Positions 1 through 64,000 of a stretch of 64,000 bases of DNA are shown in pieces. Every line of letters starts with the position of its first letter. Position 1 is the first letter of the stretch. Both the position numbers and the translations under genes were made by a program. A model generated the notes under the pieces. It was given only the letters and a program-made list of their open reading frames with translations. It made no database searches and was not told the origin of the DNA. This DNA comes from a virus (lineage: Duplodnaviria; Caudoviricetes), in the IMG/VR virus record IMGVR_UViG_3300031555_004294, positions 128,001 to 192,000 of that record, one strand, 5' to 3'.

Positions 1-707
1 TTGGTTTGAATTACATATGGAATGATGTTTCCATCGAGGTCTGCCTTTAAAGCAATTGTAGAAATAATTTCTTTAAACTGCTTTCTGTTAATACCAGTCT
101 TTGCATTAAAATAAGGTTTGAAACAAGTATCTTCAGTTTCAAGAATGTTCATAAGCTCATCAAATTCTTTATTAACAAACTCTTCAATCTCAGAAAAGTC
201 TAATCCACTAGGTACTTCTTCATTTACAAGTTCTTTAAATCTATCATTCTCGCTATAAAGATTTACTAAGTCATGTAAAGATAAAGTACTACCAGAATAA
301 ACATTAAACTTTCCAGAAAGGTCAGAAAGGTGGTTAATGGAATTCTTGATAGAAATATTTAGTTCATCTAAATATCCCTTTTTCTCAATTTCTAAATCGA
401 CAAAATATTTGATTACATCATTGAAATAATTGATGACTGTATTTTTATTAAAGTTTTTGATCTTATCAAGTATGATAAACCTGTTTTCTGGTATAATTTT
501 CTGATCTACAAATGGTATCAACAGTATCATCTGTGTGATTAGATTAGCCATTGTACCTTCATAAACTTCACCATTTAAAGAAAAAGTAATGTTTATTTTT
601 CTTCTCTTGTAGTCATCTAATATTTTAGATTCATACAATTCTAGCTTCTTATAAAATTCCTGCTTATCTTCAATTAGACCATTTAAGTTTATAGTCTTCT
701 TTGCCAT
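1..707 (-). CDS. rpoC: RNA polymerase beta' subunit, C-terminal half (probably non-virion RNAP); runs off window edge
   Basis: Not in ORF track. ATG at 707 with GAGGAGG RBS; open frame MAKKTINLNG...KADLDGNIIPYVIQT matches the beta' 'KPDxxGxIIPxPI' region; early-type promoter upstream. Confidence 0.7.
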   Translation of the reverse strand, partial: MAKKTINLNGLIEDKQEFYKKLELYESKILDDYKRRKINITFSLNGEVYEGTMANLITQMILLIPFVDQKIIPENRFIILDKIKNFNKNTVINYFNDVIKYFVDLEIEKKGYLDELNISIKNSINHLSDLSGKFNVYSGSTLSLHDLVNLYSENDRFKELVNEEVPSGLDFSEIEEFVNKEFDELMNILETEDTCFKPYFNAKTGINRKQFKEIISTIALKADLDGNIIPYVIQT

Positions 708-770
708 AATGCAAAATTTCCTCCTCTTCCTCTATTATAATTTCCTACAAAAATGTATTTGTATCAAAGT

Positions 771-782
771 CATAATATATAG
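771..782 (-). promoter_or_regulatory. early-type promoter motif (CTATATATTATG)
   Basis: Member of recurrent TATATATTMT motif; resembles phiKZ/AR9 early promoters. Confidence 0.55.
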
Positions 783-795
783 ATGAAACTTAAAT

Positions 796-837
796 AAAAA
801 ATCATACTAACTGGTAAATAATCCAGTTAGTATGATT
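796..837 (-). terminator. intrinsic terminator
   Basis: 15-bp stem AATCATACTAACTGG/CCAGTTAGTATGATT with U-tract on minus strand. Confidence 0.75.
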
Positions 838-877
838 GTGTTTTTAGATTTATTTTTCTATAAAAATAGAAGAGTTA

Positions 878-1375
878 TTACTTCTTTTCAGAGTCCTTTA
901 AAACCTTGGGCTTAAGAGCATTATCCTTAGTCTTGGTTCCAGATACACCCTCTTTAGGTGCCTTAACGATAGTCTGAGAAGTCTTCTTAGCAGCCTTAAG
1001 AGCAGCCTTAGCAGTTCTAGTAGCCTTGCTAGCATACTGCTTATTAATCTTAGCGATTAGCTTCTTACGGAGACGAGAAACCTTAACAAGCTTCTGATAG
1101 TCAGCACTCTTAGCAGCACGAGCAGCAGAAAGAGCAGCCATAGTCTTAGTTAAGTTAAAGTACTGATCTCTACTCATAACACGTTGTTTGTTAGTCATCT
1201 TATTAGTGGAGACAGTAGCTTCAGTGTATACGGAATATTCATCACCAAGATCAGCATAACCGCTTTCACGGAGCCATTCTACGATCATATCAAAATCTTC
1301 CTGTATAATCATTTCATTTTCAACCTCTTCAGGAGTTTGATTTTCATTTAGATTCTTGTATTCATCAAGTAACAT
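878..1375 (-). CDS. late protein, acidic N-terminus and Lys/Ala-rich C-terminus; possible internal head protein
   Basis: ORF, RBS, late promoter, high-expression codon bias, several L/I/Y-x-E motifs. Confidence 0.6.
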   Translation of the reverse strand: MLLDEYKNLNENQTPEEVENEMIIQEDFDMIVEWLRESGYADLGDEYSVYTEATVSTNKMTNKQRVMSRDQYFNLTKTMAALSAARAAKSADYQKLVKVSRLRKKLIAKINKQYASKATRTAKAALKAAKKTSQTIVKAPKEGVSGTKTKDNALKPKVLKDSEKK

Positions 1376-1424
1376 TTTATATCACCTTTCCTTTTTAGAT
1401 TTTTAAATTTAAATAGTTTTACTT

Positions 1425-1436
1425 TATTAGATTGTT
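1425..1436 (-). promoter_or_regulatory. late-type promoter AACA-N6-TA
   Basis: AACAATCTAATA ~50 nt upstream of start. Confidence 0.65.
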
Positions 1437-1497
1437 GTTTCTAAAAATATTAAAAATTTTGTATGTTCCTGTTTACTTTTATCTCTAGAAACCTGAA

Positions 1498-1950
1498 TTA
1501 TTTGGAAATAGCTGTAAAGATATCCATGAATTCTTGTAAAGGCTGTTTTTCAGTAAGAATTGCTTTTTTATTCTTTTCTACTTTTTCCTTTTGTTCATCG
1601 CTAGTAGTATCTGGAATGATAGAAGCGTCATCATTTTCTTCATCAAGCATGTTAGCTGATGCATTTTGAACGCCAGCTGTATTAGCTTGTGTTTGTTTAG
1701 CAAATTTCTTTTCTCGACTTGCTAGTTTCATTCCATCTGCTTTTGCAGTAGCTACATCTTTCATACCGCCTGCTATTTCTTTAACGCCTTCTTTAACTTC
1801 TTTTCCGCCAGCTTTTACTCTAGCTTTGCCATTTTCTATTCTACCTTTTGCTGCTGCCATTGCGTCGTTATTAAGTTGTTTAGCGTTATCTATATTTTCT
1901 TGAGAATCTGCAACTTCTTCCTCATATAAGTAGATCCATTTTTTTGCCAC
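1498..1950 (-). CDS. hypothetical protein (possible virion protein)
   Basis: ORF with AGGAG RBS. Confidence 0.6.
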   Translation of the reverse strand: MAKKWIYLYEEEVADSQENIDNAKQLNNDAMAAAKGRIENGKARVKAGGKEVKEGVKEIAGGMKDVATAKADGMKLASREKKFAKQTQANTAGVQNASANMLDEENDDASIIPDTTSDEQKEKVEKNKKAILTEKQPLQEFMDIFTAISK

Positions 1951-2005
1951 TTTACTGCACTCCTTTCCATTATAAATTTTTGTACAATTTTAATCACACC
2001 TTTAT

Positions 2006-2017
2006 CTATATATAATT
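2006..2017 (+). promoter_or_regulatory. early-type promoter motif
   Basis: CTATATATAATT upstream of the 2062-8871 gene run. Confidence 0.5.
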
Positions 2018-2061
2018 GTTTTGAAAATATTTTACTAACACAAGAAAGGAAGAAAGTAAAA

Positions 2062-2562
2062 ATGGAGAAAAAAGTTATTTGGTCTAATTGTGATTTAAAA
2101 CTTGATGATTGGATTGATTGTTTTAAAGAAACAAACCCTGATTTAACTGAAGAAGAGTACTTACAAATGATGTATGAAGCTAACGATGGTAACTTAGATT
2201 TTGTAAGAGATGATTTAGATAAGGTAGTAGCTGATAGTATTTTAGTTATTGCAGATATAGGTAGATGGAATGGTCGAGTTATGGGATACAAAGTTATAGA
2301 AAGTGGAAATCTTGCTGATTGTTTATATTCTGACTGTGATATGGCTGAATGGTATATTGATGAAGAAAATGAGTTTAAAGGACATTTTGTTCATCATGAT
2401 GGTCGTAATAATTGTTACTACAGAATCTGGAAAGATGACATAGAAGATGAAAACAAAGAAGAACTGTTAAATTTGATTTACAATGGTAAAGCAACTCAAG
2501 AAGATATAGACAATTTAACTGAAAAATTAGGTGACACAATTAGTAAAATTTATGGTTGGTGA
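2062..2562 (+). CDS. hypothetical acidic protein
   Basis: ORF with RBS. Confidence 0.75.
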   Translation: MEKKVIWSNCDLKLDDWIDCFKETNPDLTEEEYLQMMYEANDGNLDFVRDDLDKVVADSILVIADIGRWNGRVMGYKVIESGNLADCLYSDCDMAEWYIDEENEFKGHFVHHDGRNNCYYRIWKDDIEDENKEELLNLIYNGKATQEDIDNLTEKLGDTISKIYGW

Positions 2563-2569
2563 TTTGAAA

Positions 2570-2920
2570 ATGACAAATGATGAAATTGTAAAACACTTTA
2601 TATTTGATTTGGAAATGGAAAGATTTAATAGAACTACAAAAACAATCTTTCTATCATTTTCAAATGTACTTGGATTTAAACTTGTAAAAGAAAGAACTTA
2701 TAAAATTGATGTTGATTTAGTAAGGAAATTTCTAAAAGTTGTTTTAAAAGCTGGATTTACATTTCCTCTAAATGCTAAAACATATGTTTCTGATGATAGA
2801 GAAGAAATAATCTTGGATTTAGAACTCAAAAAAATTTATATTTTGAGAGAAGGAACTATTTGTTGTAAAAATTACATTCCAGAATATGTAGAGGAGTACA
2901 AATTAGAAAATGACGAATGA
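2570..2920 (+). CDS. MTNEE family paralog 1
   Basis: Start moved to MTNDEIVKHFIFDL; ends IPEYVEEY. Confidence 0.8.
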   Translation: MTNDEIVKHFIFDLEMERFNRTTKTIFLSFSNVLGFKLVKERTYKIDVDLVRKFLKVVLKAGFTFPLNAKTYVSDDREEIILDLELKKIYILREGTICCKNYIPEYVEEYKLENDE

Positions 2921-3257
2921 AGAAATTAGAAAAAAATTTTTGTTTGATTTAACAATGGGAAGATTTGAAAGAATTATTACTGACCAAATTATATTTTATG
3001 GACCATATCTTGAAACTTTCCAATTGGCAATGGTGTTAATTGACCTTGGATTTGAAAATGCAGAGTATGAAGATAAACTTAAGCGAAATAATTTCATACT
3101 TCTGGATAGAACAGAAATTCGTATATTTACTGAAACTAAAAGTTTTCACACTTATTGGATACCTAGCAGTATTGGTAATAGCAATCCTATAAATCAACAA
3201 ATACCAGATTATGTAAAAAAATATAAAATAACGGATAGTAGAGTTCTAATTACCTAA
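2910..3257 (+). CDS. MTNEE family paralog 2
   Basis: MTNEEIRKKFLFDL...IPDYVKKY. Confidence 0.85.
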   Translation: MTNEEIRKKFLFDLTMGRFERIITDQIIFYGPYLETFQLAMVLIDLGFENAEYEDKLKRNNFILLDRTEIRIFTETKSFHTYWIPSSIGNSNPINQQIPDYVKKYKITDSRVLIT

Positions 3258-3276
3258 AGGAGTAAGAATTTAGAAA

Positions 3277-3600
3277 ATGACGAATGAAGAAATTAGAAAG
3301 AGATTTGAATTTGACTTAAAAATGGGAAGATTTAAAGTTTCTCCAGATTCAGTACATTTAGGTTTGTTAACATCTAAAAATCAAGATGCATGTAATAGGC
3401 TGTTTAAGTTATTGACTGATATAGGAAAAACACAAATTGGACCTGGTTTTGAAGAAGAATTTGATGGTGTTTATATCTTTTCCTCATTCAAAAATAGATT
3501 TCAGTTGTTAAAATATAATGAAAAGATATTAGCTGAAGGTAAAGCTATTTTTAATGAAATTCCAGATTATATCAAGGAGTACAAAATAAATGACGAATGA
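3277..3600 (+). CDS. MTNEE family paralog 3
   Basis: MTNEEIRKRFEFDL...IPDYIKEY. Confidence 0.85.
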   Translation: MTNEEIRKRFEFDLKMGRFKVSPDSVHLGLLTSKNQDACNRLFKLLTDIGKTQIGPGFEEEFDGVYIFSSFKNRFQLLKYNEKILAEGKAIFNEIPDYIKEYKINDE

Positions 3601-3910
3601 AGAAATTAGAAAAAGGTTTCAATTTGATTTGGAAGTAGGAGTCTTTAAGAAAATTGAATTTGAAACTTATTTTTTAATAAAACGAAAAGACCTATGTTTT
3701 ATCGATTTCTTAATTGATATAGGTTACTTTTTTACATTTTTACCAAGTGCAGATGCATTAATAAATCAATCTATTAGGGAAACAAATGAAGTTTGTATGG
3801 TGCTAAATGAAGCTACTAAAGAAATAAACCCAACACTATGGAGATTTAAAGAATACTTTAATGATGTACCAGATTATATCAAGGAGTACAAAATAAAAAA
3901 TGACGAATGA
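3590..3910 (+). CDS. MTNEE family paralog 4
   Basis: conserved termini, overlapping start/stop. Confidence 0.85.
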   Translation: MTNEEIRKRFQFDLEVGVFKKIEFETYFLIKRKDLCFIDFLIDIGYFFTFLPSADALINQSIRETNEVCMVLNEATKEINPTLWRFKEYFNDVPDYIKEYKIKNDE

Positions 3911-4229
3911 GAATGAAGAAAAAAGATTCCAATTTGATTTGGATCTGGAAATAAAGTACAAAACTAAGTATACTAAGAACCACAAAATAGTATATTTCGT
4001 TTTGGACGATTCTGATTCTTATCCTTTCTTAATAGAATTAAGAAATGTTTTAAAAAGGTTAGGATACAAAAAGAAAGGTGGCTATGTGAAAAATAGCAAC
4101 GCTTTAAAGTTATATCTTAAGACAAGAAGATATGAAGAAGTGTATTCTGCACCAGATTTTAAGTCCATAACTTCACCTAAGAATCGATTTCCAGATTTTA
4201 TTAAGGAGCGTGTTTTAAATGACGAATGA
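3900..4229 (+). CDS. MTNEE family paralog 5
   Basis: conserved termini. Confidence 0.85.
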   Translation: MTNENEEKRFQFDLDLEIKYKTKYTKNHKIVYFVLDDSDSYPFLIELRNVLKRLGYKKKGGYVKNSNALKLYLKTRRYEEVYSAPDFKSITSPKNRFPDFIKERVLNDE

Positions 4230-4533
4230 AGAAATTAGAAAAAGATTTGAATTCGATACAGAATTTTTATTTAAAAATAGCAACTTAGATGAAATGTACT
4301 TTGTTTGTCCTATAAATAAAATAGGAAAATTTTTATATTTTTTAGAACATGATCTTGGATATAAAAGGAAAAATGCCATTTTTCCAAGGGGTTACAGAAT
4401 GAATGTAATTTATTTGGCAGTTTGTACAAAGTCTAAGTGTCTTATTAGATTTGAAGATTACGTAGATGGCTCTATTAGACTAAATCCAGTACCAGAGTAT
4501 ATTAAGGAGTATGAAATAAACTATGACGAATGA
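4219..4533 (+). CDS. MTNEE family paralog 6
   Basis: conserved termini. Confidence 0.85.
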   Translation: MTNEEIRKRFEFDTEFLFKNSNLDEMYFVCPINKIGKFLYFLEHDLGYKRKNAIFPRGYRMNVIYLAVCTKSKCLIRFEDYVDGSIRLNPVPEYIKEYEINYDE

Positions 4534-4852
4534 AGAAATCAGAAAAAGATTTAAATTTGACATTGAAATGGGTGTATTTGAAATAAACAAAAGTATACTT
4601 TGTTACACATTCAATGATAGCACGGAAAGTTGTCTTAAATTAAGAAAACTACTACTTGATATTGGAATGAAAGAATTGGAAAGATTTAGAAAACATAAAG
4701 ATGATGAAATTTGTACGGTACTGTTCTATGTTATAAATCCTGAAAGTTCTGATGATTCATGGAATAATACATTTGATACTTTTCAATATCGTGATGATGT
4801 CTATAGAAATAACAAAATTCCAGATTACGTCAAGGAGTATGTTATAGAATGA
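4523..4852 (+). CDS. MTNEE family paralog 7
   Basis: conserved termini. Confidence 0.85.
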   Translation: MTNEEIRKRFKFDIEMGVFEINKSILCYTFNDSTESCLKLRKLLLDIGMKELERFRKHKDDEICTVLFYVINPESSDDSWNNTFDTFQYRDDVYRNNKIPDYVKEYVIE

Positions 4853-5163
4853 CAAATGAAGAAATTAGAAAGAGATTTAAATTTGACTTAGAAATAGGAA
4901 TGTTCAAAAAAGACTATCCATTTGAAAGTATTACATTTCATGGGTATTATAAAGAAACTGCAAAATTAATAAAATTGCTTATTGATAGTGGCTATGAAGG
5001 GATAATTGCTAATAACTTAGAAAATAAGCATAATGGAGAACTTTATAGAACACAAATAGATGTTTCTAATAAAAAAATTTTAGCAATATATTGGACGTTG
5101 ACAGAAAATTATAATCTTCTTCCAGATTATATCAAGGAGTATGAAATAAACTATGACGAATGA
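4849..5163 (+). CDS. MTNEE family paralog 8
   Basis: conserved termini. Confidence 0.85.
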   Translation: MTNEEIRKRFKFDLEIGMFKKDYPFESITFHGYYKETAKLIKLLIDSGYEGIIANNLENKHNGELYRTQIDVSNKKILAIYWTLTENYNLLPDYIKEYEINYDE

Positions 5164-5467
5164 AGAAATCAGAAAAAGATTTGAATTTGATATGAACATT
5201 GGTCTATTTTTACTAGACTCCAGTAATTTTATTACTGAAAAAACTTTGTTTAAATGCAGTTGGAATAGAAAACTTGCAACAAAGTTCTTAGAAATGCTTA
5301 GTGATAGTGGTTATAGTTTATCTCGGTATTACAAAGATTCAATCATCACCCTCTATGATAATCCTGTTATCGCACTAGATCAGATTAGCAAAATACATTC
5401 AATTATTGAGGATTTTGATGGAACTATATTGAACGAAATACCAGACTATATCAAGGAGTACAAATAG
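5153..5467 (+). CDS. MTNEE family paralog 9
   Basis: conserved termini. Confidence 0.85.
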   Translation: MTNEEIRKRFEFDMNIGLFLLDSSNFITEKTLFKCSWNRKLATKFLEMLSDSGYSLSRYYKDSIITLYDNPVIALDQISKIHSIIEDFDGTILNEIPDYIKEYK

Positions 5468-5758
5468 ATGACGAATGAAGAAATTAGAAAAAGATTTGAG
5501 TTTGATAGCAAATTTAGTTTTAAGACTTACCCAAATTTTGCTTTCTTTAAAATTGACACTAAAACACCTATTACTAATAGATTTCTTGCAGTTTTACATG
5601 ACAATGGTTATACAGGAAAAGGTACTGTCAATAATACACATTTGTACTTAGTAATTGATTTTAGAGACAAAAAATTCTTAGGTATTGTAAGTGTTGATAA
5701 TGAAAATGTACTTATATACAATCAGATTCCAGATTATATCAGGGAATATAAAATATGA
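5468..5758 (+). CDS. MTNEE family paralog 10
   Basis: conserved termini. Confidence 0.85.
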   Translation: MTNEEIRKRFEFDSKFSFKTYPNFAFFKIDTKTPITNRFLAVLHDNGYTGKGTVNNTHLYLVIDFRDKKFLGIVSVDNENVLIYNQIPDYIREYKI

Positions 5759-6105
5759 CGAATGAAGAAATTGAAAGAAAATTTGAGTTTGAATTAAGTA
5801 TAGGTCTCTTTAAGCATTCTATTAGATATCCAGATGAAATTCTTTTCAAAAGGGGTAGTAGAACCTACAAACTTCTTAAGTTGCTTACTAACATAGGTTT
5901 TGTTAGTGATGAAGATTCACTTTTAACTTTATGTAAGGAATCATATATAAAGGAACTTCTTGAAAGTAGAAATGGAGTTTATCTAGAAATAAGCATGAAG
6001 GACAGAATTGTAGATATAGATACAAATTGGAATTACTTGAATCCGATAACTCAGACTACGGATTTTAACGAAATACCAAGGTATGTAAAGGATTATCAAA
6101 TATGA
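5755..6105 (+). CDS. MTNEE family paralog 11
   Basis: conserved termini. Confidence 0.85.
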   Translation: MTNEEIERKFEFELSIGLFKHSIRYPDEILFKRGSRTYKLLKLLTNIGFVSDEDSLLTLCKESYIKELLESRNGVYLEISMKDRIVDIDTNWNYLNPITQTTDFNEIPRYVKDYQI

Positions 6106-6509
6106 CGAATGAAGAAATTAGAAAAAGATTTGAGTTTGACTTAAAGATGGGTTTATTTAAAAATAGGAGTCGTTTTGCTGGAGGAGAATTTAGATTCTGT
6201 GGCTACCTTGAAGATTCTATTAAATTTTTAAATTTACTTATCGATAGTGGTTATTTGTGCTCAATGTCAGAAGATACGTTTAAAAACATGATAAGAACAT
6301 ACAATTCCGCTGATACTGAAAAACTGTGTAAAATAGATATAGTCCCTTCAGATAAAATAGTTTTATCAGTCAATAGGAGTTTTGAAAAAGAAGATAATCC
6401 ATTTCCAGATTACATTAAGGAATACAAAGTATCGTTAAATAACTTACAAAGGAAAGTAATTAGATTTAAAAACCTGACAAAAGAGAAGAAATACAATTAT
6501 GACGAATGA
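6102..6509 (+). CDS. MTNEE family paralog 12
   Basis: conserved termini. Confidence 0.85.
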   Translation: MTNEEIRKRFEFDLKMGLFKNRSRFAGGEFRFCGYLEDSIKFLNLLIDSGYLCSMSEDTFKNMIRTYNSADTEKLCKIDIVPSDKIVLSVNRSFEKEDNPFPDYIKEYKVSLNNLQRKVIRFKNLTKEKKYNYDE

Positions 6510-6894
6510 AGAAATTAAAAAAAGATTTGAATTTGACTTAAAGATAGGTTTATTCAGGGAAGATATACTAGGATACGGTAAAAATAATGTAGTTACGTTT
6601 TATGATTACTATCGTAATTCTACTAAACTTCTGAAATTACTTATTGACTGTGGGTTTCTTTTTAGTAAACCTCCCACTCAATTAAATTTACCAGATCCAG
6701 ATATAGTAGAATGTACAACTGCTAAAGATCTTCTGTTTAAAATTACTATAAAACCAACTGATAAGTTAATCCTTGATACTCACTGGATTCTTAGACAACC
6801 ATTTAGTAGTAATCCACTACCAGAGTTTGTAAAAGATTATGAAATTCCAAAAAATTTTAATTTTGAAACTCTAATTCAAAAAAGTTCAGACTAA
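6499..6894 (+). CDS. MTNEE family paralog 13
   Basis: conserved termini. Confidence 0.85.
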   Translation: MTNEEIKKRFEFDLKIGLFREDILGYGKNNVVTFYDYYRNSTKLLKLLIDCGFLFSKPPTQLNLPDPDIVECTTAKDLLFKITIKPTDKLILDTHWILRQPFSSNPLPEFVKDYEIPKNFNFETLIQKSSD

Positions 6895-6936
6895 AAATTT
6901 ATTACACATGGAAAAGAAAGGAGATTTTAAAGCCAA

Positions 6937-8871
6937 ATGTCAATAGATCTCAGTAAAAGTACTTTTGTCAAAAATTATAGAGATGACATGCTAAGTGCAT
7001 TGAAACTATTGAAACCAGATATGACTGATGATGAACTGTTAGCAGTCATAGATGATCAGATAGCAAACAATGCAAAGTTAAATGATGAAACATGTAATGT
7101 TGCTATTAGAAACAACTATACCAAGGAAGAAAGTAGTCATACTCTATTAGAAATTTTGGATTTTTATGAAAACAAAAATCCCATTATGACTGGCTATGGA
7201 GTTATGTTTAAGCAACATGACAAAGCTATCAATTTAAATGCGGATTTTGTTAGCTGGTTGATGAGCGAGAGAAAAGTAGCTAAGAAAGCACAATTTGCTG
7301 CATTAAATGAGGGAGACTATATTAAAGAGTCTTTCTATGAAATGCTGCAGAAGACTTTTAAATTGTTGAACAACTCTTATTATGGAGCTACTGGAGAAAA
7401 GAACAGTCAGTTCTATAATCCAGTTATACCACCAAGTGTAACTTTCATGGGGTATGCTATTATTACCACTTCAATTTTAGCATTTGAAGCATTTTTAAGT
7501 AACAACATTCACTATGACAACTTTAACGACTTGTGTGTCTATGTTAAAAATTGCTTAAAGAGTACTAGAAATGATTTGAAAATTCTCAAAGTTCTTGATT
7601 CTGAAAATGTAAAGAAGAAACAAGATTTGTTAGATAACTTAAAGAGTTTGATGACTGTTTCTTTGACTAAAGATGAGAAGTCTAAGCTAAAGACTCTGAT
7701 TAATGGACTTTCCAAAGAGCAAGTTAATCGAGTTTACTATAAGAACAACTTGTATGAGTTCTTGAATAATGCAACTCAGAAGAAGTATCTAGAAAATATC
7801 TTGCAGTATGATATCATCAATCCGAATGAAGTTAATGATGACATTAAGGAAAACTTAGATAAACTTTGGGAACTATTAGAAGAATTTGTAGTTTATGACT
7901 TCCAGTATTGGAATAGAGCTGATAGAGCATTCAATATGGAAAGAGAAACTATATTGGTGGTAGATACTGACTCAAATTTCTTGTCGTTGAATCCATATAT
8001 AAAATGGGTAGAAAAGTCTATACAGCTTCCAGAATCAGACAAATTGTTCTATTCAATTCCTAACTCAGCTATCTTATTCTTGTCCAAGTTTATTCAGAAA
8101 GAACTAAACAGATTGACTGAGAATTGTAATGTTTCTGAAGTTAAGCAACCTATTATCAATATGAAGAGCGAATTTTTGTATTCTAGAGTCATGCTTAGCC
8201 GAAACAAGAAACAGTACTGCGGATTATTAGAGTTGCAGGAGGGTAATATCAAAAGGAAGGTAGACATGAAGGGTATGTCAATTAAGAAGGCAAATGTCAA
8301 TAATCGTACCAGACAAGTGTTTACCAACATGATTGAAAATAAGATACTGAAATCTGATAACATCAACATTGCAGAAATTTTAGGTATCTTTAAAGCATTT
8401 GAAGATGAAATTTATAATTCACTTCATAATGGTGAGATAACTTTCTTAACACCAGGTAAGTGTAATGAACTTGATGCTTACAAGGATCCATATAAAGTAG
8501 CTTCTGCTAGAGGTACTATGATTTGGAATCTGCTTAATCCAGATAATACTATTCAGACACCAGCTAAGGTAAATATGCTAAAGCTGAACATCAATTCCAT
8601 TGAAGATCTTGAACCAATCTATGAAACTGAGATGTTTGAGAAAATTCAAAAGTTAATTTTTGATGATGAAAGATTGGCACATTATGGAATGGCTACAATA
8701 AGTTTGCCTAAATCTGTAAATAAGATACCTGATTGGTTAATTCCATTTATCAACTATGATGACATTATTGACGACAATATTCGTGTTGGTAATATCTTAC
8801 TTGAAAGTTTAGGGATAAAGCTAATGCAATTTAACAATAAGGAATTCTATAGTACTTTCATCAGTTTTTAA
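6937..8871 (+). CDS. family B DNA polymerase, catalytic part of a split (phiKZ-type) enzyme
   Basis: KLLNNSYYGATG (motif B), VVDTDS (motif C), KKQY; no exonuclease or motif A seen. Confidence 0.85.
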   Translation: MSIDLSKSTFVKNYRDDMLSALKLLKPDMTDDELLAVIDDQIANNAKLNDETCNVAIRNNYTKEESSHTLLEILDFYENKNPIMTGYGVMFKQHDKAINLNADFVSWLMSERKVAKKAQFAALNEGDYIKESFYEMLQKTFKLLNNSYYGATGEKNSQFYNPVIPPSVTFMGYAIITTSILAFEAFLSNNIHYDNFNDLCVYVKNCLKSTRNDLKILKVLDSENVKKKQDLLDNLKSLMTVSLTKDEKSKLKTLINGLSKEQVNRVYYKNNLYEFLNNATQKKYLENILQYDIINPNEVNDDIKENLDKLWELLEEFVVYDFQYWNRADRAFNMERETILVVDTDSNFLSLNPYIKWVEKSIQLPESDKLFYSIPNSAILFLSKFIQKELNRLTENCNVSEVKQPIINMKSEFLYSRVMLSRNKKQYCGLLELQEGNIKRKVDMKGMSIKKANVNNRTRQVFTNMIENKILKSDNINIAEILGIFKAFEDEIYNSLHNGEITFLTPGKCNELDAYKDPYKVASARGTMIWNLLNPDNTIQTPAKVNMLKLNINSIEDLEPIYETEMFEKIQKLIFDDERLAHYGMATISLPKSVNKIPDWLIPFINYDDIIDDNIRVGNILLESLGIKLMQFNNKEFYSTFISF

Positions 8872-8891
8872 AAAGTTAAAACAGTTTCTAA

Positions 8892-8904
8892 ACATATATA
8901 ATTT
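8892..8904 (+). promoter_or_regulatory. early-type promoter motif
   Basis: ACATATATAATTT upstream of 8980. Confidence 0.45.
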
Positions 8905-8979
8905 CTTTAGAAACTGTTTATGACTTTTTCTACAGTAAAGTAACTAACAAAAACAAAATTTTTAAGGAGGCTAACTAAA

Positions 8980-9822
8980 ATGGCAGTTACTAACAGAAGT
9001 AACAATGATAACCAGAAAGAAAAAGTAACTTATAAGTGGGGTAACAGTGGTCCTAGCTTTTGGCAGAAGGATAACAACACTGTACTTCAGACTTCCCTAA
9101 GAAAATCTGACAAGAATAATTCGTATGAGCTTATTCTTAAGATCCAGACACTGGATAGTGATGGAAAGTTTGTTAAGTCTGAAGATGGTAATTATGACAA
9201 TGGTTACATCAATTTATCTGCAAATGAAATAGCTAAGATTGCTTACCAGCTTGAAGACATGTTCCCCACTGGCGATATGGATGCTGGTACTATCGGTGGC
9301 ATTATCATCAATCATATTTCTGCTCAGACCAATAATGGTTCTCAGCTTGAAATTGTTAGCGAGGAAGATGGTGTTTATGTCTACATTTCTTACGTACAGA
9401 ATGCTAGTGTAACAGCAGAATACAAGCATTTACTTAGCAACGATCAGACTTTGAAGTTCTATAATGCTGATGGTGAAGAAGCTGAAGAAGTTATCAACAT
9501 GGATATCGTAGCTTTCAAGAGACTCTTTAACAGTGCATATGCTGTGGTATCTGGCTTAGTTGATTCTACATTTGAATGCAATGGTTTTTCAATTAATGGT
9601 AGATCTGAATCTAAAACTGGCGGCAAAGTAGCAGGTGGTATGAATCGTAAAGTTCGTTCTACTCTTGGCTCTAAGAAGGCTGAAATGGTATCTGAAGACG
9701 ATGATGAAGAAGTAGATGAAGCACCTGCAGCTAAGAAGACTGTTGGTCGTAAGTCCTCTATTGCTAGATCTGCATCTAACATGAAGTCACTTTTAGAAGA
9801 TGACGATGAGGAGGATGACTGA
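8980..9822 (+). CDS. probable single-stranded DNA-binding protein
   Basis: next to DNA polymerase; beta-rich core and very acidic tail (LLEDDDEEDD); function inferred. Confidence 0.45.
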   Translation: MAVTNRSNNDNQKEKVTYKWGNSGPSFWQKDNNTVLQTSLRKSDKNNSYELILKIQTLDSDGKFVKSEDGNYDNGYINLSANEIAKIAYQLEDMFPTGDMDAGTIGGIIINHISAQTNNGSQLEIVSEEDGVYVYISYVQNASVTAEYKHLLSNDQTLKFYNADGEEAEEVINMDIVAFKRLFNSAYAVVSGLVDSTFECNGFSINGRSESKTGGKVAGGMNRKVRSTLGSKKAEMVSEDDDEEVDEAPAAKKTVGRKSSIARSASNMKSLLEDDDEEDD

Positions 9823-9878
9823 GGACGACGAAGATATTCCTTTCTAAATCGTTAAGCACAGTTATCTAAAAATTTTTA

Positions 9879-9910
9879 TGAGTCTGTATTTGTAACAGAA
9901 TACAGACTCA
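9879..9910 (+). terminator. stem-loop, probable terminator
   Basis: TGAGTCTGTATT/AATACAGACTCA. Confidence 0.6.
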
Positions 9911-9935
9911 ACTATTTTTGACGGAGATACAGAAC

Positions 9936-10667
9936 ATGATATTTAATGACAGAGAAGTAAAACCTTATAAAATAACTGAAGACAAAGATACATTACTGAA
10001 CACTAACAATACTGAAAAGAAAATTTTAGTTACAGATTTTGATGACACTTTAGCATTGACTGCAATTAAGCATTTTCATTTAGTACAGAATTCTAAGAAT
10101 GTAGAAACTTACAAGAAGTACATGAACATAAATCAGACATCACAAAGGTTCTTTTATAGTAGAACAGAATACTATACTAGCAAATGGTTGAAGAGACCTG
10201 AAGTAGATGAAATTCCTAAAGAAATAGCAAATGAAATTACGGACTTGTTTAATCTTCCAGACTTTTATGATGATGTTAAGCCTACTAAATTTGCTATCGC
10301 TTTAAAGGAATATCTTAAGCAACCTTATTGTGAAAAGATTTATGTAATTTCACATTGTCTATCAGATACAGCTGCTGACGCAAAAATAAAATGGTTGGTA
10401 GATTTTTATAAGGATTGCAATCCTGAGAAGATAGAATTTATCCCTACTACTGATACAAGAAAATCAATTCCAATTATGGAAAGAGGAATTAAATGGGACA
10501 TCTTTGCAGATGATCGACTTGAATGCATTTATGATATGGTTTTGTACGGTCAAGGCTTTGGTAACGAAATTTTAATTCCTGAGTTCGGTTATAATAAGCC
10601 GACAGAAAGATTTTCTAATCTAGTGGAGAAATTCAATCTACAGACATTTTATATGAACGTCCTGTAA
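9936..10667 (+). CDS. HAD-superfamily phosphatase, 5'-(deoxy)nucleotidase-like
   Basis: DFDDT motif I, conserved K, FADD motif IV; start moved to ATG with GGAG RBS. Confidence 0.7.
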   Translation: MIFNDREVKPYKITEDKDTLLNTNNTEKKILVTDFDDTLALTAIKHFHLVQNSKNVETYKKYMNINQTSQRFFYSRTEYYTSKWLKRPEVDEIPKEIANEITDLFNLPDFYDDVKPTKFAIALKEYLKQPYCEKIYVISHCLSDTAADAKIKWLVDFYKDCNPEKIEFIPTTDTRKSIPIMERGIKWDIFADDRLECIYDMVLYGQGFGNEILIPEFGYNKPTERFSNLVEKFNLQTFYMNVL

Positions 10668-10677
10668 GAAGTAAATT

Positions 10678-10717
10678 GAAACAGATAGTTACTAAAACTA
10701 TCTGTTTCTTTTTTTTT
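10678..10717 (+). terminator. intrinsic terminator
   Basis: 13-bp stem plus U-tract. Confidence 0.8.
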
Positions 10718-10737
10718 ATCTAGTTTTTATAGTCTGA

Positions 10738-10749
10738 AACAATCCATTA
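10738..10749 (+). promoter_or_regulatory. late-type promoter AACA-N6-TA
   Basis: AACAATCCATTA, identical to the copy at 51246. Confidence 0.7.
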
Positions 10750-10782
10750 TTAAAAGAAACGTACGAAAGGAGGAGTTTTCCT

Positions 10783-11953
10783 TTGAAAATAGATATTTGT
10801 AATCTGGACAAATTTATAAAGGTTAACAACATACAAGAAGTTACTAACCCTATACGTTTTGATGCAGATTGGTACCCAACTGATAATGGTCTTTTATCAT
10901 ATAGAATTTTTGGTCAAGTTGGTAGTTATGATAGACGTACTTTATTTGGTTACATCGACCTAAAAGGACACTTTTTACACCCATTATTTTATTTGAGACT
11001 CATAAAAATGAATCGTAATTTTGCTAGAGTCATTGATGGTAGTGGCTATTTTAGAATTAACGAAAAAGGTGAGTTAGTTGCTGATAATGAGAATGGAAAT
11101 ACTGGAATAGCTTGGCTTTATAAGAATTTCAAAAATCTTAAGTTTAAAAAATCGGGTTCAGGAGAGCGAGACAGGACTATAGACCTTCTAACTAAACTTG
11201 ATCTTGATGAAATCTTTGTCAGCAAGTGGCTTGTAATTCCTGCCTTTTATCGAGATTCTAATATACAAAAACTCGATCATGGAAGAGTTTCAGAAGATGA
11301 AATCAACCCTATGTATGCAAATTTGATTTCTCTGGCAAGTTCTAAATCAGATTTCGACTTTATGGGATATATTACGGAATCTAGAATTCAAAAACAGCTT
11401 TTAGAAATCTATGATTACTTGACTGGATATATCAAGGGTAAGACTGGACTTCTCAAGAATAGTTTGCTCGGCAAGACTGTGGACTATTCAACTCGCGGTG
11501 TTATCTCAGCAGGTAGAGTCAATTCTAATACATCAGATGAACAATTGGTAAAGTTTACTTATACTGGCATTCCTTTATCTCATTTGTGTAACTTATTCTA
11601 TCCTTTCTTCCAATACGAGATAGCTAGTTTTGCAGAAGAAACCTTTGCATCAGTTAATGAAATTAGGGGTTCTGATGGAAATTATTATCCATTGGTAAAT
11701 CCTATGAGTAAATTTACAACTGAAAAGATAAAAGGGATGATGAACTTATATATTAAGTCACCTGATAATAGACTTGATCCAATCATGGTTCCAATTAGGC
11801 TTAAGAATGGAAGTGTTAAAGAAGTTCCTTTAAATCTCTTCCAAGATGATTTAAAGAGACACTTTACTTTACTGGACTTGATATACATTGTTGCAACTAG
11901 AGTTTGTCTTGACAAACATGTGTATGTAACTCGATTTCCGATTGAAAACTATC
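10783..11953 (+). CDS. rpoC: RNA polymerase beta' N-terminal subunit (probably virion RNAP), exon 1
   Basis: GLLSYRIFG, FGYIDL, VIPAFYR, GKTGLLKNSLLGKTVDYSTRGVIS, TRFP; joins exon 2 in frame (ENY-Q-SIYP), 510 aa total. Confidence 0.92.
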
Positions 11954-12453
11954 GTGTGTCACGTTGATCTATAACTTGAAAGAATCAAGGAAATGATCGA
12001 TATAAGTATACTTATGTTAACTGTAAGTTTGATTGGTGGAATGAAATACGGCAATCAGTATGAAACACCAACATTAATACTCCTACATGCATTAAAAAAT
12101 AGCTAGAATTATTTAATGTGTGAAGCTAGGTGAAGACGTATTCATAGTAATGCGGATGGTTCTATAATATGGTGAGGAACACGAATTTTCTAACGTCCAA
12201 TGTTTTGGGATTAGTAGTATGATAGTGGCGAAAATCCTATTGAATGATGCTTCAATTGAAAATATTGGGAACAGAAAACACCTAAGTTATAGAAATACTA
12301 GAATTTACGGAACGTGAGAAGTTTCTATAAAAAGAAAATAGCTGATACTTTTTATAGAAATGGCAGCAGCCTGTAGTAGCGATGAAGCTTTTGTAATGAA
12401 AGTGGAGTGAAGGGGCATAGTCAATTTTTTGATTGAACTTTTTCTAACGATCA

Positions 12454-12465
12454 AACAATTTATTA
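12454..12465 (+). promoter_or_regulatory. late-type promoter inside intron domain IV
   Basis: AACAATTTATTA followed by AAAGGAG RBS and ATG 12493. Confidence 0.6.
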
Positions 12466-12492
12466 AATACTTTTACAAAGGAGATTAATAAA

Positions 12493-13416
12493 ATGGGTAG
12501 AAAAAGTAAATCACATGAAGATTTTGTTAAAGATGTTATGAATATTTTAGGACCAGAATATCAAGTGCTGGGAAAATATATCAAATGTTCTGAAAAAATA
12601 AAAATGAAACATTTAAAATGTGGATTAGAATATGAAACTGAACCTAGAACTGTAATGCATGGATCAGGATGTCCAATATGCAATACCGATTTTCATATGT
12701 CACATGATGAATTCGTTTCAAAAGTAAATAAAGAGGGAGATAACGAATATGAAGTCCTAACTCCTTATATCAATACAAAAACAAAAGTAACGCTAAAACA
12801 TAAAGTGTGTAATGAAATTTATGAAGTTGCACCTAGAAATTTCTTTCAAGGTAAAAGATGTCCAAAATGTACTAAAGTAAAACGTGTGACAAATGAAGAA
12901 TTTGATCGACGTCTGTTAAACATTTATGGAAATGAATGGACTAGAGTTTCAGAGTTTATGGCAATAAATAAGGAAATTCTAGTTAAACACGAAAATTGTG
13001 GGAACATAATTAAGAATACTCCAAAAGTTATTTTAAGTCAAAGATTTGGATGTAAATATTGTAAGATGACTAGCGGAGAATTTAGAATTAAATCTGTTTT
13101 AGAAAACTTAGATATAAAATTTACCCCACAAAAGAAGTTTGATGATTGTAAAGATCTAGGTTACTTATTTTTTGACTTTTATTTTTGTATTGACAATAAA
13201 GAGTATATCATAGAATATGATGGACGACAACATTTTCTTCCTATTTTTGGTCATAATGATAAAGAACGACAAGAACGTTTAGAATTTACGCAAAAACATG
13301 ATGAGATGAAAAATTTATATTGCGAAAACCATAATATAAATTTGCTGCGTATATCATATGATACTCCCTATCAGAATATTCAATCAATAATTGAAAACTT
13401 CATAAAGAAAAATTGA
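12493..13416 (+). CDS. intron-encoded putative homing endonuclease (3 zinc-ribbon repeats + Vsr/DUF559-like PD-(D/E)xK domain)
   Basis: HxxC...CPxC repeats; FDFY...IEYDGRQH...DEMKN...LLRISY; no RT/YADD motif. Confidence 0.8.
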   Translation: MGRKSKSHEDFVKDVMNILGPEYQVLGKYIKCSEKIKMKHLKCGLEYETEPRTVMHGSGCPICNTDFHMSHDEFVSKVNKEGDNEYEVLTPYINTKTKVTLKHKVCNEIYEVAPRNFFQGKRCPKCTKVKRVTNEEFDRRLLNIYGNEWTRVSEFMAINKEILVKHENCGNIIKNTPKVILSQRFGCKYCKMTSGEFRIKSVLENLDIKFTPQKKFDDCKDLGYLFFDFYFCIDNKEYIIEYDGRQHFLPIFGHNDKERQERLEFTQKHDEMKNLYCENHNINLLRISYDTPYQNIQSIIENFIKKN

Positions 13417-13503
13417 TGGAACGCTGTGTGAGGTGAAAGTCTCACGCACAGTGTGAAGTGGGGGAAAAAATAGAGATAACTTCAAAGTTTTACCTATCAC
13501 TAT

Positions 13504-13865
13504 AATCAATCTATCCAAGCCGTATAAAAATAATGACTACTTACAAGACTCAAAAAATAACAATTGCTAACAAGTATTATGACAATTATCCTGTAGTTAC
13601 TACAGATTTTGATAGTCCTAGTTATGATGAAAACATGAACTATATCGATACCATAATTCCCCATAATACGATGTTGGAAGCCTTGGGTGCAGACTTTGAC
13701 GGAGACACGGTTTCTTTAAGATCTGTCTATTCACAAGAAGCAAACTTAGAATGTGAGAAACTAATAAACTCACCTAAGTATCTTTTAGATGTAACAGGAA
13801 AAACTACTAGAGTTTTGCGTAACGAAGGTATTCAAACTCTTTATACTTTAACAAGAGAAGGTTAA
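13504..13865 (+). CDS. rpoC: RNA polymerase beta' N-terminal subunit, exon 2 (catalytic motif)
   Basis: LGADFDGDT Mg-binding motif; frame continues from exon 1. Confidence 0.92.
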
Positions 13866-14068
13866 TTTTTTTACCGTATTATCGGAAGTTCTATCTATAT
13901 ATCTTGAACTAGATACTTAGGAGCTTTAAGTAAAACTAGTTTTTGACATAATGATGGATTGGACGGAATAGACAATGTTTTGTACAAAAGAAATGAACAT
14001 GGAATATTGTAAACAAAAATTACACTTTCAAATACAAAAAAAAAAAAAGAAAATCGTTTAAACTTTTT

Positions 14069-14103
14069 TAAGAGAAGAGGTAACCCCTCTTCTCTTATTT
14101 TCT
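14069..14103 (+). terminator. intrinsic terminator
   Basis: TAAGAGAAGAGG/CCTCTTCTCTTA plus U-tract. Confidence 0.75.
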
Positions 14104-14132
14104 TTCTTTTGTTTTGCAAAAATTAGAGACCA

Positions 14133-14144
14133 AACAATAAAATA
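14133..14144 (+). promoter_or_regulatory. late-type promoter
   Basis: AACAATAAAATA. Confidence 0.6.
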
Positions 14145-14184
14145 ATCATGGTTTACAATATTTGTAAAGGAGGAAATTACATTT

Positions 14185-14964
14185 ATGGATGAGAAAAATA
14201 AAGAAGTTCAAGAGAATTTATATTCCAAAGATCTTTTCGAAGAAGAAATGAAACAATTGGATTCTGAACTGAAAGAAATAGATGCACTTTATGGCGAGAT
14301 TAAAACGCACTATGACACTATAAAGAATGCTCAGTTTAAAGGAAGCTTAGTTTTTTTGAAAGATCAAACAAGTAACTTGATTTCTTTAAAAACTGCAAAG
14401 CTGAGTTATATAAAACAGAAGGCAGACCTAAAGAAAACTATCACTGACTATGCATTCAAAGAGAAAGCTTCTAACAAACAAGATACGGAAGTTGATACTC
14501 TTACAGAAGCTATCTATAAGAAAATTACCAGTGAATTTGGTTATGTCACAGATAAAGAAAGTGAACCTCATGTAAATGAAGTTGACAATATAGACACCCT
14601 ATTAGATGAAGAACTTGAAAATGAAGACATTGGAAATATCATTGGAAGTAGTGTGAGTATTGAAACTGTAGAAGTTGACTATGAAACTGGTGAGGTTACT
14701 GAAGACGAAAATGATGAAGAAAATAATATCGAGAATGTTGTCGATTCAGAGCCTGAAGTAGATGAAACTAATGCGAATACTGTAATTGCGGTAGACATGG
14801 ATACTAACACTTTTTATCAAATTGATGAAAAAACCTTTGAAATTGTTGAAGAATTAGGTACAATGGAAGATAAAATTGTTGATGAAGTAGAAATTGAGAA
14901 TGATCTATATGCAATTGGTGAAAGTGGGAATATGTATCTCGTTATAAGTTTCGATGAAGAATAA
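14185..14964 (+). CDS. hypothetical protein, coiled-coil N-terminus and acidic C-terminus
   Basis: ORF with AAGGAGG RBS. Confidence 0.75.
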   Translation: MDEKNKEVQENLYSKDLFEEEMKQLDSELKEIDALYGEIKTHYDTIKNAQFKGSLVFLKDQTSNLISLKTAKLSYIKQKADLKKTITDYAFKEKASNKQDTEVDTLTEAIYKKITSEFGYVTDKESEPHVNEVDNIDTLLDEELENEDIGNIIGSSVSIETVEVDYETGEVTEDENDEENNIENVVDSEPEVDETNANTVIAVDMDTNTFYQIDEKTFEIVEELGTMEDKIVDEVEIENDLYAIGESGNMYLVISFDEE

Positions 14965-14971
14965 AAATATT

Positions 14972-15001
14972 GAGGATTAAGACTAACAAGTCTTAATCCT
15001 C
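14972..15001. terminator. terminator between convergent genes
   Basis: 13-bp stem. Confidence 0.7.
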
Positions 15002-15013
15002 TTTCTTTTCTGT

Positions 15014-15493
15014 TCAAATTAGTTTCTCAGCTTTTAAAATTTCTAAAATTCTTTCTACATGGTTTTCTTTATATGTGATTCTGTAAAGTCTTATTTTATG
15101 TTTCTTACAGTAATCGTTCTTTATAGCATCATTGGTCAATGTATTTTGAAAGTTTTCTAATTTCTGTTCCTCACTTAATCCAAAACAAGGTTTATAATGT
15201 TGAACTCCATCATACTCAACTAGGAAAAATCCTTTCGTAGTATAGATACAGAAGTCAAATGGTAATTTTCTATGATTGTAGCATTCATTAAAAATTTTCT
15301 CTTGGTCGTATTTGATATGAAATGCATCTAGTATTGCAATGATGTCTTTCATAGGTTTTGATACTTTTGGATTGATACCTTTCTTTGCAAAGCTGTTGAT
15401 CAGAGTATTAGATATGGAAAATTCGCCATCTATTATCTTTGCAGTATCTAAGGTATTTCTTAAAAATCCACCAAGTTTATTAAAGAAACCCAT
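15014..15493 (-). CDS. free-standing Vsr/DUF559-like endonuclease, homologous to the intron ORF C-terminus
   Basis: LPFDFC...VEYDGVQH...DAIKN...LYRITY; late promoter AACAAGTACTTA at 15520-15531. Confidence 0.75.
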   Translation of the reverse strand: MGFFNKLGGFLRNTLDTAKIIDGEFSISNTLINSFAKKGINPKVSKPMKDIIAILDAFHIKYDQEKIFNECYNHRKLPFDFCIYTTKGFFLVEYDGVQHYKPCFGLSEEQKLENFQNTLTNDAIKNDYCKKHKIRLYRITYKENHVERILEILKAEKLI

Positions 15494-15575
15494 ATAAAAT
15501 CTCCGTTTTCTAAAATTTTTAAGTACTTGTTTTGTATGGATTTTAATAGAAAAAGGTGTATCAAAATGTATTTTA

Positions 15576-15587
15576 AATACATATTCT
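15576..15587 (+). promoter_or_regulatory. early-type promoter motif
   Basis: AATACATATTCT. Confidence 0.5.
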
Positions 15588-15631
15588 AATTGTAGATGAA
15601 ATCACATTAAATTTTAACTAGAAAGGAAATT

Positions 15632-15844
15632 TTGTCTATGTTTACTTATTCTTACAATGGTCCGATTTCTCATTTTGAAAGAGTAATCGCAACTAACTGG
15701 AAAGGTTATACTACGGCACCTACACCTAAAAAAGCACTTGCAAATCTAACATTTAAAGCTAAGAAAGAGTTTGGTTTTGAGAACTTTGTAAAACTGACTT
15801 TAGATGAAAAATTCTTAAAGATTGAGGAAAAGAAGAATGACTAA
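15632..15844 (+). CDS. hypothetical protein
   Basis: ORF with RBS. Confidence 0.65.
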   Translation: MSMFTYSYNGPISHFERVIATNWKGYTTAPTPKKALANLTFKAKKEFGFENFVKLTLDEKFLKIEEKKND

Positions 15845-17285
15845 TTTGGAATTTAATTTTTGGGGGAATAATTACAACTACTATGACACAGTAGAAGATC
15901 TTCGAGATCAAATTAATAGAAAGTCATTAAACACGCACAATCCATTTATTGACTATGACGAATTAAAAGGGTTATGTTGTTATTTAGATCCTGATGGAAA
16001 CCAAGTATGGATGGGTGATTTATCAGACATATGTAGGGAACATTATGTTAAATATGGTGATGAACTAAAATACATTAGTTACTTTACTTTAATCAACAAC
16101 TACGAAATCATAAATTTCCCATATCTGTTAACATCTAGACACTTCCAAGCAAATAGTTTTTTCATAAAGGTTTTTAGACTAATAGAATTTTACCCTAACA
16201 TTTTGTCCAGTATGATAAGATTTACTAATCATGCAGAACTTATTGAAGAATATAAAGATCACCCAAATCTAAATTGGGATATCATAGTGACAAACAATTT
16301 TCCAATTAGTTCAAGTAATATTCAAAAGTACTACGAATATATTCGAAAGTGTAAGTCATTCTTCTTTGATAAGCATCAGACATTTACTAAAGAAGATGTA
16401 CTCTTCATTATCAATGCAGATATAGAAAAAACTCAGTCTCTTAATAGTGTTCTAACGTCTCCCTATCAGAATATAGAGTATCTATTTAAGACGCATAAAT
16501 TTTCAGAAGAAGATTTGAGTTACATAGTTGAAAACATAAAGAGAATTAAGTTTGATGAAGAGAAAAAACAAACTCTTTCAAGTATGTATATTGCTCATAT
16601 TAGACATCTGATATTAGAAACTCAAAACTATACTGAAAATTTATTGCTTCAGCATAAAGGTTTCTTTAGACAATATTGGACTTCTGCATGTATTCATGGA
16701 AATCTTAGTGAAGATTTCATAAACAACAATCCTAAGTACATCGATTGGGCTTGTCTATCTCAAAACCAAAAATTGTTAAATGGCAAGTATAGTGATGATT
16801 TCTATTACAGTCATGCTCTTGAAATAAAATGGAAACTCTTTAACGCAGATGCTCTCAAAAATTTCTATAAGAATGACAAAGAGAAATTTAAGGATTTCTT
16901 TATCAAGTTCTATACGTATATAGAACCAGACAATAGTGGGATTCTTTCGATGGTTGGAACTACTTCTATTTGTAATGAAGGTCCATATACTGAAAGTGAG
17001 TTACCAATATATTTTGGAGAACTTATACGAGAGTTTAGTCCTAGCGAAAAATTCGTAATGAGAATGAATGAAAGTTTTGCAAGTTATTTTTTCAAAACAA
17101 AGTATGATAGTAGAACGTTTATTACATTTTTGGAAGATGGCGACTATACTTTACATTTTGTAAAGAACTTCAAAAAGAGAATTTTTGAAATTTTGCTATC
17201 TGAGGACACAACTAAGCTCAGTAAAAGAACTAAGGAAAAGCTTAACAAACTAATTGAAGAATTGAAAGAACAAGAAAGGAAATAA
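15837..17285 (+). CDS. hypothetical protein with degenerate tryptophan repeats
   Basis: LSEDFI..IDW-type repeats; start moved to MTNLEFNFW. Confidence 0.7.
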   Translation: MTNLEFNFWGNNYNYYDTVEDLRDQINRKSLNTHNPFIDYDELKGLCCYLDPDGNQVWMGDLSDICREHYVKYGDELKYISYFTLINNYEIINFPYLLTSRHFQANSFFIKVFRLIEFYPNILSSMIRFTNHAELIEEYKDHPNLNWDIIVTNNFPISSSNIQKYYEYIRKCKSFFFDKHQTFTKEDVLFIINADIEKTQSLNSVLTSPYQNIEYLFKTHKFSEEDLSYIVENIKRIKFDEEKKQTLSSMYIAHIRHLILETQNYTENLLLQHKGFFRQYWTSACIHGNLSEDFINNNPKYIDWACLSQNQKLLNGKYSDDFYYSHALEIKWKLFNADALKNFYKNDKEKFKDFFIKFYTYIEPDNSGILSMVGTTSICNEGPYTESELPIYFGELIREFSPSEKFVMRMNESFASYFFKTKYDSRTFITFLEDGDYTLHFVKNFKKRIFEILLSEDTTKLSKRTKEKLNKLIEELKEQERK

Positions 17286-17289
17286 TGTT

Positions 17290-17919
17290 ATGGACAATAA
17301 CGAAGCAAAAAACAAGATCCAAGAAATTACAGATGAATTGGAGGAGCCTTTAAGAGAAGGACTTAATCCTATGAACGCAACTCCTAAAAATGGAGATACT
17401 GTTATCTTCTTGATTGAGAAAGATGACATAGTTCGTGTCGGAAAGATTGTATCGGACTATAATTGTATCATTGCTCAAGATGGAATTATATATGACGATG
17501 ACATTGTTTCTGATAGATGGATAGTTCCGATTAATAGGATTCAGGAAACAATCCACTATAACGGTACATTTATGAAAGCTTATGATAATTTGGTAAGCAT
17601 GAACACTGAAGAATTTAAAGCTCAACAGATAGAACATTATATCAACACTAGAGTAGTTGTAACTAAGGGAACTCTGTCTGATGACAAGCAATTCTTGGTA
17701 GAAACATTTACTAGAAATGTTAGAAAAGGTAGTATCGATTTTAAGAACTACAAATTCATGATGGAATTGTTATTTGACAATCCTGACAATGAATATGACA
17801 ACCAAATTGATCTTAGAAATCTTAAAACTATCTGTTACAATATCTTCTCGATCATGAATCGTATTTCTCAAGAAACTTACGATGAAATCTATGCAAAGTT
17901 AGCAGAGTATAATAGCTAA
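17290..17919 (+). CDS. hypothetical protein
   Basis: ORF in operon. Confidence 0.7.
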   Translation: MDNNEAKNKIQEITDELEEPLREGLNPMNATPKNGDTVIFLIEKDDIVRVGKIVSDYNCIIAQDGIIYDDDIVSDRWIVPINRIQETIHYNGTFMKAYDNLVSMNTEEFKAQQIEHYINTRVVVTKGTLSDDKQFLVETFTRNVRKGSIDFKNYKFMMELLFDNPDNEYDNQIDLRNLKTICYNIFSIMNRISQETYDEIYAKLAEYNS

Positions 17920-17926
17920 CTGAAAT

Positions 17927-17969
17927 TAAAAAGAGATATAACCATCAAAGGTTATATCTCTTTTTTTTT
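17927..17969. terminator. bidirectional terminator
   Basis: AAAAAGAGATATAACC/GGTTATATCTCTTTTT between convergent genes. Confidence 0.8.
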
Positions 17970-17970
17970 G

Positions 17971-18735
17971 TTATTCTTTATATTTTAGATCCATCAAGTA
18001 GTTCATAAAGATACTGTAGTCTTTATCTACTACTTTGATGTACTCATACTGTGTTTGTTTTGCCATTACTACATCTTTGATTTTTTCCTTAGCTTTATCA
18101 ACTTGTTGAATCTTTTCATGACGATTAGGATTGGATCCTCCATCCTTAATCTCAACTATTAGATTAAGACTAGCGATGTAAAAGTCAGGTATATAAAAAT
18201 GATCTTTTCCTTCATAAGTGTAATGAAAGATTTGTGGAGCTGGAGCGAAGATGTCATTAGGGGACATTCTCATAACTAAGTCTAAGAATTCTAAGAATTC
18301 ATGTTCATAAGAACCAGTGTATTTAGTTTTAGACTTTCCATCCGACCAAGTATAAACTCCTGAAATCTTACGATTCCCTAGCATTTTGGACTGTTGATTT
18401 GGATCATCTAAAAGGTGTGTCTTACCATACTTGGATAACATTCTTTTTTTGAACTCTTCTCTATAATCTTCCTTACATTTGTCAGAACAAAATCGTTCAT
18501 ATCTCTCTGTAGACTCATTCCATTTAGTTTCTTTATGGCACATGACACAAGAACCTTTAGTTTTCTTGTATTTGTAATTAAAATAACTTTGAGCTGGAGA
18601 TAAACCTTTTAAATCTTCTTCATGTGTTAATTCCATATGAGAATACAAAGCTGATTTTGCTTTAGGTTGATCTTTCTTATCATTTGCTAAGTACTTGTTA
18701 GTACAGAACGGACACTTATAAAATGTTCTAGCCAT
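17971..18735 (-). CDS. zinc-finger + TnsA-like PD-(D/E)xK nuclease
   Basis: CPFC..H..H, CVMC..FCSDKC, YIPDFY...VEIKDGG. Confidence 0.7.
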   Translation of the reverse strand: MARTFYKCPFCTNKYLANDKKDQPKAKSALYSHMELTHEEDLKGLSPAQSYFNYKYKKTKGSCVMCHKETKWNESTERYERFCSDKCKEDYREEFKKRMLSKYGKTHLLDDPNQQSKMLGNRKISGVYTWSDGKSKTKYTGSYEHEFLEFLDLVMRMSPNDIFAPAPQIFHYTYEGKDHFYIPDFYIASLNLIVEIKDGGSNPNRHEKIQQVDKAKEKIKDVVMAKQTQYEYIKVVDKDYSIFMNYLMDLKYKE

Positions 18736-18741
18736 AAATCA

Positions 18742-19314
18742 TCACTCTCTACTTTCTAACTCAATCCAAATTTTCCTATTTGGATAGTAGCACAACTTAT
18801 AAATAAAATCTGAATTAGGAGATTCATAAATTTCAAACTGCTCTAAAGTTTTCATATTTCTTTGATGGAGTAATCTAAAATTACCAGCCATGCTTTTTAT
18901 AATTTTACGTCCATCATTTAAAACATCATCAAAATCCAGCTTACTATACTGCTCATATACACCATCCGCATAATTACAATCTGGGTCTAAAAGTGTAAAT
19001 GTAAATTTAATTCTGTCAGTATATTCTAGTTTGTCTCTATAATGACCAACAAACCATCTCATATATCTCAATTTTTCTTCATGTAACTTTGTTTCATTTG
19101 GCAAACTAACTGAGTATAAATCTTTGTAAAAAGGTGATACTTGCATCATTCTTTCTATTTTTTTAAAGATGGTAAATCTGAGGTCATTGTTTATTTTAGT
19201 TAACTCAGTTGAGTTAAATTGCTTAGTTAAATTTAAAATTGGAATTTTATTGTAAATGTCTTTTAAAAACATTGTTTTTTCCATAATTTTGAACTGGTTT
19301 TCGTTCAATTTCAT
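18742..19314 (-). CDS. late hypothetical protein (possible head protein)
   Basis: N-terminus MKLNENQF resembles the neighbour's; late promoter at 19370-19381. Confidence 0.65.
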   Translation of the reverse strand: MKLNENQFKIMEKTMFLKDIYNKIPILNLTKQFNSTELTKINNDLRFTIFKKIERMMQVSPFYKDLYSVSLPNETKLHEEKLRYMRWFVGHYRDKLEYTDRIKFTFTLLDPDCNYADGVYEQYSKLDFDDVLNDGRKIIKSMAGNFRLLHQRNMKTLEQFEIYESPNSDFIYKLCYYPNRKIWIELESRE

Positions 19315-19425
19315 TATTGATACTCACACCTCTACTTTCTATTAAATTTCTACAGTAACCTTTTATATCTAATAGATTGTTAAAATTGAGAAACTATCTT
19401 AAAAAAGATAGTTTCCCATTATAAT

Positions 19426-20076
19426 TTATTTTCTTTTCCTGTTTTTGTAATATCTAATGAATTTTGCCAAATGTGTATTAAAGAATACGGCTCCACTAGT
19501 ATTTAATGTAACAGTTCCAAGTGATCTTAAAACACGTTTTTCTAAAAATTCTCTTCTAGCAGCTCTATATGAAGATGTTAAATAACTAGTTCCTTTGATG
19601 CAAACAACATATTTCTCTAGTTCTACAGGTTCAAAGAAAGAGAATAACTGTATTCCTTCTAATATCAGCTTTCTATGTGTTGACTGTTGTTTTCTAATAC
19701 AAAAACTAACACAGTCTCTTACACTATTCTTTACATGAATTGTAGAATCAAAAGTTATACCACGATATTTTTGACCAGGACCAGTTAAAAACTCATATAC
19801 ATAAGGATTACGTTCTTTTAATTCTTCATCAGAATATTTTACATTTTCAATTAGATTGTCCATTTCAACAAAATCAATGTTTTCATTATTTTTTGAAAGT
19901 TGTCTTGTTAATGAACTCTTGCCAGAACCTGAAAAACCAAGAACAAAACAAACGTTTATTTCATTCTTAAACCATTTTTTCTTATTCCACCAAATATCTT
20001 TTTCTGTTTTTATAAAAGACTCAGTTAGAAACATACATTGATCGTACATTTTAAGCTGATTTTCATTTAGTACCAT
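19426..20076 (-). CDS. P-loop kinase-like protein
   Basis: Walker A GFSGSGKS; ILEG Walker B-like. Confidence 0.7.
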   Translation of the reverse strand: MVLNENQLKMYDQCMFLTESFIKTEKDIWWNKKKWFKNEINVCFVLGFSGSGKSSLTRQLSKNNENIDFVEMDNLIENVKYSDEELKERNPYVYEFLTGPGQKYRGITFDSTIHVKNSVRDCVSFCIRKQQSTHRKLILEGIQLFSFFEPVELEKYVVCIKGTSYLTSSYRAARREFLEKRVLRSLGTVTLNTSGAVFFNTHLAKFIRYYKNRKRK

Positions 20077-20109
20077 ATTGATATTTATCCCCCTACTTTC
20101 TATTAAATT

Positions 20110-20943
20110 TTAATACGTAATTTTGATGTTTGGTTTACTAACCAGCCACAAACTCAAGCTTCCATTTTTATTAGGAAAAATTGCGATTGAAAGATTACTA
20201 TTGGCTAACTTGGTTTCTTCTAAGTAATAACGAATATTTGCAGTAGCAGACCAAGAAGAAAGTTTAGGTTCTAAATAGTCAAAATCTTTATCTATGAAGC
20301 CATTATTTTGGTCTTGTAAGCAATAGCATATACCACTACCAGATTTAGCTCCATATTTAAAAATTTCAGAATTATAGGATCTATCAAATTTTAAAGTCTT
20401 TCCTAAGTAATGTTTTTTGATTGCAGTAATGATATTCTCTTTTTCTTCGTTAAACTCATGAATCATGTCTTTTGCAGGTAATTGAACTTTAGGATTTTTA
20501 TAATCCATGATATTCTTAAGACACTTTTTAAAATCTAAGTATGCATAGAATCTATAAGTATCTTGAGTATTTTGTACTCTGATAAACGTAAGACTCATAT
20601 CTTTATAAGCGTAGTTGATTTCATCAAACACACTGTTAAGTTCTTTGATGATAATATTTTGAGTCAGACCAGACTCTCTTTCCAATTCAAAAATAGAAAA
20701 TGGCTCGGAAAGATATTGTTGAATGGTCATTCTATAATCTTTTGCAGAAATGGCAAATACGTTAGGATATATCTTTTTTTCATCATAGATTTTTATTGGC
20801 TTACAAGTAGTTGTCTTTTCTAGAGCATCTTTTAAATGTTTTGTCATTTTCTGTAATTGCTCCAATGCAGACAAATATGAAATTTCTTGTAACGAAGCAC
20901 TAAATAATCCTTCTGACAGTAATTTTTCGTTTAAAAATTCCAT
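20110..20943 (-). CDS. late hypothetical protein
   Basis: Start moved to MEFLNEKLL (RBS upstream); late promoter at 20987-20998. Confidence 0.65.
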   Translation of the reverse strand: MEFLNEKLLSEGLFSASLQEISYLSALEQLQKMTKHLKDALEKTTTCKPIKIYDEKKIYPNVFAISAKDYRMTIQQYLSEPFSIFELERESGLTQNIIIKELNSVFDEINYAYKDMSLTFIRVQNTQDTYRFYAYLDFKKCLKNIMDYKNPKVQLPAKDMIHEFNEEKENIITAIKKHYLGKTLKFDRSYNSEIFKYGAKSGSGICYCLQDQNNGFIDKDFDYLEPKLSSWSATANIRYYLEETKLANSNLSIAIFPNKNGSLSLWLVSKPNIKITY

Positions 20944-20986
20944 CTTCTTACTTTTCCTTTCTTCTAAAAAATAGTTTTTTATCATT

Positions 20987-21011
20987 TATGTATTTGTTTA
21001 ACAACTAATTA
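20987..21011. promoter_or_regulatory. back-to-back divergent late promoters
   Basis: AACAAATACATA on minus (20987-20998) and AACAACTAATTA on plus (21000-21011). Confidence 0.7.
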
Positions 21012-21044
21012 CAAAGTTTTTGTTAAAAAGGAGGATAATGTATA

Positions 21045-21494
21045 ATGATTGAGTTATCACATTTAGAAGTTTATAGAGAACCTTTAAAGAAAGAATTTTT
21101 TTTAAACATTGATGACTTTGGTTCGGTATCTACATATGGTGAACTACCAGCATTAGCAAGGTTAGTTCAACGTTTAATAATTATGGAACCTAAAAGTTAT
21201 CCTGACGATCCTGATATGGGAGTTGGCATTTCTAATTACGAGTTTGAATTTTTAGATGCTATTACAATAAATGAGCTAACTTTAAAAATTTCAACTCAAA
21301 TTAACAAGTACATTCCAAATAATAATATAGATTCTGTAATAGTAGAAGCTATTGCTAATGATAAAACTGGGGTAAATAATACCATTGGCATTCTTATAAA
21401 TTTCGTTAAGGATATTGAAGGAAAATCAAATATGATTCTTACTTTTGATAAAGTTGGAAAAACTGGTAAAATTGATAGTAAGATCTACATCTAA
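21045..21494 (+). CDS. baseplate wedge protein, T4 gp25-like
   Basis: YPDDPDMGVGI..YEFE and 'QINKYIP' pattern; size. Confidence 0.65.
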   Translation: MIELSHLEVYREPLKKEFFLNIDDFGSVSTYGELPALARLVQRLIIMEPKSYPDDPDMGVGISNYEFEFLDAITINELTLKISTQINKYIPNNNIDSVIVEAIANDKTGVNNTIGILINFVKDIEGKSNMILTFDKVGKTGKIDSKIYI

Positions 21495-21577
21495 TTTTTA
21501 TTCTTAAAAAATATGTACTAACATTAAAATAGTCTAAATTACCATAACGATTTAAATAAAGGAGGTAAACACTCGAA

Positions 21578-23224
21578 ATGGAAAATATTTTAAACAATGA
21601 AGATTTAAGAGAAAATGTAACTGTTTTAGATGATACTTTGAATGAAACTATGAATAATAAGCTGCAGACAACTACCGATAATACTGTTACTGCAGGTAAT
21701 GTGGTTAATGCCATGCTACAAGCTAAAATGATTAATGACAATACCCATCAATATGTAGAAACAACTACTACTCCTCATATTGAAATTCCCAATCAACAAC
21801 AGTATGTAACTAAAATTCCTGGTAATATTGAAGGTATGAATATAGTTACTCCTTTAGTTAAAGAAGGAATGGCTGCACCTAAAACTATTGACCTATCAGA
21901 CCTACCTATGGATGATGATGCTTCATATAGTTCTGTTTTAGGAAACTTAGATGATGAGCCTCTTACAACTTATGCAGATGACCTTTCAATGAGAGGAAAT
22001 AACAATACAAATGTACACTATCATACAGAGTTAGAAGGATTAAACAACGATCCTGTTCCTACAGTTAAGAACGAACTTGATTTTGGTGTAAACTTTAGTG
22101 CTGAAGAGATTGACTTTTCTAAGGATGCTAACACTACTGAATTTAGTGCAGAGGATGCATTAACTGAAGATGTCATTAAGCAGTCTAAAGATGAGGAAAA
22201 CTACATTTACCATTCATATGCAGACCAGAAGATTTCTCATAGAGGAAACAATTCTAAGCTGTCTTTCTTGGATAAAATCTCTGTAGATTTAAAGGATGTT
22301 ACGATTACAAAGAAGTCTCCAATCGAACAGGTTGAAGATATCAACGCTATGTTTAACAATAACATTGCAACATTTACAGTTACTTGCTGTCAATCTGGTT
22401 ACTGGGCTTCTATGTCTGGTTTAACTTTAGCAGAGAAGAATGCAATTAACAATTCTGATGGTGGTTCTATCTTCCAGTTCAGACAGAAATTGTATCATAC
22501 TGTTTATAACAAGATTCAGGCAATGTCTATTCCTAAGCCTAACTTCAATAACTGGCTGAAGATCACTTCTTTCAATGACTTGGCAACACTGTTATTCGGT
22601 ATCTATTGTCAGACATTCATTGACAATAACGATTTCGATATTACTTGTGGTAAGTGCGGTAAGACAACTTCTGTAACTGTTAACAATCAGTCTTTAGTAG
22701 AAGTTAGAGATCGTTCTGTATTTGAAAAGCGTGATGAAATTATTGGCACTATTGAGAATGGTGAACAGTTAGTAGCAAATTCCATTGTCCATAAGGATGA
22801 GCGTATCATGCTAAACGAAAGTAAGATCATTGTAGATGTAGCTACTCCTTCTTTACATGACCATCTAACTTTACTACAGTCTTCTAAGCAAGAGACTTTA
22901 CAGGAATACGCAGATACTTTCTCTGCAATGTTGTTTATCAGTCATCTTTATATGTTGAACATTAGAGAGACTTATAATACTGGTAAGCCTGCTTACTATG
23001 AAATTGATGATAAGGCTAGACTACTTAACATTCTTCTCAAGCTTTCTAACAATGATGGTGAACAGTTAGAAAATGCTATTCAGGAAAAACTTGGAAAGTA
23101 CCAGATTAATTACGAAATTCACAATGTAACTTGTTCTCATTGTAAGTCTCAGCTACCTGGTATTCCAGTTGATATGGAAAACATCCTTTTTACACGTCTA
23201 AACAGGACGAACACGGAGAGGTAA
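21578..23224 (+). CDS. baseplate hub / tail assembly chaperone (T4 gp26/gp51-like C-terminal region)
   Basis: two CxxC pairs (CGKC, CSHC), next to gp25-like gene; late promoter at 21520-21531. Confidence 0.55.
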   Translation: MENILNNEDLRENVTVLDDTLNETMNNKLQTTTDNTVTAGNVVNAMLQAKMINDNTHQYVETTTTPHIEIPNQQQYVTKIPGNIEGMNIVTPLVKEGMAAPKTIDLSDLPMDDDASYSSVLGNLDDEPLTTYADDLSMRGNNNTNVHYHTELEGLNNDPVPTVKNELDFGVNFSAEEIDFSKDANTTEFSAEDALTEDVIKQSKDEENYIYHSYADQKISHRGNNSKLSFLDKISVDLKDVTITKKSPIEQVEDINAMFNNNIATFTVTCCQSGYWASMSGLTLAEKNAINNSDGGSIFQFRQKLYHTVYNKIQAMSIPKPNFNNWLKITSFNDLATLLFGIYCQTFIDNNDFDITCGKCGKTTSVTVNNQSLVEVRDRSVFEKRDEIIGTIENGEQLVANSIVHKDERIMLNESKIIVDVATPSLHDHLTLLQSSKQETLQEYADTFSAMLFISHLYMLNIRETYNTGKPAYYEIDDKARLLNILLKLSNNDGEQLENAIQEKLGKYQINYEIHNVTCSHCKSQLPGIPVDMENILFTRLNRTNTER

Positions 23225-23460
23225 GTTATAAACTTTCAAGAGCTAGTGACTCTGATTTTATAGTTTCCGTACTTGACCTGTTTAGTGGACAGATGTCATT
23301 AACAGAAGTTCTAAATTCTGAAATAGCAGTTCTTAAAGAATTGTGTGAAGCAAGAACTAAGTTACTTGAAGAAAAAGAGAAAGCTAAAGCAAAGGCAATG
23401 TCAAAAATTGAAAATGACAGAGCTTATAACGACTTGAATAAAATTTACAACCAACGTTAA
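23173..23460 (+). CDS. -1 frame extension / small tail chaperone ORF
   Basis: Not in track. -1 frame open from 23173 to TAA at 23460 (...LDLFSGQMSLTEVLNSEIAVLKELCEARTKLLEE...). Confidence 0.55.
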   Translation, partial: YGKHPFYTSKQDEHGEVSYKLSRASDSDFIVSVLDLFSGQMSLTEVLNSEIAVLKELCEARTKLLEEKEKAKAKAMSKIENDRAYNDLNKIYNQR

Positions 23461-23541
23461 AATTTCATTTACTATTTTACACCTTTCTGTAAAAGTTTTA
23501 TTGATGATGAAAATGCTAATTACAGAAAGTCAGGTGATTGT

Positions 23542-23886
23542 GTGAATCCATACTTAAAAAAATTTAAGAGTCTAACAACTTGGATTACTGATGATAGAGT
23601 TGAGAACTTATTAGAGGGAACTTTATATCTAAAAGAAGCTTTCAAATTTATCGAGTTACTTTTAGTGCTTGATGAGAATAATTTTGAGTATGAGCTTGTT
23701 TCTGGATTTAAAGGAAAGACTCATTTTAAAGAAGAACAGAATATGTTCAAGGATATCGTTATAGAAGTGTCTGAACAAGAATTAAGAAATGTAGTTGAGT
23801 TTTTTAACAGTTCTGTAAAGTATAATGAAACTTTTAGCGTACAAGAATTATCAAACACAAATCTAAAGATTCAACTAAGGGACTGA
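23542..23886 (+). CDS. hypothetical protein
   Basis: GTG start with AGGTGA RBS. Confidence 0.65.
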   Translation: MNPYLKKFKSLTTWITDDRVENLLEGTLYLKEAFKFIELLLVLDENNFEYELVSGFKGKTHFKEEQNMFKDIVIEVSEQELRNVVEFFNSSVKYNETFSVQELSNTNLKIQLRD

Positions 23887-23908
23887 AATATGTCCCTTAG
23901 TTGATTTT
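23871..23908 (+). terminator. intrinsic terminator
   Basis: TCAACTAAGGGAC/GTCCCTTAGTTGA. Confidence 0.75.
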
Positions 23909-23945
23909 CTATAAACAAGTGTAACGAATTTTAAACTAAATTTTA

Positions 23946-23957
23946 AATATATATTCT
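23946..23957 (+). promoter_or_regulatory. early-type promoter motif
   Basis: AATATATATTCT. Confidence 0.6.
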
Positions 23958-23962
23958 GATTG

Positions 23963-24420
23963 TGTAAGAAGGAGAATATATGGTGGTGCACAAGAAGTGA
24001 CGATTATATTCTTTCTGTATGTTTGCAAGATACAGAGAAGACGAAGGCCAAGTCAACCATTGCAATTCTTACATATCATAGAGATAGGTTGGTCTTACCT
24101 TGGATCCAACCAAACAATCTTACCTAAAAAGCCCTAAAGAACTCGTAACGTGGAATTACTGAGATGTATGATAAAGGCGGCCAAGATGTACCACGAGAGT
24201 TGTTGCTCCAAATAATACAACCACATCAGGCTATGAGTTTGCTCTAGAGAGCAGTAGATTAGTTTATGCTAGACCATCCCATCCTCCTGCCCTAGCCAAC
24301 TAATCGAGAACGGTAAGCTCTTCTTTTCAAAAGAAGTTGAAGAAAACTCAAAATTCATAATGGTTAAAACGTTATGAGACATAAAAAAGAGAAGTGTGGG
24401 ATGGCACTTCTTTTTTTTTT
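23963..24420 (+). ncRNA. candidate large structured non-coding RNA, family not recognised
   Basis: GC-richer than its surroundings, no long ORF, bounded by promoter and terminator, many complementary segments. Confidence 0.6.
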
Positions 24421-24421
24421 T
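24383..24421 (+). terminator. intrinsic terminator with loop TGGGATGG
   Basis: AGAAGTG/CACTTCT stem and long U-tract. Confidence 0.75.
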
Positions 24422-24463
24422 ACAAGATCACATAATTTCAATTCTAAGGAGACAAAAAAGAAA

Positions 24464-26203
24464 ATGGGACAGGCAAACATAGATCAACTTTTTTTGAACT
24501 CAAATATCATAGATGAAGCAGAAACAAAAGAAAAAATTAAGTCTACACTAGCTAAAATAGCGAGAGAAGTTAGTAAGTCTTTAGGTCCATACGGTTCAAC
24601 TACTATCATTGAAGATAGACTTGGTGACCATTATATGACCAAGGATGGGTATACAATCCTTAAGGCTATGAACTACAACTACGATATTTCTCGTACAGTT
24701 CTAGATATAGTTAAGAAGATTTCTAAAGCATTGGTTAGAACTGTCGGTGATGGTTCTACATCTTCTGTAGTCATTGCCAATGAATTATTTGATTCAATTA
24801 CTTCAATCTCAGATAACTTACAGTTAGCTCCTCAAGATATTCTTGAAATTTTCAATGTTTTAGCTGAGAACTTTGAAGCTATGATTTTGAATGAAGCAAC
24901 ACAAATTACAGATGAAAACTTTGATGAAACTATCACAAAGATTGCAACTATTTCTTGTAACAACAATCAAGAATCTGGTAAGCTATTTTGTGATATTTTC
25001 CGAACCATTGGTAAGTATGGTTTTATCAACTTAGAGAATGGTAAGTCTAGTAAGGACTATTTTGAGAAAGTACAGGGTATTGAAGTTCCTAGAGGATGGA
25101 TCAATGCTCGTATGGCAAACCAAAATGACAGAATTTCAACAGAATATGAAAATGCACTTGTGTTCATGATGAATGATATTATGTCTGATGACGAAATTGA
25201 TTTCATTGCAAGTGTTATGGACAATGTATGTATTAAGCAGAATGTTCCTCTTATCATAGTAGCAACTAACTATACTTCTTCTGTTAAATCGTTCTTTGAT
25301 GCAAATCTTCAGAAGAATAAGCATCTTCCTGTAGTTGCTATCGACATTGACGCATCTACTAAAAATGGTAAAGATAGATTTGAAGATTTAGCATTAGCTC
25401 TTGGTTGTCATTATTATGACAAGTACAATGGAATGGAAAATCTTAATGAATTCTCTATCAGAGATTTAGGAAAATGTAAGAGATTTAAGGGAGATGACTT
25501 ACGTTCCACTTTCATTGATGGTGAAGGTTATGTTTCTAACGCAGAAAGACTTCAGGAACACATAAAAAATCTTGAAACTGAATATGAAAGACTTCAGCAT
25601 ATGGATGAAATTCACGATAACCGTGAAAAGGATCTCTTCCAAATTAAGAAACGTATTGCTACTTTAACATCCTCTATGGCAACTCTTTATGTTGGTGGTG
25701 GTTCTGAAATGGAACGTACTACTAGAAAGTTCTTAATGGAAGACGCTGTTTATGCATGTCGTTCTTCTATAGAAAACGGATATGTAGTTGGAGGTAACTT
25801 AATTCTTCCTAAGATTTTGGTAAAACATGAAGATGTTATTGTTGAAAATACTGTAAGAGATGAACGCTTAAAGTATTTGACTAACATCTACGAGAATGAT
25901 GAAGATTTTATGTCAGCAATTATGTATATCGTTGAAAATATACTTTCGGCTTTCAAACAGTCATTTATGACCGTTTTAAGAAATGCACACATTAGTAATG
26001 AAAATGCTGCAAAGATCATCAAAACTTGTATTGATGAAGATAAGATTTACAATGTGAAATTGAGAAGATATGAGAACGATAATGAGACCAATGTAATTAA
26101 CTCGGCTGAAACTGACATAGAAATCATCAAGGCTAGTTTCTCTATCATTGGTTTATTGGCAACTAGCAATCAGTTTATTACTAGCAATCCTGTAAGCAGA
26201 TAA
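24464..26203 (+). CDS. groEL: phage chaperonin, GroEL-like
   Basis: SLGPYG, TKDGYT, VGDGSTS, DRFEDLA, GYVVGG; start moved to MGQAN with AAGGAG RBS. Confidence 0.9.
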   Translation: MGQANIDQLFLNSNIIDEAETKEKIKSTLAKIAREVSKSLGPYGSTTIIEDRLGDHYMTKDGYTILKAMNYNYDISRTVLDIVKKISKALVRTVGDGSTSSVVIANELFDSITSISDNLQLAPQDILEIFNVLAENFEAMILNEATQITDENFDETITKIATISCNNNQESGKLFCDIFRTIGKYGFINLENGKSSKDYFEKVQGIEVPRGWINARMANQNDRISTEYENALVFMMNDIMSDDEIDFIASVMDNVCIKQNVPLIIVATNYTSSVKSFFDANLQKNKHLPVVAIDIDASTKNGKDRFEDLALALGCHYYDKYNGMENLNEFSIRDLGKCKRFKGDDLRSTFIDGEGYVSNAERLQEHIKNLETEYERLQHMDEIHDNREKDLFQIKKRIATLTSSMATLYVGGGSEMERTTRKFLMEDAVYACRSSIENGYVVGGNLILPKILVKHEDVIVENTVRDERLKYLTNIYENDEDFMSAIMYIVENILSAFKQSFMTVLRNAHISNENAAKIIKTCIDEDKIYNVKLRRYENDNETNVINSAETDIEIIKASFSIIGLLATSNQFITSNPVSR

Positions 26204-26208
26204 TTTTT

Positions 26209-26244
26209 TTTAGAGTATAACCTTTTACGAGGTTATACTCTAAA
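26209..26244 (+). terminator. stem-loop terminator
   Basis: TTTAGAGTATAACC/GGTTATACTCTAAA. Confidence 0.65.
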
Positions 26245-26266
26245 ACTTGTAACAATTTTAGTTTTA

Positions 26267-26278
26267 AATATATATTCT
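26267..26278 (+). promoter_or_regulatory. early-type promoter motif
   Basis: AATATATATTCT. Confidence 0.6.
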
Positions 26279-26321
26279 TCCCTTAGAAAGAACTAACTTT
26301 AAAAAGGTAGGACAAAAAACA

Positions 26322-26939
26322 TTGAAAGAGCTTACTAAAAAACAACTATTTGATTTACAGATCAACTATACAAAATATATTATCGAATATGGCGATAAAT
26401 GGTGGGAAGAAAAAGAAAATTGGATAAGCATTATAACTTGGGATAACTTATCCGAAGATTTCATAAGGGAATTTCAAGATTATTTAGACTTTTGCGTCAT
26501 TCCTGCAACTCAAGTTTTATCCGAAGATTTCATAAGGGAATTTCAAGATAAACTTGATTGGAATTCAGTATCAATAAACCAAGATCTATCCGAAGATTTC
26601 ATAAGGGAATTTCAAGATAAAATTTATTGGATTGGAATATCTGGCCATAAAAGAGATTTATCAGAAGATTTTATAGAAGAATTCCAAGATAAAGTTAGCT
26701 GGAGTTTGATCTCAATATATCAGAAATTATCGTGTGATTTTATAAGAAAGTTTCAAGACAAAGTTTACTGGACTTCAATTTTTAATCATCAAGAAAATTT
26801 ATCTGATGATTTCATATTGGAATTCCAAGATAAAATAAGTTGGAATAACTTATGTTGGAACAATCCATCCAAATGTAATATTTTTAAAAAATGGAGGAAG
26901 TTAATAGATGATAGCACTAACCAAACAACAGGAGTTTGA
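26322..26939 (+). CDS. tryptophan-repeat protein (LTKxQxFDL family)
   Basis: 23-aa LSEDFIREFQDKxxW repeats. Confidence 0.85.
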   Translation: MKELTKKQLFDLQINYTKYIIEYGDKWWEEKENWISIITWDNLSEDFIREFQDYLDFCVIPATQVLSEDFIREFQDKLDWNSVSINQDLSEDFIREFQDKIYWIGISGHKRDLSEDFIEEFQDKVSWSLISIYQKLSCDFIRKFQDKVYWTSIFNHQENLSDDFILEFQDKISWNNLCWNNPSKCNIFKKWRKLIDDSTNQTTGV

Positions 26940-27591
26940 TCTCTTGTTCAAATATTCAAACTTAGGATTTACGAATGAAAATTTGCATAGCGAAAAGAAA
27001 TGGGCAGAACTCATTCATCATCCTTCCAGAATATATGTAACACACAATAAGGAATTCTTACTTGAGTTCAAAGATGTTCTAGATATTGAAAATTTATCTG
27101 GTGGTATTCCAAATTACTTTATGAATGACTTTGAATTTTTTGATGAAATTTCCAAGTATATTGATTTTGGTTGCTTTCCTATCCGAATTCAAGATTACAG
27201 TACTGACAATGTATCTGTAGCTGCTCTTAGACGTTATAAGGAGACACTTAATTGGAATCGAGTGTACATATCTACACCATCAGAAGCTTATACTTCAGTA
27301 GAATTTTTAGAAGAGTTCAAAGATGTTCTATGTTGGGACAATCTTGATTATTCTTACATCTCTGAAGAAACTATAGAGCTTTTCAAGAATAAAGTATCTT
27401 GGAAGAAAGTTTGTATGAAGACTGATTTATCAGAGGACTTTATTAGACGAAACAAAAGAAAAATAGCTTGGAAGACACTTTGTAAACAACGTGATAAAAC
27501 TTTGAATTTCTCTGTTGAATTTATGAAGGAATTTGACGATAAAATTCACTGGGAAGTTTATGTAAAAGGACGTAAAACTTTATTTACTTAA
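26908..27591 (+). CDS. tryptophan-repeat protein (LTKxQxFDL family)
   Basis: LTKQQEFDL; degenerate repeats. Confidence 0.8.
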   Translation: MIALTKQQEFDLLFKYSNLGFTNENLHSEKKWAELIHHPSRIYVTHNKEFLLEFKDVLDIENLSGGIPNYFMNDFEFFDEISKYIDFGCFPIRIQDYSTDNVSVAALRRYKETLNWNRVYISTPSEAYTSVEFLEEFKDVLCWDNLDYSYISEETIELFKNKVSWKKVCMKTDLSEDFIRRNKRKIAWKTLCKQRDKTLNFSVEFMKEFDDKIHWEVYVKGRKTLFT

Positions 27592-27608
27592 AAGGAGATA
27601 CAAAAATT

Positions 27609-28730
27609 ATGGGAAAAGCAGTACTTATTGTAGGTGGAACATTTGACAGATTTGGTGGTAAGAAGTCTGGTCTCATTGAAAAGATCTATCAGTCAATCGA
27701 TTACAAAAAGTTTGACTATGATATTGTAGCTTGTCGTAATGGCGGCAACGTCGAAGATCTTAATGAAGAACTTGAATTTACAAAGGAATTTGATATTGTA
27801 CTTTGGATGCCGAATGTATCAAATGATGAAGTAAAGATTAGAAATGTGAAGGAAGTGAATCCTAAGACAATTTTGATCTCTTCAAAAAGAAATGACAATA
27901 ACAAGTACAACTTTGCAGAACTTATTTCAAGAGCACTTGAACTCAAATCTAACCTTACAATCGAGTTTAGCAAAGTTGAGGAAAATAATTGTTTCAACAT
28001 GAGAGTTTTTGATCCGCTTGGAAACCAATTCTACAATGGAACTGATGTTGAAACGATGGTTAACAAACTCTTTAAGAGAGCTGGAGAATTAGCAGAATTC
28101 ACAAGAAAACCTACCATTCCAGTTAACAGTAACGATAGAATTCCTGAAGTACCAGATGAAGAAGAATTTTTTGCATTTGCAAGAAATTGTTCTGATATTT
28201 TCCACAATCTAATTAATCCTGCTGCAGGTACTACACGTTTCTTAGGAAATATGAGTTTCCGTTGTCAAAATGGATTTCCTTCTTTCCGTGGAGAAGATGG
28301 ACTTATCTTTGTAAGTCGTAGAAATGTAGATAAGAGACAGATTACAAAAGAATCATTTGTTCCTACTTATCTCGATGAAGATGAAAATGTTAGGTACTAT
28401 GGAGATGCAAAGCCTTCAGTTGATACACCAGTTCAACTCAGACTCTATAAGAAATTCCCTCAGATGAACTATATGATTCATGCTCATTGTTATGCTAATA
28501 CTATTTTACTAACAGAACATCCAGTTCCTTGTGGTGCAATTGAAGAGGTAGATGAAATTGAATCTGTGGTTAAAAATTCAATGGATGCTGAATTTATTGC
28601 AATCAATTTGATTGGTCATGGTTGTATTCTTATGACAAAAGATGTAAAATATTTTACAAGACTCATGAAATATAAAAAGTATAAGGATAATTGTTTTGTA
28701 AAGAGAAATATACCAGAAGTTTTCTTTTAA
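27609..28730 (+). CDS. class II aldolase/adducin-like domain protein
   Basis: GNMSFR, KPSVDT, HAH, GHG. Confidence 0.7.
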   Translation: MGKAVLIVGGTFDRFGGKKSGLIEKIYQSIDYKKFDYDIVACRNGGNVEDLNEELEFTKEFDIVLWMPNVSNDEVKIRNVKEVNPKTILISSKRNDNNKYNFAELISRALELKSNLTIEFSKVEENNCFNMRVFDPLGNQFYNGTDVETMVNKLFKRAGELAEFTRKPTIPVNSNDRIPEVPDEEEFFAFARNCSDIFHNLINPAAGTTRFLGNMSFRCQNGFPSFRGEDGLIFVSRRNVDKRQITKESFVPTYLDEDENVRYYGDAKPSVDTPVQLRLYKKFPQMNYMIHAHCYANTILLTEHPVPCGAIEEVDEIESVVKNSMDAEFIAINLIGHGCILMTKDVKYFTRLMKYKKYKDNCFVKRNIPEVFF

Positions 28731-28745
28731 AAAGGAATTTTGAAA

Positions 28746-29231
28746 ATGAAAAAGCTAACAAAGAAACAAATATTCGATCTTCAACTTAACTATACATGGA
28801 TAACAAAACTGTGTGGTGATGAGTGGTGGAATGATTGGCAGAAATGGAGAGCTGTATCCTATCTTAACTTATCTGATGATTTCATAAGAGAGTTCAAAGA
28901 TAACTTAAGTTGGTTTGAGCTTACAAGAAACCACCAATTTACTCTTGAAACAGTAAGAGAATTCCAAGATTATATACATTGGGATACTCTGTCAAGAATG
29001 AGAATATCGGAAGATATCATAAGAGAATTTCAAGATAAATTGAACTGGCAATTTATTTCTACCTACCAAGATTTATCAGAAAATTTCATAATGGAGTTCA
29101 AAGATAAAGTTCAATGGGATGAGATTTATGTCAATCAAAATTGTTCTAAAGAATTCTGGCAAAAGACAAGTGAATACTGGATGCCATATTTTGAACATCT
29201 TAAACACAGACGAAAGGACGAATTAAGATGA
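28746..29231 (+). CDS. tryptophan-repeat protein
   Basis: LTKKQIFDL; repeats. Confidence 0.85.
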   Translation: MKKLTKKQIFDLQLNYTWITKLCGDEWWNDWQKWRAVSYLNLSDDFIREFKDNLSWFELTRNHQFTLETVREFQDYIHWDTLSRMRISEDIIREFQDKLNWQFISTYQDLSENFIMEFKDKVQWDEIYVNQNCSKEFWQKTSEYWMPYFEHLKHRRKDELR

Positions 29232-29755
29232 AGACTAAACTAACCAAACAACAGATATTTGATTTGCAGTTCAAATATGATATAAAGGCTACACCATCTA
29301 TAATGAAAAAGAAAAATTGGTGGAATCATATAGAATATTGGAGGTGGATATTTGATACTAAAAGTTCTTCTATTCCAGAAGAATTTTTTCGTATGTATAT
29401 TAATGTTATAGATGAATTAGGAGGTTATTATTGGGAGATTATATCACGACAAGCAATATTTTCTGAAGACTTTATAAGAGAATTCCAAGATAAAGTTTAT
29501 TGGGAGGGGGTTTCATCTATTCCAAATTTATCTGAAGACTTTATAAGAGAATTCCAAGATAAAGTTGATTGGTTTGAAATTTCTTCCACTCAAAATTTAT
29601 CTGAAGACTTTATAAGAGAATTCCAAGATAAAGTTTATTGGTGGAAAATTTTTGATTGTCAGACTTTATCAGATGAATTTATTGAAGAGTTTAAAGACAA
29701 ATATATTGACGAGGACGACGAATTTGATGATTTTTTAGAAGATGATGACTACTAA
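29228..29755 (+). CDS. tryptophan-repeat protein
   Basis: LTKQQIFDL; three DNA-identical 36-bp repeat cores, 69-bp period. Confidence 0.85.
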   Translation: MKTKLTKQQIFDLQFKYDIKATPSIMKKKNWWNHIEYWRWIFDTKSSSIPEEFFRMYINVIDELGGYYWEIISRQAIFSEDFIREFQDKVYWEGVSSIPNLSEDFIREFQDKVDWFEISSTQNLSEDFIREFQDKVYWWKIFDCQTLSDEFIEEFKDKYIDEDDEFDDFLEDDDY

Positions 29756-29768
29756 AAGAGGTTTATAG

Positions 29769-30266
29769 ATGAAGACTAAACTAACTAATCAACAGATATT
29801 TGATTTACTTTTCAAGTATAACATACAAGCTACACCAAATATCATGAACAAGAAAAATTGGTGGAATCATAAAGAATACTGGAGTTGGATTATTGATAAC
29901 AAAACAGAACATTTTCCAGATGATTTTGTAGATGAATTTAAAGATGTTCTACTTGAAGTTGCAGATAGTTGGAATAATTGGCCATACATTTCTCATAAAC
30001 GATTGTCTGTACATACTATCAGAGTGTTTAAGGAATATGTTGATTGGAATGTCATTTCTAGCAGTTGTATTTTATCTGAAAATTTTATAAGAGAATTCAA
30101 AGATAGAGTTAACTGGATTTACATTTCTAGATGGCAGAATCTATCAGATGAGTTCATTGAAGAATTTAAGGACAGAATTAACTTTAACGCACTTGAAATT
30201 AATCCGTACTATACAATTAGAACTTTGATTAAAACTAACAAAAAAGAGGAATTAGAATTATGTTGA
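29769..30266 (+). CDS. tryptophan-repeat protein
   Basis: close paralog of 29228. Confidence 0.85.
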   Translation: MKTKLTNQQIFDLLFKYNIQATPNIMNKKNWWNHKEYWSWIIDNKTEHFPDDFVDEFKDVLLEVADSWNNWPYISHKRLSVHTIRVFKEYVDWNVISSSCILSENFIREFKDRVNWIYISRWQNLSDEFIEEFKDRINFNALEINPYYTIRTLIKTNKKEELELC

Positions 30267-31048
30267 CAGAAGTAACTAACAGAAGCTTTGCAAATGGAGT
30301 TGTATATGCACTCAAAACAGAAGATGATTTTCCTATTGAAGTAACAGATACATTTCTTCCATTTTACACCAAAGATGCTATCGGAAAGCATCAAAATGAT
30401 CTCATGGACTACAATTTAGGCTCTCGTAAAGAACGATGGATGATTGGGGTATCCTGTATGTCAGGTTGTCCTGTTCGTTGTAAGTTCTGTGCTACAGGTC
30501 AGCTTAAGAGATATAGAAACCTTACAGCTGAAGAAATTGTAGAACAAGTTGAGTTCATCTTGAACAAGAATCCTGACTTTAATCCTGAAGACTCTCAGGA
30601 GTTTAAGATCAACTATACAAGAATGGGTGAACCCTTCTTGAATATTGAAGCTGTACGTAAAGCTATTGAGATCATCGATAGTAGATACAAGAATGTTCAT
30701 CACTACATTTCTACTATCGGTGTTGAAGACAGTGATTTCTCTTGGATAAAGGATAACATCACCCTTCAAGTTTCACTTCATTCTTTGGATGAAGATAAGA
30801 GAAATTGGTTGATTCCTTTTAAGAAGAAAATGACCATTGAACAACTCGGTAGAATACGTACAGAAAGTAATCTTAAGACAACTCTTAACATGACACTTGT
30901 TGATGAGAATGACTTTGACATTGATAGATTGAAGGCATATTTTGATAAGGACTGCTTCTTTATCAAACTTTCTCCTATCAATGAGAACGAAGTATCTAAT
31001 AGCAACAACATGGGTAAAGGTATTGTTGAAGGAGTAAACTTGATTTAA
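30260..31048 (+). CDS. RlmN/Cfr-like radical SAM enzyme lacking the C-terminal ACGQL segment
   Basis: GCPVRCKFCATG, RNLTAEEIVEQV, MGEPFLN, ISTIG, LQVSLH. Confidence 0.85.
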   Translation: MLTEVTNRSFANGVVYALKTEDDFPIEVTDTFLPFYTKDAIGKHQNDLMDYNLGSRKERWMIGVSCMSGCPVRCKFCATGQLKRYRNLTAEEIVEQVEFILNKNPDFNPEDSQEFKINYTRMGEPFLNIEAVRKAIEIIDSRYKNVHHYISTIGVEDSDFSWIKDNITLQVSLHSLDEDKRNWLIPFKKKMTIEQLGRIRTESNLKTTLNMTLVDENDFDIDRLKAYFDKDCFFIKLSPINENEVSNSNNMGKGIVEGVNLI

Positions 31049-31059
31049 GGAGGAACGGC

Positions 31060-31236
31060 GTGAAGCTTTTACCAATTGAAGAAAGAAGTAAACATAGTTG
31101 TTTCTTTTGTGGAACATCAAAAAGCGTTAAGTATATTGTTGAACTTCCAGAAAATAAACAAAGGGATATACATAGCGTTTATTGCTGTAATCTTTGTGCT
31201 CTTAAAAATGAAGGAGGAAATACAAATGAAAAATGA
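31060..31236 (+). CDS. small zinc-finger protein (58 aa)
   Basis: Not in track. AAGGAGG + GTG; CFFCG...CCNLC. Confidence 0.7.
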   Translation: MKLLPIEERSKHSCFFCGTSKSVKYIVELPENKQRDIHSVYCCNLCALKNEGGNTNEK

Positions 31237-31528
31237 AGATCAGATTATCTTTATCACGAAGATAGTTCAAAGCCAAAGAGCTAAAAATCCAAAAGCAAGT
31301 GAAGAAGTAATTTATGGAAAGGTTAGAACAATTTGCAATAATCTTATCCTTTCTGATGAACTTAGCAAAGATGTCGTTGAAAAGATGTTATCAATGCTCT
31401 TTGAAAGTGTAATCAAGAAAAATGAAACTAAACGAAGACAAGAAGAATCAAGAATAGTACGAACACGAAGTAGTGTATATGATACTGATCCTTGTGGTTA
31501 TTCTGGTGGTGGAAGGAGTCCTTGCTAA
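31226..31528 (+). CDS. hypothetical protein with C-terminal DPCGYSGGGRSPC tail
   Basis: Start moved to ATG 31226 behind AAGGAGG. Confidence 0.7.
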   Translation: MKNEDQIIFITKIVQSQRAKNPKASEEVIYGKVRTICNNLILSDELSKDVVEKMLSMLFESVIKKNETKRRQEESRIVRTRSSVYDTDPCGYSGGGRSPC

Positions 31529-32424
31529 TGAAATATGAACTTTTTGGAAAAGAAATCAATATTAAGGACAACTATTGTTCACTTGATGGCTGTAAAGGTA
31601 GAAAAATTGATGAACCATATGTGAACATGTATGTCGTACTAACCAACACTTGTAATGCAAATTGTGCTTTCTGTTGTAACCCTACTAAAGTTGATAAAGC
31701 TCATTTTGATTTCTACAAGTTTTATTACATTCTTCATGAGATTAGACTTACATACGGTCTTAAGATTAATAAACTTTCCTTTACAGGAGGAGAGCCTACA
31801 CTTAGTGGAATGCTTGAACACTGTGTGAGAGCTGTTAAGAATCTTGATGAAGATATTTTTACAGTTGTCAATACTAATGGAAGTAAATTAGAAACCCTAA
31901 TTCCTATCAGTCAGTATTTTGACAGCATTGCTATTTCTCGTCACTATCATAATGATGATGCGAATCGTAGCATCTTTAACTGTCATAATCATATTGCTAC
32001 AGAAGAAGAAATAAAAACACTTCCTTACAAGAATAAGGTTCATCTTAGCTGTAATCTTCAAAAAGGCTATATGGATAACATAATGAGTGTAAAAACATAT
32101 CTTGAACATGCTGCAGCAATGGGCATCGATGATGTAGGATTTGTTTCTCTAATGCCAGTAAATGATTACTGTAAGGAAAATTTTGTTGACTTTAAAGACA
32201 TCGAATTTGATGCTATAGACAATCTTTTCATTTCTAAAGAGTGGAATAATAAAGACTCTTGCAGATGCAGAAATTATTTGTATCTACCTTCTAATACGAA
32301 AGCAGAAGTCGATGTAGTAAAGGTCTACACAAGATACTATGTTGATCCTAGTTACTGTTCTGGTACTTTAGTATTTGATGGACAGAACTTAAGAATGGGA
32401 TTCAACGGAGAAATTATAATTTAA
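31528..32424 (+). CDS. radical SAM protein
   Basis: CNANCAFC, FTGGEP, TNG; start coupled by TAATG. Confidence 0.85.
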   Translation: MKYELFGKEINIKDNYCSLDGCKGRKIDEPYVNMYVVLTNTCNANCAFCCNPTKVDKAHFDFYKFYYILHEIRLTYGLKINKLSFTGGEPTLSGMLEHCVRAVKNLDEDIFTVVNTNGSKLETLIPISQYFDSIAISRHYHNDDANRSIFNCHNHIATEEEIKTLPYKNKVHLSCNLQKGYMDNIMSVKTYLEHAAAMGIDDVGFVSLMPVNDYCKENFVDFKDIEFDAIDNLFISKEWNNKDSCRCRNYLYLPSNTKAEVDVVKVYTRYYVDPSYCSGTLVFDGQNLRMGFNGEIII

Positions 32425-32442
32425 AAACGGAGGTAAAATAAA

Positions 32443-32577
32443 ATGACTGAACAGATTAAGAAACAGCTTGAAGAAAATGGTTATGACTATGCAGTTGCTA
32501 TTGCAACTAAGGCTGAAATCGAAGCAGGTGCAGCTTGTGGTCAGCTGAGTATCATTGTTGAGAATCAGGAAAAATAA
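32443..32577 (+). CDS. 44-aa peptide equivalent to the RlmN/Cfr C-terminus
   Basis: Not in track. GGAGG RBS; MTEQIKKQLEENGYDYAVAIATKAEIEAGAACGQLSIIVENQEK. Confidence 0.8.
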   Translation: MTEQIKKQLEENGYDYAVAIATKAEIEAGAACGQLSIIVENQEK

Positions 32578-32578
32578 G

Positions 32579-32971
32579 ATGACAGCAGACTATCTTAAAT
32601 TTCCACCTTTATCAAAGCAACAAATTTTTGATTTAGCATTGACTGCTTCTGAATTCTTTAATCACATTTGTTTACCAGAAGATCTTCTTGTTTCTAATTG
32701 GTTAGAAGGTCTCAGAGATGATTACTGGTACGACGGAAAATTTTGGTTTAGAGTAGTTTGTGTTTTCTATTCATGTGATGAAGGAAAAGTTAAACGTTTT
32801 CTTTATCCTCCTGTAGAAAATAGCTGTTTAGAGTTTGAAAAGAAATATAAAACTCAAATAGACTGGGTGATAAAACTTTACAAACTTTGTGTAAGCCCTG
32901 AAGATGAAACTTATGATGAGTTCTACGATACACTTGATATGATAATTCAAGAAAGTATAACCGAAAACTAA
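32579..32971 (+). CDS. hypothetical protein with LSKQQIFDL N-terminal motif
   Basis: start moved to MTADY. Confidence 0.7.
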   Translation: MTADYLKFPPLSKQQIFDLALTASEFFNHICLPEDLLVSNWLEGLRDDYWYDGKFWFRVVCVFYSCDEGKVKRFLYPPVENSCLEFEKKYKTQIDWVIKLYKLCVSPEDETYDEFYDTLDMIIQESITEN

Positions 32972-32976
32972 AATTT

Positions 32977-33022
32977 ATACTCACATATCTCTACAATGGG
33001 ATATGTGAGTATTTTTTTTTTT
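32977..33022 (+). terminator. intrinsic terminator
   Basis: ATACTCACATATC/GATATGTGAGTAT plus U-tract. Confidence 0.8.
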
Positions 33023-33081
33023 GTGTTAAATTGTTATGCCTTCAACACTTTATTATAAAAATTGTGATAAGGAGATTAAAA

Positions 33082-33996
33082 ATGTCAGAAATATTTCTAG
33101 AAACATTACTAGAAACACTGAAAATTTTACCTTTTTTATACGTAACCTATCTTCTGATGCATTTTTTAATAAATGCTCACCTTTTTAAAAATATAGATAA
33201 GATACACAAAACAGAAAAGTTTGGACCATTACTTAGTGGTTTACTTGGTGCAGTTCCTCAATGTGGATTTACTGCAGTAGTAACAGAACTATTTTCTAAT
33301 AGGTTAGTTACAATAGGAACACTTATTGCATTATACCTTTCAACTTCAGATGAAATGCTTGTAATACTCATTTCAAAACAAGTTCCTCTTTTAAAAATTT
33401 TTTTAATTTTATGTCTTAAAGTAGTAATTGGAATTGTAGTTGGATTTATTTGTGACTGGTTAGTCTTTAGAAAACCAAAGCAAATTAAGAAAGAACATGA
33501 ACATTCAGATTGCAATTGTAAACACCATCAGCATGTTGAAAAAGAAGAAGATTGCAAACATTGCAGTTGTTGTACTATTAATGACAAAAATGGAAAACCA
33601 TTACATCCACTTATTGCATCTTTAATACACTCCCTACGTATCTTCATTTATGTATTTATAGTATCTTTCATAGTCCATATGCTAATACATTATATTGGAG
33701 AAGCTACTATGAAGGGATTACTGTTGTCAGTACCTCTACTCAGTTATGTTATATCTGCAATAGTAGGTCTTATACCTAACTGCGCAATTTCAGTAATTAT
33801 TACTGAACTGTGGATAGACGGTATGCTTTCTCTTGGTGGCATGATTGCAGGTTTGTTAACATGCTCAGGTGTGGGATTAGTAATTCTGTTCCACAATAAC
33901 AAGAACTTAAAGGAAAACTTTAAGATTATTGCAATTTTATTAATTACTGGTATTTTTAGTGGAATACTTATAGACTTCATAGCAAGCCTAATATAA
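33082..33996 (+). CDS. putative metal (Mn/As-type) permease with His/Cys-rich loop
   Basis: multiple hydrophobic helices, GAVPQCG and GLIPNC half-repeats, STSDEM; late promoter at 33044-33055. Confidence 0.7.
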   Translation: MSEIFLETLLETLKILPFLYVTYLLMHFLINAHLFKNIDKIHKTEKFGPLLSGLLGAVPQCGFTAVVTELFSNRLVTIGTLIALYLSTSDEMLVILISKQVPLLKIFLILCLKVVIGIVVGFICDWLVFRKPKQIKKEHEHSDCNCKHHQHVEKEEDCKHCSCCTINDKNGKPLHPLIASLIHSLRIFIYVFIVSFIVHMLIHYIGEATMKGLLLSVPLLSYVISAIVGLIPNCAISVIITELWIDGMLSLGGMIAGLLTCSGVGLVILFHNNKNLKENFKIIAILLITGIFSGILIDFIASLI

Positions 33997-34004
33997 GAAA
34001 GGAT

Positions 34005-34838
34005 GTGACTTTTATGGGATTACTAAATTTTCCTATCTTTAATAACAGAACTATTGTTACTCTAGATCAATTTCTTTCCAATCCTACAGGAAAAGGTACA
34101 TCAATGATGGCTAAACGTGAAAACATCAAGAAAGATTTAGAATCAAGATACTATAAATTGCTTAAAAACTCAACAAAGAATGGAAATTTTACCTACAAAG
34201 TCTATATAGACAAAGACTCATATTTCTTTTGGTTTAAAATCCCTTCAGAAACCTATAAAGAAATTTACTACGATGTAGTACTAGAATTCTTACCAGAGGA
34301 TAAAAAACAAGAAAAATTTACTACCATAAACGACTATTCTATGAACTTCTTTAGTAATTCTCCTCACATGATGTTCACCTATACATATGTACTCAATGAA
34401 GAACATCTTCTAGTTGAAATGTTAAAATCAACTAAATATTCTAAAGAAGCTTTAAAACATCGTCCTAAAGTTACTAATCCTTATGAAATGTTTGGATTTG
34501 AAAAAAGCTGTTATTATGCAGCAATGTACATTAAGGAAAAGAAGTTGTACAACAAAACAGACATAGCAAGAAACGCAACTGAAATTACTAAAACTACTAG
34601 ACTTGAGTTGTTGAATTCTATTATGTCACAAGAAAGTAAATTTTTACAGTATGAGACTGTTAAGAAAAAGTATGCAGATGCAAAAAGAAAAGAAAGAGAA
34701 GCTAAGGCTAAAAAAGCTAATGCCGAACATAACAAAGCAATGGCTACTTATAAATCTAAGCGTCCTGTATCTTCTAGTAACAAAACTAATACAAAGAAAA
34801 CATCTGGATTTAAATCAGTTTTCAGCAAAAAGAAGTAA
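34005..34838 (+). CDS. hypothetical protein, basic C-terminus
   Basis: ORF in operon. Confidence 0.7.
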   Translation: MTFMGLLNFPIFNNRTIVTLDQFLSNPTGKGTSMMAKRENIKKDLESRYYKLLKNSTKNGNFTYKVYIDKDSYFFWFKIPSETYKEIYYDVVLEFLPEDKKQEKFTTINDYSMNFFSNSPHMMFTYTYVLNEEHLLVEMLKSTKYSKEALKHRPKVTNPYEMFGFEKSCYYAAMYIKEKKLYNKTDIARNATEITKTTRLELLNSIMSQESKFLQYETVKKKYADAKRKEREAKAKKANAEHNKAMATYKSKRPVSSSNKTNTKKTSGFKSVFSKKK

Positions 34839-34869
34839 GTATAGACATTTAAGTCTATACTTACTTTTA
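34834..34869. terminator. terminator between convergent genes
   Basis: AAGTAAGTATAGAC/GTCTATACTTACTT. Confidence 0.65.
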
Positions 34870-34874
34870 AATTT

Positions 34875-35831
34875 TTAAGCCTTTACAACCGTATAAGTGC
34901 CATCCTTATTAGTTACAGGTACATAACCTTCAGCACAGTATTCAGCAGCTACAGGATGTTGGAAGGTACCACCATAAACTTTTACATTACCAAGAATAAT
35001 AGTTTCGCCTTCAATACAATTGAAAGTACCACCATGAATTTCAACGGTTCCTTGGAAACCATTTACACAGCAATAGTTACCATTGAAGTTGCCACCATTG
35101 ATTATAGTTTCGCCCCAAGAACCGATTAAATAGTCACCAGATGTTTTAAAAGTACCACCCTTAATAGTTAATTTAGCAGTAGGTTGAACGCCAATGCCAT
35201 ACATACCAACAGCTACATTACCTTCGCCAGTAATAGTAAAGTCACCCTTAACTACCATGCCATAATTATTCTCAACTGTAGGGATAGTTAAATTATGTCC
35301 GTTTAAGTCGATATTAAGAGTTTTACCAGCTGGAATGGTAACCTTTTCTTCAAAGTCAATATCTTCAATAATAGCCAAAGTACTATTGTCAGCTACAGCA
35401 TCTAGAGCATCAGCAAATTTATTATAATATACACCATTAACACTAATTGTAGGGGCATCCTCTACAATTTCTATACCTTTAATTTTCTCAATAGGAATTA
35501 CAACAAGATTACAGTTGTACTGTGTCGAACAGTCTAGTACTAAAGCTAAAACTTTAATGTAATCTTCAAACTCAAATTTTTCATTTTGCATTGGCTTTCT
35601 AGGAGGTCTATGATGGTTACAATTATGAGGTACTAACTTAGTTGCAAATGTGATATCTTTTAGAATACCACTAACAGTTTTCAATTCAGAATTTTCGTCT
35701 AAATATGTTACATCTTTTAGTAACTTTCCTTCTCTTACAGCAACTTCTGTTATAGTATTATCATTGTTTGTAAGACTAATTACAACTTCTAATACTGGAG
35801 TTGCCATACAAGATTTTACAATATTTTCCAT
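34875..35831 (-). CDS. late protein with C-terminal beta-helix-like GGxF repeats
   Basis: IDLNGH, IxGGTF repeats; late promoter at 35885-35896. Confidence 0.65.
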   Translation of the reverse strand: MENIVKSCMATPVLEVVISLTNNDNTITEVAVREGKLLKDVTYLDENSELKTVSGILKDITFATKLVPHNCNHHRPPRKPMQNEKFEFEDYIKVLALVLDCSTQYNCNLVVIPIEKIKGIEIVEDAPTISVNGVYYNKFADALDAVADNSTLAIIEDIDFEEKVTIPAGKTLNIDLNGHNLTIPTVENNYGMVVKGDFTITGEGNVAVGMYGIGVQPTAKLTIKGGTFKTSGDYLIGSWGETIINGGNFNGNYCCVNGFQGTVEIHGGTFNCIEGETIILGNVKVYGGTFQHPVAAEYCAEGYVPVTNKDGTYTVVKA

Positions 35832-35931
35832 AAGTATATTTCCTTTCTATGTTTTTAAAAATTTATAGTTACGCAAGTCACATATATTTATTTGTTTTGG
35901 AGTAGTACTTATAAGTTAAAGACGTTTTCAT

Positions 35932-35942
35932 CTATATATTCT
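35932..35942 (+). promoter_or_regulatory. early-type promoter motif
   Basis: CTATATATTCT. Confidence 0.55.
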
Positions 35943-35982
35943 AAAACTGTAACAAAAATTTTAAAGGAGGAAATATTTAAAA

Positions 35983-36216
35983 ATGACAATCAAAACATCT
36001 TATACTGTTAACTTAGATGGAAACAGTAAAGTTAATAAAATGATTAGTGCTGATGACATTAAACTTAACGACCTAATTGAAATTTTAAAAGAAATTTCTA
36101 AAGAAAATGGAAATGAGAATAAGATAATTTCTTGTTGTGGTATAACTCATTTCTTTATTCATACTTTTGATAAAAATGGCAAGTATATTGTTATTGATAC
36201 TGAAGAACATATCTAA
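35983..36216 (+). CDS. hypothetical protein
   Basis: AAGGAGG RBS. Confidence 0.7.
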   Translation: MTIKTSYTVNLDGNSKVNKMISADDIKLNDLIEILKEISKENGNENKIISCCGITHFFIHTFDKNGKYIVIDTEEHI

Positions 36217-36326
36217 CAAAAAATTTTTAAAAGTTAAAGTTTTCTATAAAAATACATTAAGGGATAAACCAACAAAGTCTTATTTTTACAAAAGAAGAAT
36301 GGTAAGGAAGGATGAGGTGAATTCAA

Positions 36327-37823
36327 TTGGAAACAGAGATTAATCAAAACAACTATGACGACAACATTTATCAAAAAGAAGAAGGAAAATATGTAATCAT
36401 TGAATTCGATAAGATTTTGAATGAAGAAGGCATTTCTCATATGAATGAATTTTCTTTAAAGAAAAGATCTTATTACACTATCAACGATCTGATTACAGAT
36501 ACGATTAAACGTGTTTTTAATGATTGCGGTCATGAAGTTATTTTACCCTACTTACAAGTAGCTTATAAGATTAAAAATCTTGAAGAAGAATACTCGATAG
36601 AGGATATGATTAACGATGTGACTACAGTTGTAAATAACAAAGTTGTCAAAAAATCTATCAATGAATTTATAAACAATAACTATGTTGAAGAGTTAGACGA
36701 AAAGACAGAAGAAACTAAAAAAGCAAAACGCATTAACCAGGAATTGCAGTTTACTGATGAACATGTAAAGATTCTTTTAAAAGCAGCAGAAAGTATAAGA
36801 TTATCGATCCCACTAATTACTGAATTTTGCGAGAAAAGAAAACATGAAGTAAATAGTGTTCTGTATGATACATTTGAAAGAATTATAAAGCTGTATCAGG
36901 GTAAGATTGAGATTATGAATAAACTTCACCGTTTTACTTATTCTCGTACCGTTGCAACTCAATATTCTGATAAATCTATATGGAATCTTTTAGTTAATAA
37001 ATCTAAGGACGTTAATGTCATTACTGTGGAATTTTTGAAAGATATAATAATTGGTATCTTACCCAAGACTGTTACTGAGAAAAATATCATAAACTTATTC
37101 CATGTTGTCATTAAAAGAAAAATAGCTTTTGAATTTTCTAAGAACCATAAAATTACATTTAAACCTGTAAACCTCAATCAAGTTGATGGAGAAGGTCTCA
37201 CGATGTTTGATAAATGGGAATCGTCTATGAAAAAGCGAGATGAGTCTAAGATAATTATCAATCAGTTGTCCATCCAATATCAAATTGAAAACATTCAAAA
37301 GGAATTTAAAATTAAAATTACACCAGAAGAATTTAACTACTACAAAGAACACATTCACATCAATAAGTTCCAAACTAACTTCCTATTTTTATTCTTTGCA
37401 AAGTATATGGGAAGCTATTCCAATCTTTATAATTGCAATAGAGATGAATATGTCTATCTAGTCATCCTTCTTTATAAATGGTTGAAGCTTAATGGATATA
37501 CTTGTCTATCAGAATATCTAATTGCATTACCTGATAAGTTGAATGAAAAACGTATGACTACTAAAAACTCTAAGCTATTTGAACGTATTACTGAATCAAA
37601 AACTTACAAAGATTTAATCCGTAACAAGTATTCTTATATTAGTCAGAATATCATTCAGTCTAAGATTATCATCAAGCTAGTTGGAAATATGTCTGTGTCC
37701 AAATACAATTATCTAGTTGCATATGAAGATTACGATCCAAATGTAGAATCAGAACCTGAAGAAATTGTATGTAAGGTTGAAGATTTGGCTGATGAAGTAC
37801 TGAACTTTATAAAGTTGATCTAA
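36327..37823 (+). CDS. probable promoter-specificity (sigma-like) subunit of non-virion RNAP (AR9 gp226 / phiKZ gp68-like)
   Basis: ~500 aa helical protein; FTDEHVKILL...SIRLSIPLITEF resembles recalled homologs; unverified. Confidence 0.5.
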   Translation: METEINQNNYDDNIYQKEEGKYVIIEFDKILNEEGISHMNEFSLKKRSYYTINDLITDTIKRVFNDCGHEVILPYLQVAYKIKNLEEEYSIEDMINDVTTVVNNKVVKKSINEFINNNYVEELDEKTEETKKAKRINQELQFTDEHVKILLKAAESIRLSIPLITEFCEKRKHEVNSVLYDTFERIIKLYQGKIEIMNKLHRFTYSRTVATQYSDKSIWNLLVNKSKDVNVITVEFLKDIIIGILPKTVTEKNIINLFHVVIKRKIAFEFSKNHKITFKPVNLNQVDGEGLTMFDKWESSMKKRDESKIIINQLSIQYQIENIQKEFKIKITPEEFNYYKEHIHINKFQTNFLFLFFAKYMGSYSNLYNCNRDEYVYLVILLYKWLKLNGYTCLSEYLIALPDKLNEKRMTTKNSKLFERITESKTYKDLIRNKYSYISQNIIQSKIIIKLVGNMSVSKYNYLVAYEDYDPNVESEPEEIVCKVEDLADEVLNFIKLI

Positions 37824-37831
37824 AAAATTTT

Positions 37832-37880
37832 AAACTACTATAATTCTCAACAACAGAGAATTATAGTAGTTTTTATTTTT
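37832..37880 (+). terminator. intrinsic terminator
   Basis: 17-bp stem. Confidence 0.75.
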
Positions 37881-37904
37881 TGTAAAGAAAGGAGGTAAAA
37901 TAGT

Positions 37905-38963
37905 GTGACTGAACAGAAATATTTAAGAGATAAACTAGTTGAAAGTATCAAAGCAAATGTTCATCCAGCTAACCTAAACAATTCAAAGGATGAACTAATG
38001 TTAAGATGTCCTTATTGTTTAGACTCTCAAAAATCAACACTTCATACCCATATGTACATTGGTTTAGATAATGAACTCTGTTTTCCTTATTACTGTCAGC
38101 GATGTACTACGTCTGGAATAGTTGATCGAAATTTTCTAAAAGATATAAACGTTCTGGATTATACTTTGATAGGTGAAATCGAGAAGTTTAACAAAAGCAA
38201 CTCTACAAAAAAGAAAAGCAAAAAAATTGTAGATGAAACTTACGATGTCAAATCACTTATAAAACGAGAAAGTTTAATTTTACCTTCCTTTAATGGAACT
38301 GATAGAGAAAACGCAAAACTAAAGTATATAAATAACCGCTATAGTTTTAATCTTGAACCAGAACAGTATATAAACGATTACAAGATTATATTTTCGTTCA
38401 AAAGTTTCATAGAACAGAATGAGATTGAAGATTTGTATTTGAACGACTATATGTTAAAGAACCTCATTAGAAATTACATAGGATTTTTAAGTTCCGATCA
38501 AAGTTACATCATTTTTAGAAATATAGATCCTAACTGTAAGAAAAATGAGCGTTATTACATGTACAATATTTTTAACAATCCTGCTGGAAAACGATTTTAT
38601 ACTTGTCAGTCTAAAATAAATGTTTTGACACCAAAAATAGAACTTGTTCTATCAGAAGGTACATTTGATATTTTAGGAATAAGAGAGTATTTTTATAAGG
38701 ACAATACAGAAAATAAAATATTTGCATCTGTCAATGGTAAAGGATATGGTTTAGTTATTAACCATTTTGCTAGATTGGGTTTTCTAAATATGGATATCTC
38801 CATCTATTCAGATGCAGATGTCAATATAGGAATGTATCATGGCTTAAAAAAAGCTTATCCAATTATAGCAAGTAACAGTACTAGAGTCTTCTACAATACA
38901 ATAGAAAAAGACTATGGGACCAAATTTGAAAAGATAAAACTAAAGTCCAATTTCATCAGATGA
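37905..38963 (+). CDS. DNA primase (Zn finger + TOPRIM)
   Basis: RCPYCLDS...YCQRC, SEGTFD, YSDAD, KDYG. Confidence 0.8.
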   Translation: MTEQKYLRDKLVESIKANVHPANLNNSKDELMLRCPYCLDSQKSTLHTHMYIGLDNELCFPYYCQRCTTSGIVDRNFLKDINVLDYTLIGEIEKFNKSNSTKKKSKKIVDETYDVKSLIKRESLILPSFNGTDRENAKLKYINNRYSFNLEPEQYINDYKIIFSFKSFIEQNEIEDLYLNDYMLKNLIRNYIGFLSSDQSYIIFRNIDPNCKKNERYYMYNIFNNPAGKRFYTCQSKINVLTPKIELVLSEGTFDILGIREYFYKDNTENKIFASVNGKGYGLVINHFARLGFLNMDISIYSDADVNIGMYHGLKKAYPIIASNSTRVFYNTIEKDYGTKFEKIKLKSNFIR

Positions 38964-38965
38964 TT

Positions 38966-39002
38966 AAAAAGAGATATCACTTTCGTGATATCTCTTTTTT
39001 TT
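38966..39002. terminator. bidirectional terminator
   Basis: AAAAAGAGATATCAC/GTGATATCTCTTTTT. Confidence 0.8.
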
Positions 39003-40276
39003 TAATCATTCTGTAAATTTTGTCTGCTCCATTCAAATAAAGTTGCCTGATTAGCATAACAGCCTATATGATAGCTGTAATTGAACAGAGGATTTAATAA
39101 AACAATTTCTTTTGTTTTCCAGTTAATATCAAAATCTTTTTTAAATTTCATTTCTTTTGCATCACGATACAAAACAAATGAAAAAGTTTCTTTTAGATAC
39201 TCATAATCTCTTTTTTGCAACTGTTCATCTATGAATTTTAAAAGATCATTTGAAAATAGGTCGTCTAAGGATAACGTATCTACAGTCTTATTTACTTCAG
39301 TAACTAGTTCCTGCCAAAGTATAAGAGTCTTTTCATTTATTGTCTCATTAGGACGTAATGTGAAAGCAGAACTGTAAAAATGAACTTTACTCTCATCTAA
39401 AGATGGGATATATTCACCAGCAGGTAGAGATTTACATTCAAACATATAGTTACTGGGAATCCATAATTCCATACCAAGTGTAAATTCTATGATTTCTTCA
39501 TCATTAGCCATGTTTACTTTATTTACAGCTTTAGTATCAGCATCAGGTGGATTTTCAACAGTAACCAGTACGTTAGCAGCATAGGTATGAACAAAAGCAT
39601 TATTTCCACTTGCAGTATACATAACAGGTTCAATATGACCTTGAGAGTGATTTCTTAAGTAGGCTAGGAAATCTTTTCTTTCATCAGGATCTTTGATATC
39701 TAAGTCTTTACATTTTGACAATGCTTGGATTATAGTATTTGGTATTTGTGCTCTTAACAGCTGGTTATTCCAATACATTCTGTCATTGTTATGAAATTTT
39801 TGTCTTAGCATATAGACGACATCTATTTTTTGTAAGTATGTTTCTACTTTGATTTTGTAGTCAAATGAAAACTTAATTCTATTTGGTATTGCAGAAACAA
39901 CTAAGTCATCTTCGCTGTTATAGAAAATTTTTTTGTAACCGTATCTGCTAGAATAATGGTTGAATGTTTGGAATATACCTCTTCTCCATGTTGGATAAGG
40001 ACCACCATATGTCTCATCAAAGTCTGGTACTAAAGATGGGTTTATAGATAGTTGAGGATACTGTTTGATTGGTAGTTCATCATCATTCTTTTCAGCTTGT
40101 TGTGAAGATGCTAACGCAGTAGTAATAAAGATATCTTTAAAATATTCCTCTGGAAAAAAATCTAAAACCAATTCTTTAGCAAAACCTGTCATAGAACTCA
40201 ATAATGAACAGATTGAATTTGAGACGTTACAGGTTATTACAGTATTTCTTGAATTCTCCATCATGTTTATTATCAC
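39002..40276 (-). CDS. hypothetical late protein, probably structural
   Basis: long ORF in late operon. Confidence 0.6.
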   Translation of the reverse strand: MIINMMENSRNTVITCNVSNSICSLLSSMTGFAKELVLDFFPEEYFKDIFITTALASSQQAEKNDDELPIKQYPQLSINPSLVPDFDETYGGPYPTWRRGIFQTFNHYSSRYGYKKIFYNSEDDLVVSAIPNRIKFSFDYKIKVETYLQKIDVVYMLRQKFHNNDRMYWNNQLLRAQIPNTIIQALSKCKDLDIKDPDERKDFLAYLRNHSQGHIEPVMYTASGNNAFVHTYAANVLVTVENPPDADTKAVNKVNMANDEEIIEFTLGMELWIPSNYMFECKSLPAGEYIPSLDESKVHFYSSAFTLRPNETINEKTLILWQELVTEVNKTVDTLSLDDLFSNDLLKFIDEQLQKRDYEYLKETFSFVLYRDAKEMKFKKDFDINWKTKEIVLLNPLFNYSYHIGCYANQATLFEWSRQNLQND

Positions 40277-41423
40277 ATCCTTTATCTTCTGGAATTATGT
40301 TCTTGATATAAACATTTTTATGATTCTTTGAAAGATCTATAGTTGTTCCATCATTCAACTGTATAATTGGAAGAAGTGGATCTTCTGTATGTTGACAAAC
40401 TCTACCAATTTTTCCATTAGATAACTGAATTTTTTCACCAATAGTAAAGTACGAAATATGTTTAACTAGTAGATTAGAAACCTCTTTACTAAAAATATGG
40501 TCAGATTGTTTGAGGAAAAACTTGTTAATTTCCTTGTTACTTCCTATTGATGGGAAAACATGCTTAAAATGTATCATGAACATATCATAATAGTTAGCTG
40601 CTTGAACTATGTTAACAGCTATATCTTTTTGTTCTTTAGAGATTTTTTTGTTTTCATAAAATAGTGGATGTGACATATGCATCTTTTTAGATTCATCATA
40701 TGAACTATCAAAATCTTCCCAAACATTCTGTAAAAGTATAATTTTTTTGCTGACTAATGGTATCAATTTATTATTGAGAACTTCATTAAATCCGAGTACA
40801 GGTACCATTTCAATCAAGTGGTACTCCTCTCGATTATAAATATGTCCTTCAGTTGCCAATATTGGGAACTCAATGAATAACTTATTTCTTCCAATTTCAT
40901 GTAAAACTCCACCAATAGCTATTCCATGAATCAGATCTTTATTTAAATTTGCCTTTATAGCTAGGATTAAAGAAACGATTGTGACTCTAATAGAATGTGC
41001 AAATAACTTAGGACTCATAATCAATAAGTTTTCTAGGTAGTTTTTAAAATATTTTTCTTCTAGAATATCGTTCATAAAAATATCTACTATTTTTCTTACT
41101 AGCTCTTTATCATTTTCATCATCTACAATATGATTTTCATTTTTTCCAGAAGAATAGCGATGAAATATCAATTCTGTTTCACATTTTATCGATTCTAATA
41201 TTTCATCGCTAATAATAGACGCAATATTGTCTTTTAGCTCATTATCGTTTGTATATACAAATACATAGTAGATTGAATTTTTTAATTCATTTGACAGTCT
41301 ATTGATTGTAGTTCTATCAATAATCGAATTACTCTGAAAGAGTAATTGACCATTGTAAAAGACGTCTCTAGCTAGTATTTTACCTTCGTAATCGGCTAGA
41401 TCGCTAACGTTTATCTTTTTCAT
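40227..41423 (-). CDS. degenerate HD-GYP domain protein
   Basis: HSIRV, GGVLHEIG (HD to HE), GYP replaced by SHP, ANYYD; typical Firmicute HD-GYP N- and C-flanks. Confidence 0.7.
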   Translation of the reverse strand: MKKINVSDLADYEGKILARDVFYNGQLLFQSNSIIDRTTINRLSNELKNSIYYVFVYTNDNELKDNIASIISDEILESIKCETELIFHRYSSGKNENHIVDDENDKELVRKIVDIFMNDILEEKYFKNYLENLLIMSPKLFAHSIRVTIVSLILAIKANLNKDLIHGIAIGGVLHEIGRNKLFIEFPILATEGHIYNREEYHLIEMVPVLGFNEVLNNKLIPLVSKKIILLQNVWEDFDSSYDESKKMHMSHPLFYENKKISKEQKDIAVNIVQAANYYDMFMIHFKHVFPSIGSNKEINKFFLKQSDHIFSKEVSNLLVKHISYFTIGEKIQLSNGKIGRVCQHTEDPLLPIIQLNDGTTIDLSKNHKNVYIKNIIPEDKGCDNKHDGEFKKYCNNL

Positions 41424-42220
41424 TTCGCATTACTCTCTCCTTTCTTTTGATTAGCCTCATACTCCTTTATATAAAGTAACACTTCTTCTTTAGTTACTAA
41501 ACGGTTATTATACTTTATGAGGTTTAATGTAGCTTTAGCTTCTTTTAGTTCCTCTTCATTTAAAACATACATATCAAGTAATTTCATTACTTGTTCGTCA
41601 GTAGTCTCAAATAAAGACTGGTAGAGCATTTTATGTTTTTGGTTAGCGGAGATATAGCCGTACATTTCTAAAACCATAACGAGATTAAGTTCTTGGAGAC
41701 CAATGCCGTCTGGTAATTTTACATTCTTCGGATCATAGAAATCTGGTAGAAGTTTGCTAATTTTGTCTTTAACATTTTCCTCCAGATTATTATTTACTAC
41801 AACGTTTACATTGTTTGTATTGTTATTTACATTGCTATTGTTATTAGTTGTTGTCTCTTTATCATCATTAGCATCTTCTTTACTATTATCTTCACCTTGA
41901 TCTTTAGATGATAACTTTAGCTTGCTAATTGTAAACAGACCAGAAAGTGTACCTAGTAGACAAGAAATTATAGTATTACCAACTACAAATAAACTACATA
42001 AGGTTATTAACCAAGAAGCTATAGTTTCTATTATGAAACTTAAGACCTTAGTTTTAATATTCTTTTTTAATTTTCTCTTTTTGGTTAGTACAAATTCCTT
42101 AAATGCAAAAAAAGCTAAGCATATAACTAAAGAAAGTATGTAACTTCCAATGGGTAAATCTTTTCCACCACTAATTTCCCCAACAAGAGCATTAAAAAAA
42201 GAAGTAAAATCAAAGTTCAT
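41420..42220 (-). CDS. membrane protein (holin-like N-terminus) with MshEN-like C-terminus
   Basis: 2-3 TM helices; LEMYGYISANQ...LLDMYVLNEEEL; late promoter at 42259-42270. Confidence 0.55.
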   Translation of the reverse strand: MNFDFTSFFNALVGEISGGKDLPIGSYILSLVICLAFFAFKEFVLTKKRKLKKNIKTKVLSFIIETIASWLITLCSLFVVGNTIISCLLGTLSGLFTISKLKLSSKDQGEDNSKEDANDDKETTTNNNSNVNNNTNNVNVVVNNNLEENVKDKISKLLPDFYDPKNVKLPDGIGLQELNLVMVLEMYGYISANQKHKMLYQSLFETTDEQVMKLLDMYVLNEEELKEAKATLNLIKYNNRLVTKEEVLLYIKEYEANQKKGESNAK

Positions 42221-42337
42221 ATCAATTACCTACTTTCTTTAAAACGTTAAAAATTTATTAATTTATTGTTGTTAAGAAACGAACAATGCTAGGTTTTCCA
42301 GTTTATAGACAGTTTGTATAATAAACATTCTTTTCTA

Positions 42338-42378
42338 AAAAAAAAGAGCATATTCCAAGTGAATGGAATATGCTCTTT
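42338..42378 (-). terminator. intrinsic terminator
   Basis: AAAGAGCATATTCCA/TGGAATATGCTCTTT. Confidence 0.75.
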
Positions 42379-42389
42379 AACTTTAGTTT

Positions 42390-44681
42390 TTAGTTGAAGA
42401 ATACCTTATCGTATCCAGTCTTGATTACCAAAGTACTATCACCATTGGAAGATGTGTAGGTATATTTGTCACCATCAATAGTGAGACCTTCCCACCAAGA
42501 ACTTGTTAATACCTTAGCCATCTTAATAGCACTCAAGGTATTACGATTAGCATTTAGTTTAGCCTTAGTAGTCTTCAAGCACTTATCAAGGAACTCTCTT
42601 TCTTCTTTAGTTCCTTTATTAATTCCAAGTGACTGAATTCCATCATTAATTGCATCGATAGATCTTACAATACACTTGCTCATAAAGTTAGGTTCTTTAC
42701 CCTTACTAATTGCAGCATTATAAGTATCAATACCCTTTTCAATTGCAGGAATTGAAGAACAACCTTTAAGCATGAACTCAAGTTCTCTTGCTTCATAGTA
42801 GTCATCTTCATTCTTTTCTGTTACTTTACGGTTTACACCAGCATAGGTAAGGAACTCATTCAAACCATGTTCTTTGAGTACTTCAACTTGTTCTGCATTG
42901 TAAACAGGGGGTCTGCCAAAGCTATCAGTCTTGTATTCCTTATAAGGATGGTTAGAAACCATCCAGTTAACAACTTTTTGGAATACTTCATCTTCGGTAA
43001 TTGCAACTATAGTTTCAAATACCTTATCAATGGTAGAATCATTCAAGTAGTTACGATTGATTACAGGAAGCTTTGTAAGATCAATTTCAAAAATGTCCTT
43101 GTCATCCTGACTGCTACAAGTTAAGAAATAAGAACTACTATCGAGAACATCAATCTGGAGTCTCATTAACTTTAAACCTGTTTCAGTAGAAAGCTTGACT
43201 TTAATCTTTTCCATATTAAGATGTCCATCCTTAATAATGGTATGAGTCTGGAACTGTCTGGAATCAATAGACTCAGGTAGACCAACTTGCTTAGCTCTCT
43301 TAGGATTGATCGCTACTACACCATCTCTAGTGAACTTGATAGAGATGTTAAGCTTGTTCTTATTGTAGACGATGTTATCATTGAAAGGAGCAAAGATATC
43401 ATAGTCTCTCTTAGGAGTAAACAAGTTGAAAGTGTCTTCTACCTGAAGACCAATTCTCTTGTAGGAAGACATGTCGGGAATATAGTAGTTACCTTCCTCA
43501 CAGAGAATTCCAAGAAGATCCATGATACAGAAAGCATCATTTGCAGGTAAATAGTTGACAGGAGCCTTACCAGACTGATATCTTGTAGAGTTGCTAAAGA
43601 TACACTTATTGAGTTCCTTAAGGAATTTACTTGACTCATCAATTGTAAACGCATTAAGCTGTGCGTCAATAAGGTGCTTATCTCTCAAATCCTTAAGAAT
43701 ATCAAGGCATACTTCTCTGTTACCCTTATAGTAGTTCTCATAAGCAAGTGCATACAGAAGGTTAGCAGTAGTAGTATCAGGAAGCTTACCAAACTTAATC
43801 TTGTTAAGATCAATAAGTTCATCATTAATTTTAACAACTGAGTAGTCAATACCGTTTATACCATCTTCAGGATAGATAATTGCAAACTGATTCTTTCTCT
43901 TTTCAATAGAAGATAGATTCATAATATTATTGGCGAGCTTAGTAGATTTGCTATTGAGATAGAGAATTTCACAATCGGGAGCAGAAATCTCAACCTTTTC
44001 AGCTACCATATCTCTAACGCGTTCATAGTTGTGCTTAAAGATTTCAGAGTATTCCTTAACATTGGAGGAATGGAGATACTTACCGAAATCAGTAATTTCA
44101 GCAATCTTGGTTAAAAATTCCTTGTCATAGTAATAACCATAACCAAGAGTATTCAATGCCATAATTTCATTCTTGAAGCTACTTACAACATCATACGACA
44201 TCTTATAGTCTTCGCTAGAAGATACATTGCAACAAGAACAACCATCAGTAAACAGAGTTACATTGTAATAGGGACAAAGAGGTTTCATTTCCTCAATGAT
44301 TGACTTAACGAGTTCAAGAGGTTCATGGAAACAAGTACAACCAACACAATGCTTAATGGAATCAATAAGGTTATCAACACCTGCAAAGTCATCATCAGTC
44401 TTCTTGTATCCCTTGATAACAACTCCATTCTGTCCTTCAGATGAGAACCATACTACAGAAATATAGTCACCAACAGGAATTGCTCTAAATGTCTTCTTAA
44501 CATCTTCCATCAATGCTACGATACTGCCAGACATTGAGTATGATCTATCAAGAATATGGATGTGATGCATTCTATCAACTGTCTTGGATTCAGTTGTAGT
44601 ATCGTCATTCTTGTAGTTTACAAGTAGAATTGTACGGAGCTTACCTGCAATAGTAATTTGAGCTTTCTTAAAGGTTGACAT
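42390..44681 (-). CDS. von Willebrand factor A domain protein
   Basis: MIDAS DRSYSMS, T, LFTDG. Confidence 0.8.
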   Translation of the reverse strand: MSTFKKAQITIAGKLRTILLVNYKNDDTTTESKTVDRMHHIHILDRSYSMSGSIVALMEDVKKTFRAIPVGDYISVVWFSSEGQNGVVIKGYKKTDDDFAGVDNLIDSIKHCVGCTCFHEPLELVKSIIEEMKPLCPYYNVTLFTDGCSCCNVSSSEDYKMSYDVVSSFKNEIMALNTLGYGYYYDKEFLTKIAEITDFGKYLHSSNVKEYSEIFKHNYERVRDMVAEKVEISAPDCEILYLNSKSTKLANNIMNLSSIEKRKNQFAIIYPEDGINGIDYSVVKINDELIDLNKIKFGKLPDTTTANLLYALAYENYYKGNREVCLDILKDLRDKHLIDAQLNAFTIDESSKFLKELNKCIFSNSTRYQSGKAPVNYLPANDAFCIMDLLGILCEEGNYYIPDMSSYKRIGLQVEDTFNLFTPKRDYDIFAPFNDNIVYNKNKLNISIKFTRDGVVAINPKRAKQVGLPESIDSRQFQTHTIIKDGHLNMEKIKVKLSTETGLKLMRLQIDVLDSSSYFLTCSSQDDKDIFEIDLTKLPVINRNYLNDSTIDKVFETIVAITEDEVFQKVVNWMVSNHPYKEYKTDSFGRPPVYNAEQVEVLKEHGLNEFLTYAGVNRKVTEKNEDDYYEARELEFMLKGCSSIPAIEKGIDTYNAAISKGKEPNFMSKCIVRSIDAINDGIQSLGINKGTKEEREFLDKCLKTTKAKLNANRNTLSAIKMAKVLTSSWWEGLTIDGDKYTYTSSNGDSTLVIKTGYDKVFFN

Positions 44682-44731
44682 AATAAATTTTTCCTTTCTT
44701 TATGATTGTATTTTTTAGTTCTTTCTGAGTT

Positions 44732-45196
44732 TTATCTGCCAAAATATAAAAGCCATTTTTTCATAGCTATATCGATTTTTTCAGTTTTAAGGTCAATTAT
44801 CTTTTCTCTGTTTGACATATAAATATCAATTTGCTGTTGTACTAGTTCATCAGATTTTAATTCAGGATACAAATTAACAAGTGTAATTGAACTTTCTGAC
44901 TTTAGATCTTTGTATGTATCAGATTCAAAATCCATATACTCTAATACTATGGCATCAATTTCACTTTCAATTAGTGTATTCTGTTCTTCGTACATTTCAA
45001 TTTTCTGGTCAATTATATTTTCAGTTGCAATATCTGTTGAGTAACCAATCAGAACAGCAACTATAATAACAAAACCAATACCCATAGCGATTTCAAGTAT
45101 TTCGGGCCAACAGTCTTCCCATAGGTCATACTTTGTTGCTAAGATAGCAAGAACAACTATCCCTACGATTAAAATAACCGCGACTAAACTTAACAT
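44732..45196 (-). CDS. membrane protein, two TM helices
   Basis: hydrophobic segments. Confidence 0.7.
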   Translation of the reverse strand: MLSLVAVILIVGIVVLAILATKYDLWEDCWPEILEIAMGIGFVIIVAVLIGYSTDIATENIIDQKIEMYEEQNTLIESEIDAIVLEYMDFESDTYKDLKSESSITLVNLYPELKSDELVQQQIDIYMSNREKIIDLKTEKIDIAMKKWLLYFGR

Positions 45197-45215
45197 TTTC
45201 TTTTCTCCTCTGTAA

Positions 45216-45569
45216 TTATAAAAATCCTTGTATTTCTTCTACTTCATATAGATAATCTGGAAATGGATTAATTGTAGATTGGTCTTTCGAATTGGTTATC
45301 CTACAGAAGTAGTAATACTTTTTATCTAACTGTATGGAAATATGAGAATAAATATTTTTAGCAGTGGCACTAAAATTCCATTGGTAACCTAACTTTTGTA
45401 AAAAGTTCACTAACAATAATGCTTCTTTTTTAGATAACACTCTAAAAATGCAAACTGTAGATGAAATACACGCTGGGAAATCACCTATGCTGTAATCTTC
45501 ATCTACAACTTTTATAATTCCAGATTCCATTTCAAAGTTCATTCTTTTTTTAGCTTCATCTATTGTCAT
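45216..45569 (-). CDS. orphan member of MTNEE family
   Basis: MTIDEAKKRMNFEMESG...NPFPDYLYE. Confidence 0.7.
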   Translation of the reverse strand: MTIDEAKKRMNFEMESGIIKVVDEDYSIGDFPACISSTVCIFRVLSKKEALLLVNFLQKLGYQWNFSATAKNIYSHISIQLDKKYYYFCRITNSKDQSTINPFPDYLYEVEEIQGFL

Positions 45570-45578
45570 TTTTGTTCC

Positions 45579-45860
45579 TCATTTGGTAATTCCAACAAGT
45601 TCTTCAAATTGTTGTCTATATTTGAGAACTAGTTGTTTTTTACCTTCAGCTAATTCTTCTCTAAAATCATTTAGTGAAGTCTTATATTTGGGGTCGTAAG
45701 GTATAATTTTTATAGGTTCAAAAGCCATACCTTGAAAACCTGCAACTTTAATACGTCCATCTTTTAGAAATTCCTCAATTTCTCCACAAAGATATCCAAT
45801 ATCATCATCATACTTCCAAATACCAAGTAAGCGTTGTTCCATTTTAATTATCTCCTTCAA
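45579..45860 (-). CDS. hypothetical protein
   Basis: ORF in operon. Confidence 0.65.
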   Translation of the reverse strand: MKEIIKMEQRLLGIWKYDDDIGYLCGEIEEFLKDGRIKVAGFQGMAFEPIKIIPYDPKYKTSLNDFREELAEGKKQLVLKYRQQFEELVGITK

Positions 45861-46729
45861 TCATCCATCAATTTATAAAGCTCACTTGCTCTATCATTTT
45901 GATCTGCGTTAATGTAATAATCGAACATAAATTCTCTTTGTGCTTTGGTCAGTCTTCTTATAGTATCTGAAGTTAAAACTGGTATACCTTGAGAAGGAGA
46001 ATGAACTAACACCCAACCTTTATCTACTAAGAAGTCAGCAGCAGCATTAACTACAGGTCTTTTTCTAGCTTTACACCAAGCTTCAAATTCATCTTTGTAG
46101 TGACTTAAATCTGCAGCAGCAACCTCATCATAACGTCCTCGTTCTAAGATAGAATTGTAAGGCCAAATCTGATGACCACCAAAATCAACTTCATAGAACT
46201 TAGCTTCTGGACTTAGCCAACCATATTCAACACCTTTTACTCTAGCGTCAATATAGTCTTGAACTAATCTAGAAGTTCCTTTGATTGGGGAATACTCTAC
46301 TGTATTAAGTCTGTATCTACTATATCTGTCATATTCTCCATTTTCAATCTTTTCTACAAGCTCACAGTATTTGTCATTCATTTCGCTTAGTTCTTCTCTA
46401 GTTTCCTTATACTTCTTAGCTAGCTTACTATAAGCAGTGAAAATATTAGTCTCGTTTAATGTTTCTTCGCTATCTAAGAATGCTAGACAAAATGTTCCAT
46501 CTCCACTGTTACCTCTTAACTCCGCTCTACCTAAAAGTATATCTTGTGCATACTTTTGTAAAGTTGCTTTAGTCTCATCTGTACCACACATGCAAGATAA
46601 AAGTAATTCTTCAACTTGACTGTATGGTTTAAACTCATCAAAGAACCATTCTTTAGCCAACTTAGTTATAAACTCACCCTGTACTGAAAAGCCTAGTGTT
46701 CCAATTACTTCTTCTTTTTCGTTTTCCAT
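45857..46729 (-). CDS. hypothetical protein
   Basis: ORF with GGGAGG RBS. Confidence 0.7.
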   Translation of the reverse strand: MENEKEEVIGTLGFSVQGEFITKLAKEWFFDEFKPYSQVEELLLSCMCGTDETKATLQKYAQDILLGRAELRGNSGDGTFCLAFLDSEETLNETNIFTAYSKLAKKYKETREELSEMNDKYCELVEKIENGEYDRYSRYRLNTVEYSPIKGTSRLVQDYIDARVKGVEYGWLSPEAKFYEVDFGGHQIWPYNSILERGRYDEVAAADLSHYKDEFEAWCKARKRPVVNAAADFLVDKGWVLVHSPSQGIPVLTSDTIRRLTKAQREFMFDYYINADQNDRASELYKLMDD

Positions 46730-47100
46730 TTTAATCGAACAACCTCCCCTTTTTTAGAATATGCTAATCCAAGATAACATGACCAATCAAATTTGTTTTT
46801 AGCTAAGTAAACTTCCTCACCAAATGTTAAGTCTTTCGTGTAGAATACCATAAGATCATCATTGTATATAGAATGAACACAGTCAATAATAAACTCTAGT
46901 CCAGTTACTTCACTGATTTTATTGACAAACTTAATCACATCTTCTTTACAAGTTGCCATTTCATTACATCTAACCGACCAATCTGTTTGCACTTCTAAAT
47001 TGTAATCAAACCCAAAAGTATAACCAGCATCTTCTACAATATTTCTTAGAAGCTGTTCAGGACTTAACATTTCCAAATCAAATTTAAGCTTCTTGTTCAT
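46705..47100 (-). CDS. KKLxFDL family paralog
   Basis: MNKKLKFDLEM...AGY...YSK. Confidence 0.8.
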   Translation of the reverse strand: MNKKLKFDLEMLSPEQLLRNIVEDAGYTFGFDYNLEVQTDWSVRCNEMATCKEDVIKFVNKISEVTGLEFIIDCVHSIYNDDLMVFYTKDLTFGEEVYLAKNKFDWSCYLGLAYSKKGEVVRLKWKTKKKK

Positions 47101-47471
47101 AATTTTCCTGAGAGTCCTTCTTTAGAATATACTAGTTCAAAATGTTTACTTAGTCTAGCATTTCCATCTGGAACAATAATTCCACCAAGTTTATAATCAT
47201 CTGAGTGGTAAGTATATATGACAGGAAGTCCTTCTATACGATCATCTTTAATGATGGTAAAGTCCTTTCCAGTTACATTAGATACTGCATCAATAAAGGC
47301 ATCAATATCGTCCTCACAGTTTGCAGTTTCTTTAGTAGATACACCAAAGTCGCCGTAACATGAAAAGGATGGTTCAGCATATGTATAACCAGCCTCTTCT
47401 ATAATGTCAATCAATACTTGACAGTCTTCTATGATTGACATTTCCAAATCAAATTTAAGCTTCTTGTTCAA
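47097..47471 (-). CDS. KKLxFDL family paralog
   Basis: MNKKLKFDLEM. Confidence 0.8.
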   Translation of the reverse strand: MNKKLKFDLEMSIIEDCQVLIDIIEEAGYTYAEPSFSCYGDFGVSTKETANCEDDIDAFIDAVSNVTGKDFTIIKDDRIEGLPVIYTYHSDDYKLGGIIVPDGNARLSKHFELVYSKEGLSGKL

Positions 47472-47812
47472 AACATTTTACCATCCTTAGAATACATAAA
47501 ACTTAGATACTTACTGGTATCTTTACAGTTAATCGTTCCAAAAATTTTGTTATTGCTAGTCCTAAATGTTATAACACTACCATCAGGTGACATCGTCATG
47601 ATCATATACCCACCAATTACTTTTCTAAGTGAATCTAGGAATTTATAGCCATCATTAATTGAACGTGGTACCTGTGTGCTCAAAACCCAATATTTAGTAT
47701 TGTTAGGATAACTAATTGTTTCCTTATGACAATACCCAGCTTTTTCTAAAATACCTTTCAAAACTTCTTTTGTATCTGACATTTCAAGGTCAAATTCAAG
47801 TTTTCTATCCAT
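47468..47812 (-). CDS. KKLxFDL family paralog
   Basis: MDRKLEFDLEM. Confidence 0.8.
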   Translation of the reverse strand: MDRKLEFDLEMSDTKEVLKGILEKAGYCHKETISYPNNTKYWVLSTQVPRSINDGYKFLDSLRKVIGGYMIMTMSPDGSVITFRTSNNKIFGTINCKDTSKYLSFMYSKDGKMF

Positions 47813-47823
47813 CTTCTATTCCT

Positions 47824-48336
47824 CTACTTTATTCTTACTAGATTTCCTCTACTATCACCCACATAAATATTATTGGTGCTTGTATCTACTATTATCTCAC
47901 CAGGAGTAGGTTTAAAAGAAGCAATATTCCAATTACTTACTCCAGAACTTAATTTAATTCTTGGCCCATTATAAGAAGATGTGTTAATTATCTGAATGAA
48001 CGCTGTATCTCTCAAACCTAGTTCTAGTTTTTTATTTGTATCTGAACGTATTTCAACTACAAATCTATTAGCAATTTTACTGGTAGTATATCTTTTTAAA
48101 TCTTTATCCCATTTAAACTTTACTCCAGTTACTTTGCTAATTCTTCTTTTAAACATCCATGTTGAAAGTTTAGAAGCTTTTAGCTTTCTGATCTGTATCC
48201 AGTAATATTTTCCGTCATCTTCTTTATAGATACTTGCATGATGATATTTTGTAGTGTTAACTATGTTTTCTAGTGCTTGTTCAGGAGTTAAGAATTGTAG
48301 GTCAAACTCAAGTTTCTTTCGTTTTTTATTATCCAT
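47824..48336 (-). CDS. KKLxFDL family paralog
   Basis: start moved to MDNKKRKKLEFDL. Confidence 0.75.
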   Translation of the reverse strand: MDNKKRKKLEFDLQFLTPEQALENIVNTTKYHHASIYKEDDGKYYWIQIRKLKASKLSTWMFKRRISKVTGVKFKWDKDLKRYTTSKIANRFVVEIRSDTNKKLELGLRDTAFIQIINTSSYNGPRIKLSSGVSNWNIASFKPTPGEIIVDTSTNNIYVGDSRGNLVRIK

Positions 48337-48664
48337 CGGTAAATAACTCCCCATGCTCATCATAAACTAATTCAAAATTACATCCTATGCAAAGATTTCC
48401 GCCAAATTTATGGTCTTCCGACCAATAATAAAATAAACCATCTTGAAAATCTATATTACACTCTTTACCAAGTGCATAAGCAATACGTTGAATAAAAACA
48501 TCAATTTGCTCTTTACAAGTTGCAAGTTCTTGGGTGTGTAAACCACAAGTAATATCTCCAACATAAACATCACAACGATATGTATAACCAGCTTCTTGTA
48601 TAGTGTTGATTAAGGTTTGTTTTGGTCCAAGCATCTTTAGGTCAAATTCAAGTTTCTTGTTCAT
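48329..48664 (-). CDS. KKLxFDL family paralog
   Basis: MNKKLEFDLKM. Confidence 0.8.
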   Translation of the reverse strand: MNKKLEFDLKMLGPKQTLINTIQEAGYTYRCDVYVGDITCGLHTQELATCKEQIDVFIQRIAYALGKECNIDFQDGLFYYWSEDHKFGGNLCIGCNFELVYDEHGELFTDG

Positions 48665-48700
48665 TATCTTATTTTTTCCATTCCGTAAAATTAAAAAAGT

Positions 48701-48738
48701 AAAAGGAAATACTCTAATGAAAGAGTATTTCCTTTTTT
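48701..48738. terminator. terminator
   Basis: AAAAGGAAATACTCT/AGAGTATTTCCTTTT. Confidence 0.7.
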
Positions 48739-48763
48739 ATTTGTAACTAGCATTTTAAATTTT

Positions 48764-49168
48764 TTAAATTTGCTTGGAAGAAGTAGTCTTAGTAGAACTT
48801 GCTTTCTTTTTTGCAATTGGAATCTTCTTGCTTTCAGGTTTCTTAAACTTTACTTCGATGTTAAGAATACCATTTTCAGCAGTCCATTCAATACGATCAA
48901 TCTGCTCTTCATAAATTCTAAAACGAGAATTTACAGAATAGTTGTTTCCATACTTTTCATCATTGTAGCTGCCCTGAATTACTAAGTAGGCAACATTATT
49001 TTCGTACTGAATTGAAATATCAATATTTTCACTTGGAATACCAACACAGTTATGAATGATTACAACACTATCTTCAGTTCTGTGCTGCTGATAAGGTTTG
49101 TTGTCTAAAACACTACGATTAAAACGATAAGCTGGTGTATCAAAATCCAGCATCCAATTAAGACTCAT
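48764..49168 (-). CDS. small heat-shock protein (Hsp20/alpha-crystallin)
   Basis: GIPSENIDI, LVIQG, AENGILNI, KKIPI. Confidence 0.75.
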   Translation of the reverse strand: MSLNWMLDFDTPAYRFNRSVLDNKPYQQHRTEDSVVIIHNCVGIPSENIDISIQYENNVAYLVIQGSYNDEKYGNNYSVNSRFRIYEEQIDRIEWTAENGILNIEVKFKKPESKKIPIAKKKASSTKTTSSKQI

Positions 49169-49299
49169 GATAAAATACCTCCGTGGAATGAAATAAAATA
49201 AAATTTTTGAAAAAATAAAATTAAAAGAGACTATTTAGCTAGTATCATAGTTGTCTTACAAATTATTTGTTAGCAGTACTTTTAAGATTTTAAAATCTT

Positions 49300-50244
49300 T
49301 TATGCCCATGGAATTTGTGATTTTCTATAATAAGCCGATTGTTTACTGCTAGAAATTTTAAAGTCGTCATATGCTTCTCTTGCGTCTTTAGGTAGTGAAG
49401 CATAGTTATCTTTAAAAAAGTTTTTGTCAAAAACCAAGTTCTTAGACTTGTCTAAAACACATAAACCTTTAGAATCTAAACCTTTTTCTATTGTTTCAAT
49501 CAGCTTGTAGTTGTAGATTCTAAAGAAATCACACCAATTTATATTTTCGTCCTTGTATTTTTCTAAGAAATATTTTGAGATGATGAAATTATGTTTTCCA
49601 TCAGTTCTATAGTTGTAACTTGTAAATTCGTAAATGTCAATTCTATCTTTATATGTTTCAAAATTCTTAGGATTACAAAGGCAGATTGCATATTTTGAAA
49701 GGGATTTCCAATCTAACTTATCCTTGTACATTTCTACCTTTTTAAGAGAAATGTCAGTCTGACAGGATAATGCATGAAAGTCCATAGTACTACTTTTATC
49801 ATCAGTTAAGTATTTTAGACTTTCTTTTGGTAAGCCTTTTTTAGTTAAAAGCATAGGGATAAGACTATTTTCATTGAGTTCTTTATCGAATTCGTTTATG
49901 AATTCAATTGTAAATCGATTTCCATTACTTCTATAAACAAAATCTCGCCAGTCTATATAGTCTCGATTTACTTTTAAAAATTCCATGTTTATATTAACAT
50001 TTACACAGAGTTTTCCAAGATAAGGTTTTAAGTACTCGTAGAACTCATCTATGAATTCATCAGTAAGAGTATTACGAGTAGCAATTTGGTACCAAGAAAT
50101 ATTACTTTTATATTTCCTGATAATCTCTACATCTTCTGGTTTTGTTATTTTTAGTTTCTTTGTAAATTCGTATGGTTTATCAATAATTCCACTTAATACC
50201 AAATCGAATTCTTTTTGTTTTGCTGTTTTCTTTGTGTTAGCCAT
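49300..50244 (-). CDS. tryptophan-repeat protein, divergent
   Basis: KQKEFDL; xxW repeats. Confidence 0.75.
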   Translation of the reverse strand: MANTKKTAKQKEFDLVLSGIIDKPYEFTKKLKITKPEDVEIIRKYKSNISWYQIATRNTLTDEFIDEFYEYLKPYLGKLCVNVNINMEFLKVNRDYIDWRDFVYRSNGNRFTIEFINEFDKELNENSLIPMLLTKKGLPKESLKYLTDDKSSTMDFHALSCQTDISLKKVEMYKDKLDWKSLSKYAICLCNPKNFETYKDRIDIYEFTSYNYRTDGKHNFIISKYFLEKYKDENINWCDFFRIYNYKLIETIEKGLDSKGLCVLDKSKNLVFDKNFFKDNYASLPKDAREAYDDFKISSSKQSAYYRKSQIPWA

Positions 50245-50554
50245 TTGTTATATAACCTTCCTTTTTCATTTCTTCTACGAGATCTTTTGATAAGTATTGA
50301 GAGTAGCAAATAATTTGCCAATCAATTTTATTTTTGAATTCCCTAATAAAATCTTCGGATAAATGTTGGTAGCGAGAAATCTTTTGCCAATCAAGTATAT
50401 CTTGGAATTCTCTTATAAAATCTTCTGGTAAATTTTGACTACATTGACAAGTAAACCAAAATCTTTCAGAATTATATTTTTCCTTATAGCGTTTCCATAA
50501 GTCTCTATATTTGACTTCCAGATCAAATATCTGTTGCTTGGTTAGTTTTATCAT
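50237..50554 (-). CDS. tryptophan-repeat protein
   Basis: LTKQQIFDL. Confidence 0.85.
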   Translation of the reverse strand: MIKLTKQQIFDLEVKYRDLWKRYKEKYNSERFWFTCQCSQNLPEDFIREFQDILDWQKISRYQHLSEDFIREFKNKIDWQIICYSQYLSKDLVEEMKKEGYITNG

Positions 50555-51159
50555 TAAATATAACCTTCCTTTTTTATCCTATCGATAAATTCTTTAGACA
50601 AGTGTTTATGTCGTCCAAGTATCACTATATTCTTCCAATTTAATCTATCTTTAAATTCTTCCATAAAGTTTTCAGTAAAATTTTTATGACAGTTTGCTGA
50701 TAGTACAGCCCAATCTATCTTATTCTGAAATTCTCGTATAAAGTCTTCTGATAGATTACTATTTATCATCGAAATAACTACCCAATCAACATGATCTTGA
50801 AATTCTCGTATAAAGTCTTCTGATAATTTTTGAGCGTAAGAAATACCTTTCCAAATAACTTTATCTTTAAACTCTCTTATAAAATCTTCAGATAATTTTT
50901 GATAATAGGAAATATTCTCCCAGTCTACTTTATCTTTAAACTCTCGTATAAAGTCTTCTGATAAAGTTGAGTGACAAGAAATATGTTTCCAATTTAAATT
51001 ATCCTGAAATTTTCTTATAAAGTCTTCAGATAGTTGTTTTGTCACTATATGACTCCAAAATCCTTTGTTATTATATTTCCCTTTATAAGAATAATCATTC
51101 CAAAGATGTCTATAAACAAATTCCAAATCAAACTTTTGTTTTTTAGTTAGTTTAGTCAT
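50554..51159 (-). CDS. tryptophan-repeat protein
   Basis: LTKKQKFDL; six repeats. Confidence 0.85.
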   Translation of the reverse strand: MTKLTKKQKFDLEFVYRHLWNDYSYKGKYNNKGFWSHIVTKQLSEDFIRKFQDNLNWKHISCHSTLSEDFIREFKDKVDWENISYYQKLSEDFIREFKDKVIWKGISYAQKLSEDFIREFQDHVDWVVISMINSNLSEDFIREFQNKIDWAVLSANCHKNFTENFMEEFKDRLNWKNIVILGRHKHLSKEFIDRIKKEGYI

Positions 51160-51192
51160 AGTAAATTTCTTCCTTTTTATTTTTCTACAACT

Positions 51193-51257
51193 AGAATATA
51201 TATTTCAAACAGTTTTTACTTTTTTAAGTAATTTTCCTATACAAAAACAATCCATTA
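51193..51257. promoter_or_regulatory. divergent early (minus, AATATATATTCT 51193-51204) and late (plus, AACAATCCATTA 51246-51257) promoters
   Basis: motif matches. Confidence 0.65.
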
Positions 51258-51285
51258 TAAAGTTTTACAACAAATACAGGAAAGG

Positions 51286-52074
51286 ATGGTGAACTTAGTT
51301 TTGTCTAGAACTGTTAATGAAACAGAAAAGAAATATCTGCTATCTTTAAAACGATCAGATATTACTACAGAACTTTTAAAAGAGCTATTTGCAGTTAGTA
51401 AAAACAATCCAAAATCAAAGTTTGAGCCAACTGATATTTTACAGCTAAATGCTAAAGAATACTATAATGAGAAACTAGTTACAACTACTGTTGGTCGCTT
51501 CATAGTAAATAAATGTCTTCTAGAACCTAAAATTATTGAGTTGATTGGTTACCAAGATATCGTAATTACCAAAAAAACTATGAAAAAATTAGACCAAAAA
51601 ATCATAGACGAATGCTTATTAACTGAGAAAATTACTATGACTGAAATGCATGACTATTTCGACCAATGTAACTGGTTGGCATATAGTTGTACTTATTTTA
51701 TAGTACCTTCATTGGATACTAAGATGTTCAAAGTTGATAAAGACATTTTAGGCATGAAAGAAAAATTGATTGAGGAAAATAAAGAAGCAGTTCAAAATAA
51801 TGATGTTGGCGTTATTTATAACATTGAACAACAACTGTTAACAGCTTCTAAAGAAAAAGTAAAGGACATTCCTGGCTATCAAATCTATGCATCTGGTGCT
51901 AGAGGTAGTTTTGATAACAATTATAAGAACAGTTGCCTTTTAAGGGGTAGTGTAATGAACTTTACTAATCCTTCAGAATTCCAATCCTCAATGGCTTCAC
52001 TGGTAGAAGGAATTCCTAAAGAAGATTTCCACATCTATGCAAATATCTTAACTGCAGGTACTTATGCACGTGCT
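51286..52074 (+). CDS. rpoC: RNA polymerase beta' C-terminal subunit (probably virion RNAP), exon 1; true start may be TTG 51301
   Basis: TTVGRFIVN, SGARG, SLVEG, TYARA. Confidence 0.88.
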
Positions 52075-52292
52075 AAACTAGTGATTCTTGGCACGTAAAT
52101 TCTTTAATTGCTGGAAGAGTAGAAAATACTTAATCAGCATCTCATAAAAATTTTTATGAGTTCAACGACTATATAGAACTTAAATGAGTTCGAAATGAGA
52201 ATTACTAGTTTTTAGTAAAGATATAGTCTTATCTTTAGAGAGATCTAAAGTTATAAAGGATAGGCTTAATGAACCTATACAAAAATTTTATG
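52075..52292 (+). ncRNA. group I intron (IA-like), 218 nt, no ORF
   Basis: P1 CGTGCT/GGCACG with U-G at splice site; P10 GTGATTCTT/AAGAACAC; core AATTGCTGGAA, AATCAGCA, GTTCAACGACTA, AAGATATAGTC; terminal G. Confidence 0.92.
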
Positions 52293-52662
52293 AAGAACAC
52301 TGAGGTTGGTGGTTACTTAGTTAAGCAATCTCGTTCAGGCTATCAACATCTAATGTTAGATGAAAAGGATAGTGATTGTGGTACTACAAAGTATTTAGAG
52401 ATAGTTTTAACAGACAATAACAAAGGTCTGTTTATGCTAAGATGGATTAAAGGAGACGATGGTAAATTAGTTCTTCTTGATGCTGATAATGTTAATCAGT
52501 ATGTAGGAAAGAAAGTAAAATTACGTTCTCCTTTGTATTGTACAAGTGATAAGATTTGCAGTAAATGTGCTGGAGAACTCTATTACAGGCTCAACATGAA
52601 TAATGTTGGTCTAGTTGCTGACCGTATCGCAAGTACCATCATGCAGAAATCTATGAAACAGT
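52293..52662 (+). CDS. rpoC: RNA polymerase beta' C-terminal subunit, exon 2
   Basis: KNTEVGGYLVK (bridge helix), DCGT, LRSPLYC, ICSKCAG. Confidence 0.9.
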
Positions 52663-52887
52663 TAAAATCGTATAGCTGTTTACAAATTCTTAAGAATTGC
52701 TGGAAGAGTCATAATGACAAATCAGCAGCCTAATTAAGTTAGGTTCAACGACTAACATACTACAGGAATCTGTAGTTTGTATAAGAACATCTACTTTAAA
52801 GCGAGAAAAAGTAGTAAAGATATAGTCTGAACTTCTATGAAAATAGAAGAAAATGTTGTGTCTAATAAACACACTTAAACATAATTG
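52663..52887 (+). ncRNA. group I intron (IA-like), 225 nt, no ORF
   Basis: P1 AAACAGT/GCTGTTT with U-G; same P/Q/R/S core motifs; terminal G; splicing gives MKQ-F-HDS. Confidence 0.92.
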
Positions 52888-52952
52888 TCCACGATAGTAC
52901 TATTAAAACTACAAAGCTTGATTTTGAATCTCATCTTGAGAGAATCGATTAA
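52888..52952 (+). CDS. rpoC: RNA polymerase beta' C-terminal subunit, exon 3
   Basis: completes trigger-loop MKQFH; FHDSTIKTTKLDFESHLERID*. Confidence 0.85.
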
Positions 52953-52997
52953 AAAAAAAGAATCCCTAATACTGTTTTAGTATTAGGGATTTTCTTT
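52953..52997. terminator. bidirectional terminator
   Basis: AATCCCTAATACT/AGTATTAGGGATT. Confidence 0.8.
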
Positions 52998-53274
52998 ATA
53001 GTTTCTTTAAACAATCTTTACTGTCCACATAAAATTTAGTAGCTTTATCATACAAAAACATACCAGGATCACCGACTTCAATAATTCTATCAAAATCATC
53101 ACGTAAGTATTCATAACAACTAACGCAAACATCTGATGGGAGTAATATTCTGCCAATCTCAACATAGTAATAGAAACAATCTTTTTCAGAACAGTATATT
53201 ACCAGTTTTTCTGATTCTTCTTTGTTAAGAAGAAAGTTGAACAATATTTCTTTTAAAGTATAAGTCTTTTCCAT
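52996..53274 (-). CDS. TLKQLIF family paralog
   Basis: start moved to MEKTYTLKEILFNF. Confidence 0.7.
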   Translation of the reverse strand: MEKTYTLKEILFNFLLNKEESEKLVIYCSEKDCFYYYVEIGRILLPSDVCVSCYEYLRDDFDRIIEVGDPGMFLYDKATKFYVDSKDCLKKL

Positions 53275-53284
53275 ATAACTTTTG

Positions 53285-53557
53285 TCAATACTTTCTAAAT
53301 AAGTTTTCGCTAATCTGATAAAATCTAGCATCAGCATTTTTAATAATAAAACCATCATAGATCATAATAAGGTATGGTGTTCTTGTATAAAAAGTTCCAG
53401 TTAGATTGGTATTAAAGTTAGCTGGAGTATTATTTTTAACAAAATTGTAAGATTCTTCAATATCTTTTTCAAAACAATAAATCGCTATCTTTTTTACTTT
53501 TTCATGATCCATGTTAAAATTAAACATGATTTCTTTTAAAGTACAAATTTCATTCAT
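53285..53557 (-). CDS. TLKQLIF family paralog
   Basis: TLKEIMFNF. Confidence 0.75.
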   Translation of the reverse strand: MNEICTLKEIMFNFNMDHEKVKKIAIYCFEKDIEESYNFVKNNTPANFNTNLTGTFYTRTPYLIMIYDGFIIKNADARFYQISENLFRKY

Positions 53558-53837
53558 ATTTTGGCAACCTCATAAACTTATCTTTATCAAACTGACCAAA
53601 AATTTCAAATTCTGATGGTTTTACTTTTCTATTTAACCATACCTCTACAGTTTTTAATCGATCATCTATTGCACTAGCATTAGTTGTATATGTGCGAAAA
53701 CCATTTTCATGTAGTTGATAGAGTATGTTTACCTTAGTTTGTTCATCACAGTCTAATCTAAGGTAGCACTTCCATAAACTATCATAGTTCATACAAAGAT
53801 AAAAGATTAGTTGCTTAAGAGTATAATACTCCATCAT
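53550..53837 (-). CDS. TLKQLIF family paralog
   Basis: YTLKQLIFYLCMN. Confidence 0.8.
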   Translation of the reverse strand: MMEYYTLKQLIFYLCMNYDSLWKCYLRLDCDEQTKVNILYQLHENGFRTYTTNASAIDDRLKTVEVWLNRKVKPSEFEIFGQFDKDKFMRLPKYE

Positions 53838-53839
53838 TT

Positions 53840-54133
53840 TTACCTACTTTCCCTAAATTTAGGTAATCTTACAAAAGTATCATCATCTACCTGACCAAAT
53901 ATTTCAACTTCATCAACTAGTCTGGTATTGCAGTAGACAGTAATGGTACGGTCTAATGGTTTATCAACAGAACAGTAACCAACAAAATATCTGTCAAATT
54001 TGTTTTCAATAAGTTTGGTAAGGATATTGTTTTTTACATTGTCCTCACAGTGTAGTTGAATGTGTGCAGTACTAATGTTATCTCGGTTTAAACACAGGAA
54101 GAAAAGTAACTGTTTAAAAGTATATTTTTCCAT
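53840..54133 (-). CDS. TLKQLIF family paralog
   Basis: start moved to MEKYTFKQLLFFLC. Confidence 0.75.
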   Translation of the reverse strand: MEKYTFKQLLFFLCLNRDNISTAHIQLHCEDNVKNNILTKLIENKFDRYFVGYCSVDKPLDRTITVYCNTRLVDEVEIFGQVDDDTFVRLPKFRESR

Positions 54134-54401
54134 AATTTTTCTTCTCCATTTTTGTAAATTTATCAGCATCAAATTGCTCAAACTTAATTATTGGACATGA
54201 TATATCTTTACAAATGTCTATTATTAAGCGACAATGTTTATAGTCTCCACGAATTACACGTATGACAAAAATATTGTTTTCACGTAATTGGTTTTCTATA
54301 TTTTCAATGTTCCCGTTAAGAGCATCAATATAACACTGACTAAACTTTTTCCTATTCATACAGAGATAAAAAATTAGTTGTTTAAGAGTATAAATTTCCA
54401 T
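54114..54401 (-). CDS. TLKQLIF family paralog
   Basis: YTLKQLIFYLCMN. Confidence 0.8.
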   Translation of the reverse strand: MEIYTLKQLIFYLCMNRKKFSQCYIDALNGNIENIENQLRENNIFVIRVIRGDYKHCRLIIDICKDISCPIIKFEQFDADKFTKMEKKNYGKIYF

Positions 54402-54403
54402 TA

Positions 54404-54703
54404 TTAAACAAATTCCTCCACTTTTAAAAACCTATCATCGTCAATCTCTTCAAATATAATTTTTCCATTTGCATTCCTATTAACAAGTACTGCTAAAGAA
54501 GAGTATAAATTGTTTTTTCTTGTACTTTCTTTATAGTATTGAGATTCACTAGTTACAATAAGCTTATTCTCTTCCAATTTCGTAATTACATCACGAACAT
54601 CTATATCTCTTATATCGCCAATATAACACACATAAAATTTCTCTCTGTTTAAACAAAGATAGAAGATCAGCTGCTTAAGACTATAAGTATTCATAGCTTT
54701 CAA
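54404..54703 (-). CDS. TLKQLIF family paralog
   Basis: YSLKQLIFYLCLN. Confidence 0.8.
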   Translation of the reverse strand: MKAMNTYSLKQLIFYLCLNREKFYVCYIGDIRDIDVRDVITKLEENKLIVTSESQYYKESTRKNNLYSSLAVLVNRNANGKIIFEEIDDDRFLKVEEFV

Positions 54704-54983
54704 TTTCCTCTGTTTTTATAAATTTATCACTGTCTAACTGTTTAAACTCAATAGAGCTATTTAGTGCTTTTTTGTTAAGTCGTAGTGTTAAGCTGCAATG
54801 TGTACGGATATCAAAGTGTGAGTCTACAATGTCAAACTTATTTTCAATTAACTGTTCCCATATCTTATCAACATCCTTTGGGTTTATGTTATAGATAAAA
54901 CATATTCTAAACTGTTTGTCCTTAATCATACACAAATAGAAGATCAACTGCTTAAGGTTATAAACTTCTTGTTCCATCTTCAT
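54681..54983 (-). CDS. TLKQLIF family paralog
   Basis: YNLKQLIFYLCM. Confidence 0.8.
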   Translation of the reverse strand: MKMEQEVYNLKQLIFYLCMIKDKQFRICFIYNINPKDVDKIWEQLIENKFDIVDSHFDIRTHCSLTLRLNKKALNSSIEFKQLDSDKFIKTEEIESYEYL

Positions 54984-54992
54984 ATAACTCCT

Positions 54993-55547
54993 TCAAATAT
55001 CAAACTCAATGTTATTAAAATTGATAAACTTTACTCTATCATTGTACAAAGCTGCATAAGTATTAAGACGTTCTTCATTGTCATAAATTATACTTAGCGT
55101 TAAGCCACCATTATCCATATAAAGTTCAAACCACAAAGGACTCATCCAAATACTCTCTGTTATAGTTGGCTTGAAAATGTACTCATTTTCATCACCAAAT
55201 CGTTTACCTTCTAAAAGGTCAAACATATTAGTTGATGGCTTTTGTGGAATGACTATATTGTTGTAAGAATATTCTACTTGGGTAGTTGCTACCTCAATTT
55301 CTGGAGCATTGTAGTCAATATTTATTGACTGGTGGATACAGTGAGCGACAAAATTTTGTATAGCTTCTTCTGTTGGTAGTGAACTTTTGTCAAAGAAAAT
55401 AAAGTAGACATTATTATCAAAAGCTGCATTAAAGATAAGCTTCTTTAATGATACCTTTTCTGGTGTATAACATTCCCATTTTGCAATAATCCTAATGACA
55501 TTATTTGCACCACAGAACCAATTATCATGAGTCGAAATATCAAACAT
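54993..55547 (-). CDS. hypothetical protein with internal SLKKLIFN motif
   Basis: ORF with RBS. Confidence 0.7.
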   Translation of the reverse strand: MFDISTHDNWFCGANNVIRIIAKWECYTPEKVSLKKLIFNAAFDNNVYFIFFDKSSLPTEEAIQNFVAHCIHQSINIDYNAPEIEVATTQVEYSYNNIVIPQKPSTNMFDLLEGKRFGDENEYIFKPTITESIWMSPLWFELYMDNGGLTLSIIYDNEERLNTYAALYNDRVKFINFNNIEFDI

Positions 55548-55636
55548 AAAAATTGCCTTTCTTTTAAAAATTTATAAGTTTAACAATTCAATAAAGAATT
55601 CGTAATTTTCATTCACTAAGGGAGGGTAAATAAATC

Positions 55637-55936
55637 ATGACTGTATCACAGTTTAATGCTATTATGGACGGAAAGTCCTTTAAAGATGATGTTGTATTTA
55701 TTCTAGCATCAGAGAATACTAAGATCAACTCTACTAGATTTGAAAAAGTAGAGATTGATGAAGGTAATAATCTTTTAAAAGCTTACATTTTACATCCTAA
55801 GTCTACTGCAGAAAATCCAATATATGTTGAGAGTTTTGTAATTGATTTGGATCACATTATAGCTTTCCAGTTTAAGAATGGTTTTGGTAATGATTTACTA
55901 AATGGCTTACAAAATGTCATGTTGACCGATTACTAA
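55637..55936 (+). CDS. late hypothetical protein inserted against the array orientation
   Basis: GGGAGG RBS, late promoter AACAATTCAATA at 55582-55593, terminator at 55946-55989. Confidence 0.75.
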   Translation: MTVSQFNAIMDGKSFKDDVVFILASENTKINSTRFEKVEIDEGNNLLKAYILHPKSTAENPIYVESFVIDLDHIIAFQFKNGFGNDLLNGLQNVMLTDY

Positions 55937-55989
55937 TTTTGAAAAAATTTTTCTCTTATATCTCTAAAATGGGATATAAGAGAAAAATT

Positions 55990-56448
55990 TCATTTAGATA
56001 GGAACTTTGATGGAACTTTACATTTACTTGCAATTTGTGCTTGAATGTAAGACACCATATCATCTGGTCCCATCATTCTTCGAATACAAAAAGTATACAC
56101 TCGTCTGTTAACAATTACCGTATATGGTTTTACTGTTTCTTCGTAAATTGAAATATCATACTTCTCAACTAGACTGTTAATAACTACTTCTCTTTCCCCA
56201 AATGGAACAAATAGTACTAGAGGGGTATGAATTCCAAATTGTGATTTACTAATTTCTTCTAGCCTATACTCATTATATTTTCTAGCAACACTATCGATTC
56301 CAAATAATTCATACAGTTCGTCTAAAATGGCTAGTATAACTTCTTTGTCCTCACACAAAGTTAGACCAAAGAAACTAATGGAATGGTCTCCATAAAGCAT
56401 GTCTCTTTCAAACACTACCTGTCGTATTGTTTTTCTTAATTCTTCCAT
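55990..56448 (-). CDS. TxKQVxFE family paralog
   Basis: TIRQVVFERDM. Confidence 0.8.
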   Translation of the reverse strand: MEELRKTIRQVVFERDMLYGDHSISFFGLTLCEDKEVILAILDELYELFGIDSVARKYNEYRLEEISKSQFGIHTPLVLFVPFGEREVVINSLVEKYDISIYEETVKPYTVIVNRRVYTFCIRRMMGPDDMVSYIQAQIASKCKVPSKFLSK

Positions 56449-56464
56449 TTTGATCTCTCTTTCA

Positions 56465-56926
56465 TTAGTCTAGATTATCAAATGAGAAATTTTTGTAATC
56501 TACATACAATAAGTTAGCTTCTCCATTACAAAAAGGAGCATGATTTTTGTGTTCAATAATTGCCCACTCTTTGCAATCAGGTTTTTCAATACGATGTTCT
56601 ATGTTAACAAAAATATCTTTTGAGTTATTATAGAGTACAATGACTATAACCAGAGGAAGATCGTGAGTCCTACAAAATATTTCTGGATTTACTAAATTTT
56701 CTGGAGTTAGTTCACGTTTAATGAAATTAGAAAATATCACATAGTAACCAGGTTTTCCAAAATATTCTGCAATCTTTTCTCCATTTCTTTGTAGCTTCCA
56801 AATATTTTGTATGAAATTACAAAGATCCTTTTGAGTTTTAAAGTAATAATTACAAATTTCCACATAGTTACAGTCATTTGTAAATGCTGTAAATCCTAAT
56901 GATTTTAAATTATACGTATTTGCCAT
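56465..56926 (-). CDS. hypothetical protein
   Basis: probable start MANTY with GGAG RBS. Confidence 0.65.
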   Translation of the reverse strand: MANTYNLKSLGFTAFTNDCNYVEICNYYFKTQKDLCNFIQNIWKLQRNGEKIAEYFGKPGYYVIFSNFIKRELTPENLVNPEIFCRTHDLPLVIVIVLYNNSKDIFVNIEHRIEKPDCKEWAIIEHKNHAPFCNGEANLLYVDYKNFSFDNLD

Positions 56927-57350
56927 AATGTACATTCTCCAATTTTTTCCAACTGTAGTCTTCTGAAGAAATTTTTCCAATTATAATAGGACTAGATGCA
57001 TACTTAGGATCACTAATTGGTATAGTGTAAGTTTTTTCATCATCACCACAATGTAAATGCAAAATATAATTTATGTCAGTAGAAACAGCGAATATTATTT
57101 TTTTATCTGATCTTACTTCAATAAAAGCTTTACTTATAAAATGGTGTTCCATATTTAATTTCTTACGTATTCTTGTGATTTCCTGTTCATAACCCTCATA
57201 CTCATAGAACTCATATAGGAACTCTAAAAAATCTAATATAATAGCACGATCTGTAGGACACCTAAATTCTGTAAAGAAAACATCAGAATTTGGAAAGAAC
57301 ATATCTCTTTCAAATAGTATTTGTTTTATAGTTGTTTTTAAGTCTTCCAT
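56910..57350 (-). CDS. TxKQVxFE family paralog
   Basis: TIKQILFERDM. Confidence 0.8.
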   Translation of the reverse strand: MEDLKTTIKQILFERDMFFPNSDVFFTEFRCPTDRAIILDFLEFLYEFYEYEGYEQEITRIRKKLNMEHHFISKAFIEVRSDKKIIFAVSTDINYILHLHCGDDEKTYTIPISDPKYASSPIIIGKISSEDYSWKKLENVHYGKYV

Positions 57351-57351
57351 A

Positions 57352-57753
57352 TTATCTTACCACCCATCTATTTAAACAACGAAAATATATCTTGACTTGT
57401 TTTTCTTTATCTCTTGTAGTAATTGGTAACATAACAACTTTAACAGTATCTTCAAGATAATTTCTTCTACAATAGTCTCCATACATGTTAAGTTCTACAT
57501 CAGTTTTATTACTACGAATAGCTAGTTCTATGGATCTACTTTTATATCGTTTGATAGCTTTTCTTATATACTGTTTGTTTTCTTTTTTCTTACTATCATC
57601 ACCATATATTTCATAGATGTCATCTAAGAACTTAAATAACATTCCTCTATCTTCAGGTAACTGAAAACCAGTAAAAGTAAGGGAATGGTCTTTGTAATTC
57701 ATTTCTCTATCAAATATAACTTGCTTTAAAGTTGATGCTCCTTCAATTTCCAC
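57352..57753 (-). CDS. TxKQVxFE family paralog
   Basis: TLKQVIFDREM, GFQLP. Confidence 0.8.
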   Translation of the reverse strand: MEIEGASTLKQVIFDREMNYKDHSLTFTGFQLPEDRGMLFKFLDDIYEIYGDDSKKKENKQYIRKAIKRYKSRSIELAIRSNKTDVELNMYGDYCRRNYLEDTVKVVMLPITTRDKEKQVKIYFRCLNRWVVR

Positions 57754-58153
57754 TTTGATTATCTCCTTCCTGTTTAGATATTAGTAAACGACTCCTATGA
57801 ATATGTAAACCTTTTTTGTTATGTCTACCATTTACATAGTATAAACCTTGGTCTTCAGGATAGTAATCTTTTCCGCGTGCCAAGAGACAAACTTGATTAG
57901 TGGGTTTAAGACAATAAAGCCCAGGCAACCATATCTCTGTAAATTTTGTACCATGTAGTATGTAATAGTCTATCTCTTTTTCATTTAGTTCTTTTCTTCT
58001 ATCATCGTACTCTTTATATAGTTCATTAAGTACATTCAATAAGAGATCCTTATCTTTAGGAAGTTTAAAACCGTTAATATATAAAGATGAATCTTTATAA
58101 ACCATTTCTCTTTCAAACAGTACTTGTTTCAGAGTCCACATTTGTTGTTTCAT
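57743..58153 (-). CDS. TxKQVxFE family paralog
   Basis: start moved to MKQQMWTLKQVLFE; GLHIH. Confidence 0.8.
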   Translation of the reverse strand: MKQQMWTLKQVLFEREMVYKDSSLYINGFKLPKDKDLLLNVLNELYKEYDDRRKELNEKEIDYYILHGTKFTEIWLPGLYCLKPTNQVCLLARGKDYYPEDQGLYYVNGRHNKKGLHIHRSRLLISKQEGDNQSGN

Positions 58154-58592
58154 CTTTACTCTCCTTTTTCTCTCTGAGTATACAAGACTTATGTAAATAA
58201 AGTCCTCTAGATGGATGGTATCTTTTGCCATTTTCAGCAGTATAGCTACCGCCTGACCTAAAAGTTAGCTCTTGTTCATATGGATAATAAGCTGGTCCGT
58301 AATCGGTTATTACTGGAACCCATTTGTATAATTTATCTGGATACTTAAGCATATTTTTACAAGTTATTTGTATCTCTACAAACCTAGTACCAAGTCTAAT
58401 ACTTCGTTCCAATATCACGTCATTGCCTTCTCTACACTTATCTCCATATATGCCATAAAGCTCCTCTAAAACTTCTAATAAAAAATCCTTTTCTTTTGGA
58501 AGTTTAAAGCCATTAAAAGATAGACACTCTTTTGGATGGTTAAACTCTCTTTCAAATACTGCTCGTTTGACAGTACATTTCTGTTGTTTCAT
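58113..58592 (-). CDS. TxKQVxFE family paralog
   Basis: NGFKLP, GLYLH. Confidence 0.8.
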   Translation of the reverse strand: MKQQKCTVKRAVFEREFNHPKECLSFNGFKLPKEKDFLLEVLEELYGIYGDKCREGNDVILERSIRLGTRFVEIQITCKNMLKYPDKLYKWVPVITDYGPAYYPYEQELTFRSGGSYTAENGKRYHPSRGLYLHKSCILREKKESKDETTNVDSETSTV

Positions 58593-59010
58593 TTGTTTCT
58601 CCTATTTCTAGACAATCTTTATGTATGTGTAAACCACGATGGATGAAGCAATTTCTATATCTTCCACCTCTTTCAAGATATGTTTTATGACCGCCGTGTA
58701 AGAATAATAGATACTTTTGTTTTGGATAGCTATACTCATCTATAGATGTAACCAATATTTCATTCTGAGATAATATAATCGATACATAAAACTTACTTAA
58801 TTGAGAAAGTTTAATGTGTTTGTCTACTAATTCTTTAGGGAATTTCTGTTCAACTTTAGTAGAGTAATTTTCTAATATCTCGTCCAATGTTTTTATTAAA
58901 ACATCTTTGTCTTTAGGCATTTCAAAACCATTAAAATAAAGTGGCTCAGCACTACATTTTATTTCTTTTTCAAATAGTACCTGTTTGATAGTCCATTTCT
59001 GTTGTTCCAT
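58552..59010 (-). CDS. TxKQVxFE family paralog
   Basis: MEQQKWTIKQVLFE...GLHIHKDCLEIG. Confidence 0.85.
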   Translation of the reverse strand: MEQQKWTIKQVLFEKEIKCSAEPLYFNGFEMPKDKDVLIKTLDEILENYSTKVEQKFPKELVDKHIKLSQLSKFYVSIILSQNEILVTSIDEYSYPKQKYLLFLHGGHKTYLERGGRYRNCFIHRGLHIHKDCLEIGETNETTEMYCQTSSI

Positions 59011-59011
59011 T

Positions 59012-59389
59012 TTAGTCTCCTATTTCTAGACAATCTTTATGGATATGTAAACCACGTTCTATAAAACAGTATTCAATAGTACAAGTGTCTGTAAACATAA
59101 GTTTTTTCCCTAATGGGCTACGATCATTAACAAACACACCATACTTCAATTTTATACCACCATTCAAAACTCGAATTGAAAGTTCAGAATTTGTATTAAG
59201 ATTGGTTATTTTATCCCTAACCGATCCCATATACTTACTAGGATATCTTTCAAACAATTCTTCAAGTACTTTTATTAAAAATTCTTTATCTCTTGGTAGT
59301 CTAAAACCATTGATATAAAGTGCTTCACTATCATAGTTTAACTCTTTTTCAAATAGTACTTGTTTAAGAGTCCATTTCTGTTGTTCCAT
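59012..59389 (-). CDS. TxKQVxFE family paralog
   Basis: MEQQKW...GLHIHKDCLEIGD. Confidence 0.85.
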   Translation of the reverse strand: MEQQKWTLKQVLFEKELNYDSEALYINGFRLPRDKEFLIKVLEELFERYPSKYMGSVRDKITNLNTNSELSIRVLNGGIKLKYGVFVNDRSPLGKKLMFTDTCTIEYCFIERGLHIHKDCLEIGD

Positions 59390-59391
59390 TT

Positions 59392-59820
59392 TTAGTCTCC
59401 TATTTCTAGACAGTCTTTATGAATATGTAAGCCAAAAAATATGTTATGTGACTGATAGATTGTCCCACCAAGTCCTTCAATTTTATATGTTTTAGTTTCA
59501 CTTTTTGGGAAAAACATAAGTTCTTTCTCCATTGGATAGTTACGATAGCTTTGATAATCAATCTTTATCTTTTCTTTAAAAACTCTAATTGCACGAGGAC
59601 TACCAGCACAATATTTGTATAACTGTTCTATTTTATATTTAATTGATTCTTTAGATTCATCATTTGGGTATACTTCAAATATTTCATCTACTGCTTTTAG
59701 TAAAAGATCTTTATCCTGTGGTAGAGTAAAACCATTGATATAGAGTGGAAAAATCTTATACTTTTCGTTCATTTCTTTTTCAAACAGTACTTGTTTGATA
59801 GTCCATTTCTGTTGTTCCAT
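59392..59820 (-). CDS. TxKQVxFE family paralog
   Basis: MEQQKW...GLHIHKDCLEIGD. Confidence 0.85.
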   Translation of the reverse strand: MEQQKWTIKQVLFEKEMNEKYKIFPLYINGFTLPQDKDLLLKAVDEIFEVYPNDESKESIKYKIEQLYKYCAGSPRAIRVFKEKIKIDYQSYRNYPMEKELMFFPKSETKTYKIEGLGGTIYQSHNIFFGLHIHKDCLEIGD

Positions 59821-59821
59821 T

Positions 59822-60253
59822 TTAATCTCCTATTTCTAGACAATCCTTGTGAATATGTAAACCACCAGCAATATGGTAGATACTTTTATTTCCATTACTC
59901 TTGGTGATAAAACTGTATCTTCCAGTATGTTCTATGTAAGTTAAACCTTTATCTTCTGGAAAATTATATGAACACATAGTTGAAAATCCCACATAATTAT
60001 TTCTGTTAACATACAAATGTATATAAAACGATGTGTTAGTAAGTTCATGTTCTAAATGCGATAATGCATTTGATGTCAAAAGTCTATTAGTGTCGGATAA
60101 TGGATAAACTTCATAAAGTTTTTGTAATACTTTAACTAAAAAGTCTGAATCTTTAGGTAATTTAAATCCATCAATATGTAAGTTCGGTCTATTTTCATAT
60201 GTCGTTTCTCTCTTAAAGATAATTTCTTTAAGAGTCCATTTTTGTTGTTCCAT
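59822..60253 (-). CDS. TxKQVxFE family paralog
   Basis: MEQQKW...GLHIHKDCLEIGD. Confidence 0.85.
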   Translation of the reverse strand: MEQQKWTLKEIIFKRETTYENRPNLHIDGFKLPKDSDFLVKVLQKLYEVYPLSDTNRLLTSNALSHLEHELTNTSFYIHLYVNRNNYVGFSTMCSYNFPEDKGLTYIEHTGRYSFITKSNGNKSIYHIAGGLHIHKDCLEIGD

Positions 60254-60287
60254 AAATATCAATTCTCCAATCTATTTTTCCACAGCT

Positions 60288-60356
60288 ATAATATATAAAC
60301 AAAACTTGCTTTAATACAATACAAAAATTTCATTTTTTCTTTTAAATATATATACT
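60288..60356. promoter_or_regulatory. divergent early-type promoters
   Basis: TTATATATTAT on minus (60288-60298) and AATATATATACT on plus (60345-60356). Confidence 0.55.
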
Positions 60357-60395
60357 AACATTGCATTAAGTTTATAAGAAAAAGGAGATTTTATT

Positions 60396-60680
60396 ATGGA
60401 CGAAGAAATGATTGAAAGATCACCAGAAGCTATGAACGATCCAGAAAATGTAGTATTTAAGCGAGAAAAAGAAGAAAAATTTGTAAGATCTTATGATGAA
60501 ATTAAAGCACAGTTAGATAAAATTAAAAAGGAAAGATCTTTTCAAGAAGATCTTATGTCAAAAGGTATATTGGGTAATCAACTATATATACTGAATGTTG
60601 TTGAGTATACCTTACTTTGGATGTTAAATAACAATAACGATGATGTTTTACCATTTGAACATGAAAAAGGAGAAGTATAA
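60396..60680 (+). CDS. hypothetical protein
   Basis: AAGGAG RBS. Confidence 0.7.
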   Translation: MDEEMIERSPEAMNDPENVVFKREKEEKFVRSYDEIKAQLDKIKKERSFQEDLMSKGILGNQLYILNVVEYTLLWMLNNNNDDVLPFEHEKGEV

Positions 60681-60683
60681 GGA

Positions 60684-62066
60684 ATGAAAACAGAATTTGT
60701 AAACCTAGAAAAATTGTATGATCCGAGCAGAGTTATAAGCAATCCTCAACCATTAACTAAAGAGAAGACATTCTCAGATGATGGTCTATTCTCAGAAAAG
60801 TTATTTGGTAAGTCTAATAGTGACTCTGACATGCTTTCTTACTCTTGTGATTGTGGTAAGTACAAAGGTAAGTTCTTAAGAGGATACAAATGTGATGAAT
60901 GTAAAACTGAAGTACAATTTCAGGAACCAATGTTAGAGAAATTGGCATGGATTTCTCTTGGAAAATATCATATCATCAATCCAGTATTTTATTATGAAAT
61001 TGCAAAGTTCACTGGTGGTACTCAGAAGCTTAACAAAATCTTAGCTTATGATAAGAAGATTGACAAAGATGGTAACATCATAGATGAAGAAAAGGGTGAG
61101 TATGATAACATCGGTTTAGTGCATTTTAAAGAAAACTTCTTTGAAGGTGAGAAAATTATTGACTATCTTTATGAGAACTCTAAGTACAAGAATAAAGATG
61201 TCGTTTATAATCTCTTGATGGAACATCAGGATAAAGTATTTTTACAACACATTCCAGTTTATGATACACTGCTTAGACCTGCTAGTGTAACTTATAAGGA
61301 CAAACCTGTATTCAAGTTTGATGAGATCAATAACTCCTACAATTTTATCATCAAGTTAGCTAATATGATCAACAAGGAAAGTAAGGATTTTGACTTAATT
61401 GTATTACCTAATTTGTTCAACATTCAGAATAAAGTAATTTTGGTGTTTAACAAAATCATCGAGAACTTGGCTGGTAAGAGTGGATTTATAAGATCTTCAA
61501 TCTTGGGATCGAGACTGAACTATAGTGCAAGATGTGTTATCACTCCTATGGAAGCTGGTAGAGATGTTACTGAAATAGTGTTCCCTTATATAGCATTTGT
61601 AGAACTTTATAGTTTCCAACTGATTAACATGTTGAGCAAGTTAAAGAAAATTTCTATGTTAGAAGCACAGAGAATCATTTTTGAAGCTCAAGCTAATTTT
61701 AACCCTGAAGTTTATAACTTGTGTATGGAATTAGTTAGGAAAACCAAGCATGGATTATTAGTGATCGTGAATAGAAATCCTACAATAGCGAGAGGATCTA
61801 TACAGTTACTTCGAATTGCTGACGTTAAGAATGACATTTCAGACCTTACAGTTTCACTTCATAACTGTGTTCTAGAATTATTTGGAGCCGATTACGACGG
61901 TGACGTTTTAAACTTCTTCCCACTTATGGATAATGAATATAAACAAGAATTCTACAAAGTTTTCAGTCCTAACAAAATGTTCGTATCAAATAATACTGGC
62001 AACTTTAACAGCAAGTTATCTATAGACCGCGACCAAGTTATTGGCATCCATCAGTTCAATTTATAA
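60684..62066 (+). CDS. rpoC: RNA polymerase beta' N-terminal subunit (probably non-virion RNAP)
   Basis: GLFSEKLFG, CDCG...CDEC zinc site, LRP, GKSGFIR, NRNPT, GADYDGD; uninterrupted. Confidence 0.92.
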   Translation: MKTEFVNLEKLYDPSRVISNPQPLTKEKTFSDDGLFSEKLFGKSNSDSDMLSYSCDCGKYKGKFLRGYKCDECKTEVQFQEPMLEKLAWISLGKYHIINPVFYYEIAKFTGGTQKLNKILAYDKKIDKDGNIIDEEKGEYDNIGLVHFKENFFEGEKIIDYLYENSKYKNKDVVYNLLMEHQDKVFLQHIPVYDTLLRPASVTYKDKPVFKFDEINNSYNFIIKLANMINKESKDFDLIVLPNLFNIQNKVILVFNKIIENLAGKSGFIRSSILGSRLNYSARCVITPMEAGRDVTEIVFPYIAFVELYSFQLINMLSKLKKISMLEAQRIIFEAQANFNPEVYNLCMELVRKTKHGLLVIVNRNPTIARGSIQLLRIADVKNDISDLTVSLHNCVLELFGADYDGDVLNFFPLMDNEYKQEFYKVFSPNKMFVSNNTGNFNSKLSIDRDQVIGIHQFNL

Positions 62067-62132
62067 TGATAAGAATAGCCTAGATGTTTCATAAAAGAGA
62101 CATCTAGGCTAATTTTCAAAGGAGATTTACAT

Positions 62133-62525
62133 ATGAGAAAACCTTCAATCGAAAACAAATACAATCTTAAGCCTTCTGATATTCCAAAACTAAAAATTTT
62201 AGACAGATCTCAAATCAAAGAACCTTTATTTTGGAGAAACAAAGTAGTACAAGCATGGTGCATTTCAAGAGTAATCGGTAGTAAAACTGATGTAAGATGT
62301 TGCAATGAGCATTCTGTCTGGATTGGAATTTATGATGAAGATGCTAAGGCTTATAAAGGAAAGATCAGATATTCATGTGACTGTTATGGTGGAATGTGTG
62401 GTTATGAATTCTCTGAGTTCTTTAAGGAATCTGAAATTGAGTGTGAAAATGATTTACTTACACAGGAAACTTTACTCCGTATAGTAAATGACTTAATTGA
62501 CAGAGGAATTTTAGGAAAAGAATAA
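62133..62525 (+). CDS. hypothetical protein
   Basis: AAAGGAG RBS. Confidence 0.7.
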   Translation: MRKPSIENKYNLKPSDIPKLKILDRSQIKEPLFWRNKVVQAWCISRVIGSKTDVRCCNEHSVWIGIYDEDAKAYKGKIRYSCDCYGGMCGYEFSEFFKESEIECENDLLTQETLLRIVNDLIDRGILGKE

Positions 62526-62570
62526 GAAAATGAGATAAAGGACTTTCATCCTTTATCTCATTTTTTTTTT
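62526..62570. terminator. bidirectional terminator
   Basis: AAAATGAGATAAAGGA/TCCTTTATCTCATTTT. Confidence 0.8.
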
Positions 62571-62574
62571 GAAA

Positions 62575-63336
62575 TTATGCGTAAACGTAATAGTAAATTG
62601 TTGCTTCTTTCAAGTTATTAAAGTATGGTTCACTCTCGAAGGTAAGCTTTGTAGCAATCTCAATATTGTCCATACGGTCAGCTGCTTCATTGTAATTAGC
62701 AATACATAAAGCAATCTCATTGATAAAAGTATCACGTTCCCACATTGGATTGTCATTTTCGTCATACTTAAGTACAGTTCTGAAGTCATCTTCAGTAATC
62801 TTTAAAGTTAGCTTAAGAGCAATTTCATCCATTTGACCATATTCATTGGTATTCTTAACCCATTCCATCTTGTCAAATGACTTAGCATAGTAGTAGGTAT
62901 AATTCTTACCACTTGCATCTACTACTTCACTTTGAACAGGATTGTAATAAACACCCTTAAACTCATCAGGCTTAGTACCATTTTCATGTACTCTAAAAGG
63001 AATCTCATCACCTAAAGCACGAGCATTAGGCTCTACCGCAAGAACATTAAAAGGTTCGCCAGAAACACATCCACCACGACCAACTTTCCATAAGCAAATC
63101 TTCTTATTTGCAAGGTTTGTTTTGTTATATCCGTCGATGTTATTATCAATTGCAAACATCTTTTCTAATGCAAATGTACGTCCACGTAAAACTACTAAGT
63201 TATCTTTTTCAAGAATAGTCTCGCCAGAAATGTCATCTACGACAACAACATGACCTTTAAAAAATGTAACAGGTTTATTACCTTCAATCTTGTCTGATAG
63301 ATTGAATGGTTTTTCAAATAAGTTCATTTCATTCAT
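62575..63336 (-). CDS. probable baseplate/tail structural protein
   Basis: DNLVVLRGR...INEIAL pattern seen in phage baseplate/tail-fibre proximal domains. Confidence 0.5.
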   Translation of the reverse strand: MNEMNLFEKPFNLSDKIEGNKPVTFFKGHVVVVDDISGETILEKDNLVVLRGRTFALEKMFAIDNNIDGYNKTNLANKKICLWKVGRGGCVSGEPFNVLAVEPNARALGDEIPFRVHENGTKPDEFKGVYYNPVQSEVVDASGKNYTYYYAKSFDKMEWVKNTNEYGQMDEIALKLTLKITEDDFRTVLKYDENDNPMWERDTFINEIALCIANYNEAADRMDNIEIATKLTFESEPYFNNLKEATIYYYVYA

Positions 63337-63355
63337 TTTATTTTACCTACTTTCT

Positions 63356-64000
63356 TTAAATTTTTATTTCAATTTTGGTATCCAAACCGTCATTCATAGT
63401 GATAATTGCGGTTATGGAATCATGTAAGTTACTAAATGTTAAGAGTCCTAAATCTTGGTTACTAGAAAGATTATCTCTTGTAGCTAGTAAGTCTGCTTTC
63501 TTAGTTCCATTTAGTATCTTTGAAATTAGCTCTTTCAAAGTTTCCAATGTATTTTTATCTAAAAGACTCAAATTATTGATTGCAGACATTTTATCTGCTA
63601 AGTCCTTTAGTATTGATAAATATGCCATAGAGTTATCTAGTTTATGATCATCTAAAAGTGATAAGAGTTCAGATTTGAAATCTGTATTTAAGAAACTCAT
63701 AAGATCTTCATCATTGATAAATTTATCATTTTGGTTATCAAACCTTAAAGCATTACGTACTTTTATTAAGTCTTGTAATACAGGAATTACATCTATGATT
63801 CCTTTAGAATTACATATCTTGACAAAATCTAATAGATTCTCTAAATCGGCAATATATTCTTCTTGTGAAATAGCTAATTGATCGAATGTGAAAATTGTAT
63901 TATGAAATTTTTCATCAAATACCAGTATCGTATTAAGATCCCTTAACTGTATCGTATAAGACTTAATGAAATCGACTAACTGATAGATAAGATCTTTGAT
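63356..64000 (-). CDS. 3' part of a large (probably virion structural) protein, begins outside the window
   Basis: frame open from 64000 (IKDLIYQLVDFIKSYTIQL...) through the track's 114-aa ORF. Confidence 0.65.
   Translation of the reverse strand: MKDLIYQLVDFIKSYTIQLRDLNTILVFDEKFHNTIFTFDQLAISQEEYIADLENLLDFVKICNSKGIIDVIPVLQDLIKVRNALRFDNQNDKFINDEDLMSFLNTDFKSELLSLLDDHKLDNSMAYLSILKDLADKMSAINNLSLLDKNTLETLKELISKILNGTKKADLLATRDNLSSNQDLGLLTFSNLHDSITAIITMNDGLDTKIEIKI

Follow-up and report, generated by a model that had tools for sequence, protein, structure and literature searches.

Can an enzyme of the RlmN/Cfr kind be encoded in two separate pieces, with the cysteine that carries the methyl group on a small chain of its own? 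RlmN, the C2-methyltransferase of A2503 in 23S rRNA and of A37 in tRNA (PDB 3RFA, 4PL1, 5HR7, 6FZ6), and Cfr, the C8-methyltransferase of A2503 in 23S rRNA (NF000424; PDB 9P0P) and an important cause of multidrug resistance, are the standard example of a methylation in which an S-methylated cysteine of the protein carries the methyl group and the enzyme is transiently linked to RNA by a covalent bond. The question is raised by a locus in a 299-kb gut phage, of which a stretch of 64,000 nucleotides (the window) was analysed. Here 1,394 nt separate the stop of a gene for an RlmN/Cfr-like protein (the core) from the start of a gene for a 44-aa peptide, and three genes lie between the two. The features of the locus are the following.

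30260 to 31048, + strand: core subunit, an RlmN/Cfr-like radical SAM partial barrel of 262 aa (TIGR00048, PDB sequence matches, AlphaFold model)
30446 to 30448, + strand: codon of Gly63, which a gap-free HMMER alignment to 4PL1 and 6FZ6 sets at position 118 of E. coli RlmN, that of the resolving Cys
30455 to 30457, + strand: codon of C66 of GVSCMSGC, a position taken by C, T or V among relatives and outside the conserved columns of a 43-sequence alignment
30467 to 30490, + strand: CPVRCKFC, the CxxxCxxC radical SAM [4Fe-4S] motif (C70, C74, C77)
31060 to 31236, + strand: phage-specific 58-aa ORF with two CxxC pairs (zinc-ribbon-like) and a GTG start after AGGAGG
31226 to 31528, + strand: 100-aa protein with a helical N-terminal part and a Gly-rich two-Cys tail ending in a C-terminal Cys (..YDTDPCGYSGGGRSPC)
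31528 to 32424, + strand: second radical SAM enzyme, 298 aa, with the cluster motif CNANCAFC and a MoaA-like fold (Pfam Radical_SAM, Fer4_12)
32429 to 32433, + strand: GGAGG, ribosome-binding site 9 nt ahead of the peptide ATG, read from the sequence
32443 to 32577, + strand: peptide subunit, 44 aa, counterpart of the methyl-carrier Cys355 loop of RlmN (Cys32 codon at 32536 to 32538)
32579 to 32971, + strand: phage-specific 130-aa ORF, 1 nt past the peptide stop and in the same predicted transcription unit
32977 to 33022, + strand: terminator-like site, a 15-pair hairpin with T10 after it; past the core gene, none precedes it on that strand

The original prediction described the 262-aa ORF as an RlmN core that stops before the C-terminal segment, and the family profile, the solved chains and the AlphaFold model agree on this. 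The core matched the NCBIfam RlmN profile TIGR00048 with an E value of 5e-24, over profile positions 101-244 of 355 only, and its scores stayed below the family cut-offs (84.9 bits versus 290 for TIGR00048, 55.6 versus 530 for NF000424). Solved RlmN and Cfr chains were matched at the sequence level (PDB RlmN 6FZ6, E 1.5e-13), as was Pfam Radical_SAM (E 1.2e-10). Moreover, when the AlphaFold model of the core (pLDDT 92.5) was compared with the PDB by Foldseek, the top 11 matches were all RlmN or Cfr (E 1.8e-13 to 4.7e-7, TM by query 0.57-0.69). The chain ends just past the strand equivalent to 'CKINLIPWN' of the E. coli enzyme, and thus the next helix, strand and Cys loop are absent. The N-terminal helical accessory domain is missing as well: alignments begin at about residue 97-113 of E. 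coli RlmN, and the cluster motif starts at core residue 70 as compared with E. coli residue 125. In a 43-sequence core alignment, C70, C74 and C77 were the sole invariant cysteines.

The 44-aa product (..LEENGYDYAVAIATKAEIEAGAACGQLS..) consists of a helix (about residues 3-12), a strand (residues 14-21, YDYAVAIA) and the loop EIEAGAACGQL with Cys32, its only cysteine. Compared pairwise with E. coli RlmN, the single peptide gave a weak match that 75 of 2000 shuffled sequences equalled, so that profile methods were needed; a search of solved structures with the peptide sequence alone, which is too short for this purpose, returned no match at E values up to 10. We found 541 stand-alone relatives of 24-77 aa, some of which are labelled RlmN by the JGI pipeline. 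The invariant residues of the peptide are L9, A17, A19, A21, T22, A31, C32, G33, Q34 and L35. When the profile of this family was aligned by hhalign to 21 contiguous RlmN/Cfr-like proteins, it matched columns 249-284 of 304, that is, their C-terminal tail, with a probability of 94.8% and an E value of 5.4e-8. The peptide HMM likewise recognised the C-terminal tails of contiguous relatives of about 300 aa (P0325, E 5e-8; P0318, 7.5e-6; P0302, 3e-4), and in E. coli RlmN the AACGQL heptad was its only match. The hhalign result speaks against a chance reading of the motif, which was rejected, and upholds the claim that the tail with the methyl-carrier cysteine is a separate gene with its own ribosome-binding site. 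In addition, the pN/pS values of the peptide ORF (0.17/0.79; 27 codons, 35 lineages) indicate that it is under purifying selection.

A locus of this kind could owe its appearance to an artefact or to a decaying gene, through recent disruption, misassembly, or rejoining of the halves by splicing, frameshifting or readthrough. Mobile DNA often interrupts phage genes, and here three genes do separate the halves; in Moorella phage MTATph1, moreover, the two ORFs are in the same frame and only 15 nt apart. However, frame and spacing vary by lineage, with a gap of 1.4 kb in the window, and contigs from four other faecal metagenome runs showed zero differences from the stretch and bridged every gene junction. 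Misassembly was therefore ruled out as the source of the layout. A pseudogene was rejected as well, both ORFs being intact and the peptide ORF under selection, and so was rejoining through an intron or intein; an intron family search found no intron-like RNA between core and peptide. On the + strand, no terminator-like site was found within 30260-32971. With the first such site at 32977 and no intron-like RNA on the way, the stretch from core to peptide is predicted from its sequence to be a single transcription unit.

The pairing of the two genes also bears on this explanation. A peptide ORF was located downstream on the same strand in 30 of the 30 loci collected with the core as the seed, and a core upstream in 78 of the 79 collected with the peptide, the exception lying at a contig end; the co-occurrence of the peptide gene with truncated cores, proposed earlier as a check, is thus borne out. 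Paired genes are present in the isolates Kehishuvirus 'tikkala' (Bacteroides), Moorella phage MTATph1, Pectobacterium phage Arno162 and Vibrio phage D479. All close homologues are split in the same way, contiguous forms being found among distant relatives only; judging by the sequences, the two-piece design is shared by hundreds of phage lineages, and the split is common to hundreds of sequence clusters and to unrelated phage groups. Together with the agreement of the faecal runs, this leaves no room for the misassembly or recent disruption named in the original prediction as its possible refutation. Natural fusions point in the same direction. In P0248 the peptide module is fused to the N-terminus of the core, and in P0265 (695 residues) peptide, core and a second radical SAM domain are joined. 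Such N-terminal fusions imply that the canonical junction is dispensable. Thus, the artefact explanation is close to refuted, and the chance that we still allow it is negligible.

Do the two chains assemble? The model of the core-peptide complex reached an ipSAE of 0.83 (0.82-0.84 in three runs), as compared with 0.00 for the best of 3 controls. Of 80 solved complexes, 58 attained the mark of 0.83, as did 2 of 110 mismatched pairs. At least 94% of the contacts were shared among runs, with a partner pLDDT of at least 61, and the contacts join peptide residues 12-20 to core residues 233-239. Since the halves of a fold known from solved one-chain RlmN can pass such a test by likeness, the model that the original prediction called for indicates compatibility of the chains, not binding. 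The strand-to-strand docking in the model is more in keeping with a stable subunit than with a carrier that exchanges freely. With the complex model ahead of its controls and the close homologues non-contiguous, the proposal of a two-chain enzyme is supported. Very probably, the two genes specify the subunits of a heterodimeric class A radical SAM enzyme akin to RlmN and Cfr, a case of 'genes in pieces', as this best explains the identity of the core, the equivalence of the peptide to the missing tail, the conserved pairing, the selection, the fusions, the docking, the single transcription unit and the independent assemblies.

The genes between the halves call for separate consideration. The stop of the 100-aa gene overlaps the next start (TAATG). 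Its product has five counterparts in other loci, located between the core and a second radical SAM gene and sharing the tail pattern D-x-D-P-C-[GS]..G..C-end; as only two of the five are similar to the window protein at a BLAST E value <0.001, the likeness rests mainly on position and tail motif. For the 100-aa protein there was no family match, nothing in PHROGs and no usable ESM Atlas match, and neither the 58-aa nor the 130-aa ORF had a family match (Pfam, NCBIfam, PHROGs) or a homologue in the other loci fetched. The second radical SAM enzyme has 300 homologues, in a family carried mainly by phages. Its model (pLDDT 93) is most similar in the PDB to MoaA (1TV7/2FB2, E ~3e-9), and its nearest Atlas clusters are mostly viral, followed by MoaA-like folds; outside the cluster motif, C17, C245 and C247 are invariant and C175 is conserved in at least 90% of sequences. 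In PHROGs both enzymes matched only unnamed or generic 'radical SAM' families, and the peptide matched nothing. The second radical SAM gene lies between core and peptide also in L009/10, L011, L016, L022 and L034/36/37, and in about one-third of lineages the halves are separated, as here, by the genes for a second radical SAM enzyme and a small protein with a Cys tail. This intervening module probably extends the pathway.

Such an arrangement might mean that the peptide is chiefly a RiPP-like substrate or a shared cofactor of other radical SAM enzymes, including the MoaA-like one upstream of it, and that its likeness to the RlmN tail is a mark of descent and not of a current function with the core. 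The peptide gene comes last throughout, with another radical SAM gene directly before it in about one-third of lineages, and on contig L035 it follows a different, 288-aa radical SAM gene, no core-sized gene being called in the 16-kb locus. The gene map of L035, however, suggests that the assembly collapsed or that a deletion took place between two radical SAM genes, and in 66 of the 79 peptide-seeded loci the peptide directly adjoins the core with no second radical SAM gene. Furthermore, the peptide is homologous to an enzyme segment, the core misses exactly the unit that it supplies, and Pfam detected neither a SPASM nor an RRE domain in either enzyme (only Radical_SAM and Fer4_12). We therefore regard a role chiefly with other enzymes as highly improbable. 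Even so, given the genes between the halves and contig L035, the peptide may serve more than one enzyme.

By analogy with RlmN, the two-chain enzyme could work as follows. The core would bind the [4Fe-4S] cluster and SAM, and the peptide would complete the fold as its last structural unit, its helix being modelled on core helix 213-225 and its strand YDYAVAIA paired with the last core strand, 233-239. The flexible loop would then bring Cys32 towards the active site. As in RlmN, a methyl group would be placed on Cys32 from a first SAM, a second SAM would be cleaved to the 5'-deoxyadenosyl radical, this radical would take a hydrogen atom from the S-methyl group, and the methylene radical thus formed would attack the substrate at an sp2 carbon, in the likeliest case adenine C2 or C8.

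The release of the adduct must differ from that in RlmN, because the clade has Gly in place of the resolving cysteine, which in E. coli RlmN is C118 and in Cfr C105, seven residues ahead of the first cluster Cys. This cysteine had been described in the original prediction as altered, with GVSCMSGC in the window. The alignment, ungapped near the cluster motif, indeed places G63 at position 118 (where 4PL1, a crystal form of C118A, has Ala) and C66 at Ser121, and Gly is at least 90% conserved at this position in the 43-sequence alignment. With C66 variable, however, the resolving cysteine is absent rather than moved, and neither core nor peptide has a conserved Cys beyond the cluster triad and Cys32. 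Reviews call this residue indispensable in RlmN and Cfr, and its change to Ala in RlmN traps the RlmN-RNA cross-link (PMC9692996). Since no replacement base was identified among the conserved core residues of the alignment, catalytic methyl transfer is an assumption. Contiguous sister clades with the tails GSNCGQ and AACGQA also lack the Cys at 118, and on a quick tree its loss appears to predate the split; hence the split does not explain the loss.

One answer would be that the methylene bridge is never cleaved and the peptide stays on the target adenine through Cys-S-CH2-C2/C8, which would make the system a peptide-tagging enzyme, not a methyltransferase, with a core that turns over while the peptide alone is spent. 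Gly occupies the position at which the Cys-to-Ala change in RlmN leaves the cross-link trapped, and the order of events on the quick tree fits. The strong ribosome-binding site of the peptide gene and the tandem-duplicated modules in Vibrio phage D479 (93 aa, two AACGQM loops) and in P0143 would also suit a consumed product. Nevertheless, the contiguous sister clades without C118 would cross-link the whole enzyme at every turnover, the fused P0248 and P0265 forfeit the supposed advantage, and the peptide strand, predicted to be integral to the core sheet, suits a fixed subunit. A spent peptide is thus distinctly unlikely, and within the two-chain enzyme release by another base or by a thiol in trans is more likely than a permanent adduct.

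As to the target, tRNA or rRNA is our tentative favourite; an adenine nucleotide such as NAD or ADP-ribose is possible, some other molecule rather doubtful, and DNA unlikely. The N-terminal domain of RlmN helps to hold RNA. Its absence here and the net acidic holoenzyme (core about +1, peptide about -5.5), a charge that is suggestive at most, weaken the analogy with an RNA target. In the window phage, a tRNA link was considered and set aside: its nine tRNA genes are some 78 kb away from the locus, and A37, present in 8 of the 9, is non-discriminating. Genomic context is mixed across loci and includes RtcB and tRNA clusters as well as NAD salvage and replication genes. In about one-quarter of lineages the pair has NAD-linked neighbours, among which NAMPT, NMNAT-Nudix, PncA-like and PARP genes recur; NAD+ salvage genes are reported to help phages against bacterial immunity that depletes NAD. 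It is conceivable, though unlikely, that the clade is a stoichiometric tagging or carrier system with a consumable Cys peptide and an adenine nucleotide of NAD/ADP-ribose metabolism or immune signalling as the substrate, not rRNA or tRNA. The peptide would then be either methylene-bridged to adenine or a one-carbon shuttle between the core and accessory radical SAM enzymes, and this, if true, would account at once for the MoaA-like partner, the NAD-linked neighbours and the lack of both the resolving Cys and the RNA-binding domain.

No paper describing an RlmN-like enzyme that is split or phage-encoded came up in a full-text literature search, and viral members of the RlmN/Cfr family receive a passing mention only in Kaminska et al. 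2010 (PMC2836569). Phages of gut, marine, soil and plant-pathogen hosts commonly carry the system, cultivable isolates among them, and its target may reveal a new phage modification of host or viral nucleic acids or nucleotides. The natural variant offers a ready-made system to dissect the RlmN/Cfr mechanism: the methyl-carrier loop comes as a free peptide of 40-odd residues that can be synthesised, labelled and mutated separately, without the 'indispensable' release cysteine and without the RNA-binding domain, which raises the question how the adduct is released, or whether it is released at all.

Among known systems, RlmN is the best match in both sequence and fold. The phage pair shares with it the CxxxCxxC partial barrel, the motifs MGEP..N, SLH and R, and the AACGQL methyl-carrier loop, of the pattern (A/G)(A/G)CGQL, preceded by a helix and a strand. 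In contrast to RlmN, the Cys loop unit is a separate 44-aa product, present in trans only, Gly replaces Cys118, the accessory domain is absent and the TIGR00048 score is far below the cut-off. Cfr has the ACGQL motif, noted as essential by Kaminska et al. 2010 (PMC2836569), would share the class A chemistry by analogy, and is matched by the core with E values of 5e-15 (profile) and 4.7e-7 (fold). The phage enzyme differs from Cfr as it does from RlmN, and neither C8 specificity nor a resistance link is indicated here. The engineered RlmN C118A (PDB 5HR6/5HR7) stays cross-linked to tRNA, and with the phage clade likewise thiol-less (Gly instead of Ala) a persistent adduct is conceivable. However, C118A is a one-chain laboratory mutant, whereas in the phage clade the state is old and conserved, and contiguous sister clades have it too, which argues for another release route.

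The contiguous short phage enzymes of Stenotrophomonas phage ANB28, Salmonella phage Arash, Vibrio phage 166E36-1 and Bacteroides phage Versailles form sister groups on the tree and are similar in their length of about 300 aa and lack of the N-terminal domain, but their tails (GGGCGQLW or ITCGNA) are fused, and the enzymes of ANB28, Arash and 166E36-1 keep the Cys at position 118. One of these enzymes adjoins NAMPT and one lies within a tRNA gene cluster. The relatives also include a tail-less 'IGVSL' sister clade, known from short contigs. Finally, the ribonucleotide reductase gene of Aeromonas phage Aeh1 is split by a homing endonuclease gene, and the products of the pieces reassemble into an active enzyme. 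As in that system, a phage enzyme gene is present as two ORFs with inserted DNA between them; unlike in Aeh1, the small piece here holds the catalytic residue that, by analogy with RlmN, would be covalently modified in turnover, and the split is ancient and widespread.

The gene order around the two halves of the split methyltransferase was as follows (positions in the window).

24374-26203, a Cpn60/TCP-1-type chaperonin gene
27609-28730, a protein of 373 aa containing a class II aldolase/adducin domain
28740-30266, directly upstream of the core, three tandem copies of a ~165-aa protein with repeats of the form ..LSEDFIREFQDKVxW..
30260-31048 (+), the core, a 262-aa RlmN/Cfr-like radical SAM ORF
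31060-31236, a 58-aa CxxC..CxxC ORF unique to this phage
31226-32424, a 100-aa protein followed by a 298-aa radical SAM enzyme
32443-32577 (+), the peptide, a 44-aa ORF carrying the AACGQL loop
33031-33996, an ArsP_2-like membrane protein with a Cys/His-rich loop

The core matched the RlmN profile TIGR00048 with an E-value of 5e-24 over profile positions 101-244 of 355 only, and its score was far under the family cut-off. Its sequence also matched solved RlmN and Cfr chains, and the 11 PDB folds closest to its AlphaFold model (pLDDT 92.5) were all RlmN or Cfr. The chain terminates directly past the counterpart of the E. coli strand 'CKINLIPWN', which confirmed the original observation of an RlmN core stopping short of the C-terminal segment. 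The start of the core overlaps the stop of the last upstream copy of the ~165-aa repeat protein, a family with further copies elsewhere in the phage genome (G000:C1), for example at 35125-37187, 154328-157138, 178264-179156 and 283224-284170.

A small downstream ORF with its own GGAGG ribosome-binding site and containing EAGAACGQL had been read from the sequence, and this was borne out: the peptide ORF begins 1,394 nt downstream of the core and is preceded by GGAGG at 9-nt spacing. The peptide consists of a helix followed by GYDYAVAIA and EIEAGAACGQL. A single-sequence search with the peptide gave no match and its pairwise alignment was weak. The peptide family comprised 541 stand-alone proteins of 24-77 aa with ten invariant positions, A-C-G-Q-L among them, and its profile matched contiguous relatives of ~300 aa in their C-terminal tails. 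In the comparison with a profile built from 21 RlmN/Cfr-like proteins with contiguous chains, it aligned to columns 249-284 of 304 (probability 94.8%, E 5.4e-8), the alignment covering helix, strand and loop. For the peptide ORF, pN was 0.17 and pS 0.79 (27 codons, 35 lineages).

The complex of the core, its cluster, SAM and the peptide was predicted, as had been proposed as a check. The model scored 0.83 (0.82-0.84 in three runs), and the best of its three controls scored 0.00; among solved complexes 58 of 80 attained the model's mark, and among mismatched pairs 2 of 110. The runs had at least 94% of their contacts in common, with a partner pLDDT of at least 61. Core residues 233-239 pair with peptide residues 12-20 in the model, and the peptide loop contacts the conserved N-terminal hairpin of the core (residues 8-15, 31 and 33). 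Conserved residues of this hairpin are N12, G13, P34 and T37. Because one-chain RlmN structures have already been solved, the score indicates compatibility of the two chains and not binding.

A split of this kind could also reflect misassembly. The window spans bases 128001-192000 of a 299,070-bp virus record rated complete by CheckV (G+C 31%; 9 tRNA genes, all far from the locus), and several animal faecal metagenomes contain DNA near-identical to that of the window. Contigs from four other runs bridged every gene junction with zero differences from the window, which argues against misassembly. Neither intron-like RNA between the two genes nor a terminator-like site upstream of 32977 was found.

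The co-occurrence of the peptide gene with truncated cores was consistent. The core family numbers ~2,600 homologues. A same-strand downstream peptide ORF was present in all 30 core-seeded loci, and an upstream core in 78 of the 79 peptide-seeded viral loci, the remaining one being cut by the contig end; dereplication at 90% core identity left 38 lineages. Core and peptide genes lie side by side in the best phage-record matches: Kehishuvirus 'tikkala', which grows on Bacteroides cellulosilyticus and whose core is 66% identical, and Moorella phage MTATph1, at 48%. In Pectobacterium phage Arno162 (35%) the peptide gene is located ~0.5 kb downstream. Vibrio phage D479, like 'tikkala' and Arno162 a cultured carrier, has a 93-aa ORF (L041:3803-4084) in which the peptide module is duplicated in tandem, with two AGAACGQM loops; a partly duplicated module was also seen in P0143. 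Natural fusions occur as well: in P0248 (315 aa) the peptide module stands N-terminal to the core, a permuted order, and P0265 (695 aa) runs from a peptide module (AACGNL) through a core and a YDTDP linker to a second radical SAM domain. The YDTDP linker resembles the tail of the 100-aa protein of the window.

One core homologue (L032:3759-5561) contains Pfam intein domains with a LAGLIDADG domain, inserted at the third cluster Cys, and by sequence P0245 (601 aa) is interrupted at this place too, the third Cys of CxxxCxxC. Inteins usually insert at conserved active sites. Intein domains (Pfam) were also present in a NinG gene (L117:4303-5637), and in the 816-aa NAMPT neighbouring the pair in L012 (6523-8973) the two Pfam domains are separated by an insert of ~440 aa, which may be another intein. 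In the variant contig L035 (7118-8132) the gene immediately before the peptide gene encodes a 288-aa radical SAM protein, and the genes that lie between these two in L034:1929-8132, the core included, are absent; the gene maps suggest either that the DNA between two radical SAM genes was deleted or that the assembly collapsed there.

A review (PMC9692996) agrees with the roles first stated for the two RlmN cysteines: C355 is the methyl carrier and the site of the covalent adduct, and C118 is indispensable for the adduct's resolution. The altered resolving cysteine read from the motif GVSCMSGC needs correction, as this cysteine is missing rather than shifted. In the ungapped alignment around the cluster motif, E. 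coli Cys118 corresponds to window Gly63, which is conserved at 90% or more; C66 aligns to Ser121 and its position is occupied by C, T or V among relatives. Only the three cluster cysteines are invariant in the core family. In a quick maximum-likelihood tree search, 93 family members fell into the following groups.

Groups of the family tree: residue at position 118 and state of the tail
Canonical RlmN/Cfr, outside the short phage-rich clade: Cys; tail fused
Branch A of the short clade (support 99), with Stenotrophomonas, Salmonella and Vibrio phages: Cys; tail fused, GGCGQL
Branch B (support 99), subgroup 1: no Cys; tail fused, GSNCGQ
Branch B, Gly118 subgroup including the window: Gly; tail nearly all split

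The Gly118 subgroup includes a small clade with fused tails (P0315, P0325) and another with the motif IGVSL.SGC and Gly at position 118 (P0337, P0347, P0389 and relatives; loci L047-L049), whose chains have the tail helix and strand and end before any Cys loop, on short contigs. Since some groups without Cys at position 118 have a fused tail, the loss of C118 is older than the split on this quick tree, many inner forks of which are poorly supported.

The genes for the 100-aa protein and the 298-aa radical SAM enzyme have counterparts in the same order in the core-to-peptide gap of L009/10, L011, L016, L022 and L034/36/37, at the following positions.

L009:5776-6977
L011:5775-6980
L022:5804-6969
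L016:5755-6908
L034:6675-7984

The first gene of this recurrent pair encodes a protein of ~100-138 aa that ends in the conserved tail D-x-D-P-C-[GS]..G..C-end, and the second a ~295-aa MoaA-like radical SAM enzyme with extra conserved cysteines (C17, C175, C245, C247). In the window the stop of the 100-aa gene overlaps the start of the enzyme gene (TAATG), and the best solved match of the 298-aa enzyme was MoaA, followed by viperins. The tail of the 100-aa protein may be the substrate of the MoaA-like enzyme. In other lineages the gap holds a 244-263-aa radical SAM gene and a gene for a ~145-aa methyltransferase-like protein.

NAD-linked genes adjoin the core and peptide genes in 11 of 42 dereplicated lineages, nine of which have NAMPT, often with an NMNAT-Nudix gene (L012, L027, L032, L008, L013, L070, L022, L122 and L137); L133 and L134 are further loci with NAD-linked neighbourhoods. 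The order NMNAT-Nudix, core, peptide, NAMPT was found in three loci. Beside the pair, one lineage carries CinA together with genes for a PncA-like isochorismatase and an NrtR-like Nudix protein, and one carries a WGR-PARP gene; RtcB is nearby in three lineages. Contiguous relatives are located after NAMPT in Vibrio phage 166E36-1 and among tRNA genes in Stenotrophomonas phage ANB28, and one temperate phage carries the pair in its early region near ERF, NinB and SSB. NAD-linked genes of these kinds were absent from the window's own phage. Such neighbourhoods give leads on the target but no evidence.

Full-text literature searches found no published description of a split phage RlmN-like system. 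The finding is real: the locus encodes a conserved two-subunit variant, its assembly predicted, of the class A radical SAM methylases. The second radical SAM module is an optional part of the system, and the two-subunit variant lacks the resolving cysteine as well as the RNA-binding domain.
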